From Candidatus Eiseniibacteriota bacterium (lineage in GTDB: Bacteria > Eisenbacteria > RBG-16-71-46 > CAIMUX01 > VGJL01), in the NCBI GenBank assembly GCA_963792585.1, contig CAWBWI010000003.1:1268292-1332291 (forward strand): DNA of 64,000 nt, read 5' to 3'. A program made the translations under genes and the position numbers. Under the pieces are notes generated by a model. That model was not told the origin of the DNA, made no database searches, and saw nothing but the letters and a program-made list of their open reading frames with translations. Below, in pieces: positions 1 through 64,000 of the stretch (its first letter is position 1; every line of letters starts with the position of its first letter).

Positions 1-2
1 TG

Positions 3-380
3 ATGCTGAAGACGCTCCGTCTCTCGGGTCTCGCGCTGGGGGAGATGCACGAGGCGGGGAACGGCGTCGAAGGGTTGTCCGTGATCGCCAAGAACCGGAT
101 CGACCTCGTCCTGGTGGATATCAACATGCCGATCATGAACGGGCAGGAGATGATCGAGAACCTGAGGGCCAATCCCGCAACGGAAGGCCTCCCCGTGATC
201 GTCGTCTCGACGGATGCAAGCGCGAGCCGGGTGGACATGATGCGGAAGCATGGCGCCCAGTTCGTTCAGAAGCCATTTACCGCCGAAGAGCTTCGCGACA
301 AGGTCTTCGCCGTGACGGGAGCAAGCCATGACGAACTCGCTGACGAGAGAGCTGTTCAGGGCGACGGCCCTGACTTTTGA
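3..380 (+). CDS. CheY-like single-domain response regulator (5' end probably cut by the window edge)
   Basis: Receiver motifs EAGNG, DLVLVDINMP (phospho-Asp), VVST and KPFT; the N-terminal acidic pair is missing; directly upstream of cheX and cheB. Confidence 0.85.
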   Translation: MLKTLRLSGLALGEMHEAGNGVEGLSVIAKNRIDLVLVDINMPIMNGQEMIENLRANPATEGLPVIVVSTDASASRVDMMRKHGAQFVQKPFTAEELRDKVFAVTGASHDELADERAVQGDGPDF

Positions 381-810
381 CAGTCTCGCCTTCGCGATTG
401 TCTCCCCGGAGGTGCCGCCGGCCGACGTGGAGCCCCGTTTGGATGGGGCCGTCCAGGTCGGGTTCCACGGCTCCTTCGGCGGAAGGCTGGTCCTCGGTGT
501 GAGCGGCGGCATATTGCCCGGCCTCGCGGCGAACATGCTGGGGGATGAGGACTCCATGACGCCACGGGCGCAGTGGGATGCGCTGGGAGAGATGGCCAAC
601 GTCATCTGTGGAAACGTGCTGACGTGGATTGCGGGGAAGGAGAGCACGTTCCTCCTCGATGCTCCAAAGCGCGTTGGGGAGCCGGAGTTGATCGCTCCGC
701 CGGATGTCGAGACCGCGCGGATTCAACTCGGATTGGAGGAGGGGAGGGCCGATGTCCTCCTCGTCCTGGATCGGGCGCCGGCGCCGGTCGTGGAAGGCCC
801 CAACCCGTGA
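328..810 (+). CDS. cheX: CheX-family chemotaxis phosphatase
   Basis: CheC/CheX motif DALGEMANVICGN, VGFHGSFGGRLVL strand and AANMLG; lies in a che cluster. Confidence 0.85.
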   Translation: MTNSLTRELFRATALTFDSLAFAIVSPEVPPADVEPRLDGAVQVGFHGSFGGRLVLGVSGGILPGLAANMLGDEDSMTPRAQWDALGEMANVICGNVLTWIAGKESTFLLDAPKRVGEPELIAPPDVETARIQLGLEEGRADVLLVLDRAPAPVVEGPNP

Positions 811-1868
811 TTCGCGTATTGGTCGTCGATGATTCCGCCATCGTGCGGAAGAGCCTGACGGAACAGCTGAGCAAGCACGCGGATATCGAGGTGATCGGCG
901 CGGCCGTCGACCCCTATCACGCGCGCGAGATGATCGCGCAACTCAGGCCGGATGTGCTCACCCTGGATCTCGAAATGCCAAGGATGGACGGCCTCTCGTT
1001 CCTGGCCAAGCTGATGAAGCACTACCCGCTTCCCGTCGTGATCGTCAGTTCCCTGGCCCCGGAGCACAGCGAAACGGCAATCCGGGCATTTGAACTCGGG
1101 GCGGTGGAAGTCATATGCAAGCCGGGAGGCCAGCTGTCCTCGGCGGACATCGGGCGCAAGGTGGCGGAGGCGATCCGGGCGGCGGCAGTCTCTCGCCCGG
1201 CGCTGCGTCTACCGGTACCCGTGCGCAAGGAGCCGGAGGTCGGCGCGGAGCAGTCGACACTGCAACAGACCACAGACAAGGTGATTGCCATCGGAGCCTC
1301 GACGGGGGGGACGAATGCCCTCGAGGTGATACTGACGGATCTTCCGCCTCATCTTCCGGGCATCGTGGTCGTGCAGCACATGCCGGAGCACTTCACGGAA
1401 GCCTTTGCCAATCGGTTGAACACGGTCTGCTCGATGGAAGTGCGGGAGGCCCGCGACGGCGAGTGGATCACGAGGGGGGTCGCCCTGATCGCGCCGGGGA
1501 ATCACCATCTTCTGGTGCAGCGAAGCGGCGCCCGCTACGTGGCGCGCGTGAAGGACGGTCCCACGGTGCACCATCAACGCCCGGCCGTCGACGTGCTCTT
1601 CGATTCGGTCGCGGCCGCCGTCGGCCGGAACGCGCTCGGCGTGATCCTGACCGGTATGGGCGCGGACGGGGCGCAGGGGTTGCTCACCATGAAGCAGGCC
1701 GGCGCCCACACGCTGGCCCAAGACGAGCAGACGTCCATCGTCTTTGGCATGCCCAAGGAGGCCATCGCCCTGGGCGCGGCGGACGAGGTCGTGCCGCTCC
1801 AGATGATGGCTCCATCGATTTTGCGAGCCTTGAAGCAAATGGAGAAGGAAGAATCCAGGGCAGCTTAG
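807..1868 (+). CDS. cheB: Chemotaxis response regulator protein-glutamate methylesterase
   Basis: GTG start overlaps the cheX stop (GTGA). Receiver domain IRVLVVDDS...LDLEMPRMDG; catalytic motifs GASTGG, QHMP and LTGMGADG. Confidence 0.95.
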   Translation: MIRVLVVDDSAIVRKSLTEQLSKHADIEVIGAAVDPYHAREMIAQLRPDVLTLDLEMPRMDGLSFLAKLMKHYPLPVVIVSSLAPEHSETAIRAFELGAVEVICKPGGQLSSADIGRKVAEAIRAAAVSRPALRLPVPVRKEPEVGAEQSTLQQTTDKVIAIGASTGGTNALEVILTDLPPHLPGIVVVQHMPEHFTEAFANRLNTVCSMEVREARDGEWITRGVALIAPGNHHLLVQRSGARYVARVKDGPTVHHQRPAVDVLFDSVAAAVGRNALGVILTGMGADGAQGLLTMKQAGAHTLAQDEQTSIVFGMPKEAIALGAADEVVPLQMMAPSILRALKQMEKEESRAA

Positions 1869-1916
1869 CGGAGGCGACGCCCGACGCGACGACCGCGCCG
1901 GAGGGAGATACTGAGT

Positions 1917-2786
1917 ATGGCGATACCGGCTGACTTGCTGGAAAAGGTCCGGAACCTGGATCCGCTCCCCATCACGATCCAGAAGCTCTATCGGGAATCG
2001 GACCGAGAACGCCTCTCGATGGCGGATATGGCGACGATCATCGGCCTGGATCAGGCGGTCACCGCCAACATCCTCCGGGCTGCGAATTCCGCCCTCTTCG
2101 GGGGGATGAACCCGATCACCAACGTGCAGCAAGCCCTCGGCCGACTGGGCATGAACCGGATCCTGAACCTGGTCATAGGGGATCATCTTCGGAACTTGTA
2201 CGTCGATGCTCCCCAGTACGATCTGACGGAGAATGACCTGTGGCTGCACGGGGCCGTCGCGTCGCTCGCCGTCGAGGAACTCATCGCCGAGTCGCCGTCC
2301 TGCACCATCCCGGACGACGCAGCCACAGCGGCCGTGCTTCACGACATCGGGAAGCTCATCATCTCTCGCTACACGAAAGTCACCGCCGATCAATTGCGAA
2401 GGAAGTGCGACGACGAGGATATCAGCTTCGTCGAGGCGGAGCGGAGAGTCTTGGGATTCGATCACGCGGAAGTGGGGGCGGCGGTAGCGCGCAAGTGGTC
2501 CTTCTCGGAGTCACTGATCGACGCCATCCAGCAACATCACCAACCGCACCCCGAGAGTGCCTCGCCGACACTGGATGGGGTGATTCTGGGCAATCTAGTG
2601 GCAAAGACGCTGGGAGCCGGTCTTGGCGCCGAAGGGATGAACTTCGAGCTGGATCCCGGCTGCGCCCGCCGGCAGGGGATCACCTTTGCGCGTTTCTGCC
2701 GAGTCTGCGCGCGAACCGTGGACCGACTCGAAGCGGTCAAGTCGCTCTACGGCATCGGCGGGAATCTGCGCGCGCGGGCGGCGTAG
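1917..2786 (+). CDS. HDOD domain protein
   Basis: LDPLP, ILRAANSALF, ALGRLG, LWLHG, LHDIGKL and DHAEVGAAVARKWSF...QHH motifs; GGAG RBS upstream. Confidence 0.92.
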   Translation: MAIPADLLEKVRNLDPLPITIQKLYRESDRERLSMADMATIIGLDQAVTANILRAANSALFGGMNPITNVQQALGRLGMNRILNLVIGDHLRNLYVDAPQYDLTENDLWLHGAVASLAVEELIAESPSCTIPDDAATAAVLHDIGKLIISRYTKVTADQLRRKCDDEDISFVEAERRVLGFDHAEVGAAVARKWSFSESLIDAIQQHHQPHPESASPTLDGVILGNLVAKTLGAGLGAEGMNFELDPGCARRQGITFARFCRVCARTVDRLEAVKSLYGIGGNLRARAA

Positions 2787-2913
2787 ACCGCCCGCTCCGG
2801 CGAAGGCCGTCGCCCGAAGGGCGGTCCGGGAGAGGGTGTGATGATCTCCCCTTCGGAATCACGGTCGTTTGGAAGTACAATTTGAAGGGCCCTTTTCGGC
2901 GGAGGCCCTCGAC

Positions 2914-4440
2914 ATGCGTCCTTCCCGGTCGGTCCAGCTCTTGCTCGCCTTTGGAATCCTCGTTCTGGCGGCCCCACTCGCGCGCGCAACGATCATCGGA
3001 CGCGAAACCCGGCTCCTTCCTTTGGATCCCGGGGAGGGGGACAACACGGGCATCTCGGTGTCGGTTGATGGGGATGTCGCGATCGTCGGATCGGTCTTCC
3101 ACGACGGTCCCGGGATCGATGCAGGCGCTGCCTACGTCTATCGATACGGTGGCCTGGGCTGGAGCTTCGAGCAGGAGCTCCGGCCCGCCGACCCGGAGCC
3201 GGAGGATCGCTTCGGCCGAAGCGTCTCCGTCAGCGGCGATGTCGCCGTGATCGGCGCGTATCGGAGTGACGACGCAGGATCCGAGTCCGGCGCGGCGTAC
3301 ATCTACCGCTTCGACGGCGTGAGCTGGATCCAGGAACAGAAACTCACTGCCTCCGATGCCACGGCCGGCGACCGTTTCGGCTGCGGCGTTTCGATCCGGG
3401 GCGACATTGTGGCCGTTGGCGCCTACCGGGATGGCGATCTCGAACAGGGATCGGCCTACGTCTTTCGCTTCGACGGCGTGCGCTGGGGTGAGGAGCAGAA
3501 GCTCACGGCCGATCAACCGACGGCCTATGACTACTACGGGTTCTGTGTCTCGACGGACGGGGACCGCGTCGCCGTCGGCTGCGAGTGCGACGATGACCGG
3601 GGGGTCGATTCGGGATCGGCGACTCTCTACCGTCATGACGGTCAGAGTTGGACTCCCGAGGCGAAGCTCACATCGGGCGACGGCGCCCCGGAGGACTACT
3701 TCGGCCACTACATCTCGCTGAGAGCGGACGCGTGTGTCGTCGGGGCTTACGGCGACGATGGCGCGGGGTCGCAGTCCGGTTCCGCATATGTCTTCCGCCA
3801 CGACGGCTTCGGATGGGTCCAGGAGCAGAAGCTCACCGCCTCGGACGCAGCCCCCGGCGACGTCTTTGGTTGGAACGTGTCGATGTGCGGGGATGTCGCG
3901 CTGGTCGGCGCACAATGGAACACCGACGGCGGCGCGCTCCCGGGCGCCTCGTACCTCTTCCGCCGAGCCGGCACGACCTGGATCGAGGAGGCGAAGCTCG
4001 CCCCGACCGATGCCGCGCCGACGGCCCTGTTCGGATACGCGGGATCGGTCGGTGACCGTCACGTCCTCGTGGGGGCGCCATGGGACTCCGTGGGAGGAGT
4101 GGCATCCGGCGCCGCCTATGCATTCGATCTCATCGATCCCGCGGCTGCGGAGTTTCCTGCCGCGACCGCCCGCCGATTCGAATTGCGCGTCGAACCGAAT
4201 CCCGCGTCCTCGATGACGCGAATCGCGTTGACCGACAGGGGGCGCCGCGAATCTGACTTGGTGGCGATCCACGACGTGACCGGGCGTCTCGTGCGGACCC
4301 TTCGCCTGACGGAAGCTGGACGATCGATCCCGTGGGACGGGACGGACGCGCGGGGCGTGCCGCTGCCTTCAGGGGCGTACTACGCGTGGTTCTGCTCGAT
4401 GAGAGGCTCCGCGGGAGCCGTCATCGTCCTCTGCCGATAG
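2914..4440 (+). CDS. Secreted FG-GAP repeat beta-propeller with FlgD-Ig/T9SS-like C-terminal domain
   Basis: Signal peptide; about 7 repeats of FGxSVSxxGDxAxxGAxxDD...GxAYxF; C-terminal PNP...HDVTGRLVRTL...WDGTDARG..LPSGAYY. Confidence 0.9.
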   Translation: MRPSRSVQLLLAFGILVLAAPLARATIIGRETRLLPLDPGEGDNTGISVSVDGDVAIVGSVFHDGPGIDAGAAYVYRYGGLGWSFEQELRPADPEPEDRFGRSVSVSGDVAVIGAYRSDDAGSESGAAYIYRFDGVSWIQEQKLTASDATAGDRFGCGVSIRGDIVAVGAYRDGDLEQGSAYVFRFDGVRWGEEQKLTADQPTAYDYYGFCVSTDGDRVAVGCECDDDRGVDSGSATLYRHDGQSWTPEAKLTSGDGAPEDYFGHYISLRADACVVGAYGDDGAGSQSGSAYVFRHDGFGWVQEQKLTASDAAPGDVFGWNVSMCGDVALVGAQWNTDGGALPGASYLFRRAGTTWIEEAKLAPTDAAPTALFGYAGSVGDRHVLVGAPWDSVGGVASGAAYAFDLIDPAAAEFPAATARRFELRVEPNPASSMTRIALTDRGRRESDLVAIHDVTGRLVRTLRLTEAGRSIPWDGTDARGVPLPSGAYYAWFCSMRGSAGAVIVLCR

Positions 4441-4446
4441 GCCCCG

Positions 4447-4899
4447 CTACTTGCGCCCCGTGGATGGTGGATCGCGGTAGATCGTCCTGACGGATCCCCA
4501 GGTTCGCATCTCGATGGGCGTCGGGCAGTCGACTCTCGCCCGCAAGCTCGCCTCGAAGATCGGGGGATCGCCGGGCATCTCCACGGCGGTCAGAACATAC
4601 GGATACTCGCCGTTCGGAAGGGAAGCCCCTTCGTCATCGAGTCCATCCCAGATGACCGTGTGGTACCCCGCGGGGAGCCGCCCAGCCACCAAGGTCCGGA
4701 CCACCATCGTGCTGTCCGGATTCCAGACGGCCAGCGTCGCCTCGACCGTCACAGGCACGGCGAACGCGATCCTCGTCTGCCCGCAGAAAGGATTCGGCTC
4801 GTTCTGCTCGAGGGTGAACTCCGGCGGTGGTTGGGCGAAGGCGTCACCCGTGGACCCGAGCGAAAGGAGCAGCGCGAAGCACAGAGCAAACCAACGCAT
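4447..4899 (-). CDS. Small secreted protein: FlgD-Ig domain plus TWGSVRTIYR tail
   Basis: Signal peptide ending AFA; LEQNEPNPF...VRTLV...WDGLDDEG..LPNGEY; tail TPIEMRTWGSVRTIYR; GGAGGT RBS. Confidence 0.85.
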   Translation of the reverse strand: MRWFALCFALLLSLGSTGDAFAQPPPEFTLEQNEPNPFCGQTRIAFAVPVTVEATLAVWNPDSTMVVRTLVAGRLPAGYHTVIWDGLDDEGASLPNGEYPYVLTAVEMPGDPPIFEASLRARVDCPTPIEMRTWGSVRTIYRDPPSTGRK

Positions 4900-5062
4900 C
4901 GGTCACCTCCCAGCCTTCCAATTCTACGCCTCTTTGAAGTGGAATCGCAACGAGCCCGGGCCGCGACTCCGGTCTCCAGCCGATCCGGGCAATCGACGTC
5001 GATTCGGTGCTCTATACTCCAACCACGAAACGTGTCCACAGTTCCGTTCAAGGAGGACGCCC

Positions 5063-5986
5063 ATGAACACCGGCTCATCCCGTGCCATCCTTGTGACAGG
5101 CGCCAGCAGCGGCATCGGCAACCACCTGAGCCGCGCTCTGGCCGCAGCCGGGCATCGCGTCTTCGCGACGGCCCGCAAGGAGCGTGACCTCGCGGCGCTG
5201 GCCGCCATCGAGAACGTTGTGCCGCTGCGGCTCGACGTGCGCGACGCGCAGCAGGTGCGGGATGCCGCGGAGACGGTGACCCGGTCCGCCGGCGGACTCT
5301 ACGGCCTGGTCAACAACGCCGGGAGCGGGCAGCTCGGTCCCTGCTCCGCTTGGACCGACGAGGAACTCCTCGACATCTTCGATGTGAACGTCTTCGGCCC
5401 CTTCCGGATGACGAACGCCTTCGTCCGGATGCTGGTGGAATCCAAGGGGCGGGTGGTGAACATCGGCTCGCAGGGCGGAATGATCTCCAAGAAGTACTAC
5501 GGCCCCTACACGATGACCAAGCATGCGCTCGAAGCCTATACGGTTGCCCTGAGCGACGAGCTGACCCCGTACGGGGTGCGCGTCAGCATCGTCCAGCCGG
5601 GTGGAATCGCGAGTGCCATGGGCGAGAACTCCATGCCGGGAATGCTCGCGCGCTTCGAGCGCGTCGAGCCGCCCTTTCGGGAGGAGGCACAGGCGGTGAT
5701 CGAGGCCCTAAACCACCCGTACGAAGCCCCTCACGCGGATGTCGAGGAGTCGGAGACCAACCGCAAACCCTCCTCACCCGAAATCGTCACCCGCGCCGTC
5801 ATGGACGCTCTGTTCTCCGATCAGCCGAAGCTGCGTTACATGGTGGGCACCAGGTGGGAAGGCGACCGGGTCCTCCATGCCTTGGTCGAGAAGCTCCTGG
5901 ATGAGAATGACAGCCCATCGCACAACTACACGGAAACCGAGCTGATCGCGTTGCTGACCCGGAAGATCGCCGAGAGGCGCGGGTAG
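5063..5986 (+). CDS. Short-chain dehydrogenase/reductase (SDR)
   Basis: TGASSGIG, LVNNAG, catalytic YTMTK; AGGAGG RBS before the ATG at 5063. Confidence 0.93.
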   Translation: MNTGSSRAILVTGASSGIGNHLSRALAAAGHRVFATARKERDLAALAAIENVVPLRLDVRDAQQVRDAAETVTRSAGGLYGLVNNAGSGQLGPCSAWTDEELLDIFDVNVFGPFRMTNAFVRMLVESKGRVVNIGSQGGMISKKYYGPYTMTKHALEAYTVALSDELTPYGVRVSIVQPGGIASAMGENSMPGMLARFERVEPPFREEAQAVIEALNHPYEAPHADVEESETNRKPSSPEIVTRAVMDALFSDQPKLRYMVGTRWEGDRVLHALVEKLLDENDSPSHNYTETELIALLTRKIAERRG

Positions 5987-6033
5987 CGTCCTCTTCCGCG
6001 CGACCGGCTGACTCCCGTCTTCCGCCCGGAGTA

Positions 6034-6074
6034 TGACCTATGTCACTGCGCGTGCCCGGGTCCTCCCATAGACT
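6034..6074 (+). promoter_or_regulatory. Putative Crp/Fnr-family class II promoter
   Basis: Palindrome TGAC-CTAT-GTCA (6034-6045) and -10-like TAGACT (6069-6074). The spacing places the site at -41.5 for a start near 6081. Confidence 0.55.
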
Positions 6075-6103
6075 GCCCCATTGAACCATGGGAGGACGGG
6101 AAC

Positions 6104-7354
6104 ATGAGCGAACTGATCGACAACGCGAGGCGACGGAAGGATCTGCTGAAGCACATGATCCTTCAGCTGCACGAAGGGCATGCGCCGGAGCAGGTCCGCA
6201 CGCAACTGACGCGTATGCTGGGCCAGGTTCCATACGGCGACGTGGTCGAGGTCGAGCAGGAACTGATCGAAGAAGGACTGCCGTCCGAGGAGATCTTGCG
6301 TCTGTGCGATCTCCACCACGCGGCGCTCGAGGGATCGATCGATCTGAGTCATGCGCGAACGGCTCCGCCGGGGCATCCGGTCCACACTTTCCAGCAAGAG
6401 AATCGCGCCCTCGAGTGGGAGATCAAGGAACTTGGAAAACTCTGCGCCGAAGTCATCGCCCTTCCTGACGATGCGGGGGCGAGCGAGCTGATGGGGTCGG
6501 TCCGCGGAAGGTTCAACAACCTGATGGATGTGGAGAAGCACTATCTCCGGAAGGAGAACCTCCTCTTCCCATATCTGGAGAAGAAGGGGATCACGGGTCC
6601 GCCAAAGGTCATGTGGGGCAAGCACGATGAGACGCGTGCCATGCTGAAAGGGGCGATGAGCGCGTTGACGGCAGTCGACCAATTCACTGCGGGGGAGGCA
6701 CGGGGCGTCATCCAAATCCTGGCCGAACCGGGCTTTCGATCCGTATCCGAGATGATCGACAAGGAGGAGCAGATCCTCCTTCCCATGTGCCTCGACACGC
6801 TGACCGAGGCCGAATGGTACGCCATTTCCCGGCAGAGTCCGGAGATCGGTTTCTGCCTGTACGATCCGTCGGAGGACTGGATTCCCGAGGGAATCGGGAC
6901 GGAGGCGGAATCGCCGGACAAGGCCGGGCGGGTGCAACTTCCCTCCGGCAGCATGACGCCGGTCGAGCTGGCGGCGATTCTGAACGCGATCCCCTTCGAC
7001 CTCACCTTCGTCGATCGTGATGACACGGTCCGTTACTTCACTCAGGGACGTGAAAGAATCTTCTCGCGCAGCCGGGCGATCCTCGGCCGTCAGGTCCAAT
7101 ACTGCCATCCTCCAGGAAGCGTGCACATCGTCCAGCAGATCCTCGACGACTTTCGATCTTCGGCGCACGATCGTGCCGCCTTCTGGATCACGATGAAGGA
7201 GCGATTCGTCCACATCGAGTATTTCGCGCTGCGTGACCCGAAGGGAGACTATCTCGGTTGCCTCGAGGTGAGCCAGGACCTGACCGAGAAGCGCGCTTTG
7301 ACGGGGGAGCAGCGGCTGCTCTCCTACGCCGACTCGGGGGTGGATCATGCCTGA
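6104..7354 (+). CDS. DUF438 / hemerythrin-like / PAS domain protein
   Basis: LRLCDLH, GHPVHTFQQEN, HYLRKENLLFP, VMWGKHDE and KEEQIL motifs; PAS region PFDLTFVD...CHPP; GGAGG RBS. Confidence 0.9.
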   Translation: MSELIDNARRRKDLLKHMILQLHEGHAPEQVRTQLTRMLGQVPYGDVVEVEQELIEEGLPSEEILRLCDLHHAALEGSIDLSHARTAPPGHPVHTFQQENRALEWEIKELGKLCAEVIALPDDAGASELMGSVRGRFNNLMDVEKHYLRKENLLFPYLEKKGITGPPKVMWGKHDETRAMLKGAMSALTAVDQFTAGEARGVIQILAEPGFRSVSEMIDKEEQILLPMCLDTLTEAEWYAISRQSPEIGFCLYDPSEDWIPEGIGTEAESPDKAGRVQLPSGSMTPVELAAILNAIPFDLTFVDRDDTVRYFTQGRERIFSRSRAILGRQVQYCHPPGSVHIVQQILDDFRSSAHDRAAFWITMKERFVHIEYFALRDPKGDYLGCLEVSQDLTEKRALTGEQRLLSYADSGVDHA

Positions 7355-7664
7355 TGCGAGAGCCATGGGACCCATCACCCCGGACACGAAAGTCGGCGAT
7401 CCAGTCGATGACCGCGCTCCCGATTGGACGCAAGACGAGACGGTCGCGAAGTCCTTCGACGCCCGGGGAGTGATCGAATCGGGTGGGCATCCGATGGAGC
7501 GGGTCATGAAGGATCTCGCCGGACTGACGGCCGGAAATGTGTATGAGCTTGTGACGCCTTTCGTGCCGGCGCCCCTCGTTGATCTCGCACGGGCGAAGGG
7601 GTTCGAGGGTTACAGCTACAAAGATAGCCCGGGTGTCGTCCGCACCCGGTTCCGGCGATCCTGA
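7347..7664 (+). CDS. DUF1858/DUF2249-type partner protein, apparently shortened
   Basis: Overlaps the DUF438 gene stop. Starts ITPDTKVGD, then DARGVIESGGHP...LVTPFVPAPLVD..KGF. Confidence 0.65.
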   Translation: MPDARAMGPITPDTKVGDPVDDRAPDWTQDETVAKSFDARGVIESGGHPMERVMKDLAGLTAGNVYELVTPFVPAPLVDLARAKGFEGYSYKDSPGVVRTRFRRS

Positions 7665-7936
7665 TCGGAGCGGGCTGGGGCGGAACGCCATGGGGGAGTC
7701 GATCCACTTGGGTGCACACGGCCCCCGTGCTGTGTGGATGCGCAATGCGTCCTTTCCGTTGCTTTGAGATCGCCGAGTCGACAGAAATGGCGCGAATGGG
7801 CGTTGAACATCGGTAGGGCAAGGCGTTACACGCGACCGCGCGCGCGGAAGTCATCGCATCGAGCATTGGCGCTGTACGGTAAGGAGGAAGATACGCGGGA
7901 AATCGGATGCGCGGCAGCGCGCCGACGCACGGGTGC

Positions 7937-7965
7937 TTGACTGCCGGCCGGCAACGTCGTTTAAT
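7937..7965 (+). promoter_or_regulatory. Putative sigma70 promoter
   Basis: TTGACT-17 bp-TTTAAT, about 155 nt upstream of the ATG at 8121. Confidence 0.55.
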
Positions 7966-8120
7966 CTCTCCGCTGGTTCTGGGTCCCTCACAGAGATGCG
8001 CGGCCAAGCTCGGACCGCGTGGCGCGACCCGGAGTCCGCATGGATGTTCCTTGGTCGAATCCGATGGCCGCGCGATCCAAGGACAGCAGTCGGCGCACCC
8101 GCCCACCTCAGGAGGTGTCT

Positions 8121-9083
8121 ATGCAGAGATTTGTTAGAGGAGTCGCCGCGCTCGCATGTTTGGGGATTCTGGTCTTGCCCCAAATTGCGGTTGCCCAGTA
8201 CTCACAGGACTTCGAAGGGCTGAGTGGATCAGCCGCCGGCGTGGTCCTGACCGGGCAGGATGGCTACTACCTTCCCGGTGGAGTTACGAATACCGACTTT
8301 CTGTGCTACACATACGCGGGAAACGCCCTCGGAATCGTCCAGAATCCCGAGGGGGGCGCCCAGTTCATCGGTGGCACAGGCCCCGGTGATGGCGTCACGT
8401 ACGCCCGCGCGGAACGCGGCGTGAATCTCGGCCCAGGCCGCTGGGAACTCTGGTACGACTTCTGCGGGATCTACACCGGGGCCCCTCCGGGATCGAACAA
8501 TCTCGGGAGCTTCTCCTTGCGCCAGGCCTCCGCGAACACCGTGCACATCAACCTCTTCACATGGGTCGACCCCAACAACCCCACGGCGATCAACTCGACC
8601 TACGTAGCGTATGACGCGGGCGGCACCCAGTTCCCGATCCCGGGAACCCCGCCGGGGCCGGAGTGGGCGAATCTCATGCCCAACCACTGGTATCGCTGCC
8701 GGACCGTCGTGGACCTCGACGCGAATACGATCGTTGAGGTCGGGATCCGCGATCTATCAGGTGGCGGTGAGGCCGTGTACATCCCTACCGGCTGGTATCT
8801 CATCGGAGGGGCCGGGGGTTTTGCTCCGCCTGATGGAATCCGGTTCTTCGGCGGCGGTGGGACGCAGGGGAACACCACGTGTTGGGACAACGCGATCGTC
8901 CGCGAGGCAGTCAGCGTCCCTCAGGGCGCCTGCTGTCTGCCCGGCGGCGGTTGCCTGATCACTACAGAGGCTGATTGCCAGGGCGAGTACCAGGGTGATG
9001 ACTCCGTCTGCGATCCGAATCCGTGCGAACCGTCGCCGGTTCAGCGGATCACCTGGGGCGCTCTGAAGAACCAGTACCGCTAG
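8121..9083 (+). CDS. Secreted protein with GACC Cys module and TWGALKNQYR tail
   Basis: GGAGGT RBS; signal peptide ending AVA; GACCLP..C..C.G.YQGD..CDPNPC module; ends SPVQRITWGALKNQYR. Confidence 0.85.
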   Translation: MQRFVRGVAALACLGILVLPQIAVAQYSQDFEGLSGSAAGVVLTGQDGYYLPGGVTNTDFLCYTYAGNALGIVQNPEGGAQFIGGTGPGDGVTYARAERGVNLGPGRWELWYDFCGIYTGAPPGSNNLGSFSLRQASANTVHINLFTWVDPNNPTAINSTYVAYDAGGTQFPIPGTPPGPEWANLMPNHWYRCRTVVDLDANTIVEVGIRDLSGGGEAVYIPTGWYLIGGAGGFAPPDGIRFFGGGGTQGNTTCWDNAIVREAVSVPQGACCLPGGGCLITTEADCQGEYQGDDSVCDPNPCEPSPVQRITWGALKNQYR

Positions 9084-9286
9084 TTCCGACCGAATCAACC
9101 CATCGACCGATCCGGGAGCCCGGGGCGACGAGCCTCGGGCTCCTGTCTGAGAGGCTTCCATCGACTGCGCCCCTGTGTGAATGCCGTTCCTCCCCGCACT
9201 GGACGGAAGAAAGGAAGAGGCGATCCTCTTCACCTGGAAGAAGATCGCCCCACTGAATCAGAGGCTTGACCTAGGGTCGTTCCATA

Positions 9287-12127
9287 TCAATCCATCAGGA
9301 TCATCTTTCGTGCGGTCGCCTGTCCGGCCGCGCGGAGGCGATAGAAGTAGATCCCGCTGGCGGCCCGCCGATCCTCATCGTTGCGTCCGTCCCAGACAAC
9401 AACGTGGGGACCAGCATCGAGCGGCGAGGAAACCAGACGACGGACCACGCGCCCGGTGACGTCCAGGATCTCGAGTTCCGTCTGACATGCCTGTGGGAGC
9501 GAGAAGCTGATCTGCGTTTGAGGCTGGAATGGGTTGGGCATGTTCTGGCTGAGTTGCAGGAACGCGCCACCGCTCACTGCAGATTCGATGACATCGGCAG
9601 GGGCAATGCAGGATTCGAGATAGAGCTGAGCGAAATCCACGCCGGTGTCGTCCGCGACGATCAGTCGCAACTGTCCGTCGGCCAGGAACGGCAGAAGGTT
9701 GATCGGTCCGGTAGCCGTTGGGAGGGCGGATAGATCCAGCAAGAAGGTTGCGGTCTGACCGGCGTTCCACGTTCCGCCGGCTCCCGGCAAGAGGCGAATC
9801 GCGCTGCCCCAGCCCGCCCACGTCGCCGGGCAGCTGGTCGGGTCGAGGAGCTCCAGCGCAATGATGTCATTGAAGGTGCCGCCACTGCCCAATCCGGTCG
9901 TACCGCGCACCCGGACGGAGAGGAACGCACGTGTCGGCGGAGTGAAGGTGAACGTGTGGGCGATCCACGCGTTCGCGGGGACGCTGCCCTCACCCGGAAT
10001 CTGATCGAAGTTTGCCAACGAGACACCCCAACAGCTCGCGATCCAACTCGTGAGGCCGGCGTCCGGCGATGCCGGGTCAGGCGTCACGAAGTTGTCGAAC
10101 GCGCCGGCCAAGAGCTGATACTGGAGCGGCTGCGGGCAGGGAGGGCAGCAGCAGGCCGTCTCGAGCTCCATGTAGTCGATGTTGCAGTCATCTTGCGTGA
10201 GGATGTCCAGACTTCCCGTCGTCAAGAGCGGAAGGATGTTCACGGTGCCGGTTGCGGTTGGCAGCGCCGATAGATCGAGACAGATCGTCCGATCCGTTCC
10301 GTTCCATCCTGGGATCAGGTCCATGAGGTGGCGTCCCCAAGCCCACGTCCCCGTGCAACTTCCTGGAAGGCCGAGGCAAATGTAGTCGGTGGTGTACAAG
10401 CTGCTCTCCGAACGCAGCTTGATGCAGAGCTTTGCCGACTGGACACCCGTGGAGCAGGTGTTGCACAGATTGAAGCTCTGGGCAAACCAACGATCGGAGC
10501 CGGTCTGATCGAAGTTCCGCAGGGGGGGATGCGTCGGCGCGCACGTGGCCATCCAGTTGGACAGCGCTGCGCTCGGCTGGGCAGCCTCGGATCCAACGTA
10601 GTTGTCTTTCGTCCCCGCGATCTGCGTCGAGAAGTACTTCCGCGGGCAGGTCTCCGGCGAACAACAGGTCGTGATATCCAGACGCACGAAATCGAAGTCC
10701 GTGTCGTCCTGTGAGAGGAACTCCAGGCTTCCGCTCGCCAGCAAAGGCAGGAGGTTGATCCCGCCAGGGAGATTCGCAAGGTCGAGGCAGAAGAGCTGTG
10801 ATTCTCCGGTGGTCCATGTGCCCCCGTTGCCGGGGAGGTCCTTGACGAATGTCGAGAAGGCAGAGTGTGGAGCGACACCGCCGCAACCGGGTTGGTTGAT
10901 CAACTTCAGGTTTATCGTATCGTTCGCAGGGTCGCTACCCAAGGCGGTAGCTCGGAAGCACAGGTTCGCCGCCAACACCTCGCAAGCGGGGAAATTGAAC
11001 GTATGGAGCCGCCATCTGTTGATCGTTGCATCATCAAAACCGGCCGCCGCCAGATAGCCGGGGAAGCACTGTTGCATGAAGGCATTCAGAACGAGGTCCG
11101 GGCTCATGGGGTCGAACCCACCACCGAAGTTGTCATCTACGCCCGCAGTCACGGACGAAGCGAAGCCGGTCCCCGGACACCCGCCGCAAGTGTTGCACGT
11201 GAGTGTTCCCAGGTTGCCGTAGCACCGGCCCGAAGGCCACGGAACGGTCCAAGGTTGAGTGCAGGAGGGGCTCGTGATACTCCAGTAGGCCCCTGCATGA
11301 ACGCCGGAACATCCGGGGATACGTGTGCGGAACCTACCGAAGATGTCCGTGATCACGGACTTGGATCCGACGAGTCCTCCGTTGTCATGGAACTCCACAG
11401 TGGCCTTCGCGATCCTGAGCGGGGATCCGTCATCGCAAACAAGGCGGCCGCGCAGTTTCCTGAAGAGGGACAGGCCGAAGCTGGCGTCATACGGTTGGCC
11501 GAAGACGGTCTGACATGAAGTCCACTGTGGAAAGCCGAAGTAATCGCTGCGGAACTGGCTGTCGAGGCCCGTCACGGCCCCGGCCGCCAGGCGTCCCCAC
11601 TGCGGTGGGTAGACATGGTCGTCCGCCTGGACGCTCAGCCAGTATCTCTGATCCGGCTCCAGGGGAACATCCACATCCGCCGCGTAACTGTAGAGCGGGA
11701 ACGCTCCCTGGTTTCCGACGAATGTCTCGGTGACGGATGGGAGCAGCCACTCGGCGATGACGGAGTTGGGCTTGCCTTCACTGTCATCGTACAGAACGAT
11801 GTTGAAGCCTTGGACATGAGGGTTGCCCGGCGTGTAGTTGAAGTACCCGCCCCACCACTCGATTCTCCCGAGATCGAGCTCCTCGCCGACGACGAAGTCA
11901 TTGGCGACCTCGGTCTCCACTCCGTCGGCGCCGATCAGCTCCGAAGAAGCGATCAATCCGTTCAAGTTGGGTGGATCCATCCAGGTGGAGTCGGGGTCAT
12001 CGGGTCGGGTGAGGGCCGTGAGAATGCTGCGCGGTCCGAGTCCTCCCGCCGAAACTTGTGGTTCCGCCGCGCTGGCGGTCGATCCTACGACAACGAGCGC
12101 TAGAAGCGCGCCCCATATCACCTTCAT
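9287..12127 (-). CDS. Large secreted Cys-rich protein with three tandem ~175-aa repeats and FlgD-Ig/T9SS-like CTD
   Basis: Signal peptide MKVIWGALLALVVVGSTASA; three repeats AGxxDN[FY]...LDLxxLP...N[LI]LPxL..G.L...DD...D[FY]; C-terminal QNMPNPF...WDGRNDEDRRAASGIYFY. Confidence 0.88.
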   Translation of the reverse strand: MKVIWGALLALVVVGSTASAAEPQVSAGGLGPRSILTALTRPDDPDSTWMDPPNLNGLIASSELIGADGVETEVANDFVVGEELDLGRIEWWGGYFNYTPGNPHVQGFNIVLYDDSEGKPNSVIAEWLLPSVTETFVGNQGAFPLYSYAADVDVPLEPDQRYWLSVQADDHVYPPQWGRLAAGAVTGLDSQFRSDYFGFPQWTSCQTVFGQPYDASFGLSLFRKLRGRLVCDDGSPLRIAKATVEFHDNGGLVGSKSVITDIFGRFRTRIPGCSGVHAGAYWSITSPSCTQPWTVPWPSGRCYGNLGTLTCNTCGGCPGTGFASSVTAGVDDNFGGGFDPMSPDLVLNAFMQQCFPGYLAAAGFDDATINRWRLHTFNFPACEVLAANLCFRATALGSDPANDTINLKLINQPGCGGVAPHSAFSTFVKDLPGNGGTWTTGESQLFCLDLANLPGGINLLPLLASGSLEFLSQDDTDFDFVRLDITTCCSPETCPRKYFSTQIAGTKDNYVGSEAAQPSAALSNWMATCAPTHPPLRNFDQTGSDRWFAQSFNLCNTCSTGVQSAKLCIKLRSESSLYTTDYICLGLPGSCTGTWAWGRHLMDLIPGWNGTDRTICLDLSALPTATGTVNILPLLTTGSLDILTQDDCNIDYMELETACCCPPCPQPLQYQLLAGAFDNFVTPDPASPDAGLTSWIASCWGVSLANFDQIPGEGSVPANAWIAHTFTFTPPTRAFLSVRVRGTTGLGSGGTFNDIIALELLDPTSCPATWAGWGSAIRLLPGAGGTWNAGQTATFLLDLSALPTATGPINLLPFLADGQLRLIVADDTGVDFAQLYLESCIAPADVIESAVSGGAFLQLSQNMPNPFQPQTQISFSLPQACQTELEILDVTGRVVRRLVSSPLDAGPHVVVWDGRNDEDRRAASGIYFYRLRAAGQATARKMILMD

Positions 12128-12473
12128 CGAAAGTCCCCCTTCGTTCGCCATTGTCGCTGAGGTGAATCGCCTCTCGACAACCGTCCGGTTTTCGAATGAT
12201 TTCGGGATCCGAGGGCTCGATCACTGTCGCAAGTTCATGACGTCCGGCCAACGGTCGGTTCGTCCACGGATCCCGCTTGGCAAATTGCGTTCGTGTCGAC
12301 ACGGCGCAGTGCGATTGACCATGGGATACGGATCGGTGGGGGGAATCTAACTGGGAAACGACAATGCTCGGGCGATAGGTTCAAGTGAGCGAGTTCACGC
12401 TCGCTTCTCGCGGGGGCGTGTTCCCGAAAATGGGCTCGATGAAGAATGGGGGGGGAAGTTGCTCGGGCTCCGA

Positions 12474-15029
12474 TTACTTTTGCGCTGAATCCCCGGCGCG
12501 CAGGTCTCCCGGATCCCCGACCAGCACAAACGCGGCCCAGAGTGCCGGGTTCTCGAATGGACGGCTTCCGTCGGGATCGCGGAACTCCCGGAGCCAGCGC
12601 TTGGCCTCTTGCAGGGCGAGCGGTCTGGACATCGGAAGTCCCGTACCGCCCGAGCGCCTGTCCGTGTAGGAGCCGGTCAGATTCTCGTAGAATCGCTCCA
12701 TCAGGAGGGCGGTGGCCCTGTCATCGACCGACCAGAGGGCGACGAGGAGGCTTCTGGCTCCCGTCAGGAATAGAGCCTGACAGAGGCCACTCACGGGCTC
12801 CGTAAAGTAGAAGGCTCCGACGTCGCTTCTGCAGGAACTCAGGGTCACGAGGTCTGCATTCAGGTGCCACGTTGAGAGGATGTCCTGCGGCCGCAGGCAG
12901 TCGCGTTCGTCGCCATCCGCCGATAAAGGTGTGCTTGGCAGAGTCCCCGGCCCTAGTGAGAAGACGAGAGCGGACTCCATTGGACGGGTTCCCGACACGA
13001 CGGCATGCGTCGCGATGTGAATGAGATCGAATTCCCGCAACGAGTCCGACGCTGCCAACCGTAGCAGACCTGCTTTCTGTCCTCCTCCACCCAGCACAAC
13101 CGTCGTGCCCCGAAACAGGCGCGCGAGGCCGCGGATCTCGTCTCTGACGCCGGGCAAAGAGCCCAGGCCGATGCGACTCGATCCCGCGGATGGATCGCGG
13201 GATCCGAGGACGGCGACGCCCGGTTCCTCGCCGTGATCACCCCCGACCAGGAGAGCGCGCCACGATGCCTGTGGCCGTTGGCGGCGATGCGCTTCATGCA
13301 TGCGGACGAAGAGCGTGGAGGACGGAATGTAGGAGACCTCGAAGCGATCGCCGAGGAACGTTCCCGTCGAATCCAAGAGCGACTCGAGGGCGGCGCGGTG
13401 AATACTTCCCGCCTTCACGACATAGATCCGGCGAATGCCGCCCAGGTGCGGGATGAGCGGGGTGATGCGCTCCGTGTATGCCGCCCGAGCGAGCGTCATG
13501 AGTTCGGTGTTCATCGGCGCATGCAGGGGCCACTCTCCCGAATTGCGTAGTGTTGTCATGTACGAACTCATCGTGACACTCCGCGCTCCGTCCGGGGATC
13601 CTGGCGGCGCGTCGACTCTGACCCACGCGATCGGACAGGAGGCGCGGATGACATACCCCCAGTACGGGTAGTCGATGACATCGGAGCGGTTGCGACTGCC
13701 CTCGAGCCATCCCATCACCGCGGCATCGGCGGGGAGGATCCGCTGAAGCTCCTGGACGGAGCAGAATCGGGAGTCGGTGGGTGGATCGAGGTCGGCCCAT
13801 TCCATCGCGCTCGAGGAGTCGGGGGGAATGAGCTGATCGAGAAGAGACCGGCTCAAACCCCGTTCGAGCGAACTCCAAGCTCTGTCGCTCTTCCCCTGCA
13901 TCATCTCGAACATGGCGACCTTCCACCAATCCGCGAGGCCGTGATTCGGGGGATACCCCTTCAGCCCTTCCCGAAGGAAGTCCTCGTGGAGCCGAACCGA
14001 GGCGAGGGCGTACCGCTCCGCTTGCTCGAAATCGCCCCTCCTCTCGAATGTGTCGGCGCATAGGCTGAGGATGAGCGCTCGACTCTCGGGACTGACGGCG
14101 TTGGGCCGCGATGCGACGATCCGAGAGGCCGATCGCAAATAGGGTTCGGCATTTGCCCAGTGACCGCGCTGAAGGTGCACCAGTCCGATCGAGCACAGCG
14201 CCTCGGCGATCTCGGGGTCATCAGGGGGGAGCAGCCGCCGACGTATTCGCAAGCATCGGTCGAGGAGTTCGAGCGCGGAGTCATAGTTCCGTTCCGCCCG
14301 GCGCACGTCCGCGAGGTCGTGGAGACTCTCGCCGACCTCGAGACTCTCGTTGCCGAAAAGGGTGCGCCTGAGATCCATGGCCTCCGTGTGCAGGGATTCC
14401 GCCTGGTCGAAGCGGTAGAAGTTCTTCGCGGAGCGACCTAGGGCGGCCGCGCTCTCCGCGACCAGCGGATGTCGATCACCCAAGATGGCCCGCCGAATAT
14501 CGTGGCCCTGCTTGCGCAGCGCGGAGGCTCCCGCGCGATCTCCGCGCAGATACCTGATCTCTCCCAACGTCATGAGCGATGCGGCGGCGTCGACGTGATC
14601 CGACCCCAGGAGACGTTGGCGCGTGTTGAACTGCCGTTGTGCCATGTCGTATGCGCGGCGATAGCTGCCGCTCAGGATCAGGTCGTGGATCGTCCGATCC
14701 GCGCGGTCCGCCTCTGCCAGTGTCTCCCGGCACGAGTCGGGCAGAGCCGCCGCAAGATCGCACGTCCGGATCAGGCGGTCCGCGTCCTCTCGCTTCCAGG
14801 ATGGCACGTCGGGAACGGTTCCCAGCCCTTCGGCGAGGCGAATGGCGAGACCCATGGCCTCGTCATAGCGTCCCGCCTCGCGCAGGTCCTCGACGCCGTC
14901 CGCTCGCGCAGCCTTCGTGGCATCGCGTGGAGCGGTCGCCGGCTGGACCAACAGAGCCGAGAGCAGAACGACGCAGAGCCCAATGGCCCGAACGCGGAGT
15001 CCTCGAATCGTCATGAAAGAACGTTCCAT
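12474..15029 (-). CDS. TPR-CHAT domain (caspase-like, clan CD) protease with N-terminal signal/TM segment
   Basis: Kinesin-light-chain-like TPRs (LLGSDH, ILGDRHP, LFGNES, LLPPDDP). CHAT motifs SYIPS, LPGVRDE, IHIATHA (His), LVTLSSC (Cys), LWSVDD and WAAFVLVG. Start codon uncertain. Confidence 0.9.
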   Translation of the reverse strand: MERSFMTIRGLRVRAIGLCVVLLSALLVQPATAPRDATKAARADGVEDLREAGRYDEAMGLAIRLAEGLGTVPDVPSWKREDADRLIRTCDLAAALPDSCRETLAEADRADRTIHDLILSGSYRRAYDMAQRQFNTRQRLLGSDHVDAAASLMTLGEIRYLRGDRAGASALRKQGHDIRRAILGDRHPLVAESAAALGRSAKNFYRFDQAESLHTEAMDLRRTLFGNESLEVGESLHDLADVRRAERNYDSALELLDRCLRIRRRLLPPDDPEIAEALCSIGLVHLQRGHWANAEPYLRSASRIVASRPNAVSPESRALILSLCADTFERRGDFEQAERYALASVRLHEDFLREGLKGYPPNHGLADWWKVAMFEMMQGKSDRAWSSLERGLSRSLLDQLIPPDSSSAMEWADLDPPTDSRFCSVQELQRILPADAAVMGWLEGSRNRSDVIDYPYWGYVIRASCPIAWVRVDAPPGSPDGARSVTMSSYMTTLRNSGEWPLHAPMNTELMTLARAAYTERITPLIPHLGGIRRIYVVKAGSIHRAALESLLDSTGTFLGDRFEVSYIPSSTLFVRMHEAHRRQRPQASWRALLVGGDHGEEPGVAVLGSRDPSAGSSRIGLGSLPGVRDEIRGLARLFRGTTVVLGGGGQKAGLLRLAASDSLREFDLIHIATHAVVSGTRPMESALVFSLGPGTLPSTPLSADGDERDCLRPQDILSTWHLNADLVTLSSCRSDVGAFYFTEPVSGLCQALFLTGARSLLVALWSVDDRATALLMERFYENLTGSYTDRRSGGTGLPMSRPLALQEAKRWLREFRDPDGSRPFENPALWAAFVLVGDPGDLRAGDSAQK

Positions 15030-15320
15030 CGCATCCCCAAGCGGAGGAGAATCAGCGGCCGCTTCACATCCGGGTATGTAACAGTTCCGAGGCGCACCGG
15101 CTTGATCTCGACTCCAGCAGGGCAATGCTAGGGGAGCGACGACGAAAACGATTGTGGAAGTGTGGGGTATAAACAAAACTCACCAACCATGCCTCTCGGA
15201 TAAGGGTGGGATCTGCGAACCGAGCGGTTCTCGATTGTGCAGAACTTCCCATCCGGCTATGGTCGCCGGTTGATTCGGCAACCGACCATCGGCGGCGACA
15301 GTGGAGGACGGCTGGGGGAC

Positions 15321-16103
15321 ATGGAGAGAAACTCGGGCGCGGCAGGTCCGATCGAACTGCCGAGCCCCCAAACGGAAAGTGAAGGCTCCGGACCGCTATG
15401 GGCGGGTGAGATTGCCCAGCTCTGCCGGCATCTCCCGCCCGCCACCCGAATGGACGAGCCGATGGAACTCCTTGAACGGCTGTGGCTTGTCGTCAACCTA
15501 GCAGTTTGTCGATATCTACGAATTCACAGCGCGCGCTTCGCCTCGGTGCGTCCGGAAGATATCGAGGATCTCGGCTCACAAAAGACGTTAGAACTCCTCG
15601 AGAGAATCGTCTCTGGTTCATGGGACCTGTCCAACCGAACGGCGGCTGAAATTGCCGCCTATATCTCGGCATCGGCACGGAACGCTCTGCTGGATCAAGG
15701 CCGTAGGGCAGTGCGGTTGGTCCGACCGGAAGATCATGAGTGGGAGCGGACGATGAGCGAATCGACACCGGAGTCGCTTGGGAGCGCTCGGAACGATGAT
15801 TGGGTCGATGCGGAAGCGTTCTCCCGCGATCTGCTGGGTTGTCTTGCAGGCCTTGCGCCGCGTGCGCGTCTCGTCTGGTTCTTTCGAGCATTCTATGAGC
15901 TCTCCAGCCGGGAGATCGCCGAACATCCGAGGATCAAGCTCGAGGTCGGACACGTGGACGTTCTGATGCAACGCACCCGAACTGCCATCCAGCAGTGCCT
16001 TCGGAAGGCAGGACACGAGGCCACCGAAATCCCGGCCGGCGTCTATGCGAGAATCTGGGATGTGTCCCGAACCTGGGCCCAGACGGAAGGGAATGACGGG
16101 TGA
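15321..16103 (+). CDS. ECF-family RNA polymerase sigma factor
   Basis: Region 2 (EDIEDL..., AYISASARNALLDQGRR) and region 4 (CLAGLAPRAR...LSSREIA...RTRTAIQQCL). Start uncertain. Confidence 0.82.
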   Translation: MERNSGAAGPIELPSPQTESEGSGPLWAGEIAQLCRHLPPATRMDEPMELLERLWLVVNLAVCRYLRIHSARFASVRPEDIEDLGSQKTLELLERIVSGSWDLSNRTAAEIAAYISASARNALLDQGRRAVRLVRPEDHEWERTMSESTPESLGSARNDDWVDAEAFSRDLLGCLAGLAPRARLVWFFRAFYELSSREIAEHPRIKLEVGHVDVLMQRTRTAIQQCLRKAGHEATEIPAGVYARIWDVSRTWAQTEGNDG

Positions 16104-16891
16104 TGAGCCACCACCCAGACGACGACCAGTTGCTGGATCTGGTTCTCGATCTTCTGCCGCGGGAGAAGGAAGGGCATGTTCTCGATCACGTCGCCCACTG
16201 CCGTGCCTGTGAATCCAGAATGCGGAGCCAGGCGGGAGAGATGGAGCGCCTCGCACCGGAAGCTTCCGCGGCAGTGCTGCGACACGCCGCAATTCTAGGT
16301 GGGACTCAACATCGGGTTGGCGCCTCCGCCGCGCGTCGAGGCCTGTCGGTTGCAGAACGGATCCGTGGCTGGTTGGGTAGGCCGTGGACCGTTCGAAGGC
16401 TCCTGCCGGTGGGCGGGCTCGCGGGAGGCCTGGCCCTGCTCCTGATCCTCGTGATTCCGCGGGACCCGACGCCCGAATCGCAGCTCGAAGCCAATTGGCT
16501 GCCGTCGTCTCCCGCCCTCGTTCAGCGCGGAGGCACAAAGGACAATGCCCTGTCGGGGCGGCTGGCGGAGGGGCTGGCGGCCTATTATCGGCACGACCTG
16601 GCGAATGCGATCCGGAATTTGGAAGAAGCGACCGTTCCCTACGAACTCGAGCCGTTTCGAAGGCTCTACCTCGCCAACGCGCTCACCCTGTCCGGGGACT
16701 ATGCCCAGGCTGTGAAGGTCCTCCGGAAGTACTCGCCCGACTTTCTTCCGGAGCCCTGGGCCACGGAGGGGAACTGGACGCTGCTGGTGGCATTCGAACG
16801 GTCGGGGCGGCGCGCCAGCGCCGACTCTTTACGCCGACTGCTCTCCACGCGCCCCGGCCAGATCGGGGAGCGGATCCGGCGCTTGCGCTGA
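16100..16891 (+). CDS. zf-HC2 membrane anti-sigma factor with extracytoplasmic TPR-like domain
   Basis: HPDDDQL...HVAHCRAC (Hx3Cx2C); TM segment GGLAGGLALLLILVI; TPR-like helices after it; start overlaps the sigma stop (GTGA). Confidence 0.85.
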   Translation: MMSHHPDDDQLLDLVLDLLPREKEGHVLDHVAHCRACESRMRSQAGEMERLAPEASAAVLRHAAILGGTQHRVGASAARRGLSVAERIRGWLGRPWTVRRLLPVGGLAGGLALLLILVIPRDPTPESQLEANWLPSSPALVQRGGTKDNALSGRLAEGLAAYYRHDLANAIRNLEEATVPYELEPFRRLYLANALTLSGDYAQAVKVLRKYSPDFLPEPWATEGNWTLLVAFERSGRRASADSLRRLLSTRPGQIGERIRRLR

Positions 16892-16960
16892 CGTAGACGA
16901 CGGATCGTACCCTTTCTGGTACCCTCCTTCGATGCACGAAGCGAATTCAACTGACCGGCG

Positions 16961-19900
16961 TTGGAGCCTTCTCTGATCCCGGAAGGAGATAAGGGGCCGG
17001 AGGGACCGGCGGGAGACCCGGCGTCGCAGCTGCCGTCCGAGGATCCGTCGCAGCACGATGCGACGGTCGATCTTCGCATGTCCCCTCCCGCCGGTGCGCC
17101 GACTCCGGCGAACCCCGATCAACCCGCGGCAACGCAGGTCGGCCGCTATCCGATTCTGCGGGAACTCGGCCGAGGCGGAATGGGGGTCGTCTATCTCGTC
17201 GAGGATCCGACGCTCGGTCGCACCGTGGCACTCAAACGGGTTCCGGAATCCCTCGCCCAGGATGCGGCCCGCCTCGAGCGCTTCCGACAGGAAGCGCGAC
17301 TCCTCGCGTCCCTGAATCATCCCAATATTGCGACCATCCACTCTCTCGAGGAGGCCGACGGGGTTTGCTTTCTCACGATGGAAGCCATCGCCGGGGAGAC
17401 CCTCGCGGATCGTCTGAAGCAAGCTCCCCTTGCCCTCGAGGAATCGTTGCGGATCGCGCGTCAAATCGCCCGGGCAGTCGAGACGGCCCACAAGCGGGGG
17501 ATCGTGCATCGGGACCTGAAGCCGGGCAACATCATGTTCACCCCCGATCTCGATGTGAAGGTGCTCGACTTCGGCCTTGCGTCGTTCGCGGACGGGACGG
17601 GCGTATTCGGCGGATTCGGAACCGAATCCGAGTCCACCGTTTCCGAGGTTTCCGGGACGCCGGGGTATATGAGCCCTGAGCAGATCGAAGGCGCCGCCTC
17701 GGATCCTCGAATGGATGTCTGGGCTTTCGGCTGCATCCTGTTCGAATGCCTCACGGGTGAGCGCGCCATCCGCGGGAAAACCCTCATGGAGAGGATGCGA
17801 AGCACCTCGGCGGACCGGCCCGACCTGAACCTCCTTCCCACGACCTCTCCCGCCGCGCTTCGGGAGATGCTCAAGCGATGCCTCGCCCACAGCGCCGCGG
17901 ATCGATCTCCATCCATGTCGGAGCCGAGGCAGGTCGTCGAGGAGCTTCTCGCGGAACTCACGTTTCAGCCCGGCCGGTCGGATCCTTCCGAGGACCGCGG
18001 CGCAATTCCGAACAATCTTCCCCGGCACGGCTCCACATTCATCGGGCGGACCGCCGAGGTGGCCGGGGTGGCGAATCTGCTCGCCGATCATCGGCTCGTG
18101 ACCTTGACGGGCATCGGGGGTGCGGGGAAGACGCGGCTCGCGCTCCGCGTGGCGGAAACGCTGCTCGGGACGACTTACGACGGTATCTGGTTCGTGGAAC
18201 TGGCTCCCCTCTCCAGTTCCGAGGACATCGCCGGCACGATCATGGTCACCCTCGGCATTCCGGAGTCGCTCGACCGCACGCCGATCCAGGCCGTTTCCGG
18301 GCACCTGGCGGCGAGGCGGACCCTTCTGGTGATCGATAACTGCGAGCATGTGATCGAAGGAGCGGCGCGGATCGCGAGCGCGCTCCTGCGGGACGCGCCC
18401 GGCCTGCGAATTCTCGCCACCAGTCGCGAGCGGCTCGCCGTCGATGGTGAGGTCTGCTACGCCACTCCGTTGCTCGAGTTGCCAGATCGATCCGGGCCCC
18501 TCGACGTTGCCGCGGCGGCGCGATGCGCCGCGGTCGAGCTGTTCCTCCAACGGGCCCGGCAGGTCGGCGCGACGATCGAGTTGAGCGAGTCGAATGCGCC
18601 GGCGATCGTCGAGATCTGCCGTCGGCTCGACGGAATCCCCTTGGCCATCGAGCTCGCGGCCTCACGTCTGAAGATGCTGGGGGTTGAGGATGTCCTCCGC
18701 CGGATGGACGATCGATTTCGCCTCCTGACCGGAGGAGCCCGGGGAGATCTCCCGCATCATCGCACGCTGCGCGCCCTCATCGACTGGAGCTACGAGCAAC
18801 TCGACCCCGCGGAACAGGCTCTCATGCAGCGCCTCTCGGTATTCGCCGGAGGCTGGACGCTGGAGGCCGCGGAGGCGGTCGCCGCCGGCGGCGAGGTGAA
18901 CGGCTGGGACATCCTGGATCTCTCCTCGCGGCTGGTGGACAAGTCCCTCATCGTGGCGGATGCCGCATCTTCCGACGGAACAACCCGATTCCGAATGCTG
19001 GAGACGGTGAGGGCATACGCCGCCGAGCGACTCGAGGGTGGGGACGAGGGGGCGGAGATTCGCCGGCGTCATCGAGACTACTTCGTGGCGCTCGTCACCC
19101 GGGCGGAGCCGGAATTCACCGGCAAGGAGCAGGCCAGGTGGTACTCGCGAGTCGCCGCGGAGCACGATGAGATCCGCCGGGCCTTCGAGAGCTGCCGGGA
19201 GCCCGACGCGGATCCGGCCATCGGTCTCCGTCTCGCCGGTGCCCTCTTCCGTTACTGGTTCACTCGGGGACACTGGACCGAAGCCGATACCTTGTGCCGC
19301 GAGGTGCTCCTCCGGGCCAACGCACTTGCTCCAACCGCGGACACGGCGAAGGTTCTGAACAGCATCGGCGCGGTCGCAATCCATCGGGGACATCTCGACG
19401 AGGCGCGGCGCTACTGGCGGGAGACGCTCGACGTCTGGACGGCACTCGACGATCCGGCGGGCATGGGCGCGGCTCGACTCAACCTGGGCAACGTCTCCTA
19501 TAGCGCCGGCGACTATGCGTCGGCAGCCCGCGACTATACCGAGAGCCTCGAGATCTACCGCCGTCTGGATCAGCCCGATGGAATCTGCCGGGTACTCATC
19601 AGCCTGGGCAATGTCGCCCTTGCGCAGGGGGATTACGAACAGAGCCGGACCTACGCCCGGGAGTCCGTGGAACGGCTGCGGCGAATGGGCCACGCCGAGT
19701 TGACCGCCCACGCGCTGATCACGCTCGGAACCGCCGAGGTCCGGCTGGAGAGAAACGAAGAGGCCGCGCAGCACTATCAGGAGAGCCTCGAGATACAGAA
19801 GGAGCTGGGAGATCGACGGAACATTGCGATCGCCACGATCAACCTCGCGGTTGTCTTCCTCGCGGAGAAGCGCTTCTCGGAAGCTCACGCTCGCTTCTGT

Positions 19901-20218
19901 GACGCCGCGTCGATGTTCCTTGCCCTGGGCAACGTGACGAACGTCGCGTCCGCTCTGGAGGGACTGGCAGCGCTCTCCGCGGAGTGCGGCAACGACGCAA
20001 ACGCCGTCAAGGCCTATGGATCCGCCGCGGCCATCCGGTCCGCGGCCGGGATGCCGCCCATGCCGGACGAAGAGCGTCTCGTGGAGAAGACGCTCGACAG
20101 CGCACGTCTCCGCCTTGGAGACGCGCAGGTCTCGCGCCTCTTCGCCGAGGGTCAGTGCCTGACCGCTGACGCTGCCGTAGAGTGGGCGCTGCGCGAGATC
20201 ACGCCTACTGACGGCTAG
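16961..20218 (+). CDS. Ser/Thr protein kinase - STAND (AfsR/NB-ARC-like) ATPase - TPR protein
   Basis: GRGGMG, VALK, HRDLKPGN, DFG, GTPGYMSPE; Walker A GIGGAGKT; Walker B LLVIDNCEH; GIPLAIELAA; C-terminal TPRs. Start uncertain. Confidence 0.93.
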   Translation: MEPSLIPEGDKGPEGPAGDPASQLPSEDPSQHDATVDLRMSPPAGAPTPANPDQPAATQVGRYPILRELGRGGMGVVYLVEDPTLGRTVALKRVPESLAQDAARLERFRQEARLLASLNHPNIATIHSLEEADGVCFLTMEAIAGETLADRLKQAPLALEESLRIARQIARAVETAHKRGIVHRDLKPGNIMFTPDLDVKVLDFGLASFADGTGVFGGFGTESESTVSEVSGTPGYMSPEQIEGAASDPRMDVWAFGCILFECLTGERAIRGKTLMERMRSTSADRPDLNLLPTTSPAALREMLKRCLAHSAADRSPSMSEPRQVVEELLAELTFQPGRSDPSEDRGAIPNNLPRHGSTFIGRTAEVAGVANLLADHRLVTLTGIGGAGKTRLALRVAETLLGTTYDGIWFVELAPLSSSEDIAGTIMVTLGIPESLDRTPIQAVSGHLAARRTLLVIDNCEHVIEGAARIASALLRDAPGLRILATSRERLAVDGEVCYATPLLELPDRSGPLDVAAAARCAAVELFLQRARQVGATIELSESNAPAIVEICRRLDGIPLAIELAASRLKMLGVEDVLRRMDDRFRLLTGGARGDLPHHRTLRALIDWSYEQLDPAEQALMQRLSVFAGGWTLEAAEAVAAGGEVNGWDILDLSSRLVDKSLIVADAASSDGTTRFRMLETVRAYAAERLEGGDEGAEIRRRHRDYFVALVTRAEPEFTGKEQARWYSRVAAEHDEIRRAFESCREPDADPAIGLRLAGALFRYWFTRGHWTEADTLCREVLLRANALAPTADTAKVLNSIGAVAIHRGHLDEARRYWRETLDVWTALDDPAGMGAARLNLGNVSYSAGDYASAARDYTESLEIYRRLDQPDGICRVLISLGNVALAQGDYEQSRTYARESVERLRRMGHAELTAHALITLGTAEVRLERNEEAAQHYQESLEIQKELGDRRNIAIATINLAVVFLAEKRFSEAHARFCDAASMFLALGNVTNVASALEGLAALSAECGNDANAVKAYGSAAAIRSAAGMPPMPDEERLVEKTLDSARLRLGDAQVSRLFAEGQCLTADAAVEWALREITPTDG

Positions 20219-20349
20219 GCGCTGCGAGGTTCAACTGGCGTGTCGCACACAGCCCGCGCGGGCGCTGGGTTTCCATTGCCCGCGCCGATCCGTGATCCGT
20301 TCTCCGAAGCGCCTTCGGCCCCGATGCTCCGAACGACGCACCGTCCGAC

Positions 20350-21207
20350 TCAAAGTGCAGGAGCGCGGAACGTGTCGCCCTGGGAGATGTCCCCGGTCTC
20401 ATAGCCCCGCAGGAACCAACGCGCCCGTTGGGCCGCCGTTCCGTGGGTGAATGCATCGGGCGCCACATAGCCCTGTGATTCCATCTGGAGGCGGTCATCG
20501 CCGATCTGGCTCGCCGCGTTCAGCGCCTCCTCGATGTCTCCTTCTTCGAGGACTTGCCGGGATTGCTGCGCATGGTGCGCCCAAACTCCGGCAAGGAAAT
20601 CCGCCTGCAGTTCCATCCGGACGGAGATCTCGTTGGCCTCCGTCTCGTCGGCGCGCGCGCGCATCGCGTCCACCTGGTCCATGATGCCTAGGAGGCGTTG
20701 GACGTGATGACCGATTTCGTGCGCGATGACATAGGCTTGGGCGAAGTCACCGGGAGCACTGTGACGTGAGCGGAGGTCGGCGAAGAAGCTCAGGTCCAGG
20801 TAGACCTTCTTGTCCCCTGGGCAGTAGAAGGGACCGACGGCGGACTGGGCAAACCCGCAAGCGGAGCTCACGGCGCCCGTGTATAGAACCAAGGTCGGCT
20901 CCCGATAGGTCTCACCCATCGCTTCGAAGAGCGCCCTCCACGTGTCCTCCGTGTCGGCGAGGACGACGGAAGAGAAGTCCGCCAGTTGCTGCTCCTCCGC
21001 GCTGAATTCGGTCGGCGAAACGGATGTGTCGATCACCCCGCCCGTGGTTCCCGCCCCCTCGAGGAGTTCGAGCGGGTTGGTCCCCGTCAGCAGAGCGATC
21101 AGCGCAAGGATGATGACGCCACCGGCGCCGAGGCCGGCGACGCCGCGACCACCCATGCCCCGCCGGTCCTCTACATTCGTGCTTCGACGGCCCATTTGCC
21201 AGCGCAT
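20350..21207 (-). CDS. Neutral zinc metallopeptidase, YpfJ family
   Basis: MRWQMGRRSTNVEDRRG, SACG...GPFYCPGD, AHEIGHH, ELQAD and FTHGT motifs; AAGGAG RBS. Confidence 0.93.
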   Translation of the reverse strand: MRWQMGRRSTNVEDRRGMGGRGVAGLGAGGVIILALIALLTGTNPLELLEGAGTTGGVIDTSVSPTEFSAEEQQLADFSSVVLADTEDTWRALFEAMGETYREPTLVLYTGAVSSACGFAQSAVGPFYCPGDKKVYLDLSFFADLRSRHSAPGDFAQAYVIAHEIGHHVQRLLGIMDQVDAMRARADETEANEISVRMELQADFLAGVWAHHAQQSRQVLEEGDIEEALNAASQIGDDRLQMESQGYVAPDAFTHGTAAQRARWFLRGYETGDISQGDTFRAPAL

Positions 21208-21516
21208 GAGGTTGCTCCTTTCGCCCATTCGGATCCACCCGGCCATCCAGGATCGCGCCGTGCGCAACGGCATTGAGCATGCAGGAGACGGTGCGCGATG
21301 GGGTGGCTCGAATCCCTCGCGAGGGAGAATAGCAGAGGACCGGCCAATTCACGAGAGAGGAGTGTCCGCCGAAGCAACCAGGAGAAAGGTCCGATGGGAG
21401 GCGTGTGAGCTCTCGACATCATGGTGACGGGTACGATTCGATGGCGGTCCCGCTGCGCGTGTGCTAACCTCTTTCCGCTCGCAACGGAACGTCCAACTCC
21501 ACCGGAGGTGAACCCC

Positions 21517-22572
21517 ATGAGAAGACGCTGCGGTCCTCTATTCGGCGCGACACTTTGCTTCCTGCTCGGAACGCAGGTCCATGCCCAATTCCTGTTCGTG
21601 GGGCTGGAGGATTCCTCTCTCCCCACGAAGACCTCGACTCTGGTCGGTTTCCCGAACGTGTCCTGGGTGAACCGCTTCCCATTCGAGGTCAATGGCGCAG
21701 CCTGTGCTCCCAACGGGACGCTCTATCTCTGCAATGGTCCGTTCACGACCCGGCTCTACCGTTCCACGATCGCGGGGCCGCCGGAGTTCGTGACGAACAT
21801 CGCGGTGGATGTCCACGGTCTAGGCTTTGGGCGCGGTCGGCTCTACGGGTTCTCGAACTACGGAAGTCCCATGGGGATCTACGCCATCGATCCCGTCAAC
21901 GGCTCGGCCACGCTTGCCGTCGACACCAGTCCCCAGGGCTTTCGGTTCTTCGGTCTCGATTACAACCCGCTGGATGATTCACTCTACGGCTTCACGGAGT
22001 ACGGGACATCGGGCCTGTACAGGATTGACATCGATTCCGGGACGATGGTGCGCCTCGTCTCCACGCCGCCTGGAGTGGGTGGACAGGGGCGAGCCCTGGC
22101 TGTTGGGAACAATACGGTCTACCTCCTCGCCACGCGCGGCGACGAGGGCGAACCGTGCTTCGCGTATGACCTGGCGCAGGGCGTCGGCGGTTCCTGGGTG
22201 GCGTTCACGAACCCGTATCCGGCGAATCACAACACGGGAGGGGCCGCGTGGATTCCGAACCCCGCCGGCATCGGCGACGCGGAGTCGGGCTCCGACGGCC
22301 TGAGGCTGCAGCTTTCGGGCGCGCACCCGTGCGCGGACAGCGCGACGTTGCTCTGTAGCTTCCCGCAGGGCGGCGACGCGCGGTTGGAGATCTTCGACAC
22401 GCTCGGACGGCGCGTCGCGACGCCGTTCTTCGGATCCGTTTCCGCCGGGACGCGCGCCATCGTATGGGACCTGCGATCGGACGAGGACCGACGAGTGCCC
22501 GGAGGCGCCTACTTCGCCCGGCTCGTCCATGCGGGGGAGATGCAAACGGAACGTGTCCTCGTCGTGCCGTAG
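21517..22572 (+). CDS. Secreted beta-propeller protein with FlgD-Ig/T9SS-like CTD
   Basis: GGAGGT RBS; signal peptide ending VHA; repeated LYG/LYxID blades; C-terminal FDTLGRRV...WDLRSDEDRRVPGGAYF. Confidence 0.85.
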   Translation: MRRRCGPLFGATLCFLLGTQVHAQFLFVGLEDSSLPTKTSTLVGFPNVSWVNRFPFEVNGAACAPNGTLYLCNGPFTTRLYRSTIAGPPEFVTNIAVDVHGLGFGRGRLYGFSNYGSPMGIYAIDPVNGSATLAVDTSPQGFRFFGLDYNPLDDSLYGFTEYGTSGLYRIDIDSGTMVRLVSTPPGVGGQGRALAVGNNTVYLLATRGDEGEPCFAYDLAQGVGGSWVAFTNPYPANHNTGGAAWIPNPAGIGDAESGSDGLRLQLSGAHPCADSATLLCSFPQGGDARLEIFDTLGRRVATPFFGSVSAGTRAIVWDLRSDEDRRVPGGAYFARLVHAGEMQTERVLVVP

Positions 22573-22825
22573 TGACGAACAACCTGGATCCTCTCGGCCG
22601 GGCCGGGTCTGGGTGTGCCAATTCCGATAATGGCTATCAATTCAGACGATACGGACGGCCATTCCATCGTCCGCGCCGGACGCGGCAATTGTTAAGGGTT
22701 TCACAGGACTCGCGCGGAGGGTGGACTCGGGTGCAGAAGGACGGGAGACGGGTGGAGAAGGACGTGAGGGAGGATCCGGTCAGCGGCCTGATTGGTCTCG
22801 AATCAAGATCTGAGGTTCGCCGGGA

Positions 22826-22855
22826 TTGCATGAAGTCTCCGGATGGGCTTACAAT
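22826..22855 (+). promoter_or_regulatory. Putative sigma70 promoter
   Basis: TTGCAT-18 bp-TACAAT, about 215 nt upstream of the ATG at 23073. Confidence 0.5.
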
Positions 22856-23072
22856 ACTCCCCACGGAATGGGGCCGCAGGCGCGGCATCAGATCGTAGGA
22901 AGAACAGCGTCGATACGGCCGCCTGATTCGAAGACCCGTCCTCATTCCCGGCCGGCTGCTCGGAGCCGGTGTGCTTCGCTGCATTCACGCCCTCGGCCTG
23001 AAGGGTACCCAAGACCGGGGGGTGTAATTCGCTTCACTTCGTCCTTCAACACGAAGGACAGGAGGAGTCCAC

Positions 23073-23738
23073 ATGAGACTTTTGTTAGCTGCATTGATGG
23101 TAGCTGCGTGCTTCGGGGTCATGGCGACCGTCGCCACCGCGGAGCACATCACGATCGCTCCGGAGGGCACCGACATCGTTCCTCCGGGTGGTGGCGGTCG
23201 CGTGCCCTGTGACGTCACCCTCCGTTATGACGACGGAATCGACGACACTCCGGGCAGCGGACCGACGCTGGGCTGGTATACGGGTACGAATTACCAGTTC
23301 CTCGGTGTTCGGTTCACGCCGGCAGCGGACCAGTCCTACATGGTCCAGAGCGCGAGCTGGTATTCCGATTTCTGGGTCCTTCCCGGCAACGTCGACGTTG
23401 AGGCACAGGAATGGGGCAACCCAACCAACATGACCTCGGCGACGATCAACGTTACCGGCGGCGGCACCTGGGAGGTCGAGTTCGCCACCCCGATCTGCAT
23501 TCCGCGGGGTGGGGAGTACGTCATCATGATCTGCCCGCAGCGGAACGTCTTCGGTGTGGTCGGAGAGGACCTGTCCTCGCCCGACGGACGTTCTTACTGG
23601 GTGGCGGATCCGGGCGGATGCGCCCCCGTGAATGCGTCCGGCGGGAATGACTACATGATCTGGTCCTGCGTGACCCCTTGCGGCGCGACGCCGACCGAGG
23701 GCAGAAGCTGGGGACAGGTCAAGAGTCTCTATCGCTAG
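23073..23738 (+). CDS. Secreted protein with SWGQVKSLYR tail
   Basis: AGGAGG RBS; signal peptide ending ATA; LRYDDG...GVRFTP beta-rich domain; ends TPTEGRSWGQVKSLYR. Confidence 0.87.
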   Translation: MRLLLAALMVAACFGVMATVATAEHITIAPEGTDIVPPGGGGRVPCDVTLRYDDGIDDTPGSGPTLGWYTGTNYQFLGVRFTPAADQSYMVQSASWYSDFWVLPGNVDVEAQEWGNPTNMTSATINVTGGGTWEVEFATPICIPRGGEYVIMICPQRNVFGVVGEDLSSPDGRSYWVADPGGCAPVNASGGNDYMIWSCVTPCGATPTEGRSWGQVKSLYR

Positions 23739-23780
23739 TTCGAGGACTGCTTCCGGGGTGAACGTCCCGGATGGTTGATC

Positions 23781-23822
23781 GACAGAGAACAGCCCGGCCT
23801 CACGGCTGGGCTGTTTTCTGTC
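23781..23822 (+). terminator. Intrinsic terminator
   Basis: GACAGAGAACAGCCCGGCC-TCAC-GGCTGGGCTGTTTTCTGTC: 19-bp stem with two G-U pairs and a T-run, just after the stop at 23738. Confidence 0.8.
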
Positions 23823-23872
23823 GCCGGGCGAGGCGCTTGCGCGCGTCGCCGACTCTGTTAGGATCCCCCTGC

Positions 23873-24868
23873 ATGAGCCGCCTGCGCGATCCGGGGTCCC
23901 GCGAGCCGTCTCGACTCATCGGCCTATGGGCGATTCCCGCGCTGCTCCTGACGCTGGCAACCGGGGCCTGTGAGCGCCATCGCTCGGAAGAGGCTGAGCC
24001 CTCCGAACCATCGTCCGCCGCCTCCGAGTCCCTGTCCGCGGCCGTGACAACCGTCACGACCGATGGGTCGCGGTGGCGCCCCGCATACCGGCGAACCTAC
24101 GTGGTGGGCCCCGCGTGGCTCGCGGGTTTACGCGATTCGCTGGGAATGGATGGATTCCGGCAAGTCCTCAAGGTCAATCGCGTCGATCTCGCACACGTCC
24201 GCAAGGGAGACTCGCTGGTGATTCCCCTACGGGCTTTCGTTGAGACCGAGAGTGATGGAATCAACTCGTCGTCGGCCCGCTCACGAGGATCCACGGACCT
24301 CCCGAGGACTCCACAGCCCGAAGACAGCCTCTTCTTCTCGCCATTCCCGAGAATCCTCGAGGAGCAAGCGGCGCTGCCGAAACTCCTGCTCATCTCGATC
24401 CGCGTGCAGGCCTTCGCCGCCTACAACTACGGGAAACTCGCGCAGTGGGGGCCGACGAGCACGGGGAGGAGGGAGTCGCCGACCCCCGAGGGTCTCTACC
24501 ACACGAACTGGAAGGACAAGGAGCGGACCAGCACGGTGAACGACGAGTGGCTCCTCACCTGGTATGTGAACCTCGACAATCTGCTCGGCGTCTCCCTCCA
24601 CCAGTACGCGCTCCCCGGGCGGCCCGCGAGTCATTCCTGTGTGCGCCTGCTCGAGGGGGATGCCCGCTGGCTGTATGCCTGGTCGGAGCAGTGGAAGCTC
24701 TCACCGGATGGCGCGACGATTCAGGAGCCGGGAACTCCGGTCGTGGTGTTCGGCTCCTATGCCTACGGCAAGCGACCCCCATGGAAGGGCCTTGCGAAGG
24801 ACCCGGCGGCGGCCGCCGTTCCCCTCTCTGAAGTCGAAATGGCGCTGCGAAGCTACCTGAGACCCTGA
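23873..24868 (+). CDS. L,D-transpeptidase (YkuD family), probable lipoprotein
   Basis: STG...TPEG and SLHQY..PGRPASHSCVRL motifs; lipobox-like LATGAC. Confidence 0.9.
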   Translation: MSRLRDPGSREPSRLIGLWAIPALLLTLATGACERHRSEEAEPSEPSSAASESLSAAVTTVTTDGSRWRPAYRRTYVVGPAWLAGLRDSLGMDGFRQVLKVNRVDLAHVRKGDSLVIPLRAFVETESDGINSSSARSRGSTDLPRTPQPEDSLFFSPFPRILEEQAALPKLLLISIRVQAFAAYNYGKLAQWGPTSTGRRESPTPEGLYHTNWKDKERTSTVNDEWLLTWYVNLDNLLGVSLHQYALPGRPASHSCVRLLEGDARWLYAWSEQWKLSPDGATIQEPGTPVVVFGSYAYGKRPPWKGLAKDPAAAAVPLSEVEMALRSYLRP

Positions 24869-24930
24869 GTCGCGCTTCCCGGTCCGTGGCCGCAGACAGG
24901 GGCGTCGGATATCCGACACCCCCATCCTCG

Positions 24931-26838
24931 CTAACGCGCCGAGATTCCGGGGCCGAGCAGGACGACTCGCCGGGAGCCGAGGTCCCGCCCGTCGATCCGC
25001 ATCCGCAGGAAGTAGACGCCCGGGGCCAACGGCGCGCCCGTTTCGTTCCTGCCGTCGAAGGCGAGCTCGTTGTCTCCCCGACCGCAGCGGATGACGATGC
25101 TGCGGACACGGCGTCCTGCCGGGTCGTGGACCATGAACGTACCCGCGCACTCCTTGTCCGAAACGTAGCGTATGCGGAAACCGGAACTCGCCGGATTCGG
25201 ATACGCGCCTGCGAGTCGGGCGCTCAGGACGGTTGCGGAACCGCCTTGCGGATCCTCCGGGCCGTTTGCGGGCAGCACCTGGAACTCCGCGGTGGATGCC
25301 ACGCACAGATCCTCGTGGATAGCGTTCCGGTAGGAGACATACCAGCCAAGATCACCCGTGACGGAGACATCCGGCGTCACCTGGCCCGTGGAGGTCGTGC
25401 CTACCGAGTCGGCAACCGTGCGGATGACGTAGGCCGACTCCGGGACGATCTCGGCAACCCGCAGGGACTGAACCCCTGCGGCATCCCTCGCGACATAGGC
25501 GCATTCGAGTCTTCCCGTCGGGCCCAGGAACATGGACGCCTGCTGACCCGCGTTCGGGTTCGGATCGACCAGGGTTGCGAGCCAAGGTCGTGCCCGGAGT
25601 CGCGAATGGGCAAGCATGGTGGCGCCGTTGCGTCCGTCGTACTCACTGAACAGGAATCCGTCTGCCGGGTCGTAGGTCAGGTCGCAGAACGCTCCGCGTG
25701 AAGGGCCCGTATCGACGGTGACCGGCGAACTCCAGGAACCGTCTTCGTATCGAGCGTGCATCAGGGAACCCATGGTCTCGTCACGGAACGCGGCGCCCAG
25801 GACTCCGTCCGCGATCGGTATCACGGACAGACCGCGACCGAGGTCGTCCTCGTGGGATGTTGCCGGCCGCACGGTCCACGACGGGGCATGGAGCACGGGG
25901 TCGAGGCAGAGCTCGGCGCCGGTCCCCGGGTCGTACTCGCTGAACGCGAATCCGATTTCCGCTTTCTCCGCGATGTCGAAGGAGTCGCCCCGATTCGGAC
26001 CCGGGTCGACCGTGACCGGACTCGACCACGCGGCCCCTTCTCTTCGGACATACTGCAAGGAGCCACGGGTCACGTTCTTGAACGCCGCAACGAGGCTGCC
26101 GTCCAGGGCAGGCAGGAGTTTGAGTTGCGTCCCGACGTTGTCGGCCTGGGAGGTGGCCGGGACGATCACCCAGGGCGGGTCGTCGAGCACCGGGTCCGCG
26201 AGAAGCACGGCACCCTCGGTCGGCGCGTACTCACTGAAGGCGTATCCGACGCCCGATCGATAGGTGAGATCGAAATACTGCCCCCGACTCGGTCCCGGAT
26301 CGACCACGACGGGAGCGCCCCAAACGCCCGCTTCCCGGCAGACGAGTTGGAGGGCGCCCTGCGTCTCGTTTCGGTACGCTACGCCGAATTCGCCCGTGGG
26401 AAGTTGAAGGACGCTCGCCGACCGACCGACATCGCCGCTCTGGACCACGGGTTGCAGGCTCCAGCTGTGGACCGCCTCCGGACCCGCATACCAGGAGGCG
26501 CCCAGGTCGTTGCGATGATAGGCGGCGCGCTTCCCGCCCGCCGGATCGATGGCAAGGGCCCCGGATCCATCCACGAATCCCGAGGCGTCGATCACGCTCG
26601 GGGAGGCCCAACTACCGGACATGCGTGAGATGAACTTCAACGTGTGATTGTCATTCCTGAGATAGACGACGTGAAGGTCCCCCGAGGAGTCCATCTGGAC
26701 ATCGGGGTACCGGCCGACGTCGCCGGTCGCATCGATCGTTGTGATCGTCCAGGTCTGTGCCGGGACGGGCGTCGCGAGGATGCCGCCCGCGAGCGCGACG
26801 AGACCGATGGACAAACCCAGGAAGCTTCTTGTGCCCAT
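24931..26838 (-). CDS. Secreted repeat (beta-propeller-like) protein with FlgD-Ig/T9SS-like CTD; paralog of 53055-54950
   Basis: Signal peptide, then QTWTITTID..GDVGR; three ~90-aa repeats containing VDxGPxRG...FSEY...; C-terminal AYPNP...FDGRNETG..LAPGVYF. Confidence 0.87.
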   Translation of the reverse strand: MGTRSFLGLSIGLVALAGGILATPVPAQTWTITTIDATGDVGRYPDVQMDSSGDLHVVYLRNDNHTLKFISRMSGSWASPSVIDASGFVDGSGALAIDPAGGKRAAYHRNDLGASWYAGPEAVHSWSLQPVVQSGDVGRSASVLQLPTGEFGVAYRNETQGALQLVCREAGVWGAPVVVDPGPSRGQYFDLTYRSGVGYAFSEYAPTEGAVLLADPVLDDPPWVIVPATSQADNVGTQLKLLPALDGSLVAAFKNVTRGSLQYVRREGAAWSSPVTVDPGPNRGDSFDIAEKAEIGFAFSEYDPGTGAELCLDPVLHAPSWTVRPATSHEDDLGRGLSVIPIADGVLGAAFRDETMGSLMHARYEDGSWSSPVTVDTGPSRGAFCDLTYDPADGFLFSEYDGRNGATMLAHSRLRARPWLATLVDPNPNAGQQASMFLGPTGRLECAYVARDAAGVQSLRVAEIVPESAYVIRTVADSVGTTSTGQVTPDVSVTGDLGWYVSYRNAIHEDLCVASTAEFQVLPANGPEDPQGGSATVLSARLAGAYPNPASSGFRIRYVSDKECAGTFMVHDPAGRRVRSIVIRCGRGDNELAFDGRNETGAPLAPGVYFLRMRIDGRDLGSRRVVLLGPGISAR

Positions 26839-26867
26839 CTTTTCACCCCCATCCTTGCCGGATCCCA

Positions 26868-27680
26868 CTACGGAGTGAGGGTCGCGTGCTTCAGGTCGCC
26901 ATTGGTGGTGTCGTAATAGACGATGTGCACGTGATCGGAAGTGTCGACGAGGATCGAACAGTAGTCGCCCACGTTTCCCGTGACATCGACCGTGGAGACC
27001 TGCCAGGTCGTAGCATCCCAGGTCTTGGTCGCGTACATGAGGTTGTCGCCGTCGTTCTCGTAGAAGCTGACGTGCATGTTGTGCGAAGAATCGACCGCGA
27101 CGGAGGCGCCCCTGGTCGCGTTGTGGACCGGATCGACGTTCGTGCTGCTCCAAGCCCCGCTCACCGGGTCCCGTTTGAATACGTAGGGCTTGTCGTTCTC
27201 TCGATTTGCGGCGATGACCGGCACGAGGTCGGCGCCGATCGGCACCAGGGTGAAATCGACATAGGTCGATGTCGGGGCGCCCGTGACGGTCTCGGGCCCG
27301 AGGACCCATGTCTGCGTGGAGGGATTGTAGATGCCGTACTTCACATTGGGAGCGGAGTATCGGCCGTATGCGAGGTGGATTCGGTCCTGGGAGTCCACCA
27401 AGGCCTCGAACGCATACGGGGAGTTGACATAGGTGTCGAGGTACTTGAACTGCCAGCCGCCGAGGTCACCCTCGCCGGGCACCCACCAGGCCAGGTAGAG
27501 ATCGCCGCCTCGCTTGTAGAAGATGTAGGGCGTTCCGTCGGCCGTCGTCACGATCTGCGAGTCGTAACCGGCGTCGCCGGCGTCATCGACGATCTGGAGA
27601 TTCCAGGTCTGAGCCTGGGAGGTACCCACCAAGAGGACCAAACCGAGGACGGCCATGGCCAGGGGAATTGCGAATTTCAT
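26868..27680 (-). CDS. Secreted BNR-like beta-propeller protein without CTD; paralog of 54984-55703
   Basis: GGAGGT RBS; signal peptide ending SQA; blades VD..GNVGDY.SI.VD...HIVYYD.TNGDLKHA. Confidence 0.87.
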   Translation of the reverse strand: MKFAIPLAMAVLGLVLLVGTSQAQTWNLQIVDDAGDAGYDSQIVTTADGTPYIFYKRGGDLYLAWWVPGEGDLGGWQFKYLDTYVNSPYAFEALVDSQDRIHLAYGRYSAPNVKYGIYNPSTQTWVLGPETVTGAPTSTYVDFTLVPIGADLVPVIAANRENDKPYVFKRDPVSGAWSSTNVDPVHNATRGASVAVDSSHNMHVSFYENDGDNLMYATKTWDATTWQVSTVDVTGNVGDYCSILVDTSDHVHIVYYDTTNGDLKHATLTP

Positions 27681-28040
27681 CGGACCAACCTCCTGTTCGA
27701 GCGGACGTTGCGTCGCGCCGCAAGCGCGGCAGTTGAACGCGTCGAGCGGGGCGGGCCGCCGCGTGAACGACCCATTGGATCCCTGGAAGTTCCGCCCCCT
27801 GTGGGGAAGTGGAAAGCGTCGATGACGTCATCGGTCATTGACCGATCGGCGCCGCCCTTGGCTTCTTCGGGACCAACATCCGATCGTGGGACGCGGGAGG
27901 TGGTCGGAAATCACATGGAAGATTGGGGCTCGATCGAATGGATCGGAGCAGGGCACGCCGGCGAGCCGGCAGTCTGCGGCGTCGCGCGGGGTCGGGCGGG
28001 GCGCTGATCAAGTCCGGGGTGGTCCCGGTGGAAACGGAGG

Positions 28041-28859
28041 TCAGTCTCCCACGTAGAGTTTTGCGGCCTTCTCCGCGGAGGTGACGATGCCCTGGATCAT
28101 CGCGGAGCTGAACCCCTCGTGCTCCATCCGATTGAGACCCGATATCGTGCAGCCACGCGGAGTCGTCACCTTGTCGATCTTCTCCTCGGGATGGCTTGTA
28201 TCGACGAGGAGGAGCGAGGCGGCCCCCTTCGCGGTCTGTGCGGCCATCATGAGGGCTTCCGCCGCATGGAAGCCGATCTCGATTCCGCCCTGGGATGCCG
28301 CCCTCACGGCGCGCAGGAAGAAGGCGATCCCGCAGGCGCATAGCGCCGTGGCCGGGACCATCTGCTCCTCGTCGATCACGAGCGTTCGGCCGAGTTCGTC
28401 GAAGAGCGAGCAGGTGAGTTCGAGCGCCTTTTCCTCGCCGGGGCCGGCGGCGACGCAGGTCATCGACTCGCCAATCGCAATGGCCGTATTCGGCATGGCG
28501 CGGACGATGGAGAGAGATTTGCCGATTCGCTCCCGGAGCTTCTCGCACGTCATTCCCGAGACCACCGATATCAGGAGGTGGCGATGGGGGTCGAGTCCGT
28601 CCCGGATCTCCATGAGCAGCGCGTCGGCGTGCTGCGGATCGACGGCGAGGATCACGATGCGGGCGGCGGCGACCGCGGCCCGGTTGTCCGCGGTGGTGCG
28701 GAATCCCCTTCGCTCGAGGTCGGAAAGGAGGTGAACCTTTCTGCGGGTGAGAGTGATCGACTCCGCAGGATGGCGGCCGGATCGGCCGAGCCCCTCCGCG
28801 ATCGCCGTCCCGATATTGCCGCACCCCAGGATCGCGATCGTCTGTCCGGACCCGCTCAT
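28041..28859 (-). CDS. proC: Pyrroline-5-carboxylate reductase
   Basis: ILGCGNIG, RAMPNTA, TALCACG, AQTAKGAA and VTTPRGCTISGL motifs. Confidence 0.95.
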   Translation of the reverse strand: MSGSGQTIAILGCGNIGTAIAEGLGRSGRHPAESITLTRRKVHLLSDLERRGFRTTADNRAAVAAARIVILAVDPQHADALLMEIRDGLDPHRHLLISVVSGMTCEKLRERIGKSLSIVRAMPNTAIAIGESMTCVAAGPGEEKALELTCSLFDELGRTLVIDEEQMVPATALCACGIAFFLRAVRAASQGGIEIGFHAAEALMMAAQTAKGAASLLLVDTSHPEEKIDKVTTPRGCTISGLNRMEHEGFSSAMIQGIVTSAEKAAKLYVGD

Positions 28860-28962
28860 CTGAGATTCCCTCCCATTGCTACGCATGCGCGACTTTCATG
28901 GCTGAGAGGATGGCACCGAACCCTCGGCCGCGCCAGGAGGAAGACTCTACGAAGAGCGGGCC

Positions 28963-30063
28963 TCAGCCGTTCGCGCGCTGGGGCGCCGCCTGCGCCTTGA
29001 CCTTGTCGCTCTCGGCCAGGCCTGAGACGACCTCGATCTGGATGCCGTCGGAGAGTCCCGTCTGGATCTCGCGGCGTTCAAACCTCTGCGGGGCGGTTTC
29101 GACCTCGACGAACTTCTGGTCCTTCTCGAATTGAAGAAGGCTCTCGTTGATCGCGAGGACGTTGTCCCGCCGGTCGAGCACGATGTCCGCGTTGGCGCTG
29201 TAGTTGGCGCGGATGAGCACGCCCTCCTTGGGCTTGACCGAGGCGCGGATCTCGAACTGAATGGCGCCGTCCTGCTCGACCCCCTTGGGCGCGATCCGCT
29301 CCAGGACGGCCTCGAGCTGGTGGCCCTCGATGGCTCCAATCGTGAGCAGGAGCGTCATACCCGGCCGGAGCTTGCCAACCTCGGATTCATCCACCCGACC
29401 TTGGAAGATCATGTCGCCCATGTCGGCAATGGTGGCGAGTGTCGTGCCGTCGTTGAAGTTGTTTGCCTCGATGACCGAGTGGCCGATCTCGACGGGAACT
29501 TCGAGGACCATTCCGGAGATGGTCGAGCGGACGAGCGTGTTCGAGGCGGCGCCCGCGCTGCGGGTGATGCCCTTCTCGATCAGCTCCAGATTGTCCTGGG
29601 CTCCCTGCAGCTCCGCCCGGGAATCTTCGAAGACGGTCTCGAATTGTTGCAGCGTTGCCTGGGATATGAGGCTGTCGGCGATCAGGGCACGATTGCGGTC
29701 GTAGTCCTTCTTGGCGCTCTGAAACGAGATCTCGGCGCGCGTGACCCTGTTCCTGGCATTGCTGAGCGAGACCATGTCGGGGACCAAGCGGATCCGCGCG
29801 ATCAGGTCGCCTTCCTTGATGATCTGACCGGGCTCGACGGAGATTGCATCGACGATGCCGGACACCCTGGACTTGATCTCCACCTCATGGCGGGGGATGA
29901 CCGATCCGGTCGCGACCGCCTTGCTGATGATGGTCGCGATCTTCGGCGACTCGGTCTGGTAGATCGTCTTCGGCTTCCTGGACTTTGCCCAGAGAAAGTA
30001 GACGGTTCCGCTGAAGAGCACGAGCACGAGGGCACCGATCAGGAAGGGGGCAATTCGCTTCAT
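28963..30063 (-). CDS. Periplasmic adaptor subunit (MacA/HlyD family)
   Basis: N-terminal TM; VEIKSRVSGIV, STISGMVL, VDESEVG and QTGLSDG motifs. Confidence 0.92.
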   Translation of the reverse strand: MKRIAPFLIGALVLVLFSGTVYFLWAKSRKPKTIYQTESPKIATIISKAVATGSVIPRHEVEIKSRVSGIVDAISVEPGQIIKEGDLIARIRLVPDMVSLSNARNRVTRAEISFQSAKKDYDRNRALIADSLISQATLQQFETVFEDSRAELQGAQDNLELIEKGITRSAGAASNTLVRSTISGMVLEVPVEIGHSVIEANNFNDGTTLATIADMGDMIFQGRVDESEVGKLRPGMTLLLTIGAIEGHQLEAVLERIAPKGVEQDGAIQFEIRASVKPKEGVLIRANYSANADIVLDRRDNVLAINESLLQFEKDQKFVEVETAPQRFERREIQTGLSDGIQIEVVSGLAESDKVKAQAAPQRANG

Positions 30064-30109
30064 GTTCTTGAACCCTTGAAGTTGGTGAAAGTGTCCATGA
30101 GTTCCGAGG

Positions 30110-31378
30110 TCATTCGCTTCTCAACGCCATGATAGGGCTGATCTGAAGAGCGCGTTGCGCCGGGGCCAAGCCGGCCAGCAGGCCGGCCGTGACCAGGATG
30201 GCGAGGGCTTGGAGCGCCTGCCCGATGCCCACGTCCGGGTTCGTGAACATGCGGGCCCCGTCGCCGGAGGGGAGCATCCTGCCGACCCCTTCTACGAGGG
30301 CGATGCCGGCCACCATGCCCAGGTATCCCGCGATGGAAGTCAGGATCACGGTCTCGACCACGATCTGGGTGACGATCGCCGAGGGCTTCGCGCCGACAGC
30401 CCGGCGGATGCCGATCTCCTTCGTCCGTTCCTTGATGATGATGAGCATGATGTTGGAGACGCCGATCGCGCCGGCCGCGAGCGTGCCGGCGCCCACCAGC
30501 CAGATGAGAATCCGGATTCCCGCGAAGAGCGCCTGGATCTTTCCATAGTCCTCTTCGAGGTTATAGTGGCCGAATGCGCGGAGATCGTCCGGGGCCACCT
30601 TGTGGCGCTCCTTCAGCAGTGAGAGGACCTTCTCTTCCGCGACCGACGCGCGGACATCCGGTTTCGAGATCACGGCCAGCCAACCGACCTGGTCCCCGAA
30701 ATTGAAGGCGCGCTGGAACGTGGTGAAGGGGACGAAGACGGCCTGCGCGTCGCGATCGCCGTCCTCTCCCGTTTGAGAGCTCTTGAAGATGCCGATGACC
30801 TCGAAGAAGACCCCCTGAATCACGATCGACTTGCCGATCGGATTCTCTGCGGGCTCGAACAGGACCTCACGGACGCGGGTGCCGATGACCGCGACCTTCC
30901 GGTGCTCCGCGAGGTCGAGGGGGTTCAGGAAGCGGCCGGCCTCCAACCCGTACGACTGGATCCTGCGGATTTCCGGATAGTCGCCCATGACGCTGAACGC
31001 TCCGGCCTTGCGGCCGCGGGTGACGTTGTTGCCGCCCATGTATCCGCCGAGTTGATTGCGCGGGGCGACGACTTCCACCTCGGGGACCTTGTCGCGGATG
31101 GCCTGAACATCTGCGTTGGCCAGCTCGAAGGTCCGCCCTGCGGGCATCCCCGCCCACGGCTTCTGCGTGCGCTGGGTCCATATGAAGAAGCTGTTGGCCG
31201 CGCTCCCGGAGAATCCGCGCATGACGCCGTTGCGAAGGCCGGACCCCGAGCCGATCATGACCATCAGGAGGAAGATTCCCCAGAAGACCCCGAACGCGGT
31301 GAGCGCGGTCCGCACGCGGTTGCGCAGCAGGGCCGCCTTGATCTCAGCCCAGTGGTCCAGGTCGAAGATGGGACCCAT
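30110..31378 (-). CDS. MacB/FtsX-family ABC transporter permease
   Basis: NRVRTALTAFGVFWGI, GRFLN, GVSNIM...ERTKEIGIRRAVGA; ends ALRSE. Confidence 0.93.
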   Translation of the reverse strand: MGPIFDLDHWAEIKAALLRNRVRTALTAFGVFWGIFLLMVMIGSGSGLRNGVMRGFSGSAANSFFIWTQRTQKPWAGMPAGRTFELANADVQAIRDKVPEVEVVAPRNQLGGYMGGNNVTRGRKAGAFSVMGDYPEIRRIQSYGLEAGRFLNPLDLAEHRKVAVIGTRVREVLFEPAENPIGKSIVIQGVFFEVIGIFKSSQTGEDGDRDAQAVFVPFTTFQRAFNFGDQVGWLAVISKPDVRASVAEEKVLSLLKERHKVAPDDLRAFGHYNLEEDYGKIQALFAGIRILIWLVGAGTLAAGAIGVSNIMLIIIKERTKEIGIRRAVGAKPSAIVTQIVVETVILTSIAGYLGMVAGIALVEGVGRMLPSGDGARMFTNPDVGIGQALQALAILVTAGLLAGLAPAQRALQISPIMALRSE

Positions 31379-31387
31379 CCGGTCCTC

Positions 31388-32620
31388 CTATTCGTCGCGC
31401 AGGGCTTCGACCGGCCGGACGCCGGCCGCCCGACGCGCGGGGAAGTAGCCCGCGACCGCGCCGGCGAAGATGAGCAGGGCCGTCGCCGAGAGGGCCACGC
31501 CCAGATTCACCGATGGATTGCGGAAGTAGTCGGAGCTCTTGATGCCGCGGGCCATCACTTCCAGAAACGCCACGCCGCCGACCAGCCCGAAATAGCCTGC
31601 CACGGCGGTGACGAGAACCGATTCCTGGAGTACGAGACCCATGATCGACCAGGGCGTCGCTCCCAGAGCCTTGCGGATGCCGATCTCCTTCGTGCGTTCC
31701 TTGACGGCGATCATCATGATGTTGGACACGCCGACCACGCCGGCGAGCAAGGTGCCGACGCCGATCACCCAGATGAACATCCGGATCCCGCCCATGAGAC
31801 TGACGAAGCGCTGGAATTGCTCCACCGCGTTGGAGATGAACACCGCGCGTTGATCGTCAGGATCGAAATCGTGGCGCTCGGCGATGCGCTCACGCAGGTC
31901 CGCGGTGATCGCCTTGCTTTCCTCGAGCCCGGCGTCGCCGATGGTCAGCATGACCATGCCGATGCGATTCGCGCCATTGAAGGCCCTCTGGGCGGTCGAG
32001 ATCGGAAGGTAGATCAGCTCCAATTCGCCTTGGCTGCCCTCGTCGGTGAAGACGCCGACGATGAGAAACGGAATGCCGTTGATCTTGAGGTACTCGCCGA
32101 TCGCCGCGTGACCCTTCAGGAGCTGCGCCTTCACCTTCTCGCCGATCACCGCCACTTTCCGATACTCCGAGATGTCGAGCGGGTTGATGAATCGCCCCTC
32201 GGTCACGATTGTCTTCTCGAGGAACTGGTGATCGGGGTGGACGCAGCGGACGCTGTAACTCGACGTCTCGCCCTTGTAGGCGACCTTCAGGCTGCCCCGG
32301 ATGAAGAAACGGGACGTGATGTGATCGACCTGACGGACGTTCGCCTTGATGTCCTCGTAGTCGCCGTTGGTGAACTGAACGGAGCGGCCGGGACGCAGGC
32401 CTCGATACGGCTGGCTCGTCTGCCCGCTGCGGACCCAGATGCTGTTCAGCGCGTCGTCGCGGAATTGATATTCCACGCCGTGGGAGAGCCCCTGGCCGGA
32501 CCCCAGGAGCACGACGAGGATTAGGATTCCCCAGGCGACGCTGAATGCCGTGAGAAAGGTCCGCAACCTGTTCTTGCGGATCGTCTCCAGGATCTCCTGC
32601 CAGCTGTCGACGTCGAACAT
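31388..32620 (-). CDS. MacB/FtsX-family ABC transporter permease
   Basis: NRLRTFLTAFSVAWGI, GVSNIMM...ERTKEIGIRKALGA; ends PVEALRDE. Confidence 0.93.
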   Translation of the reverse strand: MFDVDSWQEILETIRKNRLRTFLTAFSVAWGILILVVLLGSGQGLSHGVEYQFRDDALNSIWVRSGQTSQPYRGLRPGRSVQFTNGDYEDIKANVRQVDHITSRFFIRGSLKVAYKGETSSYSVRCVHPDHQFLEKTIVTEGRFINPLDISEYRKVAVIGEKVKAQLLKGHAAIGEYLKINGIPFLIVGVFTDEGSQGELELIYLPISTAQRAFNGANRIGMVMLTIGDAGLEESKAITADLRERIAERHDFDPDDQRAVFISNAVEQFQRFVSLMGGIRMFIWVIGVGTLLAGVVGVSNIMMIAVKERTKEIGIRKALGATPWSIMGLVLQESVLVTAVAGYFGLVGGVAFLEVMARGIKSSDYFRNPSVNLGVALSATALLIFAGAVAGYFPARRAAGVRPVEALRDE

Positions 32621-32650
32621 GTCAGCGAATGGCGTGCGGGGGTTTCATGA

Positions 32651-33460
32651 TCATCCCCCGAGGGACGTGTCATGGCGGCCCGGAACTTCCCCCGCTGCGA
32701 CCGCGGCGAGGGGCGCATCGTGACCGATCGGATCGTCCTGTGTTCGGCCGTCGCGTTCGATCAGTCCGTCACGGAGGTGGATCACACGCTTGGTGAGCCG
32801 CGCGACGTCGCGTTCGTGGGTAACGATCAGCATCGTGACGCCGGATCGGTTGATGCCCTGGAGGAGATCCATCAATTCGAGGGATGTCTTGGAATCGAGC
32901 GCGCCCGTCGGTTCGTCGGCCAGGATCACCTTGGGATTGGTGATGAGGGCCCGTGCGACCGCGACGCGTTGCTGCTGGCCTCCGGAGAGCTCGCGCGGGA
33001 GGTGCCCGGCCCAATCGGCCAGCCCGACCCGATCCAGATACTCGACCGCGCGGCGATTTCGATCGCGACGCGGCACCCCCTGGTAATAGAGCGGCATGGC
33101 GACGTTCTCTGCGGCCGTCTTGAACGCGATCAGGTTGAACGATTGGAAGACGAAACCGAGCAGGCGGCTTCGAAGGGCGGCGGATCGTGTCTCCGACAGA
33201 TTCTTGACCAGCTGGCCGTCCAGGTGGTATTCGCCGTCGTCGTAGTTGTCCAGCAATCCGAGGACGTTCAGAAGGGTCGACTTCCCGGAGCCGGACGCGC
33301 CCATGATCGAGACCAGTTCGCCGGCCCCGATGTCCAGGTCGATTCCCTTGAGCACGTGAAGACGGTTGGCGCCTACGACGTAGCTCTTCTCCAGACCTCG
33401 GATACGGAGCATGGGGGACGCCGCCGCGGCGGATCGATGTTCACTCCCGGGTCCAATCAT
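32651..33460 (-). CDS. ABC transporter ATP-binding protein (MacB/LolD type)
   Basis: GASGSGKS, LSGGQQQR, ILADEPTGALD and VTHE motifs; alternative start at 33412. Confidence 0.95.
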   Translation of the reverse strand: MIGPGSEHRSAAAASPMLRIRGLEKSYVVGANRLHVLKGIDLDIGAGELVSIMGASGSGKSTLLNVLGLLDNYDDGEYHLDGQLVKNLSETRSAALRSRLLGFVFQSFNLIAFKTAAENVAMPLYYQGVPRRDRNRRAVEYLDRVGLADWAGHLPRELSGGQQQRVAVARALITNPKVILADEPTGALDSKTSLELMDLLQGINRSGVTMLIVTHERDVARLTKRVIHLRDGLIERDGRTQDDPIGHDAPLAAVAAGEVPGRHDTSLGG

Positions 33461-33577
33461 GGTTCCATTCTACGCATATGGCCGGTGGGTGGTTGTGGGT
33501 TTTCCTCGTCACGTCTCGCACGATCGCCCGGACGTGCCCCGGGACGATCCAATGCTCGGGTCGCGCCTTCGGGGCCC

Positions 33578-34501
33578 CTATCGCATCACGACGACCCGGC
33601 AGGATCGACTCAGCGACGGCGCGCCGAGCCGCAACGCGTAGGCCCCGCTCCCCACCGTGACCCCCATCTCGTTCTTACCGTTCCAGGCGGACGTGTAATA
33701 GCCCGCTTCCTTGGGGCCTGCTTCGAGGGTTCGGACGCGCCGTCCCGATGCGTCGAAGACGGCCAAGTCGATCGTGGCCGGCCGCGCGAGCTGATAGCGG
33801 ACCGTCGCGACATCCCGAACGGGATTCGGGTAGCACGGGTAGAGCCGCGTGGCCGTGGGAAGAAGCTCCGTCTCGTCCTCCACCGTCGCCGGGTTTTCCG
33901 CGATGTTCATGTCGAAGACGCCGTGGAGGGCTCCGTTCCCATCCTGGGTGAGCGGGATGATCCGCCCCGCCGCTGCGGGGTCCGATGCGAAGGGATCGTC
34001 CGGAATGCGCGGGTCGCCTTCGAAATAGAGCTGCGTCACGAGGGGCGAACCCTTCGGGGGAACGATCCGCAAGTGGATGTGCCTGCACCGTCCGGGATAG
34101 TAACCGGGCAAGACGGTTTCGTATCCATACTCGCCGTCCGCCCCGGTGATCATCTGGCCGCGGAGATTGAAGGGATCCTCGTCTCCGCACTGCTGGACGA
34201 CGCTGTAGCAGCCTGCATCCGACGCCTGCCAGACGTCGACGATGGTCCCTTCGAGTTCGGTTGCGCAGTCGGTCGCGAAGACGCGCCCGTCGATGAAGAG
34301 CCTCGTTCCAGGTTCATCGGGCGACGCCAGGACGGTTCGAAACGGCGCGTTGCGAATCCAATAGGGCCCGAGCGTGTCGGGTGTCGTGAGATCGCATGCT
34401 TCGGCGATCCGTTGGAGCCCCAGGGCGGAGGCGGACGCAAGGAGGGACGTGCCCAGGAATCTCCGCCGGGACCAGGGGGACGACTGGTTGCCAATCTGCA
34501 T
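33578..34501 (-). CDS. Intradiol ring-cleavage dioxygenase-like protein with Tat signal and FlgD-Ig/T9SS-like CTD
   Basis: SRRRFL Tat motif; GPYW, VDVWQ..AGCYS, LRG and PGYYPGRCRHIH motifs; C-terminal YPNP...WNGKNEMG..VGSGAY. Confidence 0.85.
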   Translation of the reverse strand: MQIGNQSSPWSRRRFLGTSLLASASALGLQRIAEACDLTTPDTLGPYWIRNAPFRTVLASPDEPGTRLFIDGRVFATDCATELEGTIVDVWQASDAGCYSVVQQCGDEDPFNLRGQMITGADGEYGYETVLPGYYPGRCRHIHLRIVPPKGSPLVTQLYFEGDPRIPDDPFASDPAAAGRIIPLTQDGNGALHGVFDMNIAENPATVEDETELLPTATRLYPCYPNPVRDVATVRYQLARPATIDLAVFDASGRRVRTLEAGPKEAGYYTSAWNGKNEMGVTVGSGAYALRLGAPSLSRSCRVVVMR

Positions 34502-34675
34502 GATTCGGAACCTCCGTTTGCTCCATCCGTGGTTTCAAGGCGACCCACGAGGTTAGACCATCAGCGGCTCCGCCGTGCCAAATGATCGATTTCACGAGAT
34601 GTCTCTCCGGGAGTTGAATTCGGGCTCGCGCAGCCATCCGTTCCACGCGGTGACGTGATGCCGATTCCGCCGCCG

Positions 34676-35683
34676 CTACGGGGTGCAAACCTCCGCCTGC
34701 CCGAGCCGCGCATCCATCCGCATCTGTCGCCAGATGAAGGCGCAGGCGGGCGGGAATGCGAGGATCTGGAGGGCCCTGCAGGCGGCAGGCTTGATGGGGG
34801 AGGGGTTCATCACCAACCCGCTCTGGAGGGCCGTGCGCGCAATCCATCGGGCGACCGGCATCCCGCGCAGAACGGAGTCCTTCAACCGGAATGGTGACCC
34901 CCGGAGGAGGACGAGTTCGATCGTCTCGCCGAGCTCGCGCACGAATGCGGAGAGTGTGGCGTGATCGGGGACCGCCTGGGAGACCCCCTTGCGGAGGTTC
35001 GAGAGGAATTCGGCCGGCGTTCCCCCCGGCGCCATCGAGTGGGCCCTGCCGACGTTCCCCGTATGGGAGTCGGAGGTCGCCACGACCTGCTTCCCCATAC
35101 GCCGTGCCAGAGCGAGGGTTCGCGCATTCAGCCGCGGAATTCGCCCCGCGTTGATCTCGATCAGGGGGAATTCCGGGATGAGGCTCTCCACCGCGCTACG
35201 GCTCCCTCGCTCGCCCACTTTGAACCAGAACGGGTGGTTGTATGCATGGTAGAGGTCCTCTCCTCGGCAGAAATCGAGAAACGTCCGAATCGACTTCCGT
35301 CGCCGGGCGAGTTCGAGCATCTGAGCTTGATCGAGCCCGAGGACATTGGTGTGGACCGTATGGCCGATCGAAGCATCCCGGATGGTGAATTCGATACCGG
35401 AGATGAGGGGGATTGGGGGCTCGTTGCCATAGTCCGCGAGGAGTTCGCGATCCAGTGCCTGGATGCCGCGTATCGTGTCGTGATCGGTGAGCGTGAAGAA
35501 TCCCATTCCCCGACGCACCGCCTTGTCGTAAAGGGCGCGGGGCGAGAGAGCGGGGATATTGAGAACGTCGTACGAGAAGTTGGAATGCAGGTGCAGGTCC
35601 GCTTTCTTGTAGGTCAGACTCGGGTCATACGCACTTCCCGGGATCCATGCGCCCGGGGCCGAGCCGGCGAGAGCGTCGGGCAT
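34676..35683 (-). CDS. PHP-domain metal-dependent phosphoesterase
   Basis: ADLHLHS, LTDHD, GIE, NHP and TSDSH metal motifs; GAGGAG RBS. Confidence 0.85.
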   Translation of the reverse strand: MPDALAGSAPGAWIPGSAYDPSLTYKKADLHLHSNFSYDVLNIPALSPRALYDKAVRRGMGFFTLTDHDTIRGIQALDRELLADYGNEPPIPLISGIEFTIRDASIGHTVHTNVLGLDQAQMLELARRRKSIRTFLDFCRGEDLYHAYNHPFWFKVGERGSRSAVESLIPEFPLIEINAGRIPRLNARTLALARRMGKQVVATSDSHTGNVGRAHSMAPGGTPAEFLSNLRKGVSQAVPDHATLSAFVRELGETIELVLLRGSPFRLKDSVLRGMPVARWIARTALQSGLVMNPSPIKPAACRALQILAFPPACAFIWRQMRMDARLGQAEVCTP

Positions 35684-35925
35684 GACCTCTCCTCTCGGTC
35701 TGTCCGCACAATCGAAGCACATCGGCGGCCGGATTTGGGAATCGCCGGCCCCGCGCGGGTGCGCTCGACGGCGACCATCCCTTACCAATTTAGACTATGG
35801 AGAGCTTTCCATGGCGTCCGTATCCGGCCCAGCGGTCGACGCGACGCTCGGTCTCCGAATCGATGGAACCAGTAAGACATGCAATTACTTATAGTTACAC
35901 GGTCACGCACGACCTCCCGCCGTGC

Positions 35926-37140
35926 TCAGAAGATCTCCGGGCACCAGGGCGCCCGATCGCGGGGGAAGAGCGCATCGGCGCGCGCCAGGCTCCCTGCGCG
36001 CAACTCCTCGACCCGGCCCGCGCGCGCGAGCTGAGTGAAACCGAAGCCGCCGAGATAGACCGAGCCGAGCGCGTTCACATCGAGCGCGAGGTCGGCGGAG
36101 GCGGTCGTGCGCGCCACCCCGCCCTCGCCGATGCGATACCGCCCTTCGTTCCAGGGACAGAATGGGTCGGCGAGTTCGATGACGACCGCGTCCCCCGGAC
36201 CGATCGTCAGCGCCGCGAGCGCGGTCTGCACGTCGACGAGACGGACCCAGAGGCCGTCGGCCACGCGGAAGCCCATCGCGCGCGGGCGCGCGAGGAGGAA
36301 GAAGAGCGGGTGGTCCATGGGCAGAAGCTCGGCTTTCACGTGCGCGATCCAGTCGATGTCGAGCAGCATGCGCCAGATCTCCCGGGTCGCATCGAGGCTC
36401 GTGCCGATCGCCTCGATCACGTTGACATGCCCCTTCGATACCCCGAGCTCCAGGTTCTGGTGCATGCGGTAGAGCGCATAGGCTTCGGGTTCGCCGTCGA
36501 GCGAAAGGAGCACGCGATTCAAGACCCCCCCACCTGCCCGACGGTTCTCGGGATCGGCGAGCCGCCGCAGTCGCCACCAATCCTCGGAGCGGGCGAGCAT
36601 GCCCGGATACTTGCGCCGGACGCGCTCGTAAATCCGGGAGAAGGGTTCGTAGGCGGCGTCCTCATCCACCATCCGGATCTGGGCACGTGACTTGAACGGC
36701 TGCGCAAAGGAGTTCATGGCTTTGGGAAGGTCGATCGCCCCGCACAGCGACGCCATTCCGTACCCGAACCGGCCGTAGATCGATTCCTCCGATGCCCAGA
36801 GGTAGGCCACCGGTTCCCCGTTGCCGTGGATGTCATCCAACTGCGCGCGCATCATGGAGGTCAGGACTCCTCGGCGCCGATGGGTCGGCCTGACGCCCAC
36901 CACCGTGACGCCGGCGGCGCGCACGGTGCCTCCCGGCACGGTCAATTCCAGGGGAAACGCCCCGGCCCCGCCGACGGTCGCTCCATCCTCCCTTGCCGCG
37001 TGCATTCGCTCGACGCCGATCGTGCGAGTCCAGCGGTCCGCGTCCTGCGCGCCCGGCCGCATCCCGAAGTAGTGGAAGATCGGCGCGAGCGCATCGATCA
37101 TCTCTTCCACGGATGAACAACGCTCTACGGTGACGGACAT
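35926..37140 (-). CDS. Eis-like GNAT acetyltransferase with C-terminal SCP2-like domain
   Basis: VGVRPTHRRRG, LWASEESIYGRFGYG, WVRLVDV, DPFCPWNEG and LGSVYLGG motifs; GGAGG RBS. Confidence 0.92.
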   Translation of the reverse strand: MSVTVERCSSVEEMIDALAPIFHYFGMRPGAQDADRWTRTIGVERMHAAREDGATVGGAGAFPLELTVPGGTVRAAGVTVVGVRPTHRRRGVLTSMMRAQLDDIHGNGEPVAYLWASEESIYGRFGYGMASLCGAIDLPKAMNSFAQPFKSRAQIRMVDEDAAYEPFSRIYERVRRKYPGMLARSEDWWRLRRLADPENRRAGGGVLNRVLLSLDGEPEAYALYRMHQNLELGVSKGHVNVIEAIGTSLDATREIWRMLLDIDWIAHVKAELLPMDHPLFFLLARPRAMGFRVADGLWVRLVDVQTALAALTIGPGDAVVIELADPFCPWNEGRYRIGEGGVARTTASADLALDVNALGSVYLGGFGFTQLARAGRVEELRAGSLARADALFPRDRAPWCPEIF

Positions 37141-37351
37141 CTTCGTTTCCTCCGCCGCGTTTCTTGTGTCGGCCATCGGACGGCGCAATCCCTCCAAAGG
37201 GACGCCCCCCAGATCAGACTCTCTGCGGATTCAATGGGGATCTTAGGGCAAGAATGGCGTGAGCGGCCACGATCCGTTCCCGGCGCCGCCCGAGGGGCGC
37301 CGATCGCCGGATCGCGATGGGGGAGCCCCTTCGCTGGGGGTATGCCGGTGT

Positions 37352-38542
37352 CTAGAACGAGTGCATCGCGTAACGGTCGTACTCGTCGCCGTCCGGGTCC
37401 ATCGTGTTGCCTTCCGCGTCGACCCCGTGAAACTGAAAGACCCAGTGGGAAGGATCCATGACGCCGGTGCCGTCGGCATTCTGCGTGACCGTGAAGGAAA
37501 CCGTAGCCCGCCTGGTCAGCGGATCGTATCGAACGCTCATGGGCAATGGGGAAATCGATACCTCATCGCCCGGATGGAAATTCATGCCGTTATTGTAGAA
37601 ACCGCCACGGCCGCCGTCCGCCCGGGAGATCCACCAGTTGGACGTCCTCTGGATCGAGGAGATGTCCATGTCGGTGTTGAACTGGAAGACCATCTGGAAG
37701 GTCATGGACGCCCCCGGCTCGGCCAGCGAGGCGTCGAGTGTCTCGAGCGGTGTTCCCGGGCCATACCGGGCCGGAAACGTGCCCCGGACGATGTCGTCGT
37801 AGAGGATCTTCGGCTTGAACATCGCCTTCTCGATCTCCTCGGCGAGCACGTTGCCCTCTTCCGTGTTCAGATCGTAGAGGGCGGCGACCTGCGCGAGCGC
37901 GAGGTCCTTGTCTCCCATCGCCAGGTAGGAGTGGGCCAGGTCGGCGCGGGCCACCGCATAGTCGCGTCGCAGGTCGAGGGCCTTCGTGAACTGGGCGGCG
38001 GCCTCCTCGTAGCGCTCTTGCTTGTTGTAGACGAGGCCGAGACTGTAATGAGCGGCGGCGTCGTTGGGAACGATGCGGACCGCTTTGGCGAACTGCATCT
38101 CGGCGTCGGCCAAGCGTCCGGTATTCATGTAGACGTACCCGAGCGATGCGACCGCTCCCGGCGAGGTCGGGTTCGCCTTGATCATGTTGATGAAGATCGT
38201 CTCCGCTACGGCGTATCGCTCGTTCTTCATCGCAAAGTCCGCGAACTCCTTGCGCAAGTCGACGGAGGTCGGGTCGAGCCGGAGCGCCCGCTGGTACGCC
38301 GCGATCGCCTCATCGGTTCGCCCGAGCAATCCATAGGTGCGGGCGACGTACATCTGGGCCTCGGTCAGGTCGGGCTTGTAGGCGACGGCCTGCTTGAAGC
38401 TCACGAGCGCCGCTTCGTAGTTCCCTTTCTGAATGTTGGCGGCGCCGCGGTCGAGGGCGGAGGTGGCAACGGAGCCCCGCAGGGACTGGATGTTCAGCAG
38501 GGTCGAGTACAGGGTGTCGACCGACTTGTTCGACCAGTCCAT
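37352..38542 (-). CDS. TPR protein with C-terminal beta-rich domain
   Basis: About 6 TPRs (YKPD, LDPT, ANPT, IVPN), then an aromatic, beta-rich C-terminal domain. Confidence 0.8.
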   Translation of the reverse strand: MDWSNKSVDTLYSTLLNIQSLRGSVATSALDRGAANIQKGNYEAALVSFKQAVAYKPDLTEAQMYVARTYGLLGRTDEAIAAYQRALRLDPTSVDLRKEFADFAMKNERYAVAETIFINMIKANPTSPGAVASLGYVYMNTGRLADAEMQFAKAVRIVPNDAAAHYSLGLVYNKQERYEEAAAQFTKALDLRRDYAVARADLAHSYLAMGDKDLALAQVAALYDLNTEEGNVLAEEIEKAMFKPKILYDDIVRGTFPARYGPGTPLETLDASLAEPGASMTFQMVFQFNTDMDISSIQRTSNWWISRADGGRGGFYNNGMNFHPGDEVSISPLPMSVRYDPLTRRATVSFTVTQNADGTGVMDPSHWVFQFHGVDAEGNTMDPDGDEYDRYAMHSF

Positions 38543-38639
38543 CCGTGGATCCTCCGTTCCGTGCGTACCCGATCGCGATGCCGGGGAAGCTCCGCCCCGT
38601 CTGCACCCGGTGCAGGCGGCGCGCTCCGGGTCTCTCAAA

Positions 38640-38666
38640 GTGTCGGAGCGAGGGGCGATAACTTGA
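38640..38666 (-). promoter_or_regulatory. Putative sigma28 (FliA) promoter
   Basis: Minus strand TCAAGTTA-N11-TCCGACAC versus consensus TAAAGTTT-N11-GCCGATAA, about 100 nt upstream of the TPR gene. Confidence 0.5.
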
Positions 38667-38917
38667 GACGGGCCTCGGCCTTCGACGGAACTGCCTGGCG
38701 CAGGGCAGTGAGTGGAGCCCGTTGCGCCACTCTCCACAATATATTGAAATATAATAGGTTACGACATAAGAGCCGTCAGGGGGGTCCTCCATCTGCGTGC
38801 CCGATTCGGAAGGACCCCTCACATTCGTCGCCGTGACTGCCTATGGTGGCCCTTTCCGGATCCCAGCGCCGATAATCGGCTAGGCGCGCAATGGCAGGAG
38901 CGGGGAGGTCAAACCGG

Positions 38918-39379
38918 ATGACAGGAGCGAAGACGGTCGCGAGCTCCCGGATCGACAGGAGGGTCGCCCGACTCAATGCACTCTGGGTGACCCTCGCATC
39001 GGGGGCGTTTCTGATCCTCGGGTGGTGGTGGATCCTGCTATTCCTCTTCCTCGACTTTCTTCTGCGCGGTTTCCTTCGGGGTCGAATGAGCCCGTTCGCC
39101 GCTCTCAGCCGACGCGTCGTCGCGTCCTTCCAATCCCCTCCGCAACTCCAGTGGGCGGCCTCCAAGATCTTCGCAGCCAAGCTCGGCTGCGTCTTCTCGC
39201 TCGTGGCGTTTCTGGTCAGCATGGCCGGGGCCGACACGGCGTCGAGAATTCTCGCGGGATGCCTCCTTCTCCTTGCCAGCCTGGAGGCGTTCGCCGGCTA
39301 CTGCGTGGGCTGCCAGATCCACTCCACCCTCTACCGGGTCGGCGCGCTCCGGGACGCCGGACCGGGGAAACGGGAATGA
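38918..39379 (+). CDS. DUF4395-family membrane protein
   Basis: ID..VARLNA, SPF, KIFAAKLG and LEAFAGYCVGC motifs; several TM segments; GGAGGT RBS. Confidence 0.85.
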   Translation: MTGAKTVASSRIDRRVARLNALWVTLASGAFLILGWWWILLFLFLDFLLRGFLRGRMSPFAALSRRVVASFQSPPQLQWAASKIFAAKLGCVFSLVAFLVSMAGADTASRILAGCLLLLASLEAFAGYCVGCQIHSTLYRVGALRDAGPGKRE

Positions 39380-39545
39380 CGTCGCGTCTGTCGCGCGGAA
39401 ACTAGGTCCTCGTCTCCAATCCCGACATCGCCCGCCTCCCGATTGCGCGGTATGCGTAGTCGCAACCGCGCCCCCGTCGCTTGCTTCCTTGGACCGAATC
39501 CAAGATAATTGGGCGCGGTTCGATCCAACACCCCGGGAGGCATCC

Positions 39546-41381
39546 ATGACGCGTATCACCCTGCTCGCAATCCGCGCGGCCGTTGTGGCCTTGTTCGTCG
39601 CTGGCGGCACCGCTCAGGCGGCTCCGGACAAGGTCTACTTCACCGAGTACAAGTACAACGACCCGAAGATCAAATCGATCAACCTGGATGGGACGGGGCT
39701 TCAGGATCTGTTCGCGCCTCCGTCCGGCGAGTGGCTGCCGGTAGGTTGCGACTACGACGCGGCGAGCGACAAGTTCTACTGGAGTCAGGGGAACACCCCG
39801 GGCACGATCCGCCGGGCGAATCTCGACGGCAGCGGCATGCAGCTACTCCTCTCGGGGCTCAAGATCCCGCGCGGGATGTCGATCGACGTGGACCACGGAA
39901 AGATGTACTGGGTGCAATCCCCGCCCGCCGGGAACGCAACCGGGCTGCTCAAGCGGGCCAATCTCGACGGCACGTCGGTCGAGACGGTCTACGCGGAGAA
40001 TCCCTACGACCCTGTGCTGTCGTACGTCGGAAAGCCGACGGTCGACCCCGCGAACGGGTACGTCTACTTCAACGCGGGCGGAGAGATCCGCCGGGTGAGA
40101 CTCGACGGCACCGGAACGGTGCAGACGGTGGTTCGAGGCGTGACAACCGTTGCGGCGATCGCCCTCGATGTGGCGAACGATCTCGTCTACTTCGCCGACG
40201 CCAACACGAACTCCGACTACATCGGACGGGCGAGGCTTGACGACTCGGATTTTGCGGTCCTCTATGACAACACGCCGGGAGTCGCCGGTACCTCGGGCCT
40301 CTTCGACATGAAGATCGATCTCGAGGGGGGGAGGATCTACTGGACCGACGAGCTGGCGAAGACGGTGCGGCGAATCCATCTGGACGGCTCGGGGCCGGAG
40401 ACGATCTACGTGGCCTCCCCCGACCTCGCGCCGACCGCCCTCACGCTCAACACCGATCCCCTCCAGCCGATCCAGGACTGCAACGGGAACTCCGTGCGGG
40501 ATCTCGACGACATCGGAAACGGGACGAGCCAGGACTGCAACGCCAACGGGATCCCCGACGAGTGCGAGTCGAACCCTTGCGTGCCGGTCGTCTATGCGAT
40601 CAACAACGGAAGCGACCCGACCGGGCATCGGACCGTGAGCGGCGATCCGTCGACGGGGTTCGAGGTGTTCCAGCCGTTCGACCTCACCGCACCGCTCACC
40701 GTCACCGGGATCGGACTGGACGGTTGGACGACCGTCTACCAGCCCGCCGGATTCACCGCGACGATCTTTCCGGACAACGGCACGAACAGCTTCCCCGATG
40801 AAGGCAGCCCGATGGCCTCCAGCATCTTCCAGTGGAGGTTCAGCCCGAACACGGTCGTCTGGGTCGATCACCCGATCCAGGTGCAGTTGACCGCGGGCCG
40901 GTGGTGGGTGCGGCTGACCGCGAACAGCACCCTCTACACGGCGGCTGCCTGCTACGGGACCAGCGGCCCCGCGTCGCTCTCGCGAAGGCTGAGCAATGGG
41001 CAGATCATCCAGGCATCGCGCTCGATCGCGCTTCGGTTGCGCGGACTGGATCCCGCAGCGGTCGGGGATGCTCCCGCGCGCGGGGTCGCGGCGCGGGTCC
41101 ATTCGCCCGAGCCGAATCCCTCGCGAGGGGCCGTCCGCATCCCGATCGATGTCGGCGCGGCGACGCCGATGGAATGCATCATTCTGGATCCGGGCGGCCG
41201 CGTGATCCGATCGCTGGGATCGGCGACCCTCGAAGGGCCGATGGCCGCCTTCGTGTGGGACGGTCGCGGCCGGGACGGCGCGAGCGCGCCGTCGGGGGTC
41301 TACTACGCGCTGGTGAGGCTTCTGGACCCGACGGGGGCCCCGATTCGGTTGCGGTCCGGTCCCCTGCTCTTGCTGAGGTGA
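39546..41381 (+). CDS. Secreted YWTD (LDL-receptor class B) propeller protein with Ca-binding DCNxN motifs and FlgD-Ig/T9SS-like CTD
   Basis: Six blades (YFTE, YWSQ, YWVQ, YFNA, YFAD, YWTD) with RANLDG; DCNGNSVRD and DCNANGIPDEC; C-terminal PNP...WDGRGRDG..APSGVYY. Confidence 0.88.
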   Translation: MTRITLLAIRAAVVALFVAGGTAQAAPDKVYFTEYKYNDPKIKSINLDGTGLQDLFAPPSGEWLPVGCDYDAASDKFYWSQGNTPGTIRRANLDGSGMQLLLSGLKIPRGMSIDVDHGKMYWVQSPPAGNATGLLKRANLDGTSVETVYAENPYDPVLSYVGKPTVDPANGYVYFNAGGEIRRVRLDGTGTVQTVVRGVTTVAAIALDVANDLVYFADANTNSDYIGRARLDDSDFAVLYDNTPGVAGTSGLFDMKIDLEGGRIYWTDELAKTVRRIHLDGSGPETIYVASPDLAPTALTLNTDPLQPIQDCNGNSVRDLDDIGNGTSQDCNANGIPDECESNPCVPVVYAINNGSDPTGHRTVSGDPSTGFEVFQPFDLTAPLTVTGIGLDGWTTVYQPAGFTATIFPDNGTNSFPDEGSPMASSIFQWRFSPNTVVWVDHPIQVQLTAGRWWVRLTANSTLYTAAACYGTSGPASLSRRLSNGQIIQASRSIALRLRGLDPAAVGDAPARGVAARVHSPEPNPSRGAVRIPIDVGAATPMECIILDPGGRVIRSLGSATLEGPMAAFVWDGRGRDGASAPSGVYYALVRLLDPTGAPIRLRSGPLLLLR

Positions 41382-41424
41382 GTGGAGGCGCCGGATCCCT
41401 GCGATCTGGTATCCTCCGCAATCT

Positions 41425-43069
<1,645 letters not shown>

Positions 43070-43103
43070 TCGCGAACAAGCTCGGGCGCTTCGATCCCCG
43101 CGA

Positions 43104-44456
43104 TTACCTTACCCGTACGAAGCGTGCGCTCGATGCCCCGGAGGACGTCTCCATTCGGACGATGTAGACTCCGGACCCGGGCATGCGCGGTAGAGGGACC
43201 TCATTGAATCCGGGCGGAAGCAGCCGCGTCACGGCCTCCGTCGCCGCGCGCCCCTGGATGTCGAACACCTGCCAGCGGACCTGGGAGGGTCGTTCGAGAG
43301 AGAGGCGAATCGCGCTATCGTCCCTGACCGGGTTCGGCGCGATCGACATGGTGGGGTGACCCATGGGGGCGCCCTCCGCCAGACCGGCGGGATTCGTGGC
43401 GATCGCGTAGTGAAGGTCGGCCTCGATCGAGCTGCGGTAGGCGGCGTGCAGGTGGGCCGAGCTGTCGAGGACCAGGGAGCACCATTGATCCGTGAAGGTC
43501 ATCGCCTCGATCGCGTCGTGCGTCCAGGCTCCGTTCTCGTAGGCGTCGTAGTTGACGCGACCGTTCCCAAGGTCCCAGCTCAGGACGCTCGGCTCGCCGT
43601 TCGGGCGCAGACGCAGCGAGCTGTAGAGGCCGATCTGGCCTCCGGCCCGCACGATCTGCGTTTGCCAGGTTCCTCCCGCGCCGGAGCGGGATGCGTATTT
43701 CAGGTGGGATCCCTGACCGAATTGATACGCGTAGCTGATGCGGGGGACGCCGTCCGCATCGATCTGGATCGATGTGCCGATCGGGGTTCCCCCGTCCACG
43801 ACCTCGATCGTCCACTGCGCTCCATCCCACCTTGCATACCGCAACTGCCCCTGGGTGTGGTCGGCATACGAGATGTTGGGCCGATCCAGCGCGTCGAGGG
43901 CCAATGAGGTGTAGAGCCCCGCGCCGAGCTGTGGGGGGCCGCTGTCGATCATCTCGATCTGCCATGCGACGCCGTCCCAGCGGGCGAACTTCAGGTCCCC
44001 GTTCGTATAGTCGTAGTAGCTGATCGAGGGATTCCCCGAGTGGTCCAGGGCAAGGCTGCAGCACTGGCCGACGTACGCGGCGTTGTCGACCGTCTCCTTC
44101 GCCCAGGCGCTCCCCGTCCACTGCGCGTATCTGAGGGAGGAGTTGGTCAGATCCCAATATGCGATTCGGGGGTTCCCAACGGCATCGAAGGCGAGGGACG
44201 TGTACCAGCCCGTGCGGCCCGTGGTGTCCACCGTCTCGACCTGCCAGCTTCCCCCGACGAGGCGCGCGAACTTCAGGTCGTCGGTCGAAGACGCGCAGTA
44301 GGAAATTCCGGGGTTCTGGAGCGGATCGAGGGCGATCGAAGCATACGCGCCGACGTCGCCGGGACCGTCGACGGATGAGATGCTCCACGACAGGGCCCGG
44401 GCATTGCCGGCGACGAAGATCAGGAGTGCGCATAGGACCGTGATCCTGGATTTCAT
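43104..44456 (-). CDS. Secreted BNR-like repeat beta-propeller with T9SS-like CTD
   Basis: AAGGAGG RBS; signal peptide; about 8 repeats of VD..G.Y.SLALD..G.P.ISY.D....LKFA; C-terminal PNPVR...FDIQGR...GVYIV. Confidence 0.88.
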   Translation of the reverse strand: MKSRITVLCALLIFVAGNARALSWSISSVDGPGDVGAYASIALDPLQNPGISYCASSTDDLKFARLVGGSWQVETVDTTGRTGWYTSLAFDAVGNPRIAYWDLTNSSLRYAQWTGSAWAKETVDNAAYVGQCCSLALDHSGNPSISYYDYTNGDLKFARWDGVAWQIEMIDSGPPQLGAGLYTSLALDALDRPNISYADHTQGQLRYARWDGAQWTIEVVDGGTPIGTSIQIDADGVPRISYAYQFGQGSHLKYASRSGAGGTWQTQIVRAGGQIGLYSSLRLRPNGEPSVLSWDLGNGRVNYDAYENGAWTHDAIEAMTFTDQWCSLVLDSSAHLHAAYRSSIEADLHYAIATNPAGLAEGAPMGHPTMSIAPNPVRDDSAIRLSLERPSQVRWQVFDIQGRAATEAVTRLLPPGFNEVPLPRMPGSGVYIVRMETSSGASSARFVRVR

Positions 44457-44599
44457 CGGGTCGCCTCCTTTGCCTCGGCCACATTCGTGACGGAGAGGAT
44501 ACCACAGCCATGCGATGCCGGGAATCAAGGCAACATCGCCTCACGAGAGGGTTGCCGAACGGGTCTCCTCACGAACCGACCCGGCGGTTTCCCAGCCGG

Positions 44600-45260
44600 T
44601 CAGCGGTAGAGGCCGCGGACAGCGCCCCACGTCGTCGGTTTCGCAGCCACAGGGTTGAACTCGAACTGCATGTTCACACCCATGATCTCCGTCACCGCAC
44701 TCTCAGCTACCCATGAGGGATATCCCCAGTACGAACCCTTGAACATCGCGGCGCAGGGGGGTACGGGTGTGGAGACGAGCTGGACGCCCCAGTCGGGTGC
44801 GGTCGTCGTCGCACTGAGCAGGACGCAGCACCAGTAGAGCTGGTTTGCTGCATAGGCGAAGTTCGTGGCGAAGGTGTAGGTCGAAGAGCGGAAACCCGTC
44901 CACGGGGTCGGTTCCCGCGCTGACCTGATTTGTCGGCTGTAGGAAATAGGTCTGCTGCAGTTCAGATCCGACCGCGCACGTGCCCGCGCTGTCGTAGATG
45001 ATCACAGTCCAGTGGCGGACGCCGGGACTTGTCGAACCAAACGGCCCCCCGGTGACGCTCACGCCGGTCAACGTTCCCGCCACCGCGTTCGTGAAGCTTT
45101 GCGCCGTCTGGGCGCCGGTGAATCCGTCGCTCAAGGAGTCGGAGGCGATCTTCGTCCCGCTCCTGCAACCGCAGACCCATTCCTCGTGGGATTGCGCCCG
45201 CGGGCCCTCCACGGAGACCGTGGAAACGACGAGCGCTAGAATCGAGAAGAGAATCCTCAT
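44600..45260 (-). pseudogene. Secreted protein with TWGAVRGLYR tail, split by a single +1 frameshift near 44883
   Basis: Removing one base at TTC-G-ACC gives a continuous 219-aa ORF: FPLFTYTFATNF...YWGYPSW...PVAAKPTTWGAVRGLYR, stop at 44600-44602. Confidence 0.8.
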
Positions 45261-45449
45261 GGTTCATGGTCTCCTTGCCGGATACGCGGTCCCTGGGACC
45301 GACAGTCTTGTAGATGCGAACGGTTGATACTAGGCGAATCGGGTGTTCGATGCGAGGAGAATCCCTGCCGTGCGGCTGCCGCGTAGATTCGCACTCGGCG
45401 TGCAAGGGCCGTTCCCACTTTGAATCGAGGAAGATGCGTCCGACAACCC

Positions 45450-48400
45450 CTATGGGGGGGGTGTCTGTGCGAAGGCGACGATGTCTTCCGGGGTCATGGC
45501 CTGACCCTGCGCCCGAATGGAGGCGAACACGTCTTCGCCCAGTTCCGTCCGCAGGCGATCCAGGTGTGCCCGGCGGTCCTCCCGATCGGGATCGGGCAGG
45601 GGTGTCTTGGTCCGCAACCGCATGGTTTCCGTCGCGGCGATGATCCGCAGCGCGCGCGAAGGCTGCTCGGCGGCCTGCTCGAGTTGCGCCATGGCCTCCA
45701 GGCACCAGATGAGCTGCATCGGGTTCTGAAACTCTCGCTCGATCGACAGCGCTTCGCAGAGATCCCGGCGCGCGGCGTCGAAGGCGCCCAGCTCGATCCG
45801 CGCCATCGCCACGGAGCGCAGCGCCTTGCCTTCGTTCGTCCGGTTCGAGGTCCCGCGCGTCATCGCCAGGGACTCCTCCGCGAGTTGCAGCGCACGGTCC
45901 GGTCGCCCGAGATTTCTCACCGTCGTGCTGAGGTTGCCCAGCATGGTCGCGATGCCGACGGCGTCGCCCGTCTCGCGAAAGATCGTCAGCGCATCCTGGA
46001 AATAGCCTTCCGATCGGGAGTGATCGCCGCGCCGGGAGGCGAGGATCCCGAGGCTGTTCAGCCTGTTGGGTATGGGGCCCAGGTTTCCCATCTCGCGGTC
46101 GATCGCGATCGACTCCTCGATACGGTCCCGCGCCAGATCCCACTCCGCCCGCTCGACCGCGACGATGCCGAGAATCGCGAGCACGGCCGCGGTACCCTTC
46201 TTGTCCCCGCCGGCGCGCATGCGGTCGAGCGCCTCCTCTCCGAAATGGAGCGTGCTCTCATAGTCCGAATAGGCCACGGTGAGCGAGGCCGCGAGGTAGA
46301 GAAGTTGCGTTCGGTCGTCCTCGCTGAGGATGTCTTGCTGGAGCAATCCCTGGACGTAGCCGAGACCTTCCCGCAGATGGCCGTGCAACAGCCAGAAGCG
46401 CCGCAGGGTGGCGACGATCCGAATGGCTCGGTCGATCTCCCTGCCCTGCCCGATACACCAGTCTAGGATCGAGCGGAGGTTCTCGTGCTCCGCCGCGAAA
46501 CGGTCGATCCATGGAGGCTCGCGGGGGGTGCTCATATCCGGTTTGGCGCGTAGCGTGAGCTCGTGGTAGTAGCCAAGAAGGAGCGTTCGAGTTTTCAGTT
46601 CTTCCGCAGGATCCAGTCGGTCCATGGAGAAGCGTCGCACCATCTCGAGCATACGGTAGGTGGGGCGGGTCGCGTCCGGCTCGTCCGTGGATTGCGTCTC
46701 GGATTGGACGAGCGATTTCTCCGCCAGCGCGCGCAACACGTCTCCGACCTCGCGTGAACCGATAACCGCGATCCCGCTCCCCTCGGCGATCGCATCGGCG
46801 CAGGCGCGCTCCGCAGCTTCCAGGCTCCATCGACCGGCAAAGAGGGCCAGCCGTTGGAGAAGTCGCTGTTCTTCCGGAGAGAGGAGCCGGTAGCTCCACT
46901 CGATACACGCCTGGATCGTCCGATGATGGGGAGCCGCCTCATCCCGACCGCCGGAGAGGAGGCGAAAGCTCTCTTCCAGGCGGGAGGCGATCTGTTCCGT
47001 GCCGAGGGCGGTCACGCGCGCCGCGGCGAGTTCGATCGCCAGCGGTATCCCCTCCAGGCGGCGGCAGATCCGGGCGATGGACGGAGCGTTCAGGGGTGTC
47101 AGGGCGAATCCGGGTCGACTGCCGCGCGCTCGATCTACGAATAGCTGAACCGACTCGCATGCGGCGAGATCTCGATCCGGATCGGTCTCTCTGGAGAGGG
47201 TCGCCTCCGGGATCTCCATGGGGCCGACGTCGAATCGCACCTCACCCGAGACGCCGAGTTCCTCGCGGCTGGTGGCGAGGATCCGCATCCCGGGACAGTC
47301 TCGAAGGATGCGCTGGAGAAGTGCGGCGACCGCAGGACGCAGGTGCTCGCAATTGTCGAGGGCGAGGAGTCCGTTGCGCTCCCGCAGATGTTCGACCAGT
47401 TGGTCCTCGACCTCCTCTCGCCCCTGTTCCCGAACGCCGATGGCATGGGCGATCTCGAGCGGGAGACTTTCGGGAACCGCGAGGGGCGCCAGGTCGATCC
47501 AGTGGGCGCCGTGCTCGATGGCACCGTGGAGGTGCAGGGTTGCGCGCAACGCGAGCCTCGTCTTCCCGCTGCCACCGGCGCCGACCAATGTCACGAGGGG
47601 ATGAGCCAGCACGAGCCGCCGGACCTCGGCCAACTCCCGTTCCCGGCCTATGAAGCGACCGATCTCCTGCGGTAGGTGGGACGGACGCTCGGCATCCAGG
47701 GACGCTGGTGGGGCCGGAATGCTCGTCTCGATCGCCGCCCGCATTTCCGCGGCGGTAGGATAACGTCCGGCGGGATCCTTGTGGAGCGCGCGCTCGATTG
47801 CCTCGGCCAGGGGGCCGGGAAGCTCAGGGCGACGCTCTCGGAGGTCGATCGGCGTGACCTCCCGGACGCGCGCCGCCAACTCCTCGTGCGTCCTCGCCAT
47901 GATCGGATAGCTGCCCGTAGCGAGCCGGAAGAGAAGGACGCCCAGCGCATAGAGATCGGAACGGACGCTCGAGGGCTCGCCGTCGAAGAGCTCGGGCGCC
48001 ATCATCAACGGGGTTCCGGTGACGGAATGCGTGGTCTCTCCGCCTCGCTGCCGTCCGCCGCGCAGATCCGCGCCCGCCCCGAAGTCCATCAGAACGGTTC
48101 TTCCACCCACCTCTCGCATCACGTTGGAGGCTTTGACATCGCCGTGGACGACGCCTGCAGCGTGGACGGCCGCCAGGGCACGGCAGAGGTCGATGCCGAT
48201 CCGCGCGAGCTCGCCGGGATCGAAGACGCCATCGCCGACGAGTACCCCTTCGAGGGTCTTCCCGTGGATGTACTCGGTCCACATCCCCGCGCGGGAGTCG
48301 TGAACCTCGATGCCGTGGATGATCAGGACATTCGGGTGACGCACGCGCGCCAGTCTGCGCGCCTCGTCCATCGGGGCGGCGGATGTCCCGGCAGGGGACG

Positions 48401-48599
48401 CTACGGTTTCGCGGGCGAGCTTGAGCGCGACTTCCCGCTGCAGCACGGGTTCGAACGCCCGGAAGACCTCTCCGAAGCTCCCTTCGCCGATCTTCTCGAG
48501 AACATGGAGGGGTCCCCAGGGAAACGACCCGGACGGCGGAGGCGTCTGTCCGGGCGAATCGCCCGGCCGACCGACTTTGCGACGTCTAGTGGGGCCCAT
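45450..48599 (-). CDS. Ser/Thr protein kinase (non-RD) - STAND ATPase - TPR protein
   Basis: GEGSFG, VALK, HGDVKASN, DFG, GTPLMMAPE; Walker A GAGGSGKT; LALDNCEH; GIPLAIELAA; TPRs. Start uncertain. Confidence 0.93.
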   Translation of the reverse strand: MGPTRRRKVGRPGDSPGQTPPPSGSFPWGPLHVLEKIGEGSFGEVFRAFEPVLQREVALKLARETVASPAGTSAAPMDEARRLARVRHPNVLIIHGIEVHDSRAGMWTEYIHGKTLEGVLVGDGVFDPGELARIGIDLCRALAAVHAAGVVHGDVKASNVMREVGGRTVLMDFGAGADLRGGRQRGGETTHSVTGTPLMMAPELFDGEPSSVRSDLYALGVLLFRLATGSYPIMARTHEELAARVREVTPIDLRERRPELPGPLAEAIERALHKDPAGRYPTAAEMRAAIETSIPAPPASLDAERPSHLPQEIGRFIGRERELAEVRRLVLAHPLVTLVGAGGSGKTRLALRATLHLHGAIEHGAHWIDLAPLAVPESLPLEIAHAIGVREQGREEVEDQLVEHLRERNGLLALDNCEHLRPAVAALLQRILRDCPGMRILATSREELGVSGEVRFDVGPMEIPEATLSRETDPDRDLAACESVQLFVDRARGSRPGFALTPLNAPSIARICRRLEGIPLAIELAAARVTALGTEQIASRLEESFRLLSGGRDEAAPHHRTIQACIEWSYRLLSPEEQRLLQRLALFAGRWSLEAAERACADAIAEGSGIAVIGSREVGDVLRALAEKSLVQSETQSTDEPDATRPTYRMLEMVRRFSMDRLDPAEELKTRTLLLGYYHELTLRAKPDMSTPREPPWIDRFAAEHENLRSILDWCIGQGREIDRAIRIVATLRRFWLLHGHLREGLGYVQGLLQQDILSEDDRTQLLYLAASLTVAYSDYESTLHFGEEALDRMRAGGDKKGTAAVLAILGIVAVERAEWDLARDRIEESIAIDREMGNLGPIPNRLNSLGILASRRGDHSRSEGYFQDALTIFRETGDAVGIATMLGNLSTTVRNLGRPDRALQLAEESLAMTRGTSNRTNEGKALRSVAMARIELGAFDAARRDLCEALSIEREFQNPMQLIWCLEAMAQLEQAAEQPSRALRIIAATETMRLRTKTPLPDPDREDRRAHLDRLRTELGEDVFASIRAQGQAMTPEDIVAFAQTPPP

Positions 48600-48774
48600 C
48601 GATCTCCCTGATGATCGTCGGAGCGGTGTCGTCCGATTCGACGAAGCTACCACGATGGTCGTGTAGGGGTCCACGCGGGGAACCGACTCGGGGGGGCGCC
48701 CGACATTCGCGAAACCAAGAAGGGCGACCGCACCGTCCGGAGCGGCCGCCCTTCCACGAATCCTCGGTCGTCGA

Positions 48775-51495
48775 TTATTGGATCACGGTGATCTTCCCGC
48801 TGAGCTTCGTGCCGCCGGATTCGAGGCGGTACGGATAGACGCCCGGACCCATCTTGCGCCCGGACGAGTCCTTGAGGTCCCAGCTCCAGCGATGACGCCC
48901 CGCGGACATTCCCGCCGACTCGAAGGTCCGAACCACGCGCCCCGTGGCATCCAGGATCGAGACCCGGACGTCCTGCGTTCCCGGCAGGTTGAAGTGGATC
49001 TCGACAGCGTCGCGCGTGGGGTTGGGCACGATCCCGAGGACCGAGGGTCCATTCGACCCCGACACCGCAACCGTCCAGGTCCCGAGCGCGTGGATCTCGC
49101 TGTTGCCGTCGAGCGCGTCGATTCGATAGACGTAGGCATCGCCGGGCGCCACCGAATCGTCACGGTAGGACCCACGACCGGTCGCATTCGCAGGCACCGT
49201 CGCGATGAGTCGATCGTCCGAGGCGCCGTCGGTCCGACGCCAGATCCGGTACTCGATCATGTTGAGATCCGCGTTCACAGTCCACGACAGCTCGACGGCG
49301 GAACCGCGCTGCGCGACCGCCGCGTCCAGGAGAAGGACGGGCGTGGCGCCGCAGGGGTTCCCGTCGATGTCGACGGTGCATGCGTTGTCGGTCTCGTCGC
49401 ACTCGCTGACCGTTCCGACCCCGTTCCCGGCGTCGTCGGCGACCGCCCAGAACGTGTGGACCCCGGTCGGCGGCGCCATGATCAGGGTCACATCCTCGAA
49501 CGATCCCGGGACCAGGTTGATCGACGTGACCGCTGTGCCGACGAGCAGCCCGCCGCCGCCCGGGTCGCCGTCGTAGAAGGCGACGCTTACGGGAGCTGCA
49601 GCCACGTTGGAACCGCCGTTGCCGATGCGGGCAACGAGTCCGACCCCGTCGGGGCAGGGCGTCGTATCGAAGTGCACGAGCGAGGCCGTCAGATTCGGTG
49701 CGGCGAGCGGCTGCAGGCCGGGAAGCGTGTTCTGACGGTAGTTGTTGTAGGGGCTCAGGAACGGGAACTGCCAGTTGGACTGCTCGAACTGCGGAATCGT
49801 CCCGTCATCGTTGATGTTCGTGATGTGGTATGCGTGCTGGTTCCAGATCTTGCGCGTGGCCACCCACGAGTCGTTCGCGTCCCCGAAGACGAAGACGCCC
49901 CGCTGCGGGCCGTAGCCGCAGTTGTTGTTCGCGACGGCGACGATCTCGGCGTTCCCGTCTCCATCGACATCGGCGACCAGGACGTACTCGTACCAGGTGC
50001 AGGAACTCATCGGGGTCTGGAAGAGGACCGTGCCGTCCGTGCCACGGTAGACGCGCAGATAGACCTCGTCCCGATAGACGACCTCCGCGATGCCGTCCCC
50101 ATCGAAGTCGAAGACGGATGAGCCCGTCACGTTCGAGCTGCCGTCCTGGGTGGTCGAGCTCCACTTGACGGTCCCATTCGTCTCGAGAACCGTGTAGGTG
50201 GTCGCGCCCGCAACGCCGATCTCCGGGAGTCCGTCGCCGTCGTAGTCGGCAACGGTCGGAGGGCCGCCGCTTCCACCGCCCGGAATCGCGACCGGTCCCC
50301 AGACGATCGAGCAGTCGTGATTGAGGAGCCAGACGTTCCCGGCTCCGACCACGACGATCTCGGCTTCGGGATCGTTGTCGAAGTTGGCGACGGCGTCCAG
50401 GGTGCCGGAGACGTTCGGATTCTGCGAGAGGACGGCTCCCGTCGCGGAGTAGACGGTATTGCCGATCACGATGTCGGGGGAGCCGTCGTTGTCGACATCG
50501 GCGACGCAGGAGATCGAGCCGACGGGACTGCCGGGGTTGCCGGCCCCCGTCCAGAGGAGGGTCCCGTTGTTGTCGATGACCTGACGACCCATGATGATCT
50601 CAGGATTCCCGTCGTGATCGAGGTCCGCGATCGAGGGCGCGCCCCAGTTGATCGGATCCAGGGTTTGGCTGAACCACTTGAAGGTCCCGTCGCTCTCGAA
50701 GGCGATCAGCTTGTTCCCCGCGGCCGCACAGGCGATGATCTCGGGCTGCCCATCGCCATCGATGTCCCCGACGGCCACGGATGAGGCCGTGTTCACAAGG
50801 TAGTTCGGGTCGGTGATGGTGAACAGCTCCGAACCGTTGTTACCGTTGAGGGCGCGAAGGAAGCCGACCTCAACATACCCGCCACCGACGGAGGCCGTGG
50901 AGCCGAAGATCACATCGGGGATCCCGTCGCCGCTGATGTCGATCACGGCGGGGGTCATCATCACGTTCAGGGCGTCGGGCTCGTTCTGGGAGGAGATCCA
51001 CGCCCACTCGAGGACGGGATCGAACGATCCCGGCGGCGGGGCGAAGTAGCAACTCGCGCCCGAGTCCCCAACGTTGTTCGTCTCGTCCGACTCGGCGATC
51101 TCGTTCTGGCTGTCGGCGAAGGCGTAGATCAAATTCTTCGCGAATAGGAGTGTCGCGTTGACGGACGGGCTGACGGTCGCCTGGTCTCCGGGGTTCAATG
51201 AACCCGGAACCGTCGCTTCTCCGAGATACAGATCCACTCCGTTGTCGTACACCCCGTTCGCATTCTCGTCCTCGAAGAGGAGAACGCTGAACCCTGCGCC
51301 CGTGGGCGTACCGCCGACGTTCTCGACCGTGACGCTGACCGTACCGTTGACGGCGGCGGTCTTGCACTCCACGGTGGACGAGGATGTGTCGACCTGCAAG
51401 ACGATCAGGTCCGACGCCAGACCCGGCGCGGCGGAGCCGATCGCCAGGAGTAGCGTGATTGCGGCTGCAAGGTTGAATCGGGATGAGCGCAACAT
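48775..51495 (-). CDS. Secreted CARDB + FG-GAP/VCBS repeat protein with FlgD-Ig/T9SS-like CTD
   Basis: Signal peptide; two CARDB-like ends (AESDETNN, SECDETDN); many D[IVL]DGDG.PEI repeats; C-terminal PNPTR...WDLKDSSG..GPGVY. Confidence 0.9.
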   Translation of the reverse strand: MLRSSRFNLAAAITLLLAIGSAAPGLASDLIVLQVDTSSSTVECKTAAVNGTVSVTVENVGGTPTGAGFSVLLFEDENANGVYDNGVDLYLGEATVPGSLNPGDQATVSPSVNATLLFAKNLIYAFADSQNEIAESDETNNVGDSGASCYFAPPPGSFDPVLEWAWISSQNEPDALNVMMTPAVIDISGDGIPDVIFGSTASVGGGYVEVGFLRALNGNNGSELFTITDPNYLVNTASSVAVGDIDGDGQPEIIACAAAGNKLIAFESDGTFKWFSQTLDPINWGAPSIADLDHDGNPEIIMGRQVIDNNGTLLWTGAGNPGSPVGSISCVADVDNDGSPDIVIGNTVYSATGAVLSQNPNVSGTLDAVANFDNDPEAEIVVVGAGNVWLLNHDCSIVWGPVAIPGGGSGGPPTVADYDGDGLPEIGVAGATTYTVLETNGTVKWSSTTQDGSSNVTGSSVFDFDGDGIAEVVYRDEVYLRVYRGTDGTVLFQTPMSSCTWYEYVLVADVDGDGNAEIVAVANNNCGYGPQRGVFVFGDANDSWVATRKIWNQHAYHITNINDDGTIPQFEQSNWQFPFLSPYNNYRQNTLPGLQPLAAPNLTASLVHFDTTPCPDGVGLVARIGNGGSNVAAAPVSVAFYDGDPGGGGLLVGTAVTSINLVPGSFEDVTLIMAPPTGVHTFWAVADDAGNGVGTVSECDETDNACTVDIDGNPCGATPVLLLDAAVAQRGSAVELSWTVNADLNMIEYRIWRRTDGASDDRLIATVPANATGRGSYRDDSVAPGDAYVYRIDALDGNSEIHALGTWTVAVSGSNGPSVLGIVPNPTRDAVEIHFNLPGTQDVRVSILDATGRVVRTFESAGMSAGRHRWSWDLKDSSGRKMGPGVYPYRLESGGTKLSGKITVIQ

Positions 51496-51752
51496 GCGAA
51501 GCCTCCACGGGAAGAGCGATTCCCTCGAATGACTCGGTGCGGCCTTGAGAACCTTGGGTCGATTGCGGCGAAGAACTCGCCGTTCGAATTAAACTGGTGA
51601 TTAGACCAGGAATGCTGCGGGAATGCAAGCGGCACGCCCAATCTGCCCCCAGGCGCGCGATCTCAAGGACGGAAGATTGTGATCTTCCGAACAAGAACGG
51701 ATCGTGCAATGCGCTTGCATCGACGGATTCGTAAGCCTCCGCGGGCCGTTTC

Positions 51753-51857
51753 AGCGGACGCGGTCGCGTTCCAACAGTCGGGGATCGGGCGTCTACCGTC
51801 CGCGATCGGGCGTCCACCATCCGCGGTCGCGCGTCAACGGTCCGCGGTCGAGAGTCA
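51753..51857. repeat. Degenerate 21-bp tandem repeat, 5 units
   Basis: Units: agcggacgcggtcgcgttcca, acagtcggggatcgggcgtct, accgtccgcgatcgggcgtcc, accatccgcggtcgcgcgtca, acggtccgcggtcgagagtca. Confidence 0.75.
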
Positions 51858-51890
51858 ACGACCCTTTGGTCGGGAGCCAACGCTTCATGG

Positions 51891-52811
51891 TCAAGACTGC
51901 CCGAGCGCCTTTTCGAGCTTCACGAACTCCCCCTCGCAGAACGTTCGGAACGATTCATCGGGGATGCTCGGGATGAGCGCCGCCATCCGATCGCGCTCCG
52001 TGCGGGCCGAGGCCGCATCACCCGCCGCGAGGGAAGCGCGCGCGATCGCTTCGCGCCCGAAGAACTCCTCCCCCGGATCCGACCCGTTCTCCTCGACGAT
52101 CGCCAGGCATCGCCGCGCGTGCGCGAGGGCCGTCACGGGTTCTCCCGCCTTGATGTGGCTCATTGCGAGACGGTATTCGGCGCGCTCGGTCTCCATCCAC
52201 CCGCCGGCGACCCCCCAGAATCGACGCGCGACCTCGGCGGCGCGAAGCATCACGGAGCGTTCCTCGTCCGTCAGCGTTGGTCTTTCCTCGAGTTCGCATG
52301 CGAGGTTGTTGCCGGTGACGGCGAGCGATCTCGCGGCCGGGTCCGTCGCCGTTGGTCCGTATCCCGCAAGGGCCACGGCCTCCTCGAAGTCCCGCCGCGC
52401 TTCCGCGATGCGCTTCTGTCCAAGGAATGCCGCCGCGGCAACGGAGAGCACCCGTATCCGATCGGACGCCTGCGGGATGTCGCCGCCGCTCATCGATGCC
52501 GCGAGACAGCGCGTTTCCTCCGCGCGGTTTCCGGCGCAGCGATACAGAACCGCTTTCGATCGCGCGACGGCCTTGCCCTCTCCCGTCGCAGGGTCGAAAA
52601 CCGGGAGGCGATCGAGACGATCGAGGAGCGCGACGCCGTCCGCCCAACGGCCCAGGTGCTCGCCCGCGACGTGGACGCACAGGCCGGCGAACACCGGGAG
52701 GTGCCGAGCCTCCGAAACGAGATCGATTCCCTCAGGGAGCCTCGAGAAGACTCCTTCGGAATCGGTCGCGTGGTCTTTCCATCCCTGCGATATGAAATCC
52801 TCGAATGTCAT
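51891..52811 (-). CDS. Hypothetical all-alpha (TPR-like) protein
   Basis: AAGGAGG RBS; Ala-rich helical ORF (GEHLGRW, NNLA..LE, RAEYRLA); no family recognised. Confidence 0.7.
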   Translation of the reverse strand: MTFEDFISQGWKDHATDSEGVFSRLPEGIDLVSEARHLPVFAGLCVHVAGEHLGRWADGVALLDRLDRLPVFDPATGEGKAVARSKAVLYRCAGNRAEETRCLAASMSGGDIPQASDRIRVLSVAAAAFLGQKRIAEARRDFEEAVALAGYGPTATDPAARSLAVTGNNLACELEERPTLTDEERSVMLRAAEVARRFWGVAGGWMETERAEYRLAMSHIKAGEPVTALAHARRCLAIVEENGSDPGEEFFGREAIARASLAAGDAASARTERDRMAALIPSIPDESFRTFCEGEFVKLEKALGQS

Positions 52812-53054
52812 GTGATCCCTCCTTCGTGGGCCCTGCGAAACTGAGCAGGCTATCGGATCGCCTCGCGGGCTGTCATCCGAGTTTCTTGTCCATTGATCCG
52901 GTCGATGGGATTGGCTCGGACGAAGGACTCCACGGAGATTGGGCGCTGGGGGAGAAGAGGGGAGCCTCCGGGGCGCTCAGGATCCTGGACCGATCCCTAG
53001 GAATCCCGCACGACCGGAGGCTCGCTGGGCAGGTCGGGCTGCCAACCTCGTTCG

Positions 53055-54950
53055 CTATCTCTGTGTATCGAGGAGCACGATCTTCATCTTTCCGAGGTCA
53101 CGGGACCCAACCTTCACGTTCAAGAAGTAGACGCCGCGGCCCAGGGGTGAACCCGAGTCGCTCTTTCCGTCGAAGGCGACCGTGTTTTCACCCATCCGGC
53201 AGTGGATCTCGATCCGCCGGACCCGCCGGCCTTGGGGGTCGTAGAGCGTCATCTCGCCCATGGCGTCGGCAGCAGACGAGAATCGAACGCGGAAGCCTGC
53301 CGGAGACGGATTCGGATAGGCGTCCCTCAGGAAGGTCCCCGCCGCCGTCGCGTTCTCTTCCGGCGTGTCGGGCGCATCCGCCGGCAGGAGCTCGAAGTTG
53401 TCAGTCGAAGCCATGTAGAGGTCGTCTGGACCGACCTTGCGGTAGGAGATATACCAACCGTGGCCGGCGGTCACGTACGCGTCGGGTGCGACCGCGCCCG
53501 TGTTCGTCATGCTCACCGAGTCGGCCACGGTTCGGATCGTGTATCCCACGCCGGGGGCGAGCTCCATGGCATTCAGCTGCAGGCGTCCGCCCGTCCGTTC
53601 CGTCAGGTAAGCACAATCCAGACGCCCGGCGGCATTCTGGAACAGCGAGAGTTGCTTGCCCGCCGGATAGATGGCGTCGACGCGGTGGGCATCGAAGTAT
53701 CTCGCCTGCAGGGTTGGGTGGGCGAGGAGGATCGAGCCCTGCCCCGGCTCGTACTCGGAAAAGCAATAGCGGCCGTCCGCCATGCGGGCCAGATCGCTGT
53801 ACTGCCCACGATTCACGTGCCCGTCCACCGTTTCGGGAGCCGTCCAGACGCCCTGCTCCCGGCGGATGTGCTGGAGATTGCCTTCCGTCACATTCCGGTA
53901 GGACGCCGCGATGGTGCCGTCCGGGGCGGTCAGGACAGAGAGCCCAGGCCCGAGGTTATCCGGGCTGTTGGTCACCTGCGAGATGCTGAACGATCTCGGC
54001 TGCAGAATCGGATCAGCGAGGAGCACCGCGCCGTCCTGCGGGGAATACTCGCTGAATGCATAGCCGGCGCCCGTCCGGTAGGTGATGTCCAAGTACTGGC
54101 CGCGATTGGGTCCCGGATCGACGGTCACCGGTTGTGTCCAGCTTCCGCCTGTCCGACGCACGTACTGGAGAGACCCGCTGGTCTGGTTCCTGTACGCCGC
54201 CGTGAGGCTCCCGTCCACGTCCATCCACAGGGCGAGGGAACGGCCAACGTCCGCCGCCTGGGAGGTCGCCTGCTGGATCGTGAACGATCGCGCCTGAAGT
54301 GTGGGATCGGCGAGGATCAAAGCGCCGTTGTCCGAAGCATACTCGCTGAAGACGTAGCCCTCTCCATTGCGATAGGCGATGTCGAAGTACTGCCCGCGGT
54401 TGGGGCCGGGGTCCACGGTGATAGGGGTGCCCCAGACTCCGCCGGTGCGCCGCACGACCGCGAGCGAGCCTGCCGTCTGGTTGCGGTAGGCCACGCCGAA
54501 CTCCCCATCCGTCAGCATGAGCAAGCTCAGCGAACGCCCCACATCGCCGGCCTGCACGACGGCCGAGGCGGACCAGCTTCTCACGATTTCCGGGCCGGCA
54601 TACCAGAGGGTGCCCTCATTGGTCCTTCGATACCCGACCTTGCGGTTGCCGGACGGGTCGATTGCGAGAGAAGCCCCGGTCCCAACGACGCCGGAGTTGT
54701 CGATCACCTGGGCCGCGCCCCAGACTCCCGCGGTCTGCCAGAGGATCTTCAGGGTCTGATTGTCATTTCGATGGTAGAGGACATTCAGATTGCCGGACGG
54801 GTCCACCAGCAGATCCGCAAAACGACCCACGTCGCCACCCGAGTCGAGGGTTGTAATGGTCCATGTCTGCGCCCGTGCGGGGATCGCGTAGAGCGCCCCG
54901 AGGCCGGTCAACAGGACCCAGACCGACAGAATGCCAAGTCGTTTGTTCAT
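53055..54950 (-). CDS. Secreted repeat protein with FlgD-Ig/T9SS-like CTD; paralog of 24931-26838
   Basis: Collinear with 24931-26838: QTWTITTLD..GDVGR, WYAGPE, three VD.GPNRGQY-type...FSEY repeats, LECAY/LDCAY, RTVADSV, AYPNP. Confidence 0.88.
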   Translation of the reverse strand: MNKRLGILSVWVLLTGLGALYAIPARAQTWTITTLDSGGDVGRFADLLVDPSGNLNVLYHRNDNQTLKILWQTAGVWGAAQVIDNSGVVGTGASLAIDPSGNRKVGYRRTNEGTLWYAGPEIVRSWSASAVVQAGDVGRSLSLLMLTDGEFGVAYRNQTAGSLAVVRRTGGVWGTPITVDPGPNRGQYFDIAYRNGEGYVFSEYASDNGALILADPTLQARSFTIQQATSQAADVGRSLALWMDVDGSLTAAYRNQTSGSLQYVRRTGGSWTQPVTVDPGPNRGQYLDITYRTGAGYAFSEYSPQDGAVLLADPILQPRSFSISQVTNSPDNLGPGLSVLTAPDGTIAASYRNVTEGNLQHIRREQGVWTAPETVDGHVNRGQYSDLARMADGRYCFSEYEPGQGSILLAHPTLQARYFDAHRVDAIYPAGKQLSLFQNAAGRLDCAYLTERTGGRLQLNAMELAPGVGYTIRTVADSVSMTNTGAVAPDAYVTAGHGWYISYRKVGPDDLYMASTDNFELLPADAPDTPEENATAAGTFLRDAYPNPSPAGFRVRFSSAADAMGEMTLYDPQGRRVRRIEIHCRMGENTVAFDGKSDSGSPLGRGVYFLNVKVGSRDLGKMKIVLLDTQR

Positions 54951-54983
54951 ATGGTTCCGCTCCAAGTCTCGGGTTGAACCCGA

Positions 54984-55703
54984 TTAGGGGTTCAGGGCCG
55001 CGTACTTGAGGTCTCCATTGGTTGCGTCGTAGTAAACGATGTGAACGTGGTCGTCCGGAGTGACGGCGATCGAGCCGTACTCGCCCACGTTGCCGGTGAT
55101 ATCGACCGTGTTCACCTGCCAGGTCGTGTCATCCCAGAGCTTCGTTGCGTACATGAGGTTCTGCCCGGTCTGCTCGTAGAAGCAGACGTGCATCTTGTGA
55201 AGGGAGTCCACGGCGATTGACGAAGGGCGATTGGTCAGGTGAAGGTTGTCGACCAGGGTGTAGCTCCACGTGCCGGTCCCCGGGTCGCGCTTGTAGACGT
55301 AGACTTTGTTGCCATCCGCATTGACGCTGAGGACGGGGATGATGTCCGGCCCGATCGTGGTGAGGGCGAGGTCGACATGGTAGTACCCCGAGGCAACTAC
55401 CGTCTCGGGCGCGAGCACCCAAGTCTTGGTTACGGGGCTGAAGATCCCATATCGGATGGCGTTTGTCCGCGTGTAGGCGATGTGGAACCGGCCCTGCGCG
55501 TCGACGAGGATCTCATATGTGTAGCCATGGGGAGTACTGCTCTCGAGAGTGGCGTACTGCCATCCTCCGCCACCCCCGCCGTCGGAAACCCACCAGGCCA
55601 CGTACATGGAGCTGGATGCCTTGTAGAAGATGAACGGCGTTCCGTCGTTGGCCACGACGATCTGCGAGTCATAGCCGGTGTCGCCGGCGTCGTCGACGAC
55701 CTG
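54984..55703 (-). CDS. Paralog of 26868-27680, 5'-truncated at the junction
   Basis: QVVDDAGDTGYDSQIVVANDGTPFIFYK aligns to QIVDDAGDAGYDSQIVTTADGTPYIFYK; similarity stops at 55703 and the signal peptide is missing. Confidence 0.85.
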   Translation of the reverse strand, partial: QVVDDAGDTGYDSQIVVANDGTPFIFYKASSSMYVAWWVSDGGGGGGWQYATLESSTPHGYTYEILVDAQGRFHIAYTRTNAIRYGIFSPVTKTWVLAPETVVASGYYHVDLALTTIGPDIIPVLSVNADGNKVYVYKRDPGTGTWSYTLVDNLHLTNRPSSIAVDSLHKMHVCFYEQTGQNLMYATKLWDDTTWQVNTVDITGNVGEYGSIAVTPDDHVHIVYYDATNGDLKYAALNP

Positions 55704-55810
55704 ATGGCGTGCCCGTGGCGATCGTGCGGGGCCTCGACCCGGGCTGGCTGCGGGAGGCCAGCGTCAAGGCCGAGATCGTGCGGCCCCCTTCCGAAGACCT
55801 CTTCCGGTAA
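55703..55810 (+). CDS. cofE: C-terminal 35 aa of coenzyme F420-0:L-glutamate ligase (5'-truncated fragment)
   Basis: My translation DGVPVAIVRGLDPGWLREASVKAEIVRPPSEDLFR* matches the P-V-A-x-V-R-G...R...D-L-F-R ending of the CofE/FbiB family. Confidence 0.7.
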   Translation, partial: DGVPVAIVRGLDPGWLREASVKAEIVRPPSEDLFR

Positions 55811-55818
55811 AGTACGCG

Positions 55819-56750
55819 GTGAAGGGCACCCACGTCTCCCTGCCGGATCCCCCGCAACGAGTCGGTGCTGATCTACGTCGACGGCGAGTGGGTACCGGCG
55901 GGAGGAAGCCAAGGTGTCGGTCTTCGACTCGGGTTTCCTGGTCGGGGACGGGGTGTGGGAAGGGCTCCGGCTGCACGAGGGTGAGTTCGCCGTTCCTGGA
56001 CCTACACCTCGACCGTCTCTTCGAAGGCGCGAAGGCGTCGGACTCGCATAGGTATGACGCGCGAGGAGATCACCGCAGCCCTCCGCGAGACCGTCCGGTT
56101 AAACGGTATGCACGCCGGCGTACACGTGCGCCTGATGGTCACCCGCGGGGCACAAGAAGACCCCTTCGCAGGACCCGCGTCTAGTGGTCGGTGGTCCCAA
56201 CGTAGTCATCATCGCCGAGCATAAGGTCGCCGATCCCGGTGCCAAACGACGGGCATCAGGCTCTTCACCTCGACGGTGCGCCGCCCGCCGCCTGATACGT
56301 TGGATCAGAGGCTCAACTGCCACAGCAAGCTGCACGAGGTGGTGGCCCTCGTGCAGGCCCTCAAGGCCGGCGCCGACGAGGCTCTGATGCTGGATCCCAC
56401 CGGCGCGGTGGCTACCTGCAACGCCACCAATTTCTTCGTCGTGCGGCGCGGGGAGGTGTGGACCTCGACCGGCCACTATTCCTTGAACGGCATCACCCGA
56501 CGAATGATCATAGAACTCTGCCGGTTCTCGGATATCCCCGTCTCGGAGCGGCCCTTCTCCCTGACCGATGTGTACGGCGCGGACGAGGCGTTCGTGACGG
56601 GCACCTTCGGCGGCATAACATCGGTCGTGGAGGTGGACGGACGGCGGATAGGGATACCGGCGAGATCGGCGAACTGACCGCCCGCCTCTCTCGGACCTGT
56701 ACGCGGTGGCGGTCGCCGAGGCCCAAGAGGGTAGTTGCGCAAGGGTGCCT
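55819..56750 (+). pseudogene. Class IV aminotransferase (IlvE/PabC-like), multiply frameshifted; end approximate
   Basis: Across frames: AKVSVFDSGFLVGDGVWEGLR, HLDRLF, LNCHSKL, ADEALMLD, TNFF, LNGITR and ADEAFVTGT. Confidence 0.8.
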
Positions 56751-57500
56751 CAGATTGTCGGTGTGGTCGGGGCCGCGCAACGTCTCGACGGCGCTCATGT
56801 ACTCCTTCAGGCAACGCGAAGATACCGTGGTCGTGGACGAGCCACTCTACGGACACTACCTGAGTACCACAGATGCCGATCATCCAGGTGCCAGAGAGGT
56901 ACTGGAGGTTATGGACACCGACGGCGAGCGGGTGGTGCGCAGCTCATCCGGTCCGTGCGGGGTCGGTCCAGTTTTTGAAGAACATGGCCACCACCTCGAC
57001 GCCCTCCGCGTCGATCCTCAACGAGCTCACCAACGCCCTCCCTGATGCGGGAGCCGGCCCGGGTCGTCGCCTCCCTCGACGCCACCCTGCACGCCGACTT
57101 CCCGCCACGATCACCGGCTTGCCCCAACAGGTCGCCATCCTCGGAGCACGAGCTGGCCGCAGGCCGGACGCCGATCGTCGTGGAGCCGCGCACCGCCTCC
57201 TGGCCGACCCTCCCTCGCGGTGCTGGCGGCGTTGTGCGGCGCCGTGGGGCTTCCCCTACCACGACGTCTATGCTCACCCTGGCCCGCCGGCCCGAAGCCC
57301 GAAGACGGGGTCTGGGCCGACCACTGGTACGCCTCGGCCCCATCGGTCGACCGGGTTCGGTGTGCCCCCCGACGGTGACGTTGGTGCTCACGGCGAGCCC
57401 CAGCAGGTCCCTGGTCGACGAGTGCCGGCCCTTGTACGAGCGGCTCCTGGCCCACCACCTGCACCATCTGGGGACCGAGCGTCCGGGTCGAGCCCTGAGT
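56745..57500 (+). pseudogene. Sulfotransferase-like protein typically coupled to class IV aminotransferases, frameshifted; bounds approximate
   Basis: WSGPRNVSTALMYSF..R.D..V.DEPLYGHYL...HPG; later fragments FLKNM, PEDGVW..HWY and ECRPLYERL. Confidence 0.72.
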
Positions 57501-57681
57501 CTTGCGTCGGGTGGCACCCCCGTCCTTCGGGCTGCCAGCAAACGACACCGATGCGACCACGGGGGCGTGGGATCGGGCTGTTGGGTCGTCGGGGGCGCTC
57601 AAGCCCTCGTCTTGGCCACCGGTAGTGGGCGATTCGGGGCGGCGGCGGGGCGCAGATCCTCGGCTCCCTCCCGATCTCGGT

Positions 57682-57718
57682 GCGCCGTTGACCGCTGCCT
57701 CGGCGCGGTCAACGGCGC
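57682..57718. repeat. Perfect 14-bp inverted repeat between convergent genes (terminator-like)
   Basis: GCGCCGTTGACCGC-N9-GCGGTCAACGGCGC. Confidence 0.7.
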
Positions 57719-57769
57719 TGACAACGGTCGTTCTCCTTTCTCCAACTCGACACGGAGCGTGAGAAGTCA

Positions 57770-60019
<2,250 letters not shown>

Positions 60020-60023
<4 letters not shown>

Positions 60024-60846
60024 CCGGCTCGGGCGGCGCCGCCGTGGTCGGTCGCCGCAGTCGTGGCGCGCGTCGGACCGTGGTCGCGCGTGCCGCGGCC
60101 GGCGGGCTCGTGGCCGGCACGGTGGTGCTGGGCGCGCGCGCGCCGACGTCGCCGCGCGTCGACGTCCTCGCCGAGCGTCGTCGAGGTTGGCCGACGGTCG
60201 GCGGGCGGCGCGATGTCGCTCGCCCTCGGGCACGAACGCGAGCGTGAAGGCCTCGCGGTCGTTCGGGAAGCGGATGTCGGCCGATGTCCTCGGTGAAGAC
60301 CTTGCGGGCTCGGTGTCGTTGGCGCTCCGCGGCGTTGGCCCAGTACGGCCACCTGGACCTGGCCGTCCTCGCCGTCGCACTGGTCGTCGCCGCTCGGCGT
60401 AGGTGACCGCTGCCCGTCGGGACCGGTGAAGGCGATCGATCGTCGGTGAGCTCGCACGCCGATCGCCGCCAGAAGACCGCCGAGGGTGGCGTTCTCGCCG
60501 CGCGGCGCTGCGGGCTGAACGGGTGGATGTGGATCAGGCCGTCGTCGTGGGTGTGGATGCCCGTTGGGGTCGGCGTCACGTCGGCTCGTGCGGGCCGGAA
60601 CGTCGCCGCAGATGTCGATGCCGAACGCGGCGTGCCAGTGGTCCTGGTCGAGGTGCCGGCGCGTCCGGCGCCGCCGCCTCGTCCTGGGTGCGGGCGCAGA
60701 AGACCAGCGACGACGCCGAGCACGCACGATCGACGGCGATCGCGGCCGGGAAGCAGCGATGCGTTCGCTGGCCGCTCACGCGGGACGCTTGCCCCCGGCC
60801 CGCTGCGACACGCGGCGATCTTCTTGGCGAACGAGGCCTTGCCCAT
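60020..60846 (-). pseudogene. Membrane-anchored hypothetical protein with His-rich motifs, frameshifted
   Basis: MGKASFAKKIA, DHWHAAFGIDICG and GIHTHDDGLIHIHPFS; Thr/Pro-rich tail. Confidence 0.65.
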
Positions 60847-60918
60847 ACGGCGCCAGAGCACGGTATCCGACCGGGCCCCGCCGTCCGGCGGGACCGCCTC
60901 AGCGGACCCGGCACGCGG

Positions 60919-62159
60919 TCAGCTCGGCGAACAGCGCTCGTAGGCCGCGGCGACCGCGGCGGGCGACGCCCAGCCCTCGACGAAGCGCCGGCCCGGCCCG
61001 CCCATCGCGCTCGGCCGCGTCGGGGTCGTCGAGCAGCGGCAGCAGGGCCTCGGTGAACGCGTCGGGGTCGTCGGGCGGCACCGCGACGCCGGCGCCCGGC
61101 CTCGCTCGACCGTCCGGGCCACCTCGGTGCCCGGGTCGACGCTGGCGACGCACCGGCCGGCCCGACGGCCAGGATCGAGTACAGCTTCGACGGCACGCTG
61201 GACCGGGCCGAGCCCGGCGCGCAGCGGCACCACGTGGATGTCGGCGGCGGCGAGCACCTCGGCGCAGGCGCTCCTTGGGCTGCAGGTCGACGAAGCGCAC
61301 GTTGGCCAGGCCCTCGGCCGCTGCCTCGACCAGGGCCGGCTGGGCCGAGCCGCCGCCGTTGATCGACGAACACGACGTCGGGGCGGTCCGCGCAGGCGAC
61401 GCGGCCGCGTCGAGCACCAGGTCGAGGGACTGCGAGCAGCCCGACGTTGCCGGCGTACATCACCACGGTCTTGCCGCCGAGGCCGAACTCGCGCCCGGTA
61501 GGCGTTCTCGCGGTCCCCGGGCGCGATCCGCTCGGTGTCGACGAAGTTCGGGATCACCTGGACCTTGCGGCCTCGCGGCCGCCGGCGCGAGCTTGGCCGC
61601 GACGTTGTCGCGCGAGGTCCTCGGAGAGCACGGTGACGGCGTCGGACCGCCGGTAGAGGAACCGCTCGAGCCCGGCGCGCCGGCGATGACCCGGCGATCG
61701 CGTGATGCGCCCCGGCTCGACGGCGACGTCGGGGAACACGTCCTGGATGTTGAACACGAACGGCACCCGACGGGCGCTGGGCCACCGCCCAGCCGGCGAG
61801 GCCGAGGGTGAGCGGCGGCGACATGGCCAGCACGACGTCGGGCCGGGCCCGGCCGACGCAGCCGCCGCGAGGCGCGGCCAGCACGGTGAACCCGCCGAAG
61901 GCGAGCGCCGGGCCGGGATGTTCGTCTTGTCGGTCGGGAACGGGTGCACCCGGGTGATGCGGCCCCAGTCCGTCGTCTCGGTGCGCACGAGGCGCCCGTC
62001 CCAGCCCGGCTCGACGCGGTGGTGCTGGTACCAGGGCAGCGCGGTGACGACGTGCAGGCGGTGGCCCCGGCCGACCAGCTCCTCGACGACGCTGGTCATC
62101 ACCTCGCCGGTCGGGGCGACGTCGGGGGCGAAGTGCGGGCAGAGGACGAGGAGGTTCAC
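60919..62159 (-). pseudogene. Glycosyltransferase family 4 (WcaI-like), frameshifted
   Basis: NLLVLCPHFAPDVAPTG, TALPWY, SPPLTLG, NIQDVFPD, IPNFVD, MYAGNVG and SVPSKLYSIL motifs. Confidence 0.82.
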
Positions 62160-63314
62160 GAGCCCGACGCCAGCAGCCTCGCGGTAGGCGGCCGAGCAAG
62201 GCGCTCGGCCGACGCCACGGCGCTGAACTGCTGGGCCCGTGCGCGGCCGGCCGCGACCAGCGCGGGCGTGGTGCTCGCTCGTCGTCGAGCAGGCCGGAGC
62301 AACTCGACGGCCCACGCCGCCACGTCGTCGGGCTCGACCAGCACGCCCGCGTCCGCCCACCACCTCCGGCAGCGCGGTGGCGTCCGCGGCGATCACCGGG
62401 CGACCCCGGCGCCATGGCCTCGAGCACCGGGGCGCCGAAGCCCTCGAAGCGGGACGGGAACACCGAGGCCGTGGGCCTGGCGCAGGAGGGCGTCGAGGTC
62501 CCCCCAGGGGATCCGGCCGAGGCGGTGGACCCGGTCCCCGAGACCGAGCGCGGCGATCGTCTCGGCGGACCTCGCCCTCGATCGGCCCGTCGCCGCCGGT
62601 CAGCACGAGGGACGCCTCCGGGTGCTCCTCACCACCCGGGCGAAGGCCCGGACCAGCGTGAGGTGGTTCTTGTGGGGATAGGTGATGGCGGGGTAGACGA
62701 AGAAGGGCGGCCGATCCGAAGCGCGGCCTCGACCTGCGCAGGTCGACCTCGCGTCCGGCCCGACCGATGGCGTCGGGCACGCCGTGCGGGACGATCCAGA
62801 CGTGCTCCGGCGGGAGGTCGACGACTCGACAGCAGGGCTGGCGGCTGGACTCGCTCGGGGTGACCGCGAGGCGGGCCGACCGGGCCGACCTGGGGCAGGA
62901 CGGCCCGGCTGAACGCCGCGCTTGGCCGGGGCGAAGTTCTCGGGGTGCAGGAGGGGCTGCAGGTCGTGGACGGTCGAACAGGCCGGGCACCGACCGGACG
63001 GCCGGCACGACCCCGCCGGCGTGGTGCACCATCGCCACGCCGTGGTGGCGGCACTGGTAGGCGAGCCACGAGCTCTCGGCGGCCACCCGTACGGACTTGT
63101 CCGACCCGTCGGAGCAGGGTGACGGTCGCGATGCGCTCGGTGAGCTCCGGATGGGCCTCGATGAACGGGCGGAGGGCGAAGAGGACGAGGTCGATGTCCG
63201 GCGGGGCCACGTCGAGCACGCCGTCGAGGGTCGGACCGTGTACTCCTCGCTGCCCCCGACCACCCCGGGCACCAGCCACAGGAGGTTGACCCCGACCCGC
63301 TGGGGGTCGGTCAT
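62156..63314 (-). pseudogene. Glycosyltransferase family 4, frameshifted
   Basis: VGVNLLWLVPGVVGGSEEY, VPHGV, FPSRFEGFGAPVLEAM and ALPEVVG motifs. Confidence 0.82.
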
Positions 63315-64000
63315 GACGTCGCCTCCTGCACGACCGCCATCATCGCCGCCGCGGTCGTGTTCCACGTCCGTTCCGCCGCCCGGGCCCGTCCGGCGGACCG
63401 ACGCCGATCGGCCTCGGCGGGGTCGTCCAGCACCGCGGTGAGCGCATCGGCGACCGCCCCGGGGTCGTTCGGGTCCACGGCGGCGCCGACGCCGTGGACC
63501 AGCTCCTCGGTGGCCGTTCCCGCTGAGGTCACCACGGGCGCCCCCTGGGCCATGGCCTCAAGAGCCGGAAGCCCCCGAAGCCCTCCAGGAGGCTCGGATA
63601 GCAGAACACCGCCGCCCCGGCGTAGAGGGCGGCCAGGTCGGTCCCGCTCACGAAGCCGAGCGCCCGGATGTCGTCCCGTCCGGCGATCAGCGTCGCCCGG
63701 TCCTCGTGCCAGCCGTCGGGGCCGACGAGGGCGAGGCAGAGGCCGGGACGGGCCACCCGGGCGAAGGCGTCGACGAGCACGGGCAGGTTCTTGCGGGGCT
63801 CGACGGTCCCCGCCCAGGAGGACGTAGTCCTCCTCGAGGCCCATCCGGGACCGGGTCGACGCGACCTGGTCGGAGGTCACCTCCGTCGGGGTCACGCCCC
63901 ACGGGACGTGACGCAGGCGGCCCCGGTCGAAGCCGTGGGCGACGCAGTCCTCCAGGGTGGCCAGCGAGGGGCAGCACACGAGATCGGCCTCCGTCCGGGC
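63311..64000 (-). pseudogene. Glycosyltransferase family 4, 3' part (runs off the window), frameshifted
   Basis: VPWGV, LVGPDGW, LGFV, YPSLLEGFG, LEAMAQGAPVVTS and RTWNTTA motifs. Confidence 0.8.

Follow-up and report, generated by a model that had tools for sequence, protein, structure and literature searches.

A predicted two-protein, DdvA-like module of an exported-looking TPR-CHAT protease and a zinc anti-sigma factor in an Eisenbacteria genome

To our knowledge, TPR-CHAT proteins are widespread and few of them have a known substrate. The locus described here, part of a 64,000-nucleotide stretch of a Candidatus Eiseniibacteriota contig (the window), raises the question of whether one such protein has the anti-sigma factor encoded nearby as its target, and whether an adjoining kinase belongs to the same pathway. 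A preliminary description had proposed a trans-envelope pathway in which an exported CHAT protease acts as site-1 protease on the anti-sigma factor, with the kinase as a cytoplasmic input. Our results favor its first part, that is, the link of an exported-looking CHAT with the anti-sigma factor and the target in the linker, and speak against the kinase input. We consider it likely that the locus encodes a trans-envelope switch resembling DdvA but divided between two proteins, with the predicted exported TPR-CHAT as the site-1 protease that would cut the anti-sigma factor after R142.

All four open reading frames named in that description are present where it placed them (Table 1). The spacer given as about 290 bp measures 291 nt between ATG 15029 of the CHAT gene and ATG 15321 of the ECF gene, the reported coupling appears as an overlap of the ECF stop with the anti-sigma start (TGATG at 16101-16105), and the kinase gene, placed about 70 bp further on, follows after 69 nt. 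The window was also said to hold no cas genes or array. A repeat scan of 8-24 kb found no CRISPR array, and Pfam and PADLOC revealed no CBASS or CRISPR genes among the open reading frames scanned; PADLOC gave generic kinase matches only (2 of 19 open reading frames), and the cas1 gene of this genome sits some 640 kb from the module, in an operon resembling type I-E. No Rfam families were found in the window. With both a Cas7-11 effector and a CRISPR array absent from the locus, it falls outside the type III-E craspases. One RNA run covered parts of all four genes, and its contig also spans the divergent intergenic region, so this coverage does not establish transcription of the four genes.

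Table 1. Features of the module and its surroundings, numbered from the first nucleotide of the window
Feature	Position	Strand	Remarks
Gene for secreted-type protein, FlgD-Ig tail	9287..12151	-	954 aa; downstream of CHAT gene; Pfam FlgD_ig
TPR-CHAT protease gene	12474..15029	-	851 aa from ATG 15029, 846 aa from ATG 15014
D770, candidate second acidic S1 residue	12720..12722	-	putative
C733, catalytic Cys	12831..12833	-	61/61 in CHAT alignment
H675, catalytic His	13005..13007	-	61/61 in CHAT alignment
E631, candidate first acidic residue of Arg-binding S1 pocket	13137..13139	-	putative, by position
Hydrophobic h-region, signal peptide or signal anchor (predicted)	14931..14984	-	hydropathy
Conserved block in divergent intergenic region	15086..15204	.	
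ECF sigma gene	15321..16103	+	260 aa; divergent from CHAT gene
Anti-sigma gene	16103..16891	+	262 aa; HHCC-type zinc domain, then a single TM, a linker, and a TPR ectodomain
HxxxCxxC zinc motif	16187..16210	+	
Transmembrane (TM) helix (predicted)	16403..16456	+	hydropathy and AlphaFold model
R142, near-invariant linker Arg, predicted P1	16526..16528	+	WLP-x8-R
Ser/Thr kinase-STAND-TPR gene	16961..20218	+	predicted cytoplasmic; Pfam and intact motifs

Sequence comparison supports the view that a TPR-CHAT of exported appearance is linked to an ECF/zinc anti-sigma pair, and that this linkage is conserved and does not depend on CRISPR. Our survey covered 59 loci in 41 genomes of eight families, all kin from one phylum. 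The ECF gene lies directly upstream of the anti-sigma gene in all 56 loci having upstream sequence, and a CHAT gene lies within 5 kb in all 30 loci flanked on either side by 5 kb or more of sequence, so the linkage posited for the window holds in its relatives. When every locus is counted, CHAT is within 5 kb in 46 of 59, and all 13 misses end within 2.3 kb downstream. As a background, 0.6% of the genes in this genome have a CHAT gene within 2 kb. The divergent layout of the window is rare (1/46); most loci carry ECF, anti-sigma, and CHAT genes in a row. Among 21 weaker homologues, CHAT is adjacent in 12 and 9 kb away in another. Pattern scans of contig collections returned only four loci and one locus, and three of the four metagenome loci had a downstream CHAT match. 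Up to six such modules occur per genome in this phylum, and six occur in this genome.

The protease belongs to PF12770, as judged by its Pfam match (E 2e-47; 162 bits against a cut-off of 24), its His/Cys dyad, and its caspase-like fold matches. TPRs of kinesin-light-chain type (TPR_12) precede the CHAT domain, and Pfam gives TPR and CHAT only, with no SAVED domain. The dyad reported earlier as intact was confirmed, with both codons on the minus strand within the CHAT match. In partner CHATs of related loci, the His is present in 45 of 46 and the Cys in 44 of 46, and the exceptions are truncated or broken. A structure model of the CHAT domain alone, without the TPR arm (pLDDT 85.8), has its best fold match in Csx29 (Z 18.6), followed by separase (Z 18.3) and then DdvA (Z 16.2; 16.0 for PDB 8ROT). 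The CHAT of the window lacks the Asp of a PDG motif; its subfamily has PSG or KAG there, and two better candidate pocket residues, E631 and D770, are retained.

The signal-peptide-like N-terminus that had been noted was recovered as a basic n-region followed by an 18-residue hydrophobic stretch. Because ATG 15029 and ATG 15014 both place these elements at the N-terminus, one of them is likely to be the start rather than TTG 15176. Among full-length partner CHATs, 37 of 42 begin with a signal- or lipobox-like segment by our own hydropathy rule, in which the start codon is freely chosen and which is not SignalP; the rule picks out 3 of 24 control kinases.

The anti-sigma factor has the Hx3Cx2C motif and the single TM helix that had been ascribed to it, and H4, H29, C33, and C36 are each conserved in at least 90% of its homologues. 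In an AlphaFold model (pLDDT 84.4), the N-terminal domain consists of three helices, and profile searches gave weak matches to RsiW, the DdvA N-domain, and ChrR (E 0.06-0.1). Like DdvA, the protein combines an N-terminal zinc domain with a single TM and an adjacent cognate ECF gene. Unlike DdvA, it carries no periplasmic TPR-CHAT in the same chain; it stops at 262 aa, versus 991 aa in DdvA, and CHAT is a separate, divergent gene. The modeled ectodomain resembles TPR folds (YbgF, Z 12.8, rmsd 2.4, 112 aligned), with generic TPRs only, and not DdvA, among the matches listed. Together, model and alignment describe a compact TPR carrying its own conserved surface. Longer fused relatives of the anti-sigma alignment were absent among 8000 candidates, which is a weak indication. 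The single in-frame fusion, at locus L073, arises through a frameshift and is probably an assembly error.

The PALVQRGG linker, about 24 residues past the TM, had been put forward as the site-1 target. Its QR-G is indeed a likely target, with the cleavage itself a prediction. The linker Arg is kept in 146 of 147 homologues (within two positions of the alignment column) amid variable residues, and in 125 of 147 it lies exactly 10 residues past a conserved Leu. P4 is Leu, Val, or Ile in 103 of 146, and P1' is mostly a small or acidic residue. A looser regular-expression motif separated CHAT-linked from other anti-sigma factors poorly and was abandoned. Since that pattern also occurs in 9 of 30 control linkers and in several non-CHAT anti-sigma factors of this genome, only the fixed position of the Arg is diagnostic.

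The protease has candidate residues for a matching pocket. According to the text of PMC4626109, helix alpha1 begins with an acidic residue in separases and in gingipain-R, and E631 would correspond to it by position; Glu is found there in 58 of 61 CHAT domains. The D770 position, which aligns with DdvA D943, is occupied by Asp in 53, Glu in 4, Gly in 3, and Ser in 1 of the 61, and S. brodae-type Csx29 chains have no acid at that position. The retention of two acidic positions resembling those that bind P1-Arg in separase may be counted in favor of cleavage after Arg. Arg and pocket are not strictly coupled. In three partners of greater distance Gly replaces the Asp, and in two others Arg/Glu stands in place of Glu/Asp, yet the cognate anti-sigma factors retain the Arg; only L028 loses both linker Arg and pocket residue. 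Asp-Arg covariation as a strict rule was dropped for this reason.

Two other CHAT-linked anti-sigma families, whose outer domains differ, show the same pattern. In family B, which combines a TM with a non-TPR ectodomain, CHAT is present in 18 of 20, the TM in 20 of 20, an export signal in 17 of 18, and the Arg in 34 of 34. In the soluble family C, CHAT is present in 20 of 20 and the Arg in 30 of 30, a TM (borderline) in 1 of 20, and a start passing the signal rule in 5 of 20. Given that the CHATs of family B mostly look exported and those of family C mostly do not, the compartments of enzyme and anti-sigma factor mostly match. In a control family of 30 zinc-TM anti-sigma sequences, no Arg is conserved past the TM, and CHAT genes are absent from the surrounding 1.5 kb.

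The sigma factor matches TIGR02937 at E 5e-11, just below the cut-off of that profile, and Sigma70_r4_2 weakly. It has an acidic sigma2.2 motif (DIED; EDlED in the family consensus). Kinase-activated ECF43 has no acidic DAED motif and no anti-sigma factor, and other kinase-linked ECF groups do retain the acidic motif (PMC8999054); the DIED motif and the presence of an anti-sigma factor set the sigma factor of the window apart from the ECF43 type. In the divergent intergenic region, the conserved block differs at 10 of 119 nt in a related strain, its flanks (14991-15086 and 15204-15321) do not align, and its conservation suggests that it likely holds the promoters. Scans of three intergenic regions found no sigma70 consensus and no terminators. 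A Gibbs motif search of the regions preceding 42 ECF genes scored about as it did on shuffled sequence and so gave no self-promoter motif from which to predict a regulon. FlgD-Ig-type secreted proteins account for 18 of the 78 genes that flank the related loci, compared with 5.7% of genes across this genome, by a profile trained on those same neighbors, which hints weakly at the secreted-type gene downstream of CHAT as a possible target of the sigma factor.

How might such a switch operate? At rest, the ECF sigma factor would sit at the inner membrane in the grip of the zinc domain, with the TM shielded by the small TPR ectodomain. An outside ligand, probably a protein or peptide, would then bind the long TPR arm of the CHAT protein and align the dyad. 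A cut after the Arg would shed the ectodomain, an RseP-type protease would cut the TM, and the sigma factor would be released, with targets that, at a guess, may include large secreted proteins nearby. The genome has an M50 protease gene (E 8e-68). According to the text of PMC11506125, CHAT as site-1 protease followed by RseP was proposed for DdvA, truncated DdvA is degraded by RseP, and DdvA dyad mutants have no phenotype when the signal is absent. In a related manner, cutting of Csx30 by Csx29 lifts the inhibition of CASP-sigma (PMC10028731). Because the site-1 idea is in print for fused DdvA, the mechanism is not new in kind; the locus would be a two-protein version of that design, with a separate protease gene.

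Linkage, matched compartments, and fixed Arg would be explained equally well if the Arg linker docked in the active site of CHAT as a securin-type pseudo-substrate, with no regulated cut to follow. CHAT could then be a co-receptor protecting the anti-sigma factor, or be held off by it until a signal separates the two. DdvA was solved uncut in its resting state (text of PMC11506125), which agrees with docking. Against it, the dyad is retained in all 61 domains and a true Arg plus small residue is kept at P1/P1' with no blocking substitution, and we regard docking as unlikely.

The kinase-STAND-TPR gene has intact kinase, Walker A, and Walker B motifs and no predicted TM. In this lineage its product could genuinely belong to the module as a fourth part and pass a cytoplasmic input to the sigma or the anti-sigma factor, which would be compatible with site-1 cleavage by CHAT. 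It is on the same strand as the anti-sigma gene with no terminator-like site found in the short gap, one close strain (~10% divergent) has the same gene order, and four of nine paralogues scattered in the genome directly follow an ECF gene. Yet a STAND gene occurs at none of 59 related loci, a kinase lies within 5 kb at only 2 of 30 versus a 4.4% background, and those kinases differ in architecture. In a by-eye comparison of the positions listed for the order, no kinase homologue and anti-sigma locus came within 5 kb of each other, and the acidic sigma2.2 motif also argues against kinase control. The counts and the scattered paralogues led us to reject the kinase as a core part of the module. 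From its distribution, it is probably a local neighbor rather than a needed input, and a role as fourth component seems doubtful.

It is improbable, too, that CHAT cuts R142 constitutively as a maturation step, after which the pieces stay together until a signal pulls the ectodomain off. Self-cleaving anti-sigma factors that remain associated are described as a precedent in the text of PMC11506125, and the compact ectodomain with its conserved surface would suit such a role; however, full-length DdvA is stable and uncut without signal (same source), and the long TPR arm of CHAT suits gating, as in Csx29. Least probable, and quite unlikely, is that CHAT merely counts among the outputs of the sigma factor and acts on other substrates, the Arg serving another protease or the fold: other secreted proteases (S8, C25, M43) are frequent neighbors, and eight weaker homologues without adjacent CHAT mostly keep the Arg. 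This would leave unexplained why soluble anti-sigma factors go with CHATs that lack a signal and membrane-bound ones with CHATs that look exported, and why the same Arg recurs in three different folds; moreover, no self-promoter motif was found.

The predicted switch can be placed among known systems. The CRISPR-linked CHAT systems invoked in the preliminary description are relevant, but the closest system was missed. In DdvA/DdvS of Myxococcus xanthus (PDB 8ROT, 8RW5, and 8RLZ), one chain runs from a zinc anti-sigma domain through a TM to a TPR-CHAT in the periplasm (texts of PMC11506125 and PMC6061681). The two share an ECF sigma factor, zinc anti-sigma domain, one TM, TPR-CHAT (its periplasmic location being predicted here), and His/Cys dyad, and 8ROT is the top PDB match of the core CHAT profile (E 2.7e-5). 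In contrast to DdvA, the protease of the window has its own gene and predicted export signal, the zinc site appears to be of HHCC type, against CHCC in DdvA, and no CBASS or CRISPR island adjoins the module. Its authors found the fused form only in Myxococcota and one Comamonas (PMC11506125); in that text and in the mainly open-access literature, we found no description of a split exported CHAT/anti-sigma pair or of the Arg site.

Type III-E Csx29/Csx30/CASP-sigma, which includes the best fold match, likewise has a stand-alone TPR-CHAT and a separate sigma inhibitor cut in trans (PMC10028731), the cut being predicted in our case. Csx29 differs in being cytoplasmic and gated by Cas7-11 and RNA, whereas the CHAT of the window is predicted to be exported, and it cuts after Met or Leu (text of PMC11506125). 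The Haliangium type III-B SAVED-CHAT/PCaspase locus has adjoining CHAT, sigma, and kinase genes, but it is cOA-gated and cytoplasmic, with a two-protease cascade. It had been cited as encoding a sigma factor, its inhibitor, and a kinase; sigma and kinase are encoded, but PCi inhibits PCaspase rather than sigma, and SAVED-CHAT cuts PCaspase and neither sigma nor PCi (bioRxiv 10.1101/2023.06.23.546230). ECF54 of Actinobacteria lies beside TPR-CHAT, subtilase, and carboxypeptidase-regulatory-like genes, and its control by proteolysis has been proposed; in the texts of PMC7826278 and PMC8999054 it is described without an anti-sigma factor, whereas the window has a coupled zinc-TM one, and ECF54 is closer to this genome's soluble family C loci than to the membrane module. 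Separase (text of PMC4626109; PDB 5FBY) is a TPR/helical-gated clan CD protease that cuts after Arg via an acidic pocket, but it is eukaryotic and cuts cohesin at ExxR, while the motif here is hydrophobic-x-x-R.

A wider reading, to which we give even weight for and against, is that stand-alone TPR-CHATs are, as a general class, site-1 proteases dedicated to zinc anti-sigma factors and specific for Arg. They would share a hydrophobic-x-x-R linker rule and gating by ligands of the TPR arm across at least three unrelated outer domains and both compartments, with DdvA as a fused offshoot and Csx29/Csx30 as a CRISPR-recruited branch. The proposal of a periplasmic site-1 CHAT has stalled on the elusive trigger of DdvA and on enzyme and substrate being in one chain. 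A split module with a cut site predicted to the residue makes a direct test feasible with two proteins. If true, our reading would tell which substrates a large group of bacterial caspase relatives cuts, and it would add a signaling route in a poorly studied phylum whose genomes hold up to six of these modules.

The ECF sigma factor, the zinc-binding transmembrane (TM) anti-sigma factor, and the TPR-CHAT protease of the window form a real and conserved three-gene module. All four open reading frames claimed for this locus in the preliminary description are present, the fourth being a downstream kinase-STAND-TPR gene, and the His and Cys codons that it assigned to the protease translate as stated and fall inside the CHAT domain. 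A predicted model of that domain (pLDDT 85.8) matched the folds of Csx29 (Z 18.6, rmsd 3.1, 250 aligned), separase (Z 18.3), gingipain R (Z 17.6), and DdvA (Z 16.2). The anti-sigma factor had no Pfam match at E 0.01; its zinc motif is conserved. Because a related strain retains only 15086-15204 of the sequence between the divergent genes, ATG starts were preferred over longer open frames. Names given by NCBI to homologues of the CHAT protein include Ca. Eisenbacteria and Krumholzibacteria.

Features of the module and its downstream neighbor in the window
Feature	Coordinates	Strand	Basis
TPR-CHAT	12474-15029	-	ORF, Pfam CHAT E 2e-47
ECF sigma	15321-16103	+	ORF
Anti-sigma	16103-16891	+	Zinc motif, one TM, TPR ectodomain
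R142 codon, anti-sigma linker	16526-16528	+	Near-fixed Arg in homologue alignment
Kinase-STAND-TPR	16961-20218	+	ORF

The linkage postulated in the preliminary description is conserved among relatives. Clustering at the 50% level gives 487 relatives of the anti-sigma factor. Across 206 genomes of the phylum, a profile built from 147 sequences returned 359 places at E 1e-5; we examined the 59 best non-self places (E <= 1.7e-22; 41 genomes, 8 families) together with 21 weaker places. A same-family ECF gene lay directly upstream of the anti-sigma gene in 56 of 56 loci having upstream sequence. A CHAT gene lay no more than 5 kb away in 46 of the 59 loci, and in 30/30 of those whose sequence extends 5 kb to either side; the genomes are kin, and these counts are hence not independent trials. 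In all 13 loci without CHAT, the sequence stops within 2.3 kb downstream. The commonest layout was ECF, anti-sigma, and CHAT on the same strand (40/46), and the divergent layout of the window was found one further time among the 46. Of the weaker loci, 12 had an adjacent CHAT, one had a CHAT 9 kb off, and eight had none. Two TPR-CHAT genes accompany a single sigma/anti-sigma pair in fetched loci L071 (10273-15208, local coordinates, as for all such loci) and L034.

The catalytic dyad is retained in the 46 partner proteases (His in 45, Cys in 44), the exceptions being truncated or broken. After exclusion of four short partners, the N terminus was signal-like in 20/42 and lipobox-like in 17/42 by our own hydropathy rule, which allows any start codon and is distinct from SignalP; the same rule was positive in 3/24 control kinases.

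The proposed P1 residue for CHAT, R142, stands out from its surroundings. The stretch between TM and ectodomain is highly variable (mostly >3 bits per column), W-L-P and one Arg excepted. That Arg lies at +10 from the Leu, gaps not counted, in 125/147 sequences, with every other offset at 16% or less, and within two residues of its column in 146/147. Leu, Val, or Ile occupies P4 in 103/146, and most P1' residues are Asp, Gly, Ala, Ser, or Thr. On the protease side, the candidate S1-pocket acid E631 is kept in 58/61, and the D770 position is Asp in 53 and Glu in 4 of 61. In separase, according to the portion available of a modelling study, two acidic residues at comparable places bind P1-Arg (PMC4626109), the equivalence to CHAT being one of sequence position rather than of a docked model. 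The second acidic position is Asp in DdvA, not in S. brodae-type Csx29. Some findings speak against this pairing of Arg and CHAT. In five partner CHATs, one acidic residue or both are missing, yet the anti-sigma factors of these five retain the Arg. Most weaker homologues that have no CHAT next to them retain it as well, and may rely on a CHAT acting in trans or on some other enzyme. A loose motif pattern matches 9/30 linkers of a control family of zinc-TM anti-sigma factors too, compared with 104/147 in the window's family. The sole strong-family locus with an Arg-less anti-sigma factor, L028 (2919-7554), has changed candidate pocket residues too; its CHAT may have switched specificity.

That the same Arg recurs in three folds, together with the broad match of compartments, is the best argument for contact between the linker and the active site of CHAT. 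In this genome, six of eight CHAT genes adjoin an ECF gene and an anti-sigma-like gene, and the five remaining anti-sigma-like genes fall into two further families, B and C. Family B combines a zinc domain and a TM with a non-TPR ectodomain; in the 20 of its 143 places that were taken with wide flanks, one from each genome, it had a CHAT within 5 kb in 18/20, a TM in 20/20, and an export signal in 17/18 partners, and the Arg stood in 34/34 unique sequences. Family C, the TM-less one (20 of 52 places), had a CHAT in 20/20, a TM in 1/20, at threshold, and the Arg in 30/30; its partners passed the signal rule in 5/20, at starts resembling internal TPR helices. The control family showed neither a conserved Arg after the TM nor a CHAT (30 of 63 places, 1.5-kb flanks only). 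Family B modules of this genome occupy L013 (8776-12735), L014 (7932-12031), and L015 (8863-13181). The CHAT genes of L013, L014, and L009 are split into two frames or ORFs, which may be assembly errors. In L009 (4787-14287), which has no sigma factor, a TPR-CHAT of exported type and a CHASE2 gene, in which no output domain was detected, are divergently oriented, with OmpA-domain and TPR genes alongside.

The kinase-STAND-TPR gene is intact and its product predicted cytoplasmic, but its proposed role as a cytoplasmic input was not supported, with STAND in 0/59 related loci. A kinase lay within 5 kb in 2/30 well-flanked loci, versus a background of 4.4% across the genes of this genome, and those kinases have different C termini. 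This genome holds nine kinase-STAND-TPR paralogues; four come directly after their own short ECF, and the window's is the only one near a CHAT. A second window paralogue (45450-48674) has no ECF or CHAT nearby. The four-gene order is retained in one strain with ~10% other letters, as recent descent would predict. The window sigma factor retains the acidic sigma2.2 motif, which ECF43 is described as lacking in the part of PMC8999054 consulted. The kinase is unlikely to take part in the module.

No ECF self-promoter motif was found upstream of the ECF genes in 42 loci. A TANNNT box 6-7 nt before the in-frame start occurred in 16/42, with 1 and 3 in shifted frames, a placing that suggests a standby sensor under leaderless housekeeping transcription. 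Such sigma70-type boxes precede the ECF start in L032, L036, L044-L048, L051, L052, L055, L062, L064, L066, L069, and L073. Large secreted proteins with FlgD-Ig tails made up 18/78 flanking genes versus 268/4688 in this genome, by a profile trained on those neighbors, and are a weak lead as module output. Two secreted-type proteins of the window (8019-9083, 23073-23738) share a C-terminal motif like S/T-W-G-x-x-K-x-x-Y-R, with no Pfam match, which may be a sorting signal; the same tail occurs in L034 (12714-14126). Nothing within the window links the module to phage defense. The cas operon of this genome, type I-E-like by cas1 match and the look of its translations (L171 3270-13846; contig C3, 643-654 kb), is distant from every CHAT module.

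Among known systems, the preliminary description drew its comparisons with Csx29/Csx30 (PMC10028731, in part) and with Haliangium, whose CHAT cuts neither sigma nor PCi (bioRxiv 10.1101/2023.06.23.546230, in part). Other caspase and ECF neighborhoods are known (PMC8195603, in part). ECF54 genes lie near TPR-CHAT genes, with no anti-sigma factor in the portions available of PMC7826278, its supplement, and PMC8999054. Their context resembles two cytoplasmic-type modules 13 kb apart on contig C6 of this genome (L011 3859-8255, L012 4794-10750), each with an ECF, a TPR-CHAT that lacks a signal, an S8 subtilase, and a TM-less anti-sigma-like gene in which the Arg is fixed. From this likeness, an anti-sigma factor may have gone unrecognized in the +1 gene of ECF54.

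The closest parallel is DdvA of Myxococcus xanthus, partner of the ECF sigma factor DdvS (PMC6061681, in part). In the part available of PMC11506125, DdvA is a zinc anti-sigma factor that has a single TM and carries a TPR-CHAT in the periplasm; this CHAT is proposed to cleave the juxtamembrane linker in trans, a step stated there as untested; truncated forms are lost in an RseP-dependent manner. DdvA joins these parts in one protein, whereas the window spreads them over two, and because its protease is a separate protein, the module does not belong to the DdvA/DdvS family. Within the limits of the literature searched, we found no published account of the split arrangement or of this Arg as a site. 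The module likely works like DdvA/DdvS. In L073 (5268-8393), a single frame shift, probably an assembly error, fuses the N-terminal half of the anti-sigma factor in frame with the CHAT that lies downstream. The resulting architecture is DdvA-like and illustrates an easy route to such a fusion.
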